This document shows positions 1-64,000 of a stretch of DNA of 64,000 nucleotides, piece by piece (the first letter of the stretch is position 1; each line of letters opens with the position of its first letter). The stretch spans positions 1,426,001-1,490,000 of the forward strand of contig CAJFCJ010000001.1 of NCBI GenBank assembly GCA_904063045.1, given 5' to 3'. Made by a program: the position numbers and the translations under genes. The notes beneath the pieces are model-generated. The model saw nothing but the letters and a program-made list of their open reading frames with translations, ran no database searches and was not told the DNA's origin. The DNA comes from Dimorphilus gyrociliatus. Its lineage: Eukaryota; Animalia; Annelida.

Positions 1-112
1 TGCAAATATAAAATTACAAATATATATGATATATGTACAATTTTTCTATTCTAATCATATAAATAAGAAGATTAATGCTGTTTAAGATATTTAAATAAAT
101 AGAATATCTTAC

Positions 113-542
113 CCTCCCCATCGATCACCCCTTGAATTTGAACTGGATGAAGCTCTTGTTTTTGAGTCGCCGGGCTAAATTATGAAATAAATGAAAAAAA
201 TCAATCATTTTTGTTGACCTTCTGTTGATTATTGAAAACAAACCATAAATAAACTCCTGAAGCTGTTAATAAAATGAAATATTTTAATCATTTCATTATA
301 CAAGTTGAAAGTTATGTTTACTTACAATAGGAATACGAAATCAATGATTCCCCAGAATGTATCCGTTATAATAGATAATCCCCATCTTGGTTTACTATCG
401 AGAATTTGACCTTAAATAGAGATGATTAGATGTATAATGATTAAAACTAACATAAAATTTTATTTCAGAATATTTTAAACATTCTTTTATACAAAATAAA
501 GCTGTGATTGACATTTCTCTTACCTCCCGAGACGTATACCAT
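113..542 (-). CDS. SELENOK: Selenoprotein K, 5' part (3' end with the Sec UGA and SECIS lies left of base 1)
   Basis: Four GT-AG exons (542-524, 410-326, 262-244, 174-113) splice in frame to MVYVSGGQILDSKPRWGLSIITDTFWGIIDFVFLFFRSLFMPGDSKTRASSSSNSRGDRWGG, matching the SelK N-terminus (MVYISNGQVLDS...ITDFFWGI.EFV.LFF). Absent from the ORF track because the exons are short. Confidence 0.9.
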
Positions 543-1309
543 GCTGATGAATCTGAAATTGCTTAACGATGACGTTGTTTATATTCGGTTTCCGGAAGCG
601 AGTTATTATTCTATTTTCGCCTTTTCAACCTAAAGATTTTTTTTAAATTTGTAGGAGTTTTATAAAAAAAATTAAAAATATAGTATTGAAATTTTAAATT
701 ATACGTAAATAACTCCATTAATTCGAATCAACTATTTTTGAATGGGCGATAATATAGTGTTTTAGAACTCCAAATATATTACAACAGAATACTCCATAAA
801 ATGGGACTAATCAAATAATATTTTGTTCCTATTATAAAAAATAGTCGTATCTCTTTTAGAAAGATATTACCACGAAAGCTAAATTCATAATAGATTGTTC
901 GTCTACAAGCTTTTCGCAATTATCTTGCTTTCCCTCTGCCTTATTATCGGCACACATTGTCGGAATAGCTAAGTAACTTGCTTGAAAATCTTATTTATAT
1001 CCGACTGGTTTTTGCATCAAATAAATCACCTATTCAGTTATATACTAGCTTCATACTTCGGGTAATTTTGCAATTGTCAATTGGTTTTTCTTTATCTTTA
1101 TCTTCGGCATTAGTTTTTTTTTCTACATTTACTATATGGTGCCCCCTACCTTCTTCACTTTCTCATTTTTTTATTTTTATTGTTTAACATTCCGCTGTAT
1201 ATAGAAACGGCAGATAAAGTCTCGAAATTTCGAATAATAGAGAATTATATTTCTTTGTAATGAAAATAGTTTTAAACTAAGACACGTGATACGTTGTCAA
1301 GACTACATC

Positions 1310-1316
1310 GTAAACA
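1310..1316 (+). promoter_or_regulatory. Forkhead (FOXJ1-type) motif GTAAACA upstream of DNAAF1
   Basis: GTAAACA about 60 nt upstream of the DNAAF1 ATG. FOXJ1 is the established activator of motile-cilia genes, but a 7-mer is weak evidence in AT-rich DNA. Confidence 0.3.
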
Positions 1317-1376
1317 AGGCCTTCACCTTAGAAAACAGGCATCTCGGCAATATTTCAATTTAATATTCAGCTAGAT

Positions 1377-3444
1377 ATGGATGTTAAAGAAGGTTTAATT
1401 ATCGAAGATATAACCGAGAATACGGATGGTAATAAAATGGAAGTTCTGAAAGAAATTCAGAGTAAAAATATTGAAGATTCAACTGAAAAGAAGATTGAAC
1501 ACGATTCAGAGAAAGAGAATGTCGAAAAGAATTCCTTAGAGAAAATACGAGAACAAAAAGAAAATTCTGGACTTCCTCGGTATAGTATAAGAAATATTTG
1601 TATATTGACAAGTTATTATAATTATTGACAACATTTTTATCGTACAGATTGACAAAAGAAGTACTTAAGAAGCATTGTAAAGACAAGAAATTATATATAA
1701 CACCATATTTGAATGATACGTTGTATCTTCATTACATGGGTAATTATTCATCCAATATACGATTTGTTTAAATAGTAAATATAATTTAATATACATAAAA
1801 GGTATTGGAAAAATTGAAAATCTGGAAGAATACACTGGTCTAAGATCTTTATGGTTAGAATCAAATGGCATAAAAAGAATAGAGAATCTTGATAAACAAA
1901 CAGAACTAAGATGTTTATTCCTACATCAGAATCTTATTTCTAAAATTGAAAATGTAGATCATCTAATACATTTGGATACTTTAAATCTCAGTAATAATTT
2001 CATTAAAAAAATAGAGAATTTAAGTAAGTTATTATCAATATTTTCTGTTATTCCTTTATTAAGATTGTTCTTGAATAATTTAGGAAATCTACCAGCTTTA
2101 AAAACTTTAAATATAACTCATAACAATATCCAAACTGCTGAGGATATTGAAGAGCTTATGCATTGCGAACAATTATCATGTATTGATATGGCTCATAATA
2201 AAATTGACGATCCTGAAATCGTGAACGTCTTTGGAAGTATGAAATCATTGGTAAACTATTACTATATTTTATTAATAAATATTAACATAATATCTCTTTT
2301 ATCTTCCGTAGAGAGTACTGATTCTTAGAGGTAATCCAGTTTTAAGAGATATATCCAATTGTCGTAAAACGTTAATTTTGAAAATCGTAAGTTTTTCTAT
2401 ATTATTACTAATTTGTTTTTAATTTTAATAATGTCAAAATAGGCTGATCTTCAACACTTGGATGATAGGCCAGTTTTTCCAAAGGAAAGAGCTTGCACAG
2501 AAGCTTGGGCTGCTGGTGGAAGAGAAGCTGAAAAAGCTGAGAGAGAAAGGTGGAATCAAGAGGAGAGGGATCGTATTATGAGGAGTGTAAATGGTAGATA
2601 AGAATTATATATATATCTTTAGGTGGACTGTTTATATATATATATTTTATCATTTCTTTAGCGTTGAGACCTAGAAATTGGGATAAAGACGAAACTTCGA
2701 ATATCGATACTGAAACTGATACTCAAGCAGAAGAACAACAAGAAGAGTCTACTAAACTACAAATAATAGACGTTACGGAAACTGAAGAACCTGTTGAGAA
2801 AAAAGAAACCAATTCTGTTGCCAAATCTGCAGCGGTGGATAGTAAGAAGGTCTTTGATATCCTCAAGAAGGAGAACAAAGTCCAGGAAGAGAAAGAAGTG
2901 GATATTCCATTTATTACTACACAGAAATCGAAACAGACTAATAGTATATTCTCGACTGAAGTACCTGAAAGTGATTCATCTGATAATTTCCTCATGAAAG
3001 AATCGAATGATATCTCAGGGGATAGGCTCTTTTATAAACGTGACACAACTAAGAAAACGCAAGGAATTCTTATTGAAGATATCACCAATGTAAGTATAAA
3101 ACTTGTATATAAATTATAAGAAACGTTGAATTTTTAATGAGTTTACTCTGTTTTAGGACGATGACTGCCCTCCTTTAGAGACTGTTACCTTTGATGAAGA
3201 ACTCAACAATGGAAATCTACAATTCGTACCACCAAATCCAGTTCATGTAGAAAGTGATGGAATTAGGTCATACGTTGATCAGAGCGTTGATGAAAAAATC
3301 CTTAATGATAGTACGCAATATTCTCGTCAAAATGCTAAAACCAGAGAAATAAGGGAAATGGAAAAGGAATCGGCGAATTTGACCAAAGAAGACAAAATTC
3401 GTCAATTGGCGGAGAGAGGCGGTTCAACAAACTCAAAGAAATAG
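1377..3444 (+). CDS. DNAAF1: Dynein axonemal assembly factor 1 (LRRC50/ODA7), SDS22-like LRR protein
   Basis: Spliced exons give [29 protein letters not shown], several LRRs, the LRRcap-like [18 protein letters not shown] and an acidic low-complexity C-terminus; stop TAG at 3442-3444. Confidence 0.9.
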
Positions 3445-3738
3445 AAAAATGAGTAAAATTGATAAAGGAATAAAAAGGAATAATTAACTTGTGAACCAAT
3501 TTCTTAATAGTTTATTTAATTAATTAATAATGTAAATATTAGTATAATAAACTTATTTTTTGTCATAAATTTTAATAAATGATAGAGTTTTATTGCAATA
3601 GTTTACTATATTTTGACAGTATGACTTTACTTTATAAAATGTAATGAATACATTAATAATAATAAGTTTATGAATATTCAAAAGTTTCTTTTTTCTTATT
3701 CTTTAAAATAGTGTAAAAAGATTTTGAGAAAGAGCGTG

Positions 3739-6700
3739 TTAATCATCTAATTGACACAGCATGGCGCATCCTCGCTTTATCCAGTGTTGTACAGGTTTTT
3801 CGGTCGGTAATAATATTGATACAACATAGTTTGTTGAATGTCCAGTTGTCGATAAGGTTCCTTTTCTTTCGCTAGTTTTATAAACTGGACATGTGTATCT
3901 GGACGAACCTTCGTCAATATCTGATCTCTTCGCCGGCTTGAGCCAAATGATTGGTATGGCATCATATAAAACTTTTGGATTTTGCTCATTTAAGACGCCT
4001 TTTTTCTTATCCCATCGTGCTCCATCTAAGAATAAACCGTGAATATAGGCTCCGTCGGATGGACTATCGTCACTTTGTTCTTTAGGTAGAACCTCAAAAT
4101 CGAATCCCAGGAGATCAATCGGTATTTTGTATTTTCTAGCATAGTTTTGCATTACACCAGTCAAGAAAGCTTGGGTAAAGTAGAATCCCGAAACCCAAAA
4201 TACATGGGGTTTACCGTTATCGTACCATTTTTGTAAGAAGCTTAAACGTTCCAGGTAATCGTTTACATAAGAACCTAAAGGTTTTAATGATGGATAAGAT
4301 CTCTTAGCCCAAATAGCAGGTATTTTACCAATGAGTAACGATTGGGCAAGTGCTTCGAGATCTGAGTTCATAACAACCAAACCTTTTATTGCTTTTTGAA
4401 GGTTTTGTAAACTAGTTCTAATTATAACCATTAGTTTATTAAATCTTTCCATTTCCTGTACTAATACTGTATTCATGGATTCTTCATAGGTTACTGGAAA
4501 TTTCTGCTGAGCTTCCTCTAAATCAAAATCCTTCGGTAATTTCGACAAAATATCCGAAGCTATCTGATGTAGAGCCTCGTCAGATTTTCCCGCCCCTCCT
4601 GTGCTACCTCCTCCGAGCGTTAATAGCACATTATCGAATAGTTGTTTAGTTTCGGATAAATCCTTTGAAATATCGACGTTATCGTGCATGCCGAAAACCT
4701 CAGGAGTTTGAGTTTGGGGTAGATTCTGAATAAATTCCAAATACTCTTCGTAAGTTCCTTTTGGTGGAACATAGTATAAGCCAGAGGCGGAAAGTTTGTG
4801 CTTGGCTTCTTCTACAACTTTGTCATTGTAGAAATCAGCTAGAATAGTCATAAGAGTTCTTCTATCTCGATCATCTGTTACTCTTCCACCGTAGTTGCAT
4901 TCTCCAGTTAAGTATGTGATAGCATCGTACGGTACATCATCATATTCGTTTATGAACATTTGCAGTTGTCTTACAGATATTCGTAAGTCTGACTCGTTGA
5001 AACCGTATGGGATATTCCAACCCAAAGGACCGAATTTACGACGCTCTTGAACCAGAGCATGGAAAAAGCATAATGCGTATAGTAATTTCTCAAATGTTCC
5101 CTCCTTTCCTTTGCAATTTTGGAAGAATTCCTCGTCTGAAATTGGATCATTCAAGTAGGACTGTAAAAGATTCTGACGAAGTCCAGTTGGAGGTTCATTT
5201 GTCATTTTGACACCGTTCTGAAGGACTGTTACAGGAAACTTGTCACTTGGATAGCTTGTGAGCCATAATCTGTTAAGGAAATGATTAATTTACACATACA
5301 AGCTGTAAGAGGAAACAAGAGTTGGAAACAAACCTAAAATCTGGATGGGTATTTTCTGGTGTAAAATCCTCACAGATTTTCTCCATAGCTGTCATCCATG
5401 AGACTGCCAAATGACAGTTTTGCAGGAGAACCCAAGTTCCTTCTTGTTTCGCTGTTTGAATCATTTTTGCAGCAATGGGACCTTGACCCTGACCTAAAGA
5501 AATACTGTTAAATTTGTTGCCGCCAAAACCTTTATCCTCGGCGAATTTTAAGAGAGCCATTGTTGGATCAGCACCAGGTGAAAGAACAAAGATGAGAGGA
5601 GCGCAACAATTTGAGTCGGCGTAAGATTTTGTTAAATCAAACGGAGGAGGTTCAATAAACATTTGACCCAATTTATCCTTAACAAAATTAGCTACAGCAG
5701 GTATAACTTTATCAGGTCTAACGCAGCGAAGGACTATAAGCTTTTGGAATGGAGTCAATTTTTGCCAAGGTGGAGGCAATTCAGCTTTATGAGGAGCTTT
5801 GTCATCGTAGTACATCCTCCAAAGAGCTACATCTTTCACAAATTGTTGTCTACATAAATAGAAAGAAGCACTTAGAATAGACATTATATAAAAGTTGTAG
5901 TTCCTTACTTGAATCCTTTGAATGATGGTAGATCACTCATTCTACAAATTTCATCCCATGATTTATCTATTAACCAAGAAGGATCGGGATTAGGATCTTT
6001 GTTTTCCAATCCTATTCCTCCAGTTAGGAAGAACATAAACTCTGCCATATCTAATTCTTTCCTTGCCCTTTATTATTAGAATAATATCGTTATTATTTAC
6101 GTAAAGAGCAATACATTGTAGTAAAAAAATCGTCAATAAAAGCTAAGAAAGCGATGTGCAAGCAAGCAAACAAACAAACAACAGTCAAACTGTTATAATA
6201 AAAATAGTAAACCATGATTAAGTGTTTTTTTTTTAACTAAGAAAGAAATATCATGCCAAACAATAGGGAGAGAATATGCAAACTAATTAAAAAAATATGG
6301 TGCATTTTGGTGATTGTGGGATATTTAAAAATACAAAACAAACTGCAAACTGGCCAAAAAAAAGGTGCTAATTGCGTTTCTTTTTGTTGTGTTCAAACTA
6401 TCACACAAACTCACAGTATAACTTGAGAACAAAGAACCAGTGAAAACAATAGTTTGTCTCGTTCGAACAAGGATCGACAAACATTAGAATAAAGGTTGTA
6501 AGTAAAATGTTCTGATAGATGACGAAGTCGTTTAGCAACATTTTTAGATGGATTGCTGAAAAAATAGTGAAATATTGAAATCTTGTCCCGTTTTTCCCGT
6601 CTCTAGGAGCCTGTTTAACCTTGACCTATAAGCTTAACTTTAACTACTTCTCTATATATACTTTATCAACGGAAATCTTACAGTAGGAATTTAATACACA

Positions 6701-9700
6701 TTTGAAAGGATAGGGTTAATTTTGTCTTTTCGAATAATGAACGACAAACATTCGCGTAGAAATTATAAGTAAAATGATTTTTCAGATATCTTAATCGTTT
6801 GTCAATAATTTTCGACTTGTTGCTGAAAAAAGAAATATACATTTGCTGAAAGTTGACTACTAATAACGAACTAGGCCAACCCGCAATCAAAATAAAATAA
6901 TAAATAAACATTGATAATGAAACTACAAATATACGTCAATCATCGTTGTAACAATAATAATACTGTAATTAGTACAATTATACTAATAGTTAGTTAATGA
7001 ATCATCAAGAGCGATAGAATCGGAAGAAATTAGAATATATTGTTTTCTTCATTAAGATCATGGACAACGGTCCAACTTACAAAGTTAATTTGGAGCAGAG
7101 TATGAAGGATAAAGTAAGTTTATGTGCTGCAAACAATGATCGACAGACATTTTCGTACAAATTGTACTGAAAATGATCCTTCAAATATCCTAATCTGCGC
7201 TTTAAAATCCAAGATTTGTTGCTGGAAAATATCTTATCGTCTTAGAGAATGTTCATTAATTAAAGATAATCGTAGAGTATTTTATATATATGTATATATT
7301 AATGTTAAAGTTATCCTACAACTTAATTGATCTTTATATACTGAACAATTAAAATATTAAGGTTATACACTTACCTGTCGTGAATTGAATTCAAGAAGAG
7401 ATTTATAAACCAGGTTAAAGAATACTGGTACATAGGATCAATGTTTGGTAAATCGGCTATGGAAAAGAAAAGGATAGCGGAATGATTAGCTATAGGTCTA
7501 TATCCTTGTCTGGATTCATCAATCTTTTTCTCAGTTTCTTCTGCTATTTTTTGTTTCTTTGCAATTTCATCGGAGAGTATTTTAGACGAATCTAAAATTT
7601 GAATTGCACTTTCGTCTTCTAAAATGTTTCCCTCAGAAGCTGAGAGAGTATGAAGAATTTTATCTTCAATTTCTTTTAACTGACGACGGTTTGTTGCCGA
7701 TGTGACAATAAGAGCTTGACGCTCTTCCTCCAATTCAGGTCTGTTTTTTTAAAGATAACAATTAAATCATATATCTCTATAGTAGTAAAGTTTTTACAAA
7801 CCTTTCTTTGGCAACAACAATCCCTAGTAACTGATCTTCAAGACCCTCTGGCGTAATCATAAAATTCAATAACGATACTTTAGTGGCAACTTCCGGCAAG
7901 TAGTGCGGGTTCCTTAATTTCGTTGTTATATAAAATCGGAAATCTTTACTATATTCTATAACATTTTCGCCCAATCTAATCATTTCAACTCCACCTTAAT
8001 AAAAACGTATTAGATTATTAAATAGCTTTTTTTTTTAAAAAGAAAAAGCTTCAAGCTTGTTTTCACGTACCTTGTTTGAAAGTTTGTTTGAGTAGTAACG
8101 GTTCCAAGCTAGGATCGAGTTCTTCTCCAACATTTTCAAGTAGTAATGGATTTCCGAAAGTGACGCAATTTTCCAACGTTCTCATATAATCCGAATCAGT
8201 AAGCTGAAAGATATTGTTGAAATATCATCTCATAAAAGGAACAAAATCTCTCTTTTACCTTTATAACGGATAATTTATTTTCCTTTTCCATATTCTTTGT
8301 CCACTTATTGGCTTGGCCCTGAGGATCAATCATTAAGGGCCAACGTCTAGAGTTTGCAACAATTACGCCGTTATCGATAGAGAAAGCATCCCTTGGAAGA
8401 CCGGAGATATTCCAAGCTTGAATTTTAATAGGTTCTCCAAGAGTTTTTGTCAACGAGAAATGCTCTGAACAGGGTATTTTCTTTTCTTTGCATAGCTTTG
8501 TCCATTCTTGAGTACACTCTTCCCTAAATTATATAATCAGTTATTAATATTAATTGATAAGCTATTTTGAATTGTTTATCTACCTAAATGCTGAGGTAAA
8601 AGGCCCAAGGTAAGCTATAACTCCGGCAGAGACAAGCACATCACCCAATAGATTATCATATACTACTTGAAGGTTGGCGGCAGCTTGGGTCCATCTTTCT
8701 TTTTCACCACCTAAGCCTCCAATGAGTTTCTTGGCACGTTCTAGTTTCTTTCCGCATAAATCAACTTGGGCTTCCAAATCATCTTTTTCTTGTTCTTTTT
8801 GTTTCAATTGAGTAGCTAGATTAGCTAATTTCTCTTCGCCTGCTCTAAGTTCTGCTCTCTTTTCATTTAATTTAGACATTGTGGCGTCAAGGGTACTTTC
8901 GGCTTCTGCTAATTTGATTTTCTTAGGAGCAACAACTTTAGCAACACGGTCGTAAAGTTCCATAGCTGTTATCCATTTACAAAGACCTTCAGCCGCTGAG
9001 GAAGCTTTGGCCACTTTACTGGGATCGAATTCAGGATTAACAATGAATTCTTTTCTAATTTTACCCATAATGTGAGCAGGGATATTATCTTTATCATACT
9101 CTTTAAGACTGTCCAAAAATTTCATATCACCTAATAACTTCTTTGAAGGACCCCAGAAGTCCAATATTTTTTTACCAGTTCCGGCAGGATCCTGGATTTT
9201 TTCTGGACTAACATCTTTCATAACGCAAATAGCGTGCATAACCAATTTTACACCTGATGGTGGATTCTTCATAGTTTTTACAATAGAGATGTCACTAGGT
9301 TTTAATGTGTTTAGAGCGTCCAGAGCGGATTCTAGAGCGGGGATAGCCTCAGCTAAATCGGCTTCACATTCGTCTTTCAGAGCCTTGGCATTTGCAGCTT
9401 GCTCATTAGCGGCTGCTTCATCAGCTCTAACTCTTGTAGTTGTTGCGTCTACTTCAATCTTTTCTTCTTCAATTGTTTTGGTAATTTTAATGTTCTCTTC
9501 CTTGGATAACACTAGCTGAGGTTGTAAAGCTTCAAGTTCCTTTTGCATACTTGACACTTGAGATGCTGCGAAGGCTAATTTCTCTAAGCCAGTTTCGTAT
9601 CTTCTCTTTGCTTTCATTGTCTCTTCTTGTTTTGCAGACAATAAATTCTTGAAAGACCCTATTAATTCCAAATAGGATGTAGGAGTTACATAGTTATGAC

Positions 9701-12700
9701 GGCCCAAAGTTGATAAGAACTTTTCAGATAGAAGTCTAGCTGACGTGTGAAAGTACTGGCAAATATAAACACACTCTTCCTTCTCCTTGTCTTCAACTTC
9801 AGCGTGTTCCAGATATTTATTTGCAACTCTTTCCAAAGCATCTTGCGGCCATGCTTGGAACCAGTCTATTGTACAACAGTTAATTAGGGACGGATATTGT
9901 CGTAAACGATTGCGGAAAGCGTCTCCAATAGGACTGAATGCAATAATTATGTGTAAATTTGATTTACACCTATTCACAAAGAAACCCATTAGAGCTAGAG
10001 GCGTAAAATCAGCATTTTTATCCGGCGACTGAGCTTGAGCTGCAACTCTAACGCTCTGATTGGAGAAAATTAAGTAATAAATAATCATATAATTAATACT
10101 ATTAGCGAAAATGTAATCAATTTTAAGTGAATCTTACCTCCATTAATTCAGCTTTTTCGTCCGGAGCAAAAAGATTTGGAACTTCTCCAGTATTTAGTAA
10201 ACTGTCTATGTCTTCGAGGAAACTCTCTTCCTTAATCTGAGAGTCAGTGATAAGGAAAACTGTAGGTTTGCCTTGTCCACCAGTTATTTTTAATAGATTC
10301 TAAAAGATATGAATAGTTTGTTAATACATCACATGTATAATGCGTTTACAAGTGGGATGATTACCTTTAAGTCTTCGCGCCATTCGTTTTTACCATAGTT
10401 TTTCGAAATTTCCGGTTGGAATAGGTTCATTTGAGACATCGAGGCGGCCAATCTCGTTAAACTTTGTCTACCACTGCCTCCTACACCGACCAGAAGAGCA
10501 TTACCACCAGGCATCCTGAGAACTCTGCTAACTCTGCTCAAATGTTCTAATACGTATCGGAAAATAACAAGATTCATCCTTGTTTTATGAGTATTATTAT
10601 ATTCATCGAGGCATTGTTCGGCAACATTATAAAATTGATCAATAGATACTATTTCCTCATAAACTCTCTCTTCCGGTTCTAAATCCGGATTAATATAATC
10701 ACCAAACATAAGTGATCTTAAATCTTCTTCCATTAATTTTCCACCGTTTCCCTCGTTAGCGAGATGCTCAAAAACGACATCAAAAGAATCTTTAAAATGG
10801 TCCCTGATTAAATTTTTCATCATCCTAAGTGGGGAGAAGATGGGAAATTTTTAATTATAATACTGTATATAATGTACATTTTTGCATTGATCTTACTCAA
10901 ATAGCCAACTTCTATCCTTATCGTCGATAAGACGGTCGTAAAACACTCTCATTACTTCATGAACAAATAATCTTGTGAAAACTCTCTTATTTTCAACTTG
11001 TTCCTTTTTCATTAAGCAACAACCGAGGATAACTCGACTATAAAGGAATTACAGTATATTCATTGTTTCTTGAAGAGTTTTAAATGTTAATTAGCAAAGT
11101 TTTACCTGAAATCTCTAAGGTTAAATACGTAGTGACTTTTTGCCGGTGTTGGCAATAAATTAGACATAGCTGCCTTGTATACCTCCATTGTAGCGTGTAC
11201 AATAGCATTTCCGGCAGAAAAGAAGTCTGGAGCAAAATCTTGACTCTATTAAAGGGGCAAAGTGATCATATATTGATAAGACACTCAGTAGCTTTTACAA
11301 ACCCTTAGGTATGTTGTCATTAGTGTTGAAAAGATTCTGATCATAGTGTCGTCGTTGAATGGATTAATTGAAACTATGTTGAAGTGGCGTAAGAATCTTG
11401 GAGTTACATCATTTCTTCCACCTCCTGGAGGTCCCATAGCGGCAAGGAATTGAATATCTTGCAGTACTATTTTGGAAGTATCCTTCAAATCGTACCAGTT
11501 TTTATGATCAAAGTATTGACGTAAAAGTTCTATTGGAGGTTGTGCACCATAAATTTCCTTTGCAGGCATATTCATATCGTCGATAAAGATGATAGCTTTC
11601 TTTCCAACGGATGGTCCAAAAAAGCCTTTCCTTCTCTTATCTAGACGAATCATAATGATAAATTGAGTTTGATTAGCGCTAGTTTGAGCGGAAAAGTTCA
11701 CAAAAGTAGGAACGTATTTCTCTTTAGGTAGATCGTTTGTCAATTTTTGTTGAACATAGACTGATTTTCCAGTACCAGTAGGGCCAACAAATAGAATTGG
11801 TCTTTCATGTTTAATAGCCAAATCCATTAAATAAGAATATCTAACAGTATCCATAGTTGGAACTAATATTTCTTGTAATTTCTTCGTTAACGATACATTT
11901 GACGATTTTATAAAATCATTCCAATGTTTCCAAGAGCCTCTGGCCTTTTGCTATAAAATAATTCATTATATTGTTTATATAATAAGATTATGAAGAATTG
12001 TACCTCGTATGCAAAATCATAAACCAGGCCATTCTCGGGAAACATTACTTCAATCTTACCAATTGATTTTGGAATTGGGAAATTTTCATTCTTATTCATT
12101 AAGAGTTCTCTGAAGAATTTATCAAACTTTTCTCTACCATCAACGTCGGTTAAGGCTCCTAAACTCCATGGAACTGAGAATAGTATAGATGATAATAGCC
12201 ACGTTCTTAAATGTCTATTTTCGGCTACGTCTTCAGCATGGGCCGCATTGTGCATCAACATTTCTATCCAGTACATTAATGATCTTACTAAGTTACTAAC
12301 CGACGCCGGGACGTATTCTTTACAATTCTTTCGCAAAAAGTTTAGACAGGGATCAACGAGCCATTCGAATATCTCTTCTAATAATTCTGCATTATCCTTC
12401 GTTATCGATGGGTGTAGAGAGCGTATCCAAGATTTTAAAATAGGTCTCCAGCCTAAGGTAGCCGGCTCAAGATAAATCATACCACATCTCGATACGGTTG
12501 CAGGCTATTTATAACAATATACATATAGAAATATATATATATAAGATAGTGAAATTAAGATACCCTACCGAAGCTTGTGATAAATCCATAGTCTCAAATA
12601 TTAAACTCATAACAGACGACATTTGAATAACTTCTCCGCTCATTAAACACAATTTCTTGTTATCATCTAATACGGTATTCATATTTTCAATCCAAACAGC

Positions 12701-15700
12701 ATCAATTGGACCATCGAATATAACCCACTTCCTATCCGGAGTATCAGTTGATGCAAACTCTCTAAAAGTATTGGCGGTAATACCATCCGACCACTATTAA
12801 TATCCGTGAATAGTATAGATGAAAAAGAGAAGAGAACATGTATAAGTATAGTTTTATATAAATAATAATGGAAGATTAGTAATATATAAGAAAGATAAAA
12901 ATTAAAGAAGACAAATAATTCGAAAGAAACAATAAGTATGCATTAAATATTATACAGTTGAAGCATTATTGAATATGTTTGTATCATGCATCATTCCATG
13001 TGGATATTGTTGGTTTAATTGTTATTCTTTTATATAATATGCTTATATTGTATATTCATATAAACCGTATGTAAACAGTAATGCATATACAGTATAAAAC
13101 CATGCTGTATTAACAAATATTGCTTTGATTATTACCTCTCTCCAACTCTATTATTTTTTAATGATTTTTTTTAGTGAAATTGTGATGTCACACGGTTTTT
13201 TTTATAATTAAAAGAGTTTAATATTAATAATTAGATTGATTTAAATTGAAATAATTTGAATAGATTAAATTATGAATATTTATATGATAATACTTTATTA
13301 CGTACCTCGTGTGAAACTGCGTCAAATTGTCCGTACAGTTGTCCCATTGTAATAGCTTTTGGATTTATTGTTCTGTACATCACCTTTTCATATTCTTCGT
13401 TGCCTTCTTCGTGTAATAGTGTCATGGCTTCTGCCATTGTATGAATTACTGAGGTCTTTGAACCAAATGGCTCGCCAACCAACATGAAACCGTGTCTTAC
13501 AATCATCATTTCGTACATTTGAATAATTTTTTCATTGAAAAAGTCTACTGCTTGTAGATTTCTTTTGTCGCATATTTTCTGAACGGCTGTTAGGAAAGTT
13601 GAATAATCGGCTTTTGGTAGGTCAGTACCGGGGAAAAGATCAGATATTATTCCCTCGAACAAAGGTATATCGTGAGCCAAGAATTTTGGAAGGTTAACAT
13701 CCATTATAGATCTTAAGAGAAGGATATTTTCATTCTCATCCGGATATTTTAATTTCAAGTTTCCTGCAGCGGAAAGTACGGCCTTAACGGCTCTCATACC
13801 ATAATCGTAGTGAAATTGGGATGATAACTGTTCAGAGCACAGCCTATAGGTTGTTACAATTTTTACCGCTAAACTTCTGGCATCCATAAAGCCGAAACTG
13901 TACAAACTGATTTCTCCAATCATAGCATAGTCGGGTACCATCATAGCGACAGTTCTAAAGAGAACTTTGAGATTATCGGGTAATTCTGATCGGCCAGCGT
14001 AGCCAGGATTCATTGTAATGCAGACGTAACAATTTGGATTCAAGTTTAATTCAGTTCCTTCAAAACTGAACGTGTCTACGTGCGATTGAACAGCTCTGAT
14101 AATACACAGAATCTGCTGAGCGACAACAGACAATACTTCTAATTCAATTCTATTAAATTCATCAAAGCAAGCCCAAGCTCCCGACGAGGCTAAACCTTTG
14201 AAAAATTTACCCATAGCAATGTAATCTAAACCATCCGAACAGTTAAATACGACACATTGAACAGCTAATGCCTTGGCTAAATCTTTGGTCGTTTCTGTCT
14301 TTCCAGTTCCAGCTGGACCTTCAGGGGCTCCATTCAAATTCAAATGGAAGGCTCCCATCAAAGTACGATAGCATCTATCAGTTAACGGTGTAATAACAAG
14401 ACGGCCACTATTACCCAAATATTCGTTAGCATATTTAACGGTAGCGTTTATAATTCTGACTTTACAAACTTCCTCCTCCCAATAGTATCTAATGACAAAT
14501 ATAGATTAATACTCAATGATATCAACTATGTAAAATAATGATAGAAAAAGGGCAATTTACAAACCTTAATTGAGCTAACCATTGGAAATCATTCTCCGAC
14601 GAGACGCCCTTTTCGGCCAAATCTAATACAACATCTCTTGCGTGAACATCAATTACAACAAGAGCTCCTAGAGTAATTCTTTGTTGTTTTGTTAATTTGC
14701 CTCTAACTAATTCAACTATCTTTCCCAATTGTTCTTGTAATCTTTGATAAAATTCCTTTAGTCCTTTTGCTCCTCCTTTAATTGCGTCGTGAACCTCCAA
14801 TGTCCAATAAATTTGGGATACGCATAGTACAACTTGGCCAGGCCATTCCTTAACCCATTCTTCTCTAGCTTCAATAGCATAGGCCTATTTATAGGAGAGG
14901 AAATTTACTAAAATAAATCAAAGATATACACATATGTACATAATAAACAAAAAAAATGGTAATAGGAATTATATATTAACAGTTTTTAGCTTGTTCATTT
15001 TTTTTGCTCATTTTGAATAACGATATAAAAATTTGCATATTTTTACATAATTTATAAAAGTATGCAAATATATGCAAATTTCTTTTTTGGGCGTGAAATA
15101 CTGTATACTGTGTTAAATGCTACAGGAGAGCCATGCATTGTTTTATTTTTGTTTTGGTAATTTTTTTTGTTATTGCTATTATAAAAAATGGATTGGGATT
15201 TTAGGTAGTTTTTATCAAACCTTTCTTAATTTACGACGACGTTTTCGTAAATCCTTAAGTTGTCTCAAACATTCAGTATAGAGTTCTTTTAACATTAGTT
15301 TAAATCTTTTTTTATACTTACATCTCTAGAGGCCGCAATTACATCTCGAACGCTCATTAGCATAACATCTTGAACTTGAAGGAGCCATTTTTCAACTGCA
15401 CCTCTAGCTTCAGATGTTGAAATAACTTGACTAAGTTTTACCTGTGTTTATTTATAGATTTAATAAAGTTGACAAAATGAAGCTACTGCGTTATTTACCT
15501 TCTCTCCTTCGCTACTAAACATAGCTAGAATATCTAAATGTTTGTCGAATTCTAGTTTTCCGATACCTTCGAAACATTTCTTTAAATGAGGTTGAACTCT
15601 TGTAGGATCTTTTGTTTCGGAGAGGATTTCCAACATTTCATCGTTGGATAAGAAAAAGAATCTGGGGAAAAATAATCTCTTCTTTTCCAAATAGGCATTT

Positions 15701-18700
15701 AAACCCTTGTTTATCTTATCTAGTAGACCGTTCGAATCTTGTAGTTTTTCTAACAGGCCTGCCTGACCGGCGGCGACAAGAACATGAGCGTCTTTTCCCG
15801 TATGCTTCATAACTTCTTTCCAATTTCTATCGACGGTTGTGAATAGACGCCCTTCTTCTGGCATTTGTTGCATAATATCTTCTGATGAGAAAATTGGCTC
15901 CAAATAAAGCCATTGAGCTTGGACCTATAATGAAAATATCCGTAAGAATAGTCATTTTTTAAATGAAAAATATAGGGTCTACCTTCAGCCATTCGTCTAT
16001 TGTGTCTTGAATCCTAATTAACTTCTCCTCCCAAGCCTTAATTTCCCTATCAAACGGTTTAATGAAAGGAGATCCTCGCATGGTTTGAGTTTTAACAATT
16101 TGATCGTCAAGTAGAGTTTGTATTTCATCTACGGATGCTAAAATGTTAACACCCGTATCGCGATAAACCGTTAAGCCAAAGACGATATCATTCCATTCGT
16201 CTTGCATTTTGTACATTGTCTTCTCCAATGAATGTTCTTTGGTGGCTGCGCCGGAAATCTGTTCAAATTGCTCCATGAATGGTGCAATGTCTAATTTTAA
16301 CATTTTCCTTAGAGATGTTCCAGCATCTGGTTGAATTTCGAATTTCGCAAGTTCTTCCATTTGTTTCCAATGACGCTCTCGTAATCCTTTATTACACATG
16401 ATGGAAATAACTGGAATGTGTTCTTTAAATTCTCTCATTTTTTCTTGAACTTTATTACAAGCTAACAAGGCGGCTGGTGGTTGAATTTCGGCTTCTTCAG
16501 CTACTTCTTCTTGATCTTCTTCGCTCTGTTGACGCCTTTTCTTTTTCCTTTCTCTATCTCTTTCTTCCTTTTCTGCTTGTAATTTCTTTACTTTTTGATT
16601 GAATACTTTTTGAACTTTGTATAAATCTTTCCAATAATCATCTAGTTCATTTGCGATTTGTTCATCGTCTAAAGCGCCAAAATTTCCATCCATCCATTTT
16701 CTTTCAGCCTTTTGCCAGGAGACTACAACGGCAAACAGCCTTTTAAAAGGTTCAATACCGCTTGTAATTTCATCGACTTGTGGATATTGATTAACTGGAA
16801 ATTTATACAGTTTCTCCTCTGTATTTGTCCATTCAATTTCATTTTGAGCTTCGGTAAGCTTCTTTTGAGTTTGTCTTATCTCTTGCATGTATGTTTGCAT
16901 CATATCCAATTCACCACAATCGTCTAATTCCTCTACTCTCTGTTTCAATTTGTTTAGCTCGAATATTAATTTCTCCCTTCTTTCTACTAATTGTTTCTCT
17001 CCTTCCTGTTTCATCTTTTCAACCAATTCATCATTTTGATCAAATATTGGATTAATTCTTTTTGGCCAGAGCATAGTAGTCTTGTTCAATTCTATATCCT
17101 CTTCTGAAAATATGTAAACATCCAACATCCATTGTAGATGCTCAAAGCTAGTTTTAATTCTTTCGTTTAATTTGATCATGCCTAGCGTTCTGGCATTCTC
17201 AATAAAAGATATCATATCCATCAATTCATCACTTTTTTCCGTTTCGGAGAGTGCTCTCTCTTTGATATGATCGAATTCGGCACAAATTTCTGAATTTTCA
17301 TTTCTGTGATCTGTAGCCATTCTTTCGAGAAGACGATTAGCATGATTTCTGGCCACTTCGGCTAATCCTCTTTTCAAATCCTCGCAGTCCAATTCGATCA
17401 TATCGTAGTGTTCAATCATTGGTAAAACAGATATCTGTCTTGCAACATCTCTAAAGGAATCGATATATTCGCAATATTCCTCAAAATCGTGATCCTCTTC
17501 CAAGAATTTTGTAATTTGCGATTCGGCTTCTCCGTTTATCAACCAATTATATTTACTCACTTGATGGATATAATTAACAATATGAATATTCATATGATTA
17601 AAACTATTAAAATTTACTTACCAAACCATTCAAGATGGGCTTGAGCTTCTTCAAAATTTCGTTTTACAGCTTCTTTCAACTTATTTTTAGCCCAATCCAA
17701 AATGTGATCGGCGACAGTGGCGTTTACAATTTGTGGATTACTTCCGGAAAGGAAACTTTGAACAGTACTAATATTTTGTAGAGTTTTTGATATCTGTTCA
17801 GGTACGAAGAGAATTAACTCTTCTAGACTATCATAGGTTGGATAAAATTGCATTTGATTATCGTCGTAGATGAGTTCCATTCGGAGTAAAGGTAATTTTT
17901 CTTTATTTGTCTCATCAAATAGATTCACCCACTGTCTTATTGATCTCTCTAATAAACCTTTCAATTGATTGGACATAAGACACGTGACGCAATTATAGAA
18001 ACTGTCCAATTTATTAGAAGACACTGAAGTGAAATTATTCTTATCAGCGAATAAATGAACAACAGCAGGATGCCAAGTGGAATTTAATTTTTCTTCTACT
18101 TTTTCCGCTTCCAGTAAGACGGAATTTCTCAATACGTCAAAGTCAGTTGGACCTTCTCTTCTGAATTGAGAACCATCAACAACCAACAATGGACCAAGAA
18201 TGCTTTCACATTTGTGCAATACTTTCTGCATTGACGGATGAAGTATATGCAAATTCGATGCGATCTGATTTTTATGCTCCACGAATGCTTTGTGCCATTT
18301 AGAAGAGAAATCAAGACCGATAGCTTCCTCATCAATCGGCTGATTATCGTCTTCTTCCAATCCTCTTACAGGTGGTCTAACAAGGTTCATTTGCACTGTA
18401 GAAAGTGAGCATGGTTTATAAAAAAAATACTAGGTTAACGTAAGTGAATAAGTAAAAAATACCATTAGATCGCCTCATACTACGTTCATAATCTTCCTTA
18501 ACCTCATCGAACACTTGTCGAATATATTGTTGAGCTCCTCCCTGAAATTAAATTTCCATGTTAATTTGACAAAACATCTTTCAATTACATTAAAATAATA
18601 ATTAAATATAAATCATACGCAATATCATAAAGGCAAATTAATTTTAATAATCAATTAAGCTTAATTTAAATATACAAATTCATATTTAATTCGATTTAAG

Positions 18701-19382
18701 GAAGCTTATAAATATTCATATATTACTCGAATTTTAAAGGTCTGTAAAACAAAATTAATCAATTGATTTAAGCTTAAAATGCAAGGAAAACAATTAGAAA
18801 ACCATATCTATTGATGATTGTTACCTTTAGGTTGTTTGGTATCAAACTTAGGATATTATCAAACCATTCCTTCTGCATAGGTACAACTGGTGCAGCTTCA
18901 ACGCATTTTTTCAAAAATTGATAGTTTAACTGTATTGACAAACAGGGGAATGGATATATAAATAATGTTTGTAGGTTAAATTAAGGTCATGTTAAACTAA
19001 TAGGCAGGACACGCTTATGATTAATAATTAATATTTATTATCAGGAACGGAAGGAAAAGAATGAATAGATAGATTATAAAGAAATATAGCTTGTTGTTTT
19101 TGGTTAATAATCATTCAACCTAGGGAAAATATGATTAGTATTGATTAATAATATATTATTCTGGAAGGAAGACACACCAATAATAGTAGAAAGGAACTAA
19201 AAGCTAAGAGCAAAATTAAATAAATTAAAAAAAATGAAAGAAACCAATAAAATCAATTTCAAAGTCTTCATCTTACCCTTATCCTTCGATCTTGACTCAT
19301 CATCTGTTCACAAATTTACAAACGTTTTTGTTTTTACAAATACAACATTTTTGAGTGAATTAGAGGAAGTTTATGAAAGAAT

Positions 19383-19433
<51 letters not shown>

Positions 19434-20012
19434 CACACACGCACACACACACGCACACGCATACAAAATCATATATATATATAGAAACATATAAACATTT
19501 ATAAAAAGAGAAAACCACAGATTGTTTGTATTTTGCTTTCTTTTTACAACATTGTGTGAGAGATTTTTTACTCACTCTCTTTGATTTGTTGGGACCATAC
19601 TATTAAAATTATTACTTTAATCTTAATTCACTTATTAATAACAGTTTTAAAGTTTACGTTAAATACATTTGATATTAATTTAAATTGAATATATACCTCT
19701 GAAGGAAAATCTGGTTCTTTTTCCTTATCTGGCATTACTTCAATGGCATCTGCAGTCTTATTAGCAGCTTTTTTAGCTTCTTCGTACCTATAAATGTATA
19801 TTTTATTATATGAAATTTAGCTTTTTATAATTAAATTAATCCATTTATACTGACATAATCTTTGACAACACTTTCTGCTGTTCATTTGCCAATCTGTAAC
19901 TAAGTAGTTTGTGGCCATCATATTTCTCTTTATCTATTTTTGGTTTGGTTATTGGTGGCAAGATCGGTTTTCCACTAGCATCAGTTCGTTTAAGCGGGTT
20001 AGACAGTGACAT
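3739..20012 (-). CDS. DNAH12: Axonemal inner-arm dynein heavy chain, DNAH12 orthologue (multi-exon)
   Basis: ATG at 20012 ([11 protein letters not shown]...). Contains the tail, linker, AAA1 GPAGTGKT, degenerate AAA2 [11 protein letters not shown]3 [11 protein letters not shown]4 GVGGSGRQ, stalk/MTBD, AAA5-6 and C-terminus [15 protein letters not shown]. Recalled DNAH12-type segments match ([31 protein letters not shown]). Confidence 0.9.
6415..6555 (-). CDS. DNAH12 tandem exon copy C (141 nt; [48 protein letters not shown])
   Basis: ttttttcag acceptor, gtgagt donor, phase 2/2, open frame; closest to the canonical FEKDKLLFS motif. Confidence 0.85.
6682..6822 (-). CDS. DNAH12 tandem exon copy B (141 nt; [48 protein letters not shown])
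   Basis: ttttttcag acceptor, gtaaga donor, phase 2/2, open frame. Confidence 0.85.
7081..7221 (-). CDS. DNAH12 tandem exon copy A (141 nt; [48 protein letters not shown])
   Basis: ttttccag acceptor, gtaagt donor, phase 2/2, open frame, homologous to copies B and C. Confidence 0.85.
19383..19482. repeat. Compound (AC)n/(AT)n/(GCAC) microsatellite in a DNAH12 5' intron
   Basis: acacacacatatatat...acacacacgcacacacacacgcacacgc; it also creates the spurious HTHIYIYI and CVCVYIYI ORFs. Confidence 0.95.
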
Positions 20013-20462
20013 TTTTAAATGTTAGAAGTCTAATCCTTATCAACAATGCAAAATGAGTGATAACACCAAAGTAATTAAGAATAGTCCTTTAATTTTCTCT
20101 ATATATCAACCGAACTAATTGTTGATGGAAGAAAACATTTTGTTTAATACTTTCCAATAAAATAATTCTATTAACAATTCGGAATTTGTTGAAAAATAAT
20201 TTTATTTAAGCGAAAAATCACGTTGCTAAGCAAATCGCGCCATGCCACAGAAAAGTTCATGTGATTCGATCAACTATTGGTTGGCTACTTTTCAACCAAT
20301 CGTCGATCGCTTTACTTCTACTCGTAACCTTGACGCCTGGAAATAACATAAGACTTTTAAAACAATTATCGGATAGATTGACAGAACTGGCGAAAAAATA
20401 TTCCATGATAATCTAAAAGTACAAAGGAAATTATATCTTTCACGTGTACTGAATAGTTTGTT
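20013..20462. promoter_or_regulatory. Bidirectional promoter region of DNAH12 and IQUB with an X-box-like (RFX) site
   Basis: 450 bp between divergent ATGs. GTTGCTAAGCAAA at 20222-20234 matches the 13-nt X-box form GTTGCTAGGCAAC at 11/13; a TGTTTA forkhead core lies near 20141. Confidence 0.55.
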
Positions 20463-23400
20463 ATGGCGGATTCAGAAAAAGAGGAGATACTAGATCGTGA
20501 AGGAACTATTTCTAAAGCAACAGAAACTAATCCTCCAGAAGCAACTGAAGAACATGCAGAAAACGGTGAAAAAAAGGAAGAAGAAGCTGACTCTGCAGCT
20601 GTAAAAATTCAGGAACAAGATGATAAACCTGATGACGGTCCAAAAGATGATAATACTGCTGAGGACGCGCCAGGAGAGGCAGACAAAGAGACCAACGAAG
20701 AGGATAAGAAAAACGAGAATCAAGAAGATGCTCCAAATGAAAGCCATCCCGATGATGAAAAAGAGAATAAAGAAACAAAGGAAACCGATGACAGCGGTGA
20801 AGTAAGAGAAAAATCTGATTCTCAAGTTCAATCTGACCCGGCTGAGAGTAAGAAACCTGAAGAGGTTACATTGAAAGAAGGTGAAGATAAAAAGGAGGAA
20901 GAGGTTGTGGTAGAAAATAAGGATGATATTTCTGAAAGGCCAGAGCCAGAAGGTTCTAAAGAAGAAGAAACTGAAGCAGCTAAACAGGAGGAAGAATCTA
21001 AAGATGAGTCCAAGGCTGACGGCGTGGAAGCAGAACCTAAAGCTGAAGAATCTACTGAAGAGCCTAAAGTTGAAGCATCTTCTGAAGAACCTAAAATTGA
21101 AGAGTCTACCGAAGAACCTAAAGCTGAAGAATCTACCGAAGAGCCTAAAGTTGAAGCGTCTTCTGAAGAACCTAAAGTTGAAGAGTCTAATGAAGAACCT
21201 AAAGCTGAAGAATCTACCGAAGAGCCTAAAGTTGAAGCCTCTTCTGAAGAACCTAAAATTGAAGAGTCTACTGAAGAACCTAAAGTTGAAGAGTCTACTG
21301 AAGAACCTGAGGCAAAGCCTAAAGCAGAGGCCACAGAAGAAGCTAAAGTTGAAGAAGGCACGGAACAGCCGAAAACTGAAGAAGCAACGGGCGAACCTAA
21401 AACTGAGGAAACCACAGAAGAATCAAAGGCTGAGAACGCCGGAGAAGAACCTAAAGTAGAAGAAACTGCTGAAGAACCCAAGGAAGATGAAAAGACAGTT
21501 GAAGCAGATAAACCTGCAGAAGGAAAGACAACTGATGACAGCGAACAGCAAGGTGACGTACCTAAACCATCAGAAGGTGAAAAAGAACCAATGACTGATC
21601 GAGCAGAAGATGTAGAAGCAGACGCTAAACCTGAAGAAGCAAATGATAAAGAGAATGAAAAAATATCTCCAAGAGTTGATGTCGTCGCAACAGTAGCCCC
21701 ACCTGGGGATGAGTCTACATCGGAAGGGAATCTTACGGCAACTGTCAAGTTTTTATTAATGCCCAGTGGCCAGGTGAGTCTTTGATCATGAATTAGTTAT
21801 CTGGGAGAATTTTATAACAATTCCAATATCATAACAGGTATCAACAAAGCGTTGTCGATTAGCTCAGACTATAAGCAATATCAAGACTGAGTTTGCTAAA
21901 GAGTTGAGAATTCCCTCTTCTGTGATACTGTTATCATATGGTGCGGATTCATTGAAAGATGGTATTACATTAGGAGAGCTTGTAGAGCCTAATGGGATAG
22001 TACAAATCGAAATAGCATCAGCAGATCCTCTGAACGCTCCTCTAAAAGATTTAAAGAAACAGGAGGAATATCAAATGCCAGACATTCTAACTGTTCGCGT
22101 TCAAAGAGGTAATTTCATAGTTGTTTGTAATATAGCTGTTAATTATTCAATTGTTTGTTTTACCATAGAAAATGGAGAAACGAAAGATGTTGTGGTTGAA
22201 ATTGAAAGAAATTCAATAAAGAAGGCTTATCTTGGTGGATTTCGTCATAAGACAACTGGTGTTGAATATCATAACGCAACCAGTCAAACGATACCAAAAC
22301 CCCGCCCTCCTCATCCGGTCGAAAGGTTTTGTAGAGATACGCAAACAAATCAATTTCGACATCAGGTTCAACAAACAAACAATACAACTTCTACTCAAAT
22401 GACAAAAGTTGGTTGCTATTCGTTGAGTTCTAAAGATAAATTGGTTTCTCCTGGCAAATATACAACCGCTGATGAATTCCATGAGAAACGATTGAACAAA
22501 GTCATTCTAATTCAAAAGTATTATAGACGTTGGTTAGCCAAACGATATGTTGAAAGAGTGAAAGATGATAAGGAAAAACGGCTAGAATGGGAAAGAAAGG
22601 AAGAGTTGAAAAAGAAAAAGGAGAAGGAGGACAGGGTAAAGAGAGAGTACGAGAGAAGAATGAATCCAAAATCAAAACAAGATTTCGATTTATTATATCA
22701 CGCTCTCGAAAGTGAGTTTAATTTATTTAATATCAGTTTTATACATAATTAATTGTGTTTGCTAATTGAAAGAATGGCGTCAAGAGGAAGTTGAGAAAAT
22801 CAATGCAACGTTAGAAGGAGCTGAACGAAAAGCTGCTTTATGCCAGCTTATGGAACAGCAAACCGAGTTAATTACATCAGTTGGACGTCATAAACTAAGC
22901 TCTGATATTGCTAAAAGAGAGGAAATTATTCAAAACTTATTAGAAAAAGCGTCATCGCCTAAGAAATGGAAAGGACCGGATGGTCAAGTAACCGAGATGG
23001 ATACACCTTATACGCTGAGAGCTCAAGAGCTTAGGGATATTTACAACAGCGTAACAATGAGATATCTAACCCAGGATGAAAGATTGGACGTTTTGTTGAC
23101 ACTTAAACATACCGTAAAAGAGCACGATTGTAAATTGACTAGAGAAATTGTCGAACTTATCGACAGAGAAGCTGATTTATTAATGAGAGGTGTCAAAGAA
23201 TCAAATTTAGAAGGGCTAAGAAAGAGAATTAGCACCCTTTTCCTTCAATACATCAAAACTCCAACTTTCAATCCAGAAATTGCCAGACACCTCAAAGTTC
23301 CCCAGGATGCTTCTACACTTCGAGGAAACGTTTTCTTCTGTCCGAGTTGCAAACAATACTTACCGTCCACCGAATTTCCATTATCCTCTAAAGCGTCGAT

Positions 23401-23908
23401 GGGCTCTTGTCGAAGGTGTAGAGCCACCGATAACGTTTCTAGAACAAGGCACGATTATTCCTATTACAGAAGCATGCTATCATCCCTTCGAAAGGCGGAA
23501 GAGGCCTTTAAAGATGGTTCTCAAATTGCATTCCTACTACAGGATTCCGATTTAAGATACTTGGTAGAAAATATCTGGAATGGACAATCGGCATTATCGG
23601 CCTGGGATGATTTGTACGATCTTGTATTAGTTAGATGGATAAGGGATGAGCACTGGTCACCGTGGAATTGTGTATTATTAACTAAAGAAGAGGCTGCTGC
23701 TCACGAAAAATTAGAAAGACTAGAAGAAGCCTACGGAAAAGCTATGATGCATAAAGTTCATCAAAGGCATACAATCGCTAGAAATTACTTTTCAAGATTA
23801 CCGGCAATGGCTGAAAGTCTAAAAAAATTACATCCTCCAAAAAAGTACGAAGAGAAGAAAGAAAAAATTCTACAACCAAGAATTTCATCAGTTAAACTCG
23901 AAGCTTGA
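20463..23908 (+). CDS. IQUB: IQ motif and ubiquitin-like domain protein (radial-spoke associated)
   Basis: Long acidic N-terminus, ubiquitin-like segment (TATVKFLLMPSGQV...), GGFRHKTTGVEYHNA, IQ motif (ILIQKYYRRWLAKRYV), EHDCKLTREIVELIDREADLL, CxxC zinc motifs and HWSPWNCVLLTKEEAAAH; introns at about 21775-21837, 22109-22168 and 22712-22781. Confidence 0.9.
21033..21480 (+). repeat. Coding tandem repeat: 27-nt (9-aa EEPK[A/V/I]E[E/A]S[T/S]) unit with an 81-nt higher-order period
   Basis: The triplet EEPKAEEST-EEPKVEASS-EEPK(I/V)EES(T/N) recurs three times, then the unit decays. Confidence 0.9.
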
Positions 23909-24217
23909 TTTTTCTTTCTTTTTCTTAACATTAAGAGAAACAAAAGTTAAAATCAATGAAACATAAATTATGACAATAAAAATTATAATTTTTGCTTTAT
24001 TAATAAAATTCATCTCTGAAAAAAAAAATCAATAAAAAAAATAAAAAAAAAACATTTTTGCCTTCCTTTCTTTGTCAAATAAAAAATATAGTATCCACTC
24101 TCTTTCTGTCTCACACATACAATCTATTTCCTTTTATTATGGAATCTGTTGTATAAAAACTTGGTTTTCTTGTTTTTTTTTTACTTCTCCGTTGAGATAA
24201 TATATATAATATATATA

Positions 24218-24422
24218 TATACAGTATATATATATAAAGTGTATATACTGTATGTATAAATTGATCTCTATTACTAAAAATTTTGATTACATCATAGATA
24301 AATCTAATAAAAACAAATGGAAAAAAATTTTTACCAAAATTGACTTTTTCATAAACATTAGTCTACATAAATAAAACATATATATATATATATATATATG
24401 TTCATATATATATATATACTAT
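24218..24422. repeat. (TA)n microsatellites in the convergent IQUB / PTP 3' region
   Basis: TA runs at about 24200-24250 and 24378-24420. Confidence 0.85.
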
Positions 24423-24647
24423 AAATATGGGTACGAATATTTTTGTTTCTCTTATCACAGATAATTAACGCAATCAGGCCGTTAAAAAAAAAAAAAACAA
24501 AAAATAAATCATAAATCGTAAAAACTTCTTTGTTTTTTTTTTTGCAGGGTGATTTAGCTTGTGTTTACGTTTTTTCATTGACTTCCTTTCCTAGTGTTAT
24601 ATTTTTTAGGGTGCGTCCAAATCGTTAAGGCGAATTAGCTCCCCTTT

Positions 24648-27600
24648 CTAAACAGCTGTATTAGCTATTCTATCACTGTTTTCGTATGAAATAGTTCTCA
24701 CCGAGTTTGTGTTAAGATGTACAGGATTTTCTATATTGCAGTAGATCGGTTGAGTTGCCGTAGGCGATTTCAACCTTGCCTGAATCGCTTTATCTAGACA
24801 ATCGTGAACAAAGATATATTGGTCCTGTTTTGCAAAAAAATCATTTACGATATCTTTAGTATAATTCTTAAAAAAAAACAATTTTTTATTCAAATTATAA
24901 CCTCTGTCTGAACCATATGGCAACGATGATCTCTCATTTCTAATACGGTACCGAAAACATCTATTGGTTGACCATTTTCTACCTCGTGTAGAAGACGATC
25001 AACTGCAATATATGTTCCGGTTCTGCCAACGCCAGCGCTACATACGAAAAATATCATTTAAATACCTTTACTTGTTTATAAGTAATTAACGAAATATTTA
25101 CCTGCAGTGTATAAGTTTTGGTTTATGTTGAGGAACACCACTAGTATGCGACCTTACTTCCCTAATAAAATCGATTAGCTGTTGAGGATCGTCTAAGCAC
25201 CCAAAATCAGGCCATTTAGAGAATTTAAAATGATATATACGCCTTGTTGTTTCACCCTAATTTGAGAAAAAATGATAAATTATAAATAATATTGTCTCCT
25301 ACTTTTTCTACAAACCAATGAGGCGCTTAAAATTCTTAGAACATAATTATCAAATGTTGTCTCGGAATCATTTTTCACTCTTACATCTCCATAAAATAGT
25401 TCCTCCTCAAGAGTTGGCCAATACGATTCGCATTTGATTCTTCTATTCTCTATTAAATCGGTCAACATAACCACTGTATAAATTTCTTGTTGCCAAATCA
25501 TTCGCCAGAAATCATCCTTAGTGCTGGGTAGGGGTCCCTGAGCTGCTATATATTCCCTTTGTCCCATAACACCCTACAAAGATAATAATTTGTTAGCGAT
25601 ATCTTAAGGATATATATTAAAAAATAATATCTACAGGAATGTAGTTAGCATTTATATAATCGGAGCTATCGTCGTCCTGAGCTGGAGTTAATTTTACTCT
25701 ACTTTGATCATCTAAAAAGAGAAATGAATAATATTATAAATAATGAAACTAGAACAAAAACAATATAAAAGTTTACATGGTGAAATGTTTGTATATCTAT
25801 TTTTTGTGCGATTTTCAGGTAATTCTGACGAAGTTGTAGGCTTATTGGCACTTTTTTCACTCCTTTCCCTGATAAACTAAAACAAGACAATAGAGGATTT
25901 TATAAAGATATTATAAATAAGAATTTGTTGTTATTTATATTACTTGATACTCCTCCGAAAATCCCATATTTGAATCCTTATGATGATTTCTACAATGCTC
26001 ACTGAACTTATCCAAAGAAATCTTTCCAGTTCTGTAAAAATTCAAAAGAATAATAAAATATGTATAAAGTCTATAATGAGATTCATGCTGAATAATCTTT
26101 TCATGCTTTATGAATATTAATTAAGAAGAAAAAGAAATATATATTTCACAAGCAATTAACTTAACTCTTTTCTTTTCTTTTTAATGGATAAGAATATTAT
26201 AGAATAGTTTTAAATAAAAGATAAATATGATGAAAATTTTCACCCATTCACACTCAATGCGCATAAATATACTGTATATAACTATAAACTAATAACAAGA
26301 TTTCCATTCAACTTGGCATATTCGCTAATAAGCCTTTAATAAAGGCAGCATAATAGCAATATTATATACTTTTTATGCCTGTATAAGCTACATATATAGT
26401 TTGGATATGTTGTATTTAATCACTTGAATGATACCTTATAGAGTATGTTTTTTGTAAACTATAAAGAAAAAGACTTTAGATCTTAGGATATTCAATCCTA
26501 ACTGTTGTTATACTGTACTTATAGTAGCTAAAAGTCCTTTGAAATCATATATTGTTAGTTAGTAACAGTTATTTTAATAAATAAATATAATTACGTCATT
26601 GGATCTGTCATCAATGGATTTATATGAGGTCCTCCACTTGAAGTTGAAGGTATTGTCGGTGAGGGAGCTCTTCTTTTCCAATAGATGAACGCAACTATTA
26701 TAATAGCTAGTAATACTAGAGGCACTACAACTCCTGCAGCTATTATTCCAGCTTTTGATTTTGCTGCTATATTGAGTAAACGGAGAAAATACTTATGAAA
26801 TTAGATAAAAATATCAATAAAATCAAAAAGAGTTAATAGCAATTGTTTGTTTAGTGATATAACAATTATTAGAGGCTGTTTATTAACTAAGAAGTCTAAA
26901 AAGTGCATTTCTTCAACATAAAAGTGAGAAAATTTTCAACAAAATAATAAACTATAATTAAGAACAAAGGTGTTATTTTTATCGCTATTATCATTATCCC
27001 TTTTACAAAGTGTTATATTAACATATAAAAATAAAAATAGATAGTGTAAAACCATAAAGGATAAAAAAGATAAGCTTATACTTCAGCTAAAACTATATTT
27101 ACCTTCTGGCTTTTGAACTTAAAGTTAAAATAAGATAAAAACAAGTTGGAAATTTTTAATAATTTAAATGGTAATTTATAATTTTCTTTAAATGAAAAAT
27201 AGCTATAAATTGTATACTCTGCTTAAGAATAAAGCTTATAAAACTTACCAGTTTCTATAGCAATATGAGGGCTTACATAATATCCAGCCTTTGTAGCTAT
27301 AAACGCCAAAATTCTAAACAAAAGGGGAAAAAACATGCTAAAAAAAACTTCAAACAATTGGAATAAAAATAAAAGAAAAACAATAAATTGAACATAACGA
27401 TATCGTAGCAGGAATCTAGAACCGACATTTTTTTACTAGTTTCACTAGATTCTATGCTAGATGGAGGAGATAGGAGAGAAAGAGAGGGTGGAGAAAGGAA
27501 AAGAAAACACCTGGAGGTGATGGGAATAATTTTTTTTGTAATATCTTTAAAAAAAATTATTCATCCCTCTGCTAAAAAAGATATTCTCTCAAAGTAAAGA

Positions 27601-30600
27601 ATAATGAACTTACTTATATTTCCTATTCGATTTCAATTTACCATTACACCGTGCATCAGGATCGTCGGTACATTTCTCTTTTCCAATAGTATATTTGAAA
27701 GAAGCTTGGGGGTTTCCTATAAGTTTAATTAATTCTAAATTACCTGTCTGATAAAAGAGCGAAAGTAGATACAAACTTGAAAGTTGATTGAATATATTAT
27801 CAAAATCCGCACCAGTTGTTTGATATCTGCGTAGGTCATTTAATTAATAAGTAATCAATAGTTTAATTTAACAATTAATTATACTTACAAAGGTATAGTT
27901 GATTCTTGATTAGCTCTATAATAAGTTGTAACGGCTCGGTTAAATGTTTCTCTATTTAGATTGGATTGAGCAACTGTTTTAGAAAATAGAATGTTATAAA
28001 TATCCATTGTGTATGATAATGAATAATTACTATTGTTAGTGGGGTACTCAGCATCACATATCAACAAACCCCGGTGCTCAATTACCCCATTTTTTGAATT
28101 TTCAAAGAAATTTCTTAATAAAGATAGCTCAACAGTATCAGTCGTTATAGTTTGTCCAGGAAGAAATATTTCTCCACTCTCAGCACTGGGTGGGACTGTT
28201 TAATGAATTAAAAAAATGAATTTAACAAAATATACTCAATGATCTTAAAAGTTTAGCTTACAGCATGAATGACTGACTTTGGATTGTTTGCCGGAGTTGT
28301 TAAAAAGCGAATTTTCAACGATATGCTAAAACATACATTACACTTATAAGTATGTATAAAATAGGAAAACACAGAATATTAAACTCTAACCTTAACAGTG
28401 TAGTTTTCCTGTCCTTTCAGCTCCCTTGTAAAATCATACTTTGTCTCTGCTTTATTGATAATCACTTTATCCTCTATTATCTGTATAAATAATAAAATAC
28501 GTCAAGATGTGCATTATAAAAAATACCATTTTACATTTAACTTAGAATCTAAAAGGGAAATAAATATCCTTTTAAATTCTCCATGAATATCTTCATCTTT
28601 TAGCCTATTCCACGTTACCCTGAGTTTAACATCAGTGCAATTCTGTTCCCCAACAGATTGTATTGCTACTCCTTGCAAGCGTTTTGGTGCTAATTTGATA
28701 ATATAGGATTTGGTTAAAACTATCAAAAAAATATTCGAATCATGTTGAATTCACCTGCTTCCTTGGTTGTGATTTCTTTCTCTTCAGGATAGCTATCTGA
28801 TTCATCTTTCACCGCAACTTTAACTTTAACGATATATTTAGTATATGGCTTTAAATCGGGAATGATGGTAGTAGTGATAGAATGCTGGACAGGGGGGATA
28901 GGTTTTCCGGCTAAAATTGTAAATTTATCGTTAGAAACGTTTTAAATAGCTTTTAATCATCTTATTCTGGAATACGATAAAACGGTTGGAGAAATGAAAA
29001 CTAACTTTCTGGTTTGGTAGTAATAATATAACTTATATCATCTGATTGTGCGCTCTGACACTTCGGCTTTATCCACGAAACATTGACTGTTTTAATAACG
29101 GATGCAACAGGAGGATCTTGTTGAGTGAGTGTCAAATTACTGATAGGAAGTGATGCTAAAAAAATTATCGTATTTTCGTTTTTAATACTTTGTATTAACA
29201 TAAAAAATCTGCTAAATTTTCTACCTCCTTTTGAAGTCCTAATTATTTTAGTTGTTTCTTTCCCTATAAGATTTGTTGTTTTGGGTATAATAGTAATATT
29301 ATATTTTTGATACGGTGACAATTCCGTGAATATATAGTTAGTGTCTGTGATATTAACACTATTATATTCATTATCACCACATCCAAAACCGCTATGCTTA
29401 ACAATATAAGAGAGCTTTCCGTTAGGCTTTTCAGGTTCTGTCCAGTTTATACTGATAGTGTTATTTGTTATGCTGAGCTCATGTATACTCCCAACTCCAG
29501 ACGGAACTAAGGATAAATTTCTTTCAATTTATAATTGCGACTAAGGTTAATACAATACACTTACCCCCTTCCTTAGTATTTAAATTAATGTTAGATTCTA
29601 ACCCCTGCATACTATCGTCTTGAATCGCTCTCACAGACATATTATATCGATGATAATGTCGTGTCTCATTCTTCTCATACCTCAATCCTTCTATGAAGTA
29701 ACAAAACCCTGGTACTTCGCGATTTTTCCAAAGATCCCATATTTCTTCATCACAAACTTGATATTTAATAATATTTCCTTTAACATTGCATGGATTAGGG
29801 GGATTCCAAGTTAAGACGAATGAAGTGCTAGTCTGAGAATCTACTGTGAAATTTTCAGGCTTTCCAGAAGCTATACAAATAGGATATTTTATTCATAAAA
29901 GAGGGTATTTTATTCGATACTTACCAGCTTGTTGAGTTTTAGTTATGTTTACTCCTGAAGCATTTTTATCGCCTTTTAAATCGAATTTAATTCTGATTGT
30001 TACATTTCTGAATTCCGTAAGTCCAGAAATATTAAATGAGGAATTTTCAACGACAAATGGTGCTTCTATTTCGGATTCGTTAAGGCATATTTTATAAGAA
30101 TATGTTGCACTTGTATTTTTAATGCACTGCTTCCATTCATCTTTCCAAGCGTAATCTCCATTTACATAAGTTTGAGAAGGATTTGTTGAAATTTTTATTT
30201 CAGGTAAGTCATCTGGCAGAAGTGGTTGCCCAGACTTAGTAACTTGATTGCTTTCCAGTCTGCCATCTTCAAAGATGACAAAACTAGATAAGTTTCCGGT
30301 ATATATTCTACAGGGTACTGCTTTATCGAGAAGAAAAAAATTATTCTCAGTTATTTTTTCGCTTTCGCCAATTTTGAGTGAATAATTCAAATTTTCAACA
30401 TTTTTATCAGAATTCCTCCAAGTAAAATTGAGAAATTCACTTCCTTCAATTACATTGAATTCTTCTACTTTGTATGGTCCTTTTATAATAGAAAAAAAAT
30501 AGTGATGATTTTTATCATAATTTATCTGAAAACGGAACTCAAATATAGGAGATAGAAAAGTACAAACTTGTTTTCACACCAGGAGTTTCAACAGTTTGTG

Positions 30601-32158
30601 ATTTAATTTCACTTTCATGCGTTCTATTTGCTGACACTCTGATTTTATATAATGTACCAAACAGAACATCTGCACAAAAACCTTCCGTCCCTTGAATTTT
30701 TCCTTGGAAAGTTTTTCCAAGTGTTTCCTGTATACAATCCATTTTCATAGTAACTTTTGGATTGACTTCATCACTGAACGAAATATTTATTGTTTGCGTC
30801 GTTTCGTCAACTGTAACATTGTACTCGGGCACAATGGGATCTAAGAAAACATTTAGAGAATATAAATGTAACATTATCCATAAGTAGAAAATGAATAAAC
30901 TTGTGAAATTATTTACCAGTTAACGCTGTAGGTGTTGAGGCATTGAGACCATTTTGCAAAACGGCAAACTGGTAAACTGTACCCGGTAATAGATTACTTA
31001 TTGTCAAGTTTAAGACTAACACGACCGGGGTCCTTGTGACGCTGCATTCTAATGTATCGTTGCATTCGCAAAATGTAGCATTAAATATGCAAATTTCTTC
31101 GAAGTTTTTGAGTTCATTCTTTATATGTAAATTTGAATTAATTGTATCATCTACAACTAATACATCCAACACTGCAGTATCTTCTGTTATAGATGTCAAA
31201 TTAATTTGCAAGTGTCCTTTACAAAGAAAAAAAAAACCATATTTTTATTGAAAAAAAAATTAATCTTATTAAATCATTATAATTAAAGGTAAAAATAAGT
31301 TAAATATGATATCTAAAAGCGAAAATATGAAAATAAGGCATTATTCAAACATATGTGCTAATTGTGCAAGTAATTTGTTAAATATAATAATACTTAATAC
31401 AAATATAAAATAGGCAATATTATATAATATATATATATATATATATATACTGTATAAATTTATACAGTAGATGTACTTGTGTATACCAACCATGCATTTA
31501 TACATATAAAAGCGTTATCATGCATATTATAATTAGTGATGTTATCGTATCAGTTAAGAATGGATAAAAGTCTTTAAAAGCTCTAAGCATTTTTTACTCT
31601 TACTTGGATATTCGGTAGTTAATAATGTAGTCTGCTGACCTAAAATTTATGAGGGAAATACCAAAATAATTTAACGTACACCCATCAGGCAATAAATGTT
31701 TAAAGATTAGATAAGCAGGTAACCAGCTTACAAAACTTACTAGTTGATTCAGTTGATATTGAAGCAAATATACTACTAAATGTGCTTGATTCATTTAAGG
31801 TTGAAGTAGGTTGACTGCTAGACGTACTTTCAGTTGTTACAGAATTAACTGTACTTTCCGATATAGGTGGTACAATAGTGGTGCTGTTATCTAAAATATT
31901 TGATGTTCAATTTCTAATGATTACTTATATTAAGCATGATTTTGTGTAACTTTTAGAATGATGAACCGAGAGCTAAAATAAGAAAATTTTACATAAATAA
32001 CAAATATGTACCTGTCGCTTGACACACCTGAAAAATTGTAGGGTTATAAAAAAATCGTGAAAATCGTTTAGTAATTGATCAAAAATAATACATACGCAGC
32101 TCCCTATGAGTAATATCACACCAAAAAGATAACATGCACGAACTGTCATTCCAATCAT
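24648..32158 (-). CDS. Receptor-type protein tyrosine phosphatase, R3-like (FN3 ectodomain, one TM helix, single PTP domain)
   Basis: Signal peptide [23 protein letters not shown]-rich stalk, FN3-like exons, [11 protein letters not shown] motif, [26 protein letters not shown], and intact [19 protein letters not shown] and MVQTEDQY catalytic motifs. The exact orthologue cannot be assigned. Confidence 0.88.
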
Positions 32159-32828
32159 TAATTCTTAATTTTTCAAACCGCACCCAACACTGGAGTACCA
32201 ATTTATAGTCCAGAAACAAATGCACAAGTAATCCTGTTCATTTAAAGCAATAGGTTTAAGAGTCGATAAAAGTTCTCGAATTATAGAAGCCTGCGATTAC
32301 TGAGTGTTGCTTTTTGAGCTTTTATTGATAAGAAGAACACAGAACCAAATCAATAACTGATACCGATAAATTTATATCGGAAGTTCAAATGTTATTGTTA
32401 GCCGCTTAACATCTGTTTTTTGTTGCTTTCGTATTTCTAAATCATAGTAATAAGCTCTCGATATTACTAATGCAGCTTTGACTCTTTAGAGTCTGAGCAG
32501 AGAATTTGAATGATCAAAAATGGAGAAAAAAAAATTTTTTTAGCAGACGACAACCAGGTATTAAGTAATCAAAGATTTTATGCCCTAAATCATTCAGTAA
32601 ATTTAATGTGTCTAACTTGTAAAGAGAAAATCAAATTACAATAATCACCGATGTTAATATTAGATCCTCCAGCAAAAAAAACGTCAGCCTAATTTTAGTT
32701 TCGTGGCGCTGTCGTCAGTCTTCTATTCTCCCTATCGCTCCAGATTGTATATTCTCTGAAAATCTACCAGTTTTCGCTGTTCACTGATTTTTACTATCGC
32801 TAACTATTTGTTATAGCTTCCTCAAAAT

Positions 32829-34141
32829 ATGTCTAAAATTCGACGATATCTAGAGGATCTCAGACACGATAAGGGAAAAACTTGCGATCTATCTAACAAG
32901 AAGGTTCAAAAGCTAAATTCAGATTCGCTGCTATGTAAGTAATTACACTTAATAATACTACTAGATTATAAATGCCATAATTTATGTCTTTAGTCCAGCT
33001 AATACATCTAACAAAGATAAACTTATGTCACAATGAAATTACTGGTATTTATCAAGCATAAAATTATATATATACCTTTATTGTGTAATTTCTAAAATTA
33101 GCTTTTCCGGAGGAAATATGTCAACTGGTCAATTTAGAAAGTTTAAATTTATTTGATAATCGACTTTCTGTAAGATAAAAGAGTTCATTTAAGAATTTTT
33201 TATATTTTATACATTTATATTCATTGATATAAACAGTCACTTCCTGAATCTTTAAGCAGCTTAAACAAACTGAAAAAACTTAATGTTGGGTAGGTAATAA
33301 ATAATTATTTAGCATATATTACATAATTAACAAATATGCAGTATAATTTATATACTTTATAAAATCTAGTTGCAATCGGTTGGACAAATTACCTGGAACA
33401 TTTGGCCTTTTCCACAGCTTAGAAGTGTTGGATTTGACATACAATAATTTAAGTGAAAGCTCACTGCCCGACAATTTTTTCGGCCTAAGTATTGAATAAT
33501 AAATCTATATTTATATTAAACTATATATGTTTTTCTTGTAATAGTACCCCTAAGAATTTTGTATTTGGGTGATAATAACTTTGAAACAATCCCTTCTGAT
33601 ATAGGGAAATTAATCAATTTGGAAATAGTAAGTATTTTATTTAATAGTATGAAGGTAATATAAAATTTAAATATCCGCTTCAGCTTGTTTTACGTGATAA
33701 TGATCTATTATCACTTCCGCCCGAAATTGGCGACTTACAAAGGCTAAACGAATTACACATTCAGTGCAACCGACTAACTGTTGTACCACCCGAAATCGGT
33801 AGAATAATACATAAACTCCTTCAATTAATTTTCGTTACTTTTAAAATAAAAACAAAACAGGTGGCTTAGATTTAGTTGGACCAAAACAGGTATTTAGATG
33901 TAAACTAAACCCCTGGATTAAACCAATCATGGAACAAATATCGAAAGATTTTACTCACATATTTGATTTCTTAAGAGGAGCAACTTATAACAGGTGATAA
34001 AAGTTTTATTTTGATACAATTGACTAGCTATTTAAAAATATCCTTCTTTCAAATAGATTGTATAGAAATCATATGAGTGCTCCTCAAGAGATAATACCAA
34101 AGAAGGACAAGTCGAAAAAGACTAGTCTTGCTAAAAATTAG
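32829..34141 (+). CDS. RSU1: Ras suppressor protein 1 (LRR protein)
   Basis: Spliced exons give LEVLDLTYNNLSESSLPDNFFGL, LYLGDNNFETIPSDIGKL, LRDNDLLSLPPEIG and NPWIKPI...KKDKSKK, matching RSU1; stop TAG at 34139-34141. Confidence 0.88.
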
Positions 34142-34627
34142 TGCTGTATCCCAATTGGCTGGATTGCGAAACAAGTTTCATTTTTGTATTGGTGCTTACA
34201 TTCATTGTTTCTCTTTTTTTTTAAGTATTCTGCTTTTATAATTAGTATATCCCGTGAAGAAAAGGTGCTGTTTGTATTTAATAGGTATAAATTATGTAAA
34301 ATAAAGAATGCGCTGTATATTAATAAATAGTAGTAGTTAGCAACAGCAGCATATTTGTGTCTAGTTTATTAATATTTCATCTTATTAAATACATTTTTAG
34401 AATTAGTTTACCTAAATAATTTTTAAGAGATTATTTAAAAGTACCCATCTAAAAGGGCGATAATAATAAACCTTACAGGATATGAATAATTCACTCCAAA
34501 CTTATAACTAAACATGCTACACGCATCGCCAATATTTGCATTGAGAAAAGGCATAATAATAAAATTCCCTTTTACTAACTCACGCATACCAATATTAGAA
34601 CTTGTATTGAGCAATATCACAGTTTTG

Positions 34628-35626
34628 TTATGCAAACTTATGAATAGTATCTTTATCATAACATTTACTGAGATCTTCTAAATTATCCCACCATTCATTA
34701 ATGAATATTTTTGCCATGAGTTTAAACCATGGAGTGACCAGCATTTTGTTTTTATTGGAATCTTCTGTAGGGAAAAGCATTTTTATATAGAAATTTAGGA
34801 AATAATTTATAAACACTACCAATTATTTCTGCAAGACGTTTTCTCGTAATCCATTCTATGTTTTTCACTTCATTCCTATTTATTCGAATCGTTACATCCC
34901 CTTTATAGACAAGACAATAATCTATTTCATGTTCTCCCCATTCTTTCGAATTTTCTGGCCCGTTGTCAGCCTTATAATGAATTTTGGTGAGGTATTCAAA
35001 TTTATTCAAATCAATTTGACTCTCGGCAATTCCTAATTCGTGATTTAATTTTCTCCTCGCTGCTCTTTTAACCCCTATTTCATCATTTTCCTCCATTTCT
35101 TCCTTGGTAGCTAAAGGGTGACTGCAGCAACTATTTGTCCAGTAACCTATAGGATTTAAAGTTAGTGGTATTAAATGAATCCCTATGTCACAAGCATTTC
35201 AAACCTGGATAAGTAATCTTTTTTTCTGATCTTTGTTGAAGAAGCAATTCTCCTGAGGAATTAAATAAAATAACACTAAATGCCCTATGTAGTAATCCTT
35301 TTTCTATATTATCAAATTTATGGCACTCTCTTTTCGAAGCTTTTCCTATATTCTTGTCTTTTTCATCAATTACGATACACATTTCGTCTAAGTATCTCCA
35401 TTGTTGAGCATCAATATGACTTTCCTTACTATCTGTCATCAATTTGCTAAGAAATAATAATTATTAGCTATATTTTAAAAAGATTTATGTTCTAAAAGTC
35501 ATCTAATTCTTACCATGATCCAAAAAAATTGCATTTTACATTAAATAAAACAGGTGTTTTCATACGTGGATATATTTTAAAACTATTTCTCAGCATTACA
35601 GTGACTCCTTGTTTAAAAGAGTTCAT
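34628..35626 (-). CDS. IDI1: Isopentenyl-diphosphate delta-isomerase (type 1, Nudix fold) with an N-terminal extension
   Basis: GLLHRAFSV, LLLQQRS..KITYPG, WTNSCCSHPL, AARRKLNHELGI, WGEHEIDY and TPWFKL. The upstream exon from ATG 35626 splices in frame (phase 2) into KLMTDSKE. Confidence 0.9.
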
Positions 35627-35848
35627 TTTAAAATGATCACTATATATATAGAAATATATATAGAAATATATGTATTTTAAATGTGTTGCCTAACTCGGAA
35701 CACTAAATAGTCACGTGATTAATTGTTCTTTTCGTAATTATTCAGAATTCTATTTATATTTTTACAATTTATTCTTAAATTACTGTAAAATTTCTATCTG
35801 GTTTTTCTACTACATTGCTGATGGAATCGGATGGTGACAAAAACAAAA

Positions 35849-37723
35849 ATGGCGGATAAGAAGTTTGATAATATGCCGGGAATTGTAAGATTTTTTCCTT
35901 ATTTGGAACTTGTCAACTTTAAATCTTCATTTATTTTATACATAAGTATTTAATGCATTGTTGTAGGATTTTAATTCTCCAAGTGTGTATGAAACAAGCG
36001 ATCTTCCCGAAGATGATCAGAGTCAACTGACACAGGTGGTGTTTTCATTATTGATTTTAGCGATTTTTCCCTAATTAGAATATTATCTTCATTCGACAGC
36101 CTGATGATAGCGAAAGTATCGAAAATATTGATGCTAGTGTAAAAGAAGGTTATGACAAATTCAAAGGAAAAGGGTTAGATGCACCAGAGATTGGTAGATG
36201 ATCAAAAATCCTCAAGTCAGAATTTTCCATAATGATTTTTTGTTATACAGACTTCTCAGATCGCATTAGTCATTTCAGAAGAACTGGTTATGCCTCTTTT
36301 AATGTTTATGAAATTGTAAGTACACATTTTGCAACTGGTAATAAGTATAAAATAAATTTGAAAATAGGAGGCGGAAGGTAAACAGGAAACACCTAAACAA
36401 AAACTTCAACGATTGCAACATGAAATTCAAGTTTTGAGCGAGGACTTGGTAAAAGCTCAGGTTCAAATTTTTAATTTTATGTTAGATGAAAATCACTACA
36501 TTCTCCACTAATTTTATTTTATAGAAAGAGGCCGAAAGTGACGCCTTACCAGAAATGGATAAAATTGTAAATGGTGCAGATAAACTTCAAAAGCAACTAG
36601 GCCAATTGAAATTGGATGACTTACTGGGAGATGGAGAGAATATTGCTCTCGAAGATCCTACAGGAGCATTACATAAGTAAAATACCTAAGTTATATTAGA
36701 AAGATTAATTACTTAGGCTATGTCTTGCAGTCGTTTGATGAATGAAATTGAAGCGTTCAAGTCGGTTTCATCGAAAAAAGAAGAAAAGGATGAAGGCTCT
36801 CAAGATAATTTTGTGACCTATCAGCTAGTGGCAAGACCCGAACAAGATAAATTTTCAAACTTGTCTAAAGTACGAGTTATCAATTGGCTTAAATGAAAGA
36901 GGAAATATATATTAAAATTTTCTTTCATTTATTTAACAGGTAGTTGAACTGGAGCAACGATTGGATAAATTGGAAAAAGTTATAGGATATAATCAACAAT
37001 CATCGGTAAAGTCTTTTCAATATTCTTATTTCAAATTTCAATGTTAAAATATCGTTTCCAGAAAATTCTGGCTTCTCAGCTTTCAGGGAAATCATTAACT
37101 GAAAGTTGTCAGTATCTAGCTTCTCAAATCTCCCTACTACAGCCAAATACCATAGATGCTGTTGATGCTCGTCTTCAATCTGTCTCATTCATGTTGAATC
37201 AATTAAAAGAACAAGTGCGCTCCATAACTTATGCTCTGAAACTTCTAAAACAATCAGCAATCTAACTGTTATATTTTTTCTAGGGTCCTGAAAATATCGA
37301 AGCAGAGAAATTAGCCAAAGTTGACGAAGTTAAGACCCTTCTCGAAAAGTATGAAAATGTCGTTGACGGTCTTCCCCTTTTAGTTGATAGATTGTCTTCT
37401 TTGAATGAATTACATCAACATGGTAAATAATACTTAAATTATAATCTAATAATCAGTCAAATTCTTTAATCAAATAATCCTTCTTAGCTCTAGAATTCAA
37501 CACTGCCTTAACTCAATTGGAAAATTCCCAAGGTCAAATAGCTAATTTATTACAATCTCATACCGACGACCTAAAGGAGGTAAAAATTTTTTCAAAAAAA
37601 TTTTACTTGATAATTTAGACATTCTTTTCTAAACAGTTAAAAACAACAATGGCGGATAATACAAAAATTTTACAAGATAATGCCGCTGAAATTGAATCGA
37701 AAATAAAATCTATTCGAAAATAA
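35849..37723 (+). CDS. DCTN2: Dynactin subunit 2 (p50/dynamitin)
   Basis: MADKKFDNMPGI, VYETSDLPEDDQ, DFSDRISH, ETPKQKLQRLQHEIQ, VVELEQRLDKLEK, VDARLQSV and LNELHQHALEF across short exons; stop TAA at 37721-37723. Confidence 0.9.
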
Positions 37724-38016
37724 CTATATCTTCATTTTATTTTGCTTGAGTGGATTATGGTTTATTTAAAAATAAAATAATACGAAATATGTAATAAATT
37801 TTATTAAGCGTTCTAGATTGCATAAGTTATTTACAAAACGGTAATTTCCGAATGTAAAAATTGAAATAAAAAGCGAAATCTGCTAATATTTTTTTCGAAC
37901 AAAAAAATAATTTGAATGTATATATATGAATATAATAATGACTAGATCGTCATAAAAAAACATTATCATGCAAAATCTAGCGTTTAAACGTACAGCGGTG
38001 TTTGCCAATTTAGCAC

Positions 38017-39520
38017 CTAAGCTTCGCTATCGTTCCAATCATCATCATCACATTCATCATCTTCTTCGCTACTATCATCCTCTCCTTCAACAGCTTTCCT
38101 TCTTACATTAAAGGCTAAGTCCATAATTGCCTGAACATCGTTAAAATTTGTTTTCTTTCGGGCGGCTTCCTCGGTCTTCTCAACTTTTCGTAATGTAATA
38201 CCAGTCCTAATAGCTTCAAGAAGATCAGACCGAGCGTCTGTTTCCTTTGGAGCCTGGGGTTCCACTTCAACTTTCTTTAATTGTTTATTTCGTATTGCAT
38301 CAGCAAGAGACAAAGGACCAGACCCATCTACGGTCGCTTTGAAATCTATCAAAAATAATTTTAGTTTTTAAATCAGAGTAAAAATACGCTATTTTACTAT
38401 CTAACCTGCAGGAGGTGGAGGTGGAGTAGGTATTGCTCCATATCCTTCCATAGGAGGTGGAGGAGGTTCTCCAAAATTTCTTGGAGAAGAGGGAAGAGAG
38501 CTTATAGGTGAAGGAGGAGCGGGTAAAAAATCATCTTCCAGCGGTTCCGGCAAAGGTGGTGGTGGAAGAGGCGGAAAATCATTTGACACCGGGATTTCAT
38601 CTGTTGGTGGAATTGGAATCGAAACCGTTGGCTCCTTGGTTGGCGGCGGAGCTGGCGGAGGCTGATGAGGTCGAGCTTTTGTACTGCGCGTTTGAGCAGG
38701 AGACGGCTTTCTTTCGTTAATTTCGTTTTGAGTGTATCCATTATGAACTTTTCCAGTTTCAACTTTTCTATCGACAACTTCAGCGGAATGCCCGAAGCCT
38801 TGCATCCTCTCTTTTTGCTTTTGAGAGGCGAATTCCTTACCATGCTTTTGCTGAGCATAAATTTCCCGATTTTCATCCATAATTCGAATTTCTTTGTTCG
38901 ACTTTTTAGGACGGTGTCTTCTTTTACGTTTACCGTCCTTTTGAGCTTCTTCTGTACTCTTCAACATATTTTGTTGCCAAAGCTCAAAGAAATAAGTTGT
39001 ATCAGTGTAAAATTTCAATGAATCCTTTCCATCCTCCCTAAACTTGTTTAATTTATTCAATGGTGGAGGTGCCTCGCACAGTTCGTAAGTTGAAATTAAC
39101 GCGGTTGGTCGAGTATTAACGCTCATAATCTGTTGATCCTTTACCACGGCACTTCTAAAAGATTTTTTCGTATTGATATCTTGTAACGACACTGCATTGT
39201 GTAAATATAACACAGAGTGCAAACGAAGTAATTATTGCATTTGATTAATTACCCTCCTCGCCTGAAGAATCCAACTGCCTGACCTTTTTACTAAGCTGAT
39301 CTACCCTGTCAGATAGGACTCTTGTCCTATCAAAGATCGTTGTAACCTCTTCGGTAAGTTCGGAGAAAATATCTTGGGCATGGTTGCTCAAGGAACTCAG
39401 TTGCCTGATTACGTTGGACAGGGTATGATTTGTTACGCATTCAAGTTCATTTGGTGTTCCGGCAACGGCGGCACCTCTACTTAAATGAACTGGTTCTACC
39501 GTGCGTTTGATTAGCGGCAT
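38017..39520 (-). CDS. WASF: WAVE/SCAR family actin nucleation-promoting factor
   Basis: WHD (MPLIKRTVEPVHLSR...NELECVTNHTLSNVIRQLSSLS; KFYTDTTYFFELW), basic patch, polyproline region and C-terminal WH2-C-A ending DDDDWNDSEA; three coding exons. Confidence 0.92.
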
Positions 39521-41273
39521 TCTTTAGATCTAGGAAAGAAAAGAACAACCCGATCAATTGATTTTTGAATTAGGAAGTGATTACTGATTCCTGCAGCCGG
39601 AAAATCACAAGCAAGTAAAAAATTCGGGAAGCCAATTCAATTCGATTACATGCACCTTCTTACTATCGAATTTAACTTTTATGTTTGGGATGTTAATATT
39701 TAGAATATAAATATAAGGAAGTTACTAGTAGACGATGACACACCCACGGAATAAGCTCTTCCAGTTAGAAAGAGTTTCCTGAAACAAGAAACATGCATGC
39801 GTATAAAAATACAACTGACCTTGGGTTGATAATCGAACGAACTTAGCTAACAGTTTCAGTAAAATCACATTTCTTTCAGTTGTTTAGGCATGAATCAAAA
39901 TAACATGGCGGCCGAGGTGCAACGAGACTTTACGAGATGTCGGCACGATAGTCTCGTAGCCGAATGAAAGAATTCGTATTATATCCTCATAAAACCATAT
40001 AATAAGTACTAAATAATTCTAACACATGCAGAAAGTTTAATTCTATATTATAGGTCTAACTATACGTCTATAAAACATCTACTTTACGCTATTAAGCTAA
40101 GGACATAAAACTATAAGAGCCATAAAGTTTATAAAAATCATATAATTTTAAGCAATAAATAAAAGTCAAAGAAATAATACCAAAATAAGAAGAAATAGTT
40201 GCAATTCTACTATTTGAAGAAAAAAACTTTCAAAAAATGTTTAATATCATAACATCAACACCTTTAGCTTAGTCAGTTGAGAGTACAATGCATGAATAAT
40301 ATTGTAAGATAAGTACAAAATCAACCGGATTCAAATTGAAAATGTGCGTATATTAGACAAATAGATAAAATAGAAATACGATAGATACAATGAGATTATT
40401 ATTCCTATTTAAGGCTACTAATTGAGATAGCGCTGAATGAAATATATTACTTTACGTATAGATTTTTACGTTTTTCAACGGCTGCTCCTAAGGCTTTTAG
40501 TTACAGAGTGGAAAATGTAAATTAAATTTATCCTTGTCTTGTCAGTTTTATCCTAGTTAAAAACCTTTGGATAAAGGAATAATCTCACTGTTTACAAACA
40601 CACTTTCCACTTCTCTGTCTATACTTTCTGTAAATATTTCATTAATAACTCATATCTACAGGAGCTGGGCCTAACAGATTGCTTTGCGACTTACTGACAC
40701 GAGTAAATAGAAACAGCCTATATTTAATATAGCTTTTTGTTTCCACACGTATTTAACCTTTCTGCCGATAACCTTTGACCTTTTCATCCTCTTAACGCTT
40801 TCCCATCAGCCTAGTTTACGAGATATAATAGAAAGGGAAGGCGTTAGAGGATCAGCTTACAATAAGTTACCAATTAAACATTTTATGTATATGAATAAAA
40901 GCTCCTTTTCTTATTTACTATGTAATTACTATGAATTAAATACCATTAAGGCAATTTTTGCTGTAATGGCTTTTTCACTAGTAAATGGCTTGGCAAAGAA
41001 TAAACTTGCAAAATTATAGAAAGCGCGAGAAAAGGAGAAAGATATAAATTGAATACAAACACAAGAGATGCTCCACAAAAAAGGAGTTGATAAAGTTTCG
41101 ATATGATGAGCTGATAAGAACTTAATCAAAATTTTCCTAGATGATGGATTGCTGTGGGGGAAAAATTCAGAGGGAGTGAGCTGCTGTCAATTGGAACTGT
41201 AATAAATCTATAAAAGGGAAAATCGTATCTATCATCTCTTCTATATAACTGTATTAAATGAAGTCTCTACTGT

Positions 41274-42311
41274 CTAAATATAATCTGGCCCAGGAACAAA
41301 AGGGTTTAGAGAGCATTCAATTTTGTTATAGTTAAAACCGGGTAATGTTTGATATTTACTAGCAACATACATTCTTGGTATAACACACAAACTGGAAGTT
41401 TGAAAATTCTCTCTATTAGCCTTGCAACAGGAAGCGAAAATTTTCATTTCTTCGAAATCCTGTTCGTAGATAAGACTCATTCCTGGACTACATATAAAGT
41501 GAAAAACAAATTTTAAACGATTTCCCAGTCGCCTTTTCAACGCCTCATAGACGTCTATGAGAAAAGCATGACGACATCTCTGAAATAGAATATGACGCCA
41601 TTCCACGTTTAACTGTTTAATTAAAAATTCAGCCATTTTCGATTCTGCTTCTGCGTTATCTTCAACACGAAAGTCTATTAATTCTGTTCCAGTAAATCGT
41701 ATTCTCCTAAATTTATTTAACAAATTTAACTCTTCGTGGTCGTCTATTATAACGTAAACAACAGGTGATTTAATAGTATTTCCTACTCTTAAGCCTGCAG
41801 GATCTGAATTAGAATCTTCTAATTTAATATTCGCTTCCTCAATAACTCTTAAATTGGAAGCTGGTCTCTTAGGGCCACATCTGGAGTAAAAAATGTCGTA
41901 AAATCTAATTTCCCTTTTGTGAGACCTCCACGTTAATTGAAATTCTATTAATGAACTTAGCTCTATATTCATCGTTCTTACTGACCATCTAAGAGTTTGA
42001 TTACAAATTGTGTTGAAATCATTGAATACTCTTATATTCCAAACAGTTGTCTGACCGTACATGGGATCTGAATTTGTATTCCTGAAAATTAAATACTAAA
42101 AGTCCTTTTACAATTGATTTATTACGGAATACTCTCACTAACTCGGTCGGAGATCCTGCAGCTGCAAGTTTATATTGTAAGTTTATTATTAACAGTATTA
42201 TTATCAACATGGTGATTTCCTTTATTACGTTTCGCAAATTTTAAATTCCAATTTCTCTGCGTCGTTGCGAAAAGCAGGACAGAAATGAATGCAATTTTCT
42301 TTCTGATCATA
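41274..42311 (-). CDS. SEFIR-domain-like protein (IL-17 receptor/Act1 superfamily), 5' end uncertain
   Basis: The 262-aa ORF contains VYVIIDDHEELNLLNKF...TGTELIDF and FHFICSPGM, resembling SEFIR box motifs (IL17RA KVWIIYSADH...VLKF...GTEVALD; IIVLCSRG). Upstream in-frame exons KENCIHFCPAF... and TCRISDRVSESIP can be spliced on. Assigned by eye. Confidence 0.5.
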
Positions 42312-42549
42312 GAAAGAAAATATATGGACAGATGTAATTTTCTGATTAAGAAAATAGAATATGATAAATCTTTTACATTCTACTATCTTCAATTATATTA
42401 TTAGTGTAAAAATATTCGTAATATTTCTTTTTGGAATTTATTTGATATTCCCGCCTTATTGTTATAATGCGAAAGATTCATTACATGCGTTCTAAATTGT
42501 GTAATCTATTTCTTTTATCGCTCGCTGGATATATTTTTTAAGCAAATAC

Positions 42550-44627
42550 ATGTCAATTTCTTGGGTTAAAATAAAAAAAATCCCACTTTTATTTTATTCT
42601 ATTCGAAAAAGAGTATCAGTTAAATCTCTAGGAAAGAATGCTAGATTCGGTAAGTAGTACGATGACTATGAACACCCTTTCATACATCGTTAATTTGTGA
42701 TTAGCTGGAGCAACAGCCGTAGGTCTCGGTGGGCTTTTCATCGGATATTATACCAAAAACAATGCCAATCCTTTATCCTTAGACGAAAATGAGACGGCCA
42801 TTCTACAAAAAAGTAAGTATAATGTATTGCTTTAAATAAGAAATTAAACATTTTTTTATCTTCCGATATTTAATTAATTTTTTTCTTCTACTTTATCTCA
42901 AATAGATAAACTTAAGTTTTGGAATTTCTTCAACAATTTGTCTCTCTCTCTCCAAGCAAAACTATCAAGGAACATTCAAACCCTCTTAAATTTGGCTGAG
43001 CATCATGAATCATATATTAGAGACCTAGCAATTAACAACATTATTCAAACTGAATGGAGTGATAATGATTTAAATTTGATTGAACTAGTTGCGTCTGATC
43101 GTATTCAAGTATTGATTTCATTAAAGGAAAAGACTAATTTAGAGGTAATTTTAAGACACAATCAAGTTTTTTGTGACTAATATTCATTACTTCTGGAATT
43201 TTAGTTATTGAAATTTAAAGAAAATTTAAAGCCCTGTGGGGAATCATTAGAGCTATTAATGAAGGAAAGCTTAAAGAAAATTATCCCATCGGATACTTAT
43301 TGTAAATATTTACAAAATTGTGCTCTGAGTGAAAAATGGCTTAGTGAGGAACAGCAGTCTTGGTGGAGTTTTTCAGAGTCTTCCTGTGAAAAAATTGTTG
43401 AATTGGAAGATTCTGAACAGTTTTATGCTATGTATTTGGATACTTATTGCACAATTTGTCAATCTGATGACTATATGCAATTTTTAGACAATAATGGTTT
43501 ACTGATTTTGAGGCAAATTCTAGATGATAGTCCTAATGATCTTCTCCTGACAACGAAAGTTGCAAAGATTCTTGCTGTGCTATCATCTCATAAAGAGACT
43601 CATTATCTTATTTCTAAAAGTGGTTTTATAAGTCTCTTTGCAAAATGGATGAGATCAAGTGATCTTTCTCTATCTCTTTATGCAAGTAAATCTCTGTGGA
43701 ATATGCATGATCCCACGAGTATTTATGCAGATGGAGTTTACCTATATTTTCCTTTATTTTTGAAAAGTAGTGAACCAGAAGTGGATATCATTTTTGTTCA
43801 TGGATTAAAGGGCGGACCATTTCGAACTTGGCGTCAAAAGGATTCATCAGATAATAAGGTTGATATTATTTATTAAATATATACTAAATTGGTAAAATTC
43901 ATAACCATTTCAGTCTCCAAGTTGTAAATGTTGGCCAAAGGATTGGTTGGCAAAAGACATTAAAAATTGTAGAATAATAGGTGTAGAATACGCAACCAAA
44001 TTATCAGATTGGACTTCCCCGAATCAAGATCCTCTACCCCTTAGAGCAAAATTTATGGCTGCAAAATTGAAAGAAGCTGGAGTTGGAAAAAGACCCATAA
44101 TTTGGGTGGGTCATTCAATGGGAGGACTATTAATAAAGCACATGTTGGAAGATGAGCATTTAATCGAAAAAAGTCATGGATTTATATTTTATAGTGTTCC
44201 CCACTTAGGATGCCCCTTAGCATCCTTAACAAACAATCGACTCGCGTCCATATTTAGTCCCTCTCTAGAAGTTCGTGAACTTCATGAGGGAAACAAAAAT
44301 CTGATAAAACTAAATGAAAACTTTTTAGAAATTATTCAACATCGCCAATTACCTGTCTTCAGTTTTGCTGAAGGTTCTGCTTCGCAATTTCCTTTTGGAA
44401 TAAAACGAATAATTGTTCCAGAAAGTTATGCCTACCCGGGTATTGGAGAATTTAGAGTTATGGCTGAGCTTAACCACCTGGATATCTGTAAACCAAAAGA
44501 TCGAGAATCTGATTTATATCTTGAAACTAAAAATTTCATTCTGAGAAATGTTTTTCAGAAAATTAGTATTAAAGCGGAAGAAGAAAAAGATTATTTTTAT
44601 TTAAGAAAATTTGTTTGTATTGATTAG
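42550..44627 (+). CDS. SERAC1: Serine active site-containing protein 1 (alpha/beta hydrolase, mitochondria/ER contact)
   Basis: Basic N-terminus plus TM (AGATAVGLGGLFIGYY), DIIFVHGLKGGPFRTWRQ, CWPKDWLAKD, lipase motif WVGHSMGGLLIK, FYSVPHLG and NHLDICKP. Confidence 0.88.
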
Positions 44628-45014
44628 AATCGATGCCAACCAAAAGTGATTAAAATTCTAAAAATACAATCGCTTTAGAAGTTTGATTTCGAAACTCATT
44701 AAGGTTTTTTTCCTGAGAAAGATTAAAAGTAAGATTACTTACCTAGGAGTAATTTTATATATATATGAAAAAGTATCATTTAACAGTCTGCTATTTTAAA
44801 ATGAGATAATAAAAAAAAGACGGGCTATGAAGAATGAAAAAATTGCAATTCATAAATTACAAAATTAATTAAAATTTTGACTTTGAGCAAATTATTGTCG
44901 CAGAAAAAGAATAAAAAAATTAAAGATGATTTTCTCATAACAGAATAATTTAAAAATTTTAAGTCACGCGAGAAAAAATTTTGTACGAAAACGCGGAGCA
45001 GACTACAAGCGATA

Positions 45015-47171
45015 ATGGCGACCAACGCAATTTCGTCGTTAGCCGTATATGATTCTTCTGATTCAGAGGAAGATCAAACTGAAGATTCAGAAGCCAAATT
45101 ACATTTGAAACCAATAGAAAAGAGTCATAGTACTGCTTTATCAACATTATCATCAGCACCTGAAGTAGCCTCAAAGGTATATAACCGCTCACGAATTATG
45201 AAACCCCATTGATTTCTTACCTTGTTTCAAAATTTCTTTAACTGATTATTGTCCTTAACAGTATGACATTGAGAACAGACTCCTTGTAGACAAAACAGTT
45301 ACAGAATTAACTTATAATCCGAAGACAGAAGACCTTTATGCACCTGATGTAATTATATTTATAATTCTCGTGTTGTAATTTAACTTTTTCAAATTTATTA
45401 AAGCTTGGTCCAGAAAATCCATTCAAATCTGAACATCGAAAAGCCTCAAAGAATGCTTTCTCAGGTTTTGTAGAAAAAGAACATGTCAGTGATTTTCATT
45501 TTGAAGCACAGCGAAGAACTTTTCATCAATTTGGTAAATGCAAACTTAAATAGTATAATCAATTTGTAATAAGCTAACTTGTGATAAACTATAGGTTATG
45601 CAAATGATCCTACCATTGGATCTAATCAATTAATTGGAGATGCAGAAAAAGGGGAAAAAGAACAGAAGTTTATCTTTGATCCTGGCAATACTGCTCGACC
45701 AGGTGACAAAAGGAAACGTGAAAGAAATGACGATCCTTCTGACATAGAAGGTTTTAAAGGCCCCTGGGCCCCATTTGCAGATGAACAGAGGATTGCAGTT
45801 CCTTCTGACGAAGACAAGAAAGCTATTGAAGAATATATGTCAAAAAATAGTAGTAAAATTAGAAAAGGTCAAGTTGAAACAGCTTCTGTTGAAGAAAAAA
45901 CAACTCTTCATATTAAGGATCCATATGATTATCAGGGAAGATCTTTCCTTCATCCACCTCAAGATGTTGGTGTAAATTTGAAATCAACTGAGCCGCCTCT
46001 AAAGTGTTTCATACCGAAACGTCTTATTCACACGTGGACTGGTCATTCAAAGGGAGTATCAAATATAAAATGGTTTCCAAGATCAGCTCATTTACTTTTA
46101 TCAACATCTATGGACTGTAAAGCCAAGCTATGGGAAGTCTATAATGAACGACGTTGCGTTAGAACATACGTCGGACATAAACAAGCTGTTAAAGATGCTT
46201 GTTTTACAAATGACGGAATGAAATTTCTTACAGCAGGATACGATAGATATATTAAGTTATGGGATACTGAAACAGGACAATGTCCGTCCAAATTTCTCAG
46301 CAGAAAAGTTCCCTTTTGTGTTAAAATTCACCCCGACGCAGATAAACAACATTTTTTTGTCGTTGGTACATCCGATAAGAAAATAATTTGCGTAAGTAGA
46401 CATCTATTTGTTTAAATAGAATAAGTACAATTAACAATTATGAATATTTTTATATACAGTGGGATATGAGATCTGGCGACGTTGTTCAAGAATATGATAG
46501 GCATTTGGGATCCGTAAACTCAATTACTTTTATTGATCAAAATCGACGATTTGTTTCGACGTCTGATGATAAATCAGTTCGTGTTTGGGAATGGTAACTA
46601 TTCTGCTTTTTAGTTGTGCCTATGGTAAAAATAATATATTCTCTAACAGGAATATTCCAGTTGATTTTAAGTATATTGCCGACCCTTCCTTGCATTCTAT
46701 GCCTAGTGCATCATTATCACCAAACGGTAAACATTTTTATTTCAATAAATATTTAAGTAGTAACTCCTTTATAATATTTCTTTTTCAGGTAAATGGTTGG
46801 CTTGTCAATCAATGAACAATCAAATATGTATATTTAATGTTTTAAATCGAATGAAATTGATGAGAAAAAAAGTATTTAAGGGTCATATGGTGGCCGGTTA
46901 CGCTTGTAGCTGCGACTTCTCACCTGAGATGACGTAAGTCGATAAAAGCACTTTTCTACAATATGTAGACTATAAAACTGGCTTTTTTTGTAGATATTTA
47001 ATAAGTGGTGATGCAGATGGCAAAGTTTTTGTTTGGGATTGGAAAACGAGTAAACTTTATAAACAATGGAAAGCTCACGATGATGCCTGTATTGCTGTTT
47101 TGTGGCACCCGCACGAGACGAGCAAAGTGGTCAGCGCTGGATGGGACGGCGTTATTAAATATTGGGACTAG
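45015..47171 (+). CDS. CDC40: Pre-mRNA processing factor 17 (WD40 second-step splicing factor)
   Basis: [42 protein letters not shown] repeats, HMVAGYAC and [22 protein letters not shown]. Confidence 0.93.
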
Positions 47172-47209
47172 AGTTTTATTGTTAAAACTAGTAAATACAT
47201 CCATTTTTT

Positions 47210-47847
47210 TTATTTAAGCTGAACATTTTTGTGTTTGATATCGCAGTTTGGTAGAGCCTTTCGTAATGAATCAAATGTTGATTGATATCTGACTGAAGGT
47301 AGACCCTCTAGAACTAGACTTTTCAATTCTGTTAGTTCTGTGAGACTTTTAATACCTTCATCAGTCACACCCAACAAATTGACCAATTCCAAATTTTGAA
47401 GTGAAGATTTCAAGCTATCCAACTTACTCAAAGCATTGTCTTCAACGTATGGACAAGAATTCATAAGAAAACTTCTAATATGATTACAGCCCTTAAGATG
47501 AATAAATCCAACATCCATTATTGATGAATCAATTGCTTCTACCTCAAACAACAAATTCTTTATGGATATGGAAGGAAGTTGGTTATAGTCTTCCAACCAC
47601 GAAGTGTTGTTTGTCCATTTAACTTTTGCTCCACATCTTAAAAGCCATTCAGCGCATGCTCTATCGGGTCCGACTTGCTCGATTCTATCCATGTTGGGCC
47701 TATATTATTTGAAATAGATTGTTATGAAATTGTGATATTATTTATAAATGTATACTTATTCGGAATCTGAGTCAACATTCTTAAGAGATTTCTTTTCTGA
47801 ACTAGAAAATGTCTTGCAGAGAGAGCACCAAATTTCATAGTATTCAT
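47210..47847 (-). CDS. DMAC2L: ATP synthase subunit s / factor B (mitochondrial LRR protein)
   Basis: Presequence exon MNTMKFGALSARHFLVQKR... spliced to DRIEQVGPDRACAEWLLRCGA...DYNQLP...DSSIMDVGF...TDEGIKSL, matching ATP5S/factor B. Confidence 0.85.
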
Positions 47848-48983
47848 AGTGGGAATTTGTAGAGTTTAGAATCTTCAACTAGATTTACTGGTGCAACTAA
47901 TTTGTGATAGAAGGGATTTAGAAATTTGATTTCATTCAAGAAACTTTATACTGACATAAGCAAAATGTAGCCTTCACATTGACGAAATACAGACGTATTG
48001 TAATTCTCTGAAAAGCCAACAGATGGCTAAAACTAAGGAATAAGAAATACTTAATCAGTTTATCAATGGCATTATATCAATAGTTAATTGAGTTATTTTT
48101 TGATAATAGAATGGCAAAGTAATACTCTAATTGTTAGGTTAAGAATAACTGGATGAAATTGCTTACAACATGCTTTTTTTATTATATATTATGTTTTATC
48201 AATACATTATATAGTAATCGAGTTTGTATTGTAGATGTCGCTAGCATATTTTTAAATTGACAACTTTTATATCGGTGCTTTTTTTTCCAGTATTCATCGA
48301 AATGACTAAATTGAATTTTGGTGTTTTTAAACGCAAAATTCCTATATTCATATAAATTAAAGTTATAATCATAAAATCTAATTTATAAGACGATATAATG
48401 ACTACTCCTCTCTGATAGCAAAATTATAAATTTTGAAAGAGCATATTTATTATAAAAGTTACATTATCCCTTAAGTAAACTTATTTTAAAATTTAAAATA
48501 ATAATTTACATCTGCTCAACTGCATATAAAAATACTATTAACATTTTTTGTGTAATATTCAAAGATAAAAATTGAATGAGCTGTGAAGTTCTAAATTGAA
48601 AGTTCAATGGAAATAGCAACTACTCTTTAAATAACAAAACAACCTTCACATTGACAAACGTTTTTATGTCGTTTTTTTGGTTAAGAAGCGGCAGATGGCG
48701 AATCAGAGATACTCACAATATAATATTGAATATCTTACTTATGCCCTCTACACTTTAATATGATAATTTGTTTTAAAGTGATTTGTGGAAATTTTATCTA
48801 CAAGATATTTCATCATTTAATTGGTAAGACTTAGATTTAGTTCGCTAATTAAAGTTTCTAGTAACAAATTATGCTTTTTTCGGATAAAATGTATACACAC
48901 CGATAGGTAGCGCCAGCGAAACAAGAAAGGTAAATAAAAAGTAGTGCACCTTCCCAAACGTTTTTCATCGATTTTCGCCAATT

Positions 48984-48995
48984 CAAGATGGCGGC
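48984..48995 (+). promoter_or_regulatory. TISU / YY1-type element CAAGATGGCGGC overlapping the SF3B1 start codon
   Basis: Exact match to the TISU consensus SAASATGGCGGC. Confidence 0.65.
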
Positions 48996-51900
48996 CCCTA
49001 CGACTCATGAAGGTACGTTAATTTTCTATAATATCTAAGCATTACAGCCAAATATCTTCTTCTGCTACATGTCAACATAAGGATTAAATTTCAATAATAA
49101 TGCATGATGCTCTAATATTTTATGAAAAGAACAATTATACCTCTTAAAATAGTTGCCGAAGTACTACGGCAGAATCGATAAATCGTAGTAAAAACGTTTC
49201 AAAATTAAGTCCAATTGTGTAAGAACGTGTTGTTTCGAAATCCGCCACAGTGAAATGTACTGTTCTTATATCGTTAAAATAGTAGCAAGTCGCTTGACAT
49301 GTCTATATCAACAAAAACATTAACTATTTCAGATATTGAGAATCAGGTTCGGGAGTTACAGGAAAAAAGAAGGGCTGTGAATGTAACTCGTGATGATGAA
49401 GGGAATGCCAGAATTGCAATGGGAGAAAGCGGATATTACGATAAAGATATCTACGGTGGCAGTTCAAAAGCAAATTATGGAGGTTACGTAGATTCAATTG
49501 CTGCTAATGATGATATTGATGATGACGAGGATGAACATTTTGCACCTCAACTTGGTAAAAAAGTTCAATATACAGCCCCACTCAATCAGCTAAGTGATTT
49601 ATCAAGAGAGGAAAGAGATCATGATCCTCTAGCCGGTCGACGAATTCCTAAAGTAATCGACAAAGAAGATGACTATAGAAAAAGGAGACTTAATCAGCAA
49701 CTCTCTCCTTCTCGATATGATCCTTTTGCAGGGGATAAGACACCAGATGTTCGCTCCGAACGTAGAAGTTACGCAGATATTCTAAGAGATAATCAGTTGA
49801 AAGCTCGTGAATATGATCTCAAGCAGCAAATGATTGAAAAGGCCAAGGAAGGAACTTTAAAGGCAACAAATGGAGATATTGTATCTAAACCAAAAAAGAG
49901 AATAGGACGATGGGATCAGCCAAGTGATGCTGATGGTACTCCTGCTGCCAAGAAAACCAGTTGGGATGAAGCAGCTACTCCCCATGTTGCTAGATGGGAT
50001 GAAACACCAGCCAGACTGAAATCTGGAGCAGAAACACCATCTCAAAAAATGTGGGATAGTACACCTGGACCAATGACTCCGGGTGGAGAGACACCTGGTC
50101 ACACAACTACACCAAGCGCTAGAAGAAATCGTTGGGATGAGACACCTAGAGCAGGAGCAGAAACTCCGGCCCAAAGCGGTTGGGCAGAAACTCCTAGAGC
50201 AGATCGAGGATCCGATAGTATACAAGACACTCCATCAGCTCAACAAGCAAAAAGAAGATCGAGATGGGATGAAACTCCAGCGATGACACCTCAAACAGGA
50301 GCAGTAACGCCAGGAATGACTCCAAGCATGACCCCAGGAGCCATGACACCATCTGGTCTCGGCGCTGGTCAACATACTCCTGGCACGTTTACACCAACTG
50401 GCGCGCCGGGTGTCTACACACCTATGGGTTTGACACCATCAGGTCAAACTCCTTCTGGATCTAAAGCGATGGGAATGGCTACTCCAACGCCAGGCCACCT
50501 TGTATCTATGACACCTGAACAGATGCAAGCATTTAATTGGCAAAGAGAAATTGATGAGAGAAATGGTCCATTAACTGATGAGGAATTAGATGCCAAGTTT
50601 CCACCAGGATACAAAATTTTGGCTCCTCCAGCAGGATATATACCAATAAGAACACCCGGTCGCAAACTTACAGCAACTCCAACACCCTTCTTAGGAGGAA
50701 CTCCATCAGGATTCAAAATGCAAACACCGGATCAAAAAACAACGATGGTTGATCTGCAACCCAAGGGACAAAATCTACCTATGATGAAGCCTGATGACAT
50801 GCAATATTTTGATAAACTATTGGTAGATGTTGATGAAGACAACCTTCCCCCAGAAGAAGCAAAAGAAAGAAAGATTATGAAACTCCTACTTAAAGTTAAA
50901 AATGGCACGCCACCAATGAGAAAATCAGCTTTGCGACAGTTAACTGACAAAGCCAGAGAATTTGGAGCTGGACCTCTGTTTAATCAAATACTTCCCTTGC
51001 TAATGTCACCAACGTTAGAAGATCAAGAGCGTCATTTACTGGTTAAGGTTATTGACAGAGTTCTCTACAAATTGGATGATTTAGTTAGGCCGTACGTTCA
51101 TAAAATTCTTGTGGTTATTGAACCCCTATTAATCGACGAAGATTACTATGCACGTGTGGAAGGTCGTGAAATTATATCAAATTTGGCTAAAGCTGCCGGA
51201 TTGGCAACAATGATCTCTACAATGAGACCTGACATAGATAATATGGATGAGTACGTAAGAAATACTACAGCCAGAGCTTTTGCAGTAGTAGCTTCTGCTT
51301 TGGGAATTCCTGCTCTCTTGCCTTTCCTCAAAGCTGTTTGCAGAAGTAAGAAAAGTTGGCAAGCAAGACATACAGGCATAAAAATCATTCAACAAATAGC
51401 CATTCTGATGGGATGCGCTGTCTTACCTCACTTGCGATCACTGGTTGATATTATCGAACACGGTTTAGTTGATGAACAGCAAAAAGTGCGAACAATCACA
51501 GCTTTGGCTTTGGCTGCCCTTGCAGAAGCTGCTACTCCATATGGTATAGAGAGTTTTGACGCTGTATTAAAACCTTTGTGGAAAGGAATAAGACAGCATC
51601 GAGGTAAAGGTCTGGCTGCTTTTTTAAAAGCTATTGGTTACCTTATTCCATTGATGGACGCCGAATATGCCAATTATTACACCAGAGAAGTAATGTTGAT
51701 TTTGATTAGAGAATTTCAGTCTCCTGACGAAGAAATGAAAAAGATCGTTTTAAAAGTTGTAAAGCAATGTTGTGCAACTGATGGTGTTGAGGCACAATAT
51801 ATTAAGGAAGAAATTCTACCGCCCTTCTTCAAACATTTTTGGAATCAAAGAATGGCTCTCGACAGGAGAAATTACCGACAGTTAGTTGACACCACTGTTG

Positions 51901-53297
51901 AAATTGGTATGAAAGTGGGAGCATCAGAGCTGGTTTCACGAATTGTTGACGATCTGAAGGATGAAAGCGAACAATATAGGCGTATGGTAATGGAAACCAT
52001 CGATAAAACTCTTTCTACCCTTGGAGCTTCAGATATAGATTCAAGACTGGAAGAACAGTTAATTGACGGTATTTTATATGCTTTTCAAGAACAAACCAGT
52101 GCTGGAGATGCTGATAACGCAGTTATGTTAAATGGTTTTGGAACTGTTGTGGTTGCGCTTGGAAGGCGAGTTAAACCATACTTGCCTCAAATATGTGGTA
52201 CAATTTTATGGCGTCTCAACAACAAAGCTGCCAAGGTCAGACAACAAGCTGCAGATTTAATTGGTCGAATCGCGGTTGTTATGAAAACATGTGAAGAAGA
52301 AAAATTAATGGGTCATTTAGGTGTTGTTCTTTACGAATATTTAGGTGAGGAATATCCTGAAGTACTTGGTTCCATAATTGCAGCTCTTAAAGCTATTGTA
52401 AATGTAATTGGTATGTCACGTATGACACCTCCTATAAAGGATTTATTACCTCGATTGACACCAATCTTGAAAAATCGCCACGAAAAGGTCCAAGAGAATT
52501 GTATTGATTTAGTTGGAAGAATTGCAGATAGAGGAGCAGAATTTGTTTCTGCAAGGGAATGGATGAGAATATGCTTCGAATTGCTTGAATTACTAAAAGC
52601 TCACAAAAAAGCAATAAGAAGAGCAACTGTCAATACTTTCGGTTATATAGCAAAAGCCATTGGTCCTCATGATGTTTTAGGGACTCTTTTGAATAATTTA
52701 AAAGTTCAAGAGAGACAAAACCGTGTATGCACAACAGTAGCCATTGCAATTGTTGCGGAGACATGTTCACCTTTCACTGTTTTACCAGCATTAATGAATG
52801 AATACAGAGTACGAGAACTTAACGTTCAAAACGGAGTCTTGAAAGCTTTGTCATTCATGTTCGAATACGTTGGAGAAATGGGAAAAGACTATATCTATGC
52901 TGTGGCTCCTTTATTTGAGGATGCATTGATGGATAGAGATCTTGTCCACAGGCAAACAGCTATGTTTGCTGTTCAACATTTAGCTCTTGGAGTGGCTGGA
53001 TTGGGATGTGAAGATGCACTACAACATTTAATAAATTATGTTTGGCCAAATATACTGGAAAGTTCACCTCACGTTGTTCAAGCATTTATGGGCTGCGTGG
53101 ATGGCTTTCGATTATCTCTTGGTCCCGCAAGAGTTCTCAACTATACTCTTTCTGGACTCTTCCATCCAGCAAGAAAAGTAAGGCATGTATATTGGAAAGT
53201 TTACAATAGCGTTTATATAGGAGCTCAAGACGCATTAGTTGCAGCCTACCCAAGAATTCCGGGCTTTTCAAGACATGAACTGGACTATATGCTGTAG
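48988..53297 (+). CDS. SF3B1: Splicing factor 3B subunit 1 (two exons: 48988-49012 and 49333-53297)
   Basis: MAAPTTHE|DIENQVRE; RWDETP (ULM) and TP repeats; highly conserved HEAT repeats; E622/R625/H662/K666/K700/R1074-equivalent residues are wild type. The ORF track ATG at 49299 is intronic. Confidence 0.97.
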
Positions 53298-53760
53298 ATT
53301 GCGTTGTTTTCATATTTTGTGAAAAGTTGATTTAAGAATATTTCATTTTATGTGTTTGTAAATTTTGGATTGTGTAACATTTAAAAGAAGTGCACGTGAT
53401 ATCTCGAACATAGCGGTTTTTATATCATCCATATGTAATATATATATATATATATATACATATATTACATTTACCAATGTACAAGCTTGATATCTCTCAC
53501 CTCCAAAAAAAATGGAAAGAGAAAATAAATAGTTATTACATATAAATGTACAAATTTTTAACATAAATACTGTATATTATAGATGAAACGGATGTGATTC
53601 CATCAAATACTTAACATTCAAATTGAACATAAAAATCACTTTGGAAGCATCATATCAAGTTTGATAATTATAAAATCATGGTTTCTTGTCAAGAAATCTC
53701 TCTAAACTTCCCTAGTTCCGACTTTAACAAAGTTTTATTATTGCTAGGTATGCTAATAAA

Positions 53761-55146
53761 TTATGAGATAATGGTTTCTATAACTCCTGAATTGGTTTGG
53801 AATTTCTTCTGCTTTTTAATTGGCATTGGAAGATGAGTATTTTCATCGTTGAATATTTCGTTGAGACAATCATTCTCCAAATTTGAAAGTCTCCTTTTAT
53901 TTTCTATCATATCCTTTGAAGGAGTACTTTTGTGATCTTTGAAATCTTTATTGTTATCGACAAACATCGTTAATGGTTGTTTAGGTTCCGCTTGTTCTGT
54001 TAACTTTTTTACGTGAACGTTTCTAGTATGTACTCTAAGACTTCGAGCATCAGGAAATGACAAATCGCAGCTTGCGCAAAAATTTCGTTCGTTTTTGTGC
54101 CTTCTTAACTTGATCACTGAAGAAATATTGTAAAATTTTATCCATTGGCCAAATTAATTCTACTAGATAAAAAATAAAAATTACCTGAGCATGTATGATT
54201 CTTAACTAAAGTACTTGATCGGAATTTTCTCTTGCACTTTTTACAATTGAACGCAACTAATTTTGCCGTAACTGAATGATAAAATTTGTCATGACTTCTT
54301 TGCATTGGAGAATTTTTTTCTAATAAAGTTTGTCTCTCACACAAAGAACATTGTACTAGTTGACCTAGTCCAACTTTCAGAATACTATATTTTTTATCTT
54401 TAAAACATTCCTTCTTCATTTTTCTTAAATCTTTAAAGATTTTCTGTTTTATAGCTTTATCGTTATGTTCCAAAACGAGGTGACATTGACAAGAAAATAA
54501 CGATGTAAATAGTAGTTTGCAAGTTTTACAACAATACGTTTGATTAAATTTCGCCATGCCTGTAGGCAAATTAATCTTCAGTAAACAGCTATTCTTCTCA
54601 GTCTGGTAATCCAATGCTGCAATCAAAACAATGAATGAATTACAGAAAAATAGTAATGTGAAAAGTTAATTGAAAATTTAAAAAACTATAAAGGAAATTT
54701 ATTGAAGAGTCACAATCAGTTGGCTACAATAATCAATTTTTAATTTAAATAAATATACTAATAATATACTTACGTTCTTTAAAAGGAATAGAAATAAAAG
54801 TAGCCTTATTCTTTTTCAATTTCATTTGTTCAACAATTGACATATTTATATCGAGTTCTGTGTTTATCAAAGGATTTTCAGAACCTTTTGGTTCTGGTAT
54901 CCAATCAAAATAATTTATATTATTAATTTCTCGAGCCATGCCCATACTCGTTGAAGATAAGTTTAAAGTTTCAAAAAACTTAACAGCCTCTTCGTCACAT
55001 TCTACAGTTTGAGTTTGACTTGATCTACTGTTCTCATTCCATGAATTATAGTTCTTAATTTCAACAGAACTTTTGACACTTTTTTGATTTTTTCTTATGA
55101 AAAAATTAGTAACTGTGGCATTCTTTAGTGGCGATAGAGGATTCAT
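53761..55146 (-). CDS. C2H2 zinc-finger protein (about four fingers), 5' end uncertain
   Basis: Three exons splice in phase 1. Fingers: CKTCKLLFTSLFSCQCHLVLEH, CSLC...SHDKFYH, CKKCKRKFRSSTLVKNHTC and CASCDLSFPDARSLRVHTRNVH. Confidence 0.7.
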
Positions 55147-55834
55147 TAAGACTGAAACAGGTAAAGTTCAATTGATAAATACCTTTCAAGGTAAGACGTC
55201 TAAGATCTAAACACATAAAATGAATAGTCTATGTCTAACCATCCATCACAATATCTTAAAACATATGTACTTTAAAGGCAGCAAGTTCAAATTTGCAAAA
55301 TCAATAACAAAATCTTTTTTTAAGTTGAACTTAGCCCAAATTGTTTGTACAATTGTAACAAATTATTATTGTTATATACATATCCTTTCGAAGGATTGAA
55401 TAGTTTACATCAGCCAAGGCAGCCAATTGCTTCATTTTGTTTTTGTATAGAATAGTTATATTCTATTTAAAGATATCAGAAAAGAAATCCAACAATGAAA
55501 AGTTCACTCAAATGATGTAAGATGTAACAAGTTTGAACCAGGTTTTTTTTATTTTTCGTCTAAAATTATATCATCAAAATTATCCACAAAAATTTAGTAT
55601 ATTATAAAAATCTACAGGATGTATGCAGGATATATGGTTTCAACACATCATGCCATACTAAAATCATTCCATTATATATCTATTTATTTATAGTCATATT
55701 TACAGTATATTATAGATCCTCTATCAAATAAAAGCAAAAAATTGTCATTATCAGTGTCAATAAGCGCAATGAATTCTCTATACTTACAGATTTTTGAGGA
55801 TACCTTGCTTTGTGTGTAACATCTCTGTGATGCC

Positions 55835-55960
55835 TTTTATAGATGGCAGCACTGCTGATATTATAAAACTTCAATATGGCTGCTGCACCGATGACTCATT
55901 CATTTAATTTCAAGCAAGATATCCTCAATGATGACTCATTCAAACTAAGACATTACGTCA
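55835..55960 (-). promoter_or_regulatory. TATA-box promoter with two AP-1 sites and a CRE/ATF-like site upstream of the zinc-finger gene
   Basis: Minus-strand TATAAAA at 55841-55835, followed by a short leader and a gtaagt donor near 55787; TGACTCA at 55892-55898 and 55932-55938; TTACGTCA at 55953-55960. Confidence 0.55.
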
Positions 55961-56429
55961 GTTACACTTTTCGAATTATGGCAGTTTCCTCAATATTTTT
56001 ACTTAACAGTTAAACTCAAGTACAAATTTTATTAAAAGGAATATATTTATTCCCAAAAAAATTATTTTAATAGCCTTGAAAATGGCAAACCAAACTGCGC
56101 AACTTATGGACAATCAAAACACTAGTTGCAAATGTACAATTGCACAATTTAATGATTTACATAGGTTTTATTTACTCCATTTAGTATTCTTTCATATAAT
56201 GACGTTATCCTACAACGTTTTCCTAGTGTAAAAAGCAAATATTTTTGGCAAATTTCTGGCCTTGTCTGTGCACTCACAACATTAGAACAGTATTTTTTAT
56301 GTCTATAGGTATTAGAACAGTAGCTAGCATGTCTTTATAACACTAATTATTGTTGTCCTATGCTAGATGGTTTAATGATTAATGGATATATGGGCGCAAG
56401 ATAGGTAAACAAAGCTATCAATCAACAAG

Positions 56430-56620
56430 CTAATAAAAGCCCCATGTACTGCGTTGTACGGTAATTGTAGGAACCTCGAGTTCGTTACGATCGAATTCGT
56501 CCTCACCAATCATTTACCAATAAACCAAAGTACTGGTCCAAATAGAACCTTTCAAGTTCGTCCCACAGGTAGTCTCAACGAACCCAATTCCGGCAAAAAT
56601 TAATCAATGAACCGCCAGTA
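56430..56620 (-). mobile_element. Possible decayed Tc1/mariner transposase C-terminal fragment
   Basis: With a frameshift the minus strand reads PELGSVE-YLWDELER...LVNDW, resembling the SPDLNPIEHLWDELER catalytic motif; stops and frameshifts are present and no TIRs were found. Confidence 0.3.
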
Positions 56621-57129
56621 TTTCGTGTAAGAGTATGTATTGAGTATAATGAGTTTTAGTTCTAAACAAGCAAGTTTAAACAACTAGCTAACAGTTAAAA
56701 CTGAACTGACGAACTGAGGAAATGCATTTCCTTTTATACATTTACCAAAGCTTTGGTTCAATTGTTCAAAGGAACGCAAAGTTGAAATGTAACGATCTTA
56801 CAATGAACGTACAACAAAGGTATGAAAAACAGTCATATCATATGCTTGTGGTACAAGCCTTAGTTTTCAGCATTTTGTTCCGAGAATTATACTTTGTGCG
56901 AACTAAAAGCCTTCTAATTCCACTAAATAAAGGTCTTTCTTAGGTTTGGGTTATTAATTCCATCAAATAATGGTTTTTTCTAATATTCCACTATTCTAAT
57001 TCCCTTAAAATAAGATCTATCTAAAGTCTTTATATTATAATTCCAAAGTGCACACCCCAAGTTCTTTAAATCAACCAAAAGGTGAAGATGACTCAAAATA
57101 GCTCGTATTTCCAATGTTTGTCAAGGTTC

Positions 57130-58150
57130 CGCTATAACCAGCCCCTTAATGACCGATGAAGATTATTGTGCACAAGCGCATAGCTAAACCCAAAATTAGA
57201 TGTAGATGATCATAATTTGTTATTAGTTTGCAGTGGACAAATATGGTTTAACATAGAGCAACTGTACCTTGATGCCTTCTTTGGTAGAGTTAATCAAGGT
57301 ACAGATGTATAAACAGGATCAGTAATCTGGTCGTAGTAGTCATTTGTGTGGTGATGTGGCGTTCATAACTTAGTGATATGTCTTGTTGGTATAGTATCTA
57401 AGACTTATTCAATACACTATATTTGGAACATACTGGTATTTCATTTATACTCTTCGGTGAACAATGGTGTAGAGGAACTCTGGAAAGTTATTATTATGGA
57501 CTTAATTGATATCTAAAGGACTTTATAAAATGTTTTTATCGTCGAGAACATCTGACACCTATCATTGCACTAAACTTCAGATACACTAAAGTTCTACGTT
57601 CAAAAATAGTATTCATGTGTAACTGAGGACAACAACACAGTACGTAAACAAGAGTACGATAAAAAACAAACAAACAACATATCATACCATCAGTTTCGAA
57701 CTAGTCACATACTTTAGTTGGAAAGTGCTGAAATGGCTGTGATATACTTTACTACTTTTTGTACTTTATTCCGAGTTGATTTCGACACCAACAATGTCTT
57801 TTACATTTAGATCATTCGTATTACTCAACTTCAGAGCCCTTGTGAAAGTAGAACAAGAACTTTTCAACATCATATCTCCTGTACACATGTACATACTTAA
57901 ACCTAGATATAGATATTCTTGAATATAGTTTGTTATTAGTTTGCAGTGGGAAATGGCAAAGGGAATAAATGCTATCGATAAAGGGAAGCTGGTGTTGAAG
58001 CTTATTTCGTTTATCTATCCACACTCCAGGTATGATAGGAGTGCAACGCTTACCAATAGTAATAAACAGCCCAATAAGCAATGACTAAATGAAATATCGT
58101 ACTACCAACAAAAGCATCAAGGGACAGTTGTATAAACAGGATAAGTTATC
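57130..58150 (-). mobile_element. Two diverged fragments of a probable non-LTR retrotransposon RT region
   Basis: Shared blocks tttgttattagtttgcagtgg (about 57217 and 57929) and atcaaggNacagNtgtataaacaggat (about 57293 and 58117). The minus strand reads IIPGVW...FPLQTNNKLYSRI, like the IP..WK...RPISLQ...YKLY segment of non-LTR RTs; in-frame stops are present. Confidence 0.4.
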
Positions 58151-61100
58151 TTTGTACACTAATGAGCCTATTCAAGAGACTTGCACACCAATAAACACCC
58201 TAATGGTAGACGTGCGAAGTTAGCCTTTCACACATGCCATTTCCTTTCACTACTGTTGATGTTCTTGTTGTTTCTAATATAACCTTGCTAGTCTAATATA
58301 AGTTAATTTCAAAGTATATTCATATACAGCTATTTAAATATTTAATTACACGTATGTGCACAGTACTTTTAATCTATTTTGATTTGCACGATTCTACAAA
58401 GTACTCCAAGTACCCGAGAATTAGCAGCTAATACCAGATTAGTCATTACTTATATCCTGTTTGAGTTGAAAGTGATAGCAAATGCTTTATAACATATTTG
58501 AATGAACTAATAAAGTTTATCTTCGGCTAAATAATTAATGAAATAATAACCAAACCTTCACATGTCAACCATTACACAATAAGCTATACAAAATCCTCGT
58601 TTTAAGTAAACTTGATCTTTTTTTAGATATCGACTAAAAAATGAACATTTCCCCAATTTGAAACTGTTATAAATACTTATTACTAACCTTTTAATAGTGT
58701 TTGTCTTGTAAACCGAAATAGAGTAATAATCCTATGATACATTAAAGAAGAAAAGGTTCTTTTTTTAAAGAAAGACTAAAATTTTATACACTCTTATCAT
58801 ATACACAAACAATTTAAAAGAACTGAAAACAATATACTGAGTTGTGTCAAGTGCTCAAACTGAGTATATGCATATGTATTGTTTACAGAAATGACTCATA
58901 CCAAATCATCCAAACATATTTGAAAGTTATCCTATAAATAAAAAAAATTAACCTTGTGAACGTTGTTCTTTCATCTTCTTCTGTTTTTAAAAGTAAATAG
59001 ACATGTGCACAAATGATACTTTTCAAAATGATTATAGCTAGTAATTGAATATTTACCCACTCATGGTTATTTTACTTTGAAAATACGAGTATATATTCTT
59101 GTTGTATTACTAAGACTTGGTTATTGCTTAATACAATTTTTCGAAAGCAAAAAATTCTTTTATTCCAAAAAAAATATAACTACCAGTTTTCATTGGGAAC
59201 AAAATCCTCTATTGTATTGAGCTATGCATTGAAAGTGTTACTTAATTAAATTACTATATTAGTTTTCTTTAATTGGAATCATAATAACGAAAAAATTTAT
59301 ATTTTTTTTAACTGCGAAATTGAAATGTAGTGGGCCAAATTAAAAAAAAAAATGTAAACTTTACTGGATTTTGCTTATTGTAATTGTAGAAGTTTTTCAT
59401 TTATCTAACCGAAGTTAGAATTATCGAGTTTTATTCACTTGCCAATATTTCAAACTACTGTTCAATTAGAACATCAATTTCGTTCACAAATATGTTGATA
59501 ATATTCGATAGTCAAAGTATTTATGAAAACTGTCAATGGTAATTCTGGATTTCGCCAAAAAGAATATACACCGATATTATTGATGTAACTAGAGGCTAAA
59601 AAACAAGAACTGCGTAACCTTATTCAAACGGAATTCGGAAGGTGAAATGTAATAATTTCCGATTTCGTATACAGTATAATGAACATTTTAATCAAACACG
59701 ATGGCCAATTACATAAAGTTATTAAGAGTACATATAGACTCGCCAGATGTTTTTGTATAAAATGAAACCAATCTGTAATGCTCATATATAGTATTACGTA
59801 AAATGTAATAGTTATGATAAGTATCTTTTAATGTTCTTTGTTCTTTTGCAAATTCAATATTTCTTCGAGTTCGAATGGTGTAATTTTCTAATTCCTACAA
59901 AATATATTCCTTTCTGAAAGTCCATTTCGCTGAAAGTCAATTATATATTCTTCCTCGTATTATAATTGCCAAATCCTCGAAATCAATATTCGGCTACTTC
60001 ACAGTGCTCAATTAAAGTAAATACAAATATGTTGAATTATAATAGTTAAGATTATTGAAAGAGGCATCACCTTCCCAACTCTTGTAAGCTTTCTTTCTCA
60101 TTCGGTGAAAATAGGATTAAAATTTTATTTGAACTAAATAAAAGAAACGACAAAGTACAGTGACTTTATTTTTTCAAACGTAGATTAAGATTGTAACGTA
60201 ATTTCGGATTATGATTCAAAGTATAAAACAATAATAAATCTTATAGAGATCCATAAACAATTCTATTCAATCTTGTAAATAATTGCTAAACTAATGAATA
60301 ATTAGATGAAATATTCACAAGAAAAAGCACTTATCAAAATTGAAAGTTGTATACAATTTTGAAATGTTTACATTTTCGAATAGCCTAAAAGTGAAAAGTC
60401 GTAATTAACTAATAATTTTAACCTTGAAGGCTCCTTTCAAAGATAAAAACAATTTAAATGGAAATTGTCATAATTAGATCTTTTCTAGATGGCAATAAAA
60501 GAAATTGTGTTTTGAATTAGTTGGTTATTACTTTTTGGTTTGGAATAATGGGTTTTTTTTATGGTCGTGTTAAGATGCCTGTTTTATTTGTTTCTGCTTG
60601 TTTTTTCTCATTTAAATAGTTATAGTACCAGTTATCTTAAAGAAATATCCAATATATCTTAGCTTAAAATATGTATAGCTATTTTTAAATTTTGTGTATT
60701 TTGGTATTTTTATAACTATGCCAACCCCTCCCTAATCTGTATTTCCGGTTACAAGTCATATATACTTCATGTAAAAATATTCATAATACGAACTTTGTCA
60801 AGATATACAGATCGTTATCAGTAATATCCCATTATAATTGATCCATTTGCTCGTCAACTACGGGAATTTTCACAAGCATTTGCCCTGTTACGATTCTGTA
60901 CACAAAACAAAGCATGTAAAACTATATCATTAATCGCAAAGCTGCTAAAAACATTATGCACTTAACCGAGTACAATATTAAGCAGAAGCCTTCCAAATAA
61001 GGTTTACTTTAGTCGACAAACAATCAAACAAAAAATTCGCCTTTTTTTTGTTATACGCAATGTTATGTTATTAACAATGGATAAAAAGAAACTATTTAAT

Positions 61101-61974
61101 AAACTTACAAAGCAAGAAAGAGAGAGAGTGGAAATAAGTTACACAACGAGTTAAAGCCTATAGTAAAAAAAATTGTGATAAGTTATGTAAGAAATAAAGA
61201 CAGAAAGAAATAAACTCTTTATGTAATATATTCTATATTAGGCTGAATATAAGTTGATCAATTACCAATTTTTTTAATAATAATTGTAAAATATGTAATA
61301 TAGTACACTTAGCTCTTGTTTAATTGAAACCTTTTTTGGTCAATAACGCGATAATACAAATGTCTAACAAAATGGTTAAAAGTGCACAAGTCCAGTAGAA
61401 GTAAACCACCCAAAGGATATTTTACATTGTACAAGGCGTACACTGGTACGGCAAGGCTCCTCGTTCAGGTTTATTCTATTAATTTTATGCTCAAACACTC
61501 TATTATCGCTCTCTTTTTTTAAATATTATATCTCTTAAATATAGTTGAAAATTAATTAATTAATTTTATTACATTATAATTGTAATGATAAATGAAATGA
61601 CTATTTTTTTATTACTGTTTTTAGGATTTTTGGAAATATGTAAAAAAATATCAAGTGGTATTTAACAATAAGATTTGAAAGATTTTCTCAGATCTTTGCA
61701 GACAAGTGTGACACCAAGACCTATTTCAAACACAACGTTTTTCTGAAAATAATAAGGAACATTTTTGCTCCGTTAGAAGAAGAGTGATCGTTTCAAAGAT
61801 AATAAAACGATCAAGGAATTTTCTTCAGAAAAAAACCAGGTTAGCAATAGTATGTATGTTTAACGAAAGTTATGGAACATAGAATGCTCTATTCCTATAA
61901 TAACAAAAAGAGCTCTTTTTGCATATATGTTTTGGTTAAGCATTCTCTATCAACTTTTTTATTAAGCAGAAAAT

Positions 61975-64000
61975 ATGGCAATCTTAATGAAAATTTTGCT
62001 ATCCTTCACTGGGGTTCTGCTTTTTCTTTGCAATCTCAATGTGGCTGGTATAGCGCCGTACGTATATTAATCTATTTTCACTCTCATTAACTTAAAATAT
62101 TCCCGTGAAAGGGACGTATTGTTTCAGACTATTGTAAATAGTTTTTCAATTAACACAAAAAATGACAATAATATGAAATTTAATACGCAATTATATAAAA
62201 AAAAAACACTATTGCATTTTCTTTTTTTTGTACTTGTTTCCTAGGAAATATGTCATCGTTACACCAGAAAAAATTCGACCTGGTCAACCACTTGATATCT
62301 ATTTCGAAATTGAAAATGATGGAGAGAATTTCCCGACTTCGGCAGCAATTGTATTCTCACTTGAGGGAACCAACTATATGGGAAGGGAGAGAAAAGAAAC
62401 TGTAATCTTGTCCAAAAAGTTTGACATGGATATTACAAAACCTAACATTGTCTTTTTGGACATTCCATTCGATATTGACCAAAGCTTTGCCTATTCACTC
62501 AACTTAAAAGCTGATGGGGAAATTCGTTATGGTACTTCGATTGCTAAGTAAGACTAATTCCTTTTCCATAAGAAATTTATTAAATCTTCTTCTTTTCAAG
62601 ATTTAAAAACTCAACAAAAATTAATTTTGACAAGAAGAGTATGTCGATATTTATCCAAACCGATAAATCTATGTATAAACCAGGCCAGATGGGTAATACT
62701 CTTTAAACTATTTCCTGTCTTTCTTACTAATCATTTGTTCTTGAAAAGTTAATTTCAGAGTTATTTCTGTTTATCCCGATTTGAAGCCTTTTGATAAACT
62801 GCTGAATATCGAGATTTTTGTAAGTAACTTAATCATCACTCTATAAAAATCATTTATTTAATACATATTTGATTCTCAAAGGATCCGAGGAATAATAAAA
62901 TTGTACAAAAATTCAACGCTACACAAGAATTCAAAGGCGTTGTAAGTGACAATCTACAATTAAGCGATCAACCTATTGAAGGTACTTGGAAAATCACAGC
63001 TCAATATGGTGTAAGTGTAATAGTCTAAGATTTGGATCACTATGAATAAATCTTTTTTATTTAGACTGAAAAAGTCGAAAAAACCTTTATAGTTGAAGAA
63101 TACGTTTTACCCAAATTCGAAGTGAAAATTAAATCGCCAAGTTACATTGTTTATGATGATAAAAAAAATAAGTTGGCACCAATTACGGAAGATATTCATT
63201 TTACAACTGAAGTTTTGTATGTATATCTGTTTTGGAAAAATATTTTTGCTATCTTATCGTTAATCTTAGGTATACTCATGGTAAACCTGTGGAAGGTTCG
63301 GTCGTCGTTGATATTACGATGTACAAATACTGTTCATACAGATGTCCCAAATACAAAACAATCCAGAAATCTGGCCAAGTGAGTTTTAATTTGAAAGAAA
63401 TACAAAAAAAATGATTAGATTTTTATCACTCGTTTCCTGTTTTAGTTAAACAAACTAACTGGTCGTGCTGATTTTACCTTGTCATCTGAGGATATTTTAT
63501 CCATGACGTCAACAAGAGAAAGATGGAGATGGGAGAAACTAGAAATTCAATTCAATGCGAGAGCCACAGAGACTGTTAGTGGTATTACGTTAAATGGTAC
63601 TGGAAAAACTACCGTACGTTTGGAATCTTTTACAACAGAGTTTTTGAGTTCAACGCCTGAAAACTATAAACTCGGCTTGCTCTACACTGGCTTTGTGAGT
63701 TGTTGATTACTTTTAGTAAGCCTGATCATTTAGTTTTGTTATATTTTAGTGGAAAGTTACCCAAATCGATGGTTCCCCAATTACTGAAGAGCAGTTGAAA
63801 AATGAGAAAGGAGATGATGAAGTTTTATCTGTTGAAATTGGATACATCGTAAGAATAGAATTCGTAATTAGAATCATATAATAATTTTTAAAAATTCTTA
63901 GTGGCAGTATAATAAAACCATCAATGGTCGTATCGTTACTCAAAGGTAAATAAATATATGAAGGAAATACGATAATAATGATTGTTTTTAATTCAATATG
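61975..64000 (+). CDS. Alpha-2-macroglobulin family protein (CD109/TEP-like), 5' part
   Basis: Signal peptide MAILMKILLSFTGVLLFLCNLNVA, then PKYVIVTPEKIRPGQ, SIFIQTDKSMYKPGQ, DPRNNKI...GTWKITAQY and VEEYVLPKFEVKI (MG1-MG3 motifs). The thioester motif is outside the window. Confidence 0.88.

What the first reader, a model, noticed from the sequence alone, without database searches (positions are those of the whole stretch)
6415..7221. Three-way tandem exon cassette (candidate mutually exclusive splicing) in the DNAH12 motor domain
Between the exons ending ...NSIHD(S) and starting [10 protein letters not shown], the same exon occurs three times (7221-7081, 6822-6682, 6555-6415). Each copy is exactly 141 nt, phase 2/2, with a canonical AG/GT and no stop. 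By hand count the peptides are only about 54-65% identical but keep SN.S.....RL..L..HF.YN.Y.NVCRSLF...KL..S...C, a pattern expected from purifying selection on old duplicates. The conserved FEKDKL motif varies as FAAHKL / FEKTKL / FERDKL. The exon encodes helices of the AAA5 small subdomain just after the buttress, which couples the ATPase ring to the stalk. Including more than one copy would duplicate a folded element, so exclusive use is inferred: one gene could make three tuned inner-arm motors, for example for sperm versus different ciliary bands. I know of no such cassette in DNAH12, but cannot check the literature.
Basis: partly seen in the sequence, partly recalled or inferred. Interest (0 to 1): 0.9.

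Follow-up and report, generated by a model that had tools for sequence, protein, structure and literature searches.

The report
Swappable exon cassette in DNAH12 dynein
An inner-arm ciliary dynein gene (DNAH12 type) has three alternative copies of one 141-base exon; RNA shows two of them used one at a time, and the first copy is shared with molluscs and a brachiopod, so the gene makes at least two versions of its motor.

Summary
Three homologous 141-nt exons lie in tandem on the minus strand: A 7221-7081, B 6822-6682 and C 6555-6415. All have AG/GT sites, phase 2/2 and no stops. They sit between constitutive exons of a clear DNAH12 orthologue.

One spliced transcriptome of the same organism holds the joints up->A, A->down, up->C and C->down at similar depth. 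It holds no A-B, B-C or A-C joint. A and C are therefore mutually exclusive in RNA.

Exon B was never seen spliced productively. It is intact, keeps 22 of 25 family-conserved residues, and lies on an RNA contig that ends exactly at its donor site. The three-way use is unproven.

Exon A belongs to a distinct "first-copy" type (T18Q, E31A, D33H). RefSeq isoforms and one full-length transcript of gastropods carry the A-type alone.

The cassette encodes two helices of the AAA5 small subdomain, after the buttress hairpin.

It is an old mutually exclusive exon cluster that already sits unremarked in database gene models. I found no paper on it. The scan has many other exclusive-exon notes in this genome.

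The parts
7375..7740 (-). Upstream constitutive exon. It holds the end of AAA5 large, the buttress hairpin and helix H7, and ends ...NSIHD plus 2 nt.
   Evidence: Spliced RNA contig and joints; Pfam AAA_9 on residues 1-59; matches human DNAH12 residues 3054-3177.
7222..7374 (-). Intron 1 (153 nt), GT-AG.
   Evidence: Joint 7221->7375 at depth 218; zero RNA depth inside, by arithmetic on the depth bins.
7081..7221 (-). Cassette exon A, the 'first-copy' type (Q18, A31, H33).
   Evidence: Joints to both flanking constitutive exons; falls in the first-copy clade with mollusc and brachiopod first copies.
6823..7080 (-). Intron 2 (258 nt), retained in part of the A-containing RNA. It holds an element at 6936-6948 complementary to exon A.
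   Evidence: Unspliced contig 6682-7109 at depth 31; stem found and tested.
6682..6822 (-). Cassette exon B: intact, canonical at positions 18 and 31, T at 33. Productive splicing not observed.
   Evidence: 22 of 25 conserved family positions kept; RNA only on the intron-2-retaining contig, which ends exactly at the B donor.
6556..6681 (-). Intron 3 (126 nt), GT-AG.
   Evidence: Zero RNA depth, by arithmetic on the depth bins.
6415..6555 (-). Cassette exon C, canonical type (T18, E31, D33).
   Evidence: Joints 6555->7375 (depth 257) and 6066/7->6414/5 (depth 206).
6068..6414 (-). Intron 4 (347 nt), retained at about 21x.
   Evidence: Unspliced contig 6038-6443.
5909..6067 (-). Downstream constitutive exon, (L)[10 protein letters not shown]...
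   Evidence: Spliced contig and joints; reading frame checked.
7132..7144 (-). Exon A arm of a predicted 13-bp long-range stem with 6936-6948. The stem encloses the A donor site.
   Evidence: Present in both the MFE and the centroid fold; z = -3.0. Stem score p about 0.0125 against dinucleotide shuffles.
7074..7120 (-). Predicted local hairpin pairing the A donor GUAAGUU (7080-7074) with AACUUAC inside exon A (7120-7114).
   Evidence: prediction only.
3742..18429 (-). Body of the DNAH12-type heavy chain gene. The 5' end was not delimited.
   Evidence: ORF map; PDB matches of the tail and C-terminal exons to DNAH12; Pfam.

Best explanation
This is an ancient cluster of mutually exclusive exons in the motor domain of the single-headed inner-arm dynein heavy chain DNAH12. 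The spliceosome joins the upstream exon to one cassette exon and that exon to the downstream exon. Each mRNA therefore carries one 47-codon version of the last two core helices (probably H8-H9) of the AAA5 small subdomain. That subdomain carries the buttress and moves as a block with AAA6L to shift the stalk. In this animal, A (first-copy type, with the near-invariant T18 and the acidic E31/D33 of FEKDK replaced) and C (canonical) are both used at roughly equal levels, giving two motor isoforms. B is a third, intact, protein-constrained copy whose productive inclusion has not been seen. It is probably used in a tissue or stage not sampled. Shown: the exon anatomy, A/C exclusivity in RNA, the deep conservation of the A type, and purifying selection. 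Inferred: the functional difference between isoforms, the use of B, and how double inclusion is prevented.
For: Anatomy and frame. RNA: the joints up->A (depth 218), A->down (147), up->C (257) and C->down (206) are present, and no joint links two cassette exons. DNAH12 orthology: the tail exon scores 560 bits to DNAH12 against 341 to DNAH7, and the C-terminal exon 860 against 760. Conservation: three tandem 141-nt copies occur in L001/L002, L006 and L003-5, and two in L007/8, L009, L012, L013 and L014. The first-copy type always comes first, and all have AG/GT. Tandem two-copy gene models exist in Sinanodonta, Plakobranchus, Biomphalaria, Pomacea, Nucella, Lingula and Taenia. A-type-only RefSeq isoforms exist in Gigantopelta, Haliotis and Physella, and a full-length Logan transcript also carries the A type alone. 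The first copies form a clade with window exon A: support 95/92, and 83/88 with named taxa. Selection: dN/dS is 0.086, 0.082 and 0 for the three exons between two related bivalve-like genomes. Within the window pS is saturated (0.77-0.86) while pN is 0.27-0.34. B keeps 22 of 25 strongly conserved family positions. Location: the cassette lies between Pfam AAA_9 and the AAA6 P-loop. The model shows a long helical hairpin, one helix, then the cassette as two helices. This matches the H5-H9 topology of AAA5S in PMC4047620.
Against: Only one transcriptome could be examined, and it consists of assembled contigs that drop rare forms. Rare double inclusion, or B inclusion, cannot be excluded or confirmed. 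No joint involving B was listed. No functional data exist for any isoform. The structure model is of low confidence across the first half of the cassette (pLDDT 38-50), so the H8-H9 assignment is an inference from helix order. No mechanism enforcing exclusivity was established.
Confidence: 0.85

Rival explanations
1. The cassette is two-way only. Exon B is an unused relic duplicate that the spliceosome normally skips.
For: No up->B or B->down joint. B is covered only at 20-31x, against 218-257x for A and C, and only on an unspliced contig. A word-index search with exon B found no spliced fragment from this species. Middle copies do not form a clade across lineages.
Against: With synonymous sites saturated, B still has no stop; a stop-free run of 47 codons has a chance of about 0.025 at this base composition (my arithmetic). 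It keeps 22 of 25 family-conserved residues, more than A or C, and has the best pyrimidine tract and a consensus donor. The RNA contig ends exactly at B's donor, and intron 3 has zero depth, which suggests that the donor is used. The middle exon of the bivalve-like genomes has dN/dS 0.08.
Confidence: 0.25
2. Exon B acts as a decoy or poison element. It is spliced at its donor only in RNAs that keep intron 2 (A-intron 2-B-...). These carry an immediate stop and serve to down-regulate, or to enforce exclusivity, rather than to encode protein.
For: Intron 2 is retained at about 31x while introns 1 and 3 have zero depth, and the contig stops at the B donor. Intron 2 retention gives a stop right after exon A (sequence). 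Structured RNA around the A donor involves intron 2.
Against: A decoy does not need 22 of 25 conserved protein positions or an open frame. The junction beyond B's donor was never seen. Intron 4 is retained at a similar level, so this may simply be slow splicing.
Confidence: 0.12
3. Two or three copies are included together, since 141 nt keeps the frame, duplicating the helices. This is how several ab initio gene models of molluscs, Lingula and Taenia read.
For: Tandem inclusion is in frame. Database models with two copies exist.
Against: No A-B, B-C or A-C joint appears in RNA, while single-exon joints are abundant. RefSeq isoforms and a full-length transcript carry one copy only. All solved dynein structures have one copy.
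Confidence: 0.03

Closest known systems
Mutually exclusive exon in the cytoplasmic dynein heavy chain of Schistosoma mansoni (SmDHC1), the test case of WebScipio (Pillmann et al. 2011, PMC3228551). Kollmar 2016 (PMC5100056) also remarks that some DHC genes have alternative splice forms in the motor domain.
   Same: A dynein heavy chain motor-domain exon duplicated in tandem, with equal length, split codons at both ends and strong homology, judged exclusive because all other dyneins have one copy.
   Different: That case is in cytoplasmic dynein 1, has two copies in another part of the motor, and was predicted from the genome. This one is in an axonemal inner-arm dynein (DNAH12), has three copies in AAA5S, has RNA junction evidence for two, and has a first-copy type conserved across molluscs, a brachiopod and other genomes.
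Classical homologous exclusive-exon clusters in motor and adhesion genes (arthropod muscle myosin heavy chain, Dscam, 14-3-3 zeta).
   Same: Tandem homologous exons of the same length and phase swap a folded element of a conserved domain. The duplicates are old and under purifying selection.
   Different: I could not show a docking-site/selector system. The introns are not too short, there is no U2/U12 mix, and the frame is kept on double inclusion. The enforcing mechanism is therefore open.
RefSeq/Gnomon isoform models of 'dynein axonemal heavy chain 12-like' in molluscs (for example Gigantopelta aegis X3, Haliotis cracherodii X1, Physella acuta X1, against the canonical Crassostrea gigas X3 and Mya arenaria X1).
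   Same: The same gene, the same exon position (after ...SI(H/Q)DS), and the same A-type/canonical alternatives.
   Different: Those are automatic models, not described in any paper I could find. They show two alternatives. The window's animal (and the bivalve-like L001/L006 and L003) has a third copy.

Membership tests
Mutually exclusive exon cluster (criteria of Pillmann et al. 2011) | Neighbouring internal exons lie within what would otherwise be one intron. | tested here: met
   A, B and C lie between the constitutive exons ending at 7375 and starting at 6067.
Mutually exclusive exon cluster (criteria of Pillmann et al. 2011) | About the same length, with the same splice-site type and the same reading-frame phase. 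| tested here: met
   All are 141 nt, AG/GT and phase 2/2.
Mutually exclusive exon cluster (criteria of Pillmann et al. 2011) | Sequence homology: the exons encode the same structural element. | tested here: met
   52-63% amino-acid identity with 21 invariant columns. All three align to the single segment 3179-3223 of human DNAH12.
Mutually exclusive exon cluster (criteria of Pillmann et al. 2011) | Mature transcripts contain exactly one of the exons. | tested here: inconclusive
   Met for A versus C: four single-exon joints and no joint between cassette exons. Not testable for B: no productive joint was seen in one contig-level transcriptome.
DNAH12 orthologue (single-headed inner-arm dynein, DNAH3/7/12 group) | The family-specific tail and the motor both match DNAH12 best. 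| tested here: met
   Tail exon: 560 bits to DNAH12 against 341 to DNAH7 and 281 to DNAH3. C-terminal exon: 860 against 760 and 750. Named orthologues are recovered.
Exclusivity by steric hindrance (alpha-tropomyosin type) | The intron between the alternative exons is too short to be spliced. | tested here: not met
   The introns are 258 and 126 nt, while this gene's ordinary introns are 55-76 nt. It may apply to the 68-70 nt B-C intron of L001/L006.
Exclusivity by spliceosome incompatibility (U2/U12) | One U12-type and one U2-type splice site flank the pair. | tested here: not met
   All donors are GTAAGT, GTAAGA or GTGAGT, with pyrimidine-tract AG acceptors.
Exclusivity by frame shift plus nonsense-mediated decay | Exon length is not a multiple of 3. 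| tested here: not met
   141 = 3 x 47, so double inclusion stays in frame.
Exclusivity by competing RNA pairings (docking site and selectors, Dscam exon 6 / 14-3-3 zeta type) | One conserved intronic docking site is complementary to a selector next to each variant exon. | tested here: inconclusive
   Whole-intron duplexes are not above shuffles. One intron-2 element pairs with the homologous NVCRSLF-coding core of A (best; p about 0.0125), C and B, and is part of the MFE fold (z = -3.0). No close relative is available for covariation, and the position is not shared with other lineages.

The most novel reading that the evidence does not exclude
The A-type and canonical (and possibly B) isoforms are functionally distinct inner-arm motors. 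They would be placed in different cell types (sperm flagella versus epithelial or larval cilia) or at different docking sites of the 96-nm repeat. Spiralian animals would then diversify inner-arm dyneins by exon swapping in the AAA5 small subdomain, where vertebrates rely on paralogues (DNAH3/7/12). The conserved E31A/D33H change at the turn between the two helices would retune the coupling between the AAA5S/AAA6L block and the buttress.
Probability: 0.3. Interest if true: 0.7.

Novelty: new member of a known kind. Interest (0 to 1): 0.5.

Why it matters
Axonemal dynein diversity is usually explained by paralogous heavy-chain genes. Here one gene makes at least two motors that differ only in 46 residues of the AAA5 small subdomain, the piece that carries the buttress and passes ring movements to the stalk (PMC6600642, PMC4047620). 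The first-copy type has been kept since before molluscs, a brachiopod and this animal's lineage diverged. Selection has therefore maintained both versions, and they form a natural pair for asking what this subdomain tunes. Practically, ab initio gene models in several molluscs, Lingula and Taenia read both copies in tandem, and they should be corrected.

Tried and rejected
- A word-index protein search with exon B, to catch spliced fragments from transcriptome assemblies, gave only two unrelated fragments.
- The ESM Atlas look-up of exon A gave no useful hit.
- Whole-intron RNA duplex energies were no better than shuffles, z from -0.05 to +1.5. One all-against-all duplex script and an earlier one timed out.
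Taxa came instead from named proteins.
- Literature searches for exclusive exons in DNAH12, axonemal dynein or the Drosophila Dhc genes found no relevant paper.
- Rejected with evidence: assembly artefact, tandem inclusion, steric hindrance, U2/U12 incompatibility and a frame-shift/NMD filter (see the rival explanations and membership test).
- Read laying allows one call, so no second look at B junctions or at other runs was possible.
Full report
**Observation.** On the minus strand, the exon ending ...NSIHD at 7375 is followed by three 141-nt segments at 7221-7081 (A), 6822-6682 (B) and 6555-6415 (C), and then by the exon starting at 6067.
- Each segment has a pyrimidine tract plus AG in front and GTAAGT, GTAAGA or GTGAGT behind.
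- Each starts with one base that completes a codon and ends with two bases (phase 2/2). None contains a stop.
- Peptide identities are 63% (A/B), 57% (B/C) and 52% (A/C). Nucleotide identities are 62, 61 and 55%.
- Any one of the three splices in frame through to the stop codon of the gene.
- A profile built from the three peptides finds exactly three copies in the 64-kb window.

**The gene.** The flanking exons and the cassette match human DNAH12 (PDB 8j07 chain g1) best. The cassette aligns to residues 3179-3223 of 3960.
- The tail-domain exon, which is family-specific, scores 560 bits to DNAH12 against 341 to DNAH7.
- The C-terminal exon scores 860 against 760.
- Pfam places the cassette between AAA_9 (the AAA5 large subdomain) and the AAA6 P-loop.

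**RNA evidence.** Only two runs were offered. X2 carries spliced, mismatch-free contigs of this gene and is therefore a transcriptome of the same organism. X1, a coral metatranscriptome, covers other exons of the gene but not the cassette.

In X2 the joints are:

| Joint | Depth |
|---|---|
| 7375->7221 (up->A) | 218 |
| 7081->6067 (A->down) | 147 |
| 7375->6555 (up->C) | 257 |
| 6415->6067 (C->down) | 206 |

- All four are GT..AG. No joint links A to B, B to C or A to C.
- A and C are thus used alternatively, at about 46:54.
- Working back from the depth bins, introns 1 and 3 have zero depth. Intron 2 is covered at 31x and intron 4 at 21x.
- The intron-2 contig runs from inside exon A through exon B and ends exactly at B's last base (6682).
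- A chance dead end at that base is unlikely. It suggests that B's donor is spliced in RNAs that still hold intron 2, and that the short low-depth junction path was lost in contig clean-up. This is an inference.
- No productive up->B or B->down joint was seen.

**Is B a live exon?**
- Synonymous differences among the three copies are saturated (pS 0.77-0.86), while pN is 0.27-0.34.
- B keeps 22 of the 25 positions that are at least 80% conserved among 149 family hits. A keeps 20 and C keeps 21.
- An unconstrained copy of this age should have lost its frame and these residues.
- I therefore think B encodes protein somewhere, but this is not shown.

**Relatives.** A profile search of 1.84 billion representatives returned mostly single-exon ORF fragments with the same exon borders. 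One subgroup resembled exon A. Fetching their contigs gave the following.
- Three tandem 141-nt copies occur in L001/L002, in L006 (a related species) and in L003-L005.
- Two copies occur in L007/L008, L009, L012, L013 and L014. One copy occurs in L010 and L011.
- All have AG/GT sites, and the A-like copy always comes first.

Named full-length proteins then gave the taxa.
- Gene models that read an A-type and a canonical copy in tandem exist in the bivalve Sinanodonta, in the gastropods Plakobranchus, Biomphalaria, Pomacea and Nucella, and in the brachiopod Lingula. The tapeworm Taenia solium has a divergent first copy.
- RefSeq isoforms of Gigantopelta, Haliotis and Physella carry the A type alone between ...SI(H/Q)DS and LA(K/R).... 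So does a full-length transcript contig (P0275).
- Crassostrea, Mya, Octopus, Liolophura, Lottia and Owenia models carry the canonical exon alone. So do all listed cnidarian, hemichordate, echinoderm, tunicate, vertebrate, insect and placozoan models. That list is no proof of absence.

In trees of the 46 residues, the first copies form one clade that includes window exon A.
- Support is 95/92.
- With named taxa and the Taenia first copy, support is 83/88. A clade of the 18 A-type rows alone is not rejected (p-AU 0.38).
- Middle copies are not resolved as one group, so the third copy may have arisen more than once.
- Between L001 and L006, dN/dS is 0.086, 0.082 and 0 for the three exons.
- The signature of the first-copy type is T18 to Q/S, N20 to Q, C23 to D/E, E31 to A (18 of 18), D33 to H (16 of 18) and L36 to V.
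- No solved dynein structure carries this signature.

**Structure.** An AlphaFold model of the Gigantopelta A-type segment has mean pLDDT 69, and is low across the first half of the cassette.
- After the AAA5 alpha/beta part it shows two long helices (169-202 and 211-263), one helix (271-287), and then the cassette as a kinked helix (294-319) and a helix (321-338).
- In yeast dynein the AAA5 small subdomain is a five-helix bundle. H5 and H6 are elongated into the buttress, and extra helices follow H9 (PMC4047620).
- By order, the cassette is probably H8-H9, and the A31/H33 change sits at the turn between them.
- AAA5S moves with AAA6L and pulls the buttress against the stalk. The AAA5S/AAA5L interface is proposed to coordinate ATPase activity, microtubule binding and mechanics (PMC6600642).
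- A swap here could plausibly tune that coupling. This is inference.

**How exclusivity is enforced is open.**
- The introns between copies (258 and 126 nt) are longer than the gene's usual 55-76 nt. All sites are U2 type, and 141 nt keeps the frame. Steric hindrance, spliceosome incompatibility and NMD filtering therefore do not apply.
- One lead: a 13-bp stem between exon A (7144-7132) and intron 2 (6948-6936) encloses the A donor. That donor itself pairs with AACUUAC inside exon A.
- The 281-nt region folds with z = -3.0. The stem score is reached by 1.25% of dinucleotide shuffles.
- The same intron element pairs more weakly with the homologous part of B and C, but that follows from their homology.
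- No close relative is available to test covariation.

**Known or new.** Exclusive exons in a dynein heavy chain are known from Schistosoma DHC1, and are mentioned in general terms by Kollmar. I found no paper on such a cassette in DNAH12 or in any axonemal dynein. The two-way alternative is, however, already present in automatic RefSeq isoforms of molluscs. Earlier notes of this scan list about 190 exclusive-exon observations in this genome, including two in other dynein genes. Those are unchecked leads. I rate this a new, well-supported member of a known kind.

Noticed in passing
window 6682-7109 and 6038-6443: Introns 2 and 4 of the cassette are retained at about 31x and 21x in run X2, while introns 1 and 3 have zero depth. 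The intron-2 contig ends exactly at exon B's donor site.
   Followed up: partly
window 7074-7144 and 6936-6948: Predicted RNA structure masks the exon A donor: a local hairpin GUAAGUU/AACUUAC sits inside a 13-bp exon-intron stem. The region folds with z = -3.0.
   Followed up: partly
L001:6219-6330 and L001:8161-8205 (aligned with L006): In two related bivalve-like genomes, about 100 nt after the first-copy exon and about 42 nt after the last exon are 90-100% conserved, while the rest of the introns is not. These are possible splicing control elements. In L006 the first element can pair with the 3' end of the exon (-25 kcal/mol).
   Followed up: partly
L001:7950-8019, L006:7875-7942: The intron between the middle and last cassette exon is only 68-70 nt in these genomes. 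It may be short enough for steric exclusion there, unlike in the window.
   Followed up: no
proteins P0158, P0159, P0163, P0177, P0222, P0254, P0273: Public gene models of Sinanodonta, Plakobranchus, Biomphalaria, Lingula, Pomacea, Nucella and Taenia read two cassette exons in tandem. This is very likely an annotation error that duplicates two helices.
   Followed up: partly
window 4800-5152, 7802-8820: A coral metatranscriptome (run X1) holds spliced, near-identical contigs of this gene, so this animal or a very close relative was present in that coral sample.
   Followed up: no
same genome, other windows (notes s1-080489, s1-081244): First-stage notes report candidate exclusive exons in the microtubule-binding domain of cytoplasmic dynein 1 and in an outer-arm dynein of the same genome. 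Not checked here.
   Followed up: no
window 49278-53294 (+): A single uninterrupted open frame of 1339 codons lies in a window otherwise full of short-intron genes. Not examined.
   Followed up: no
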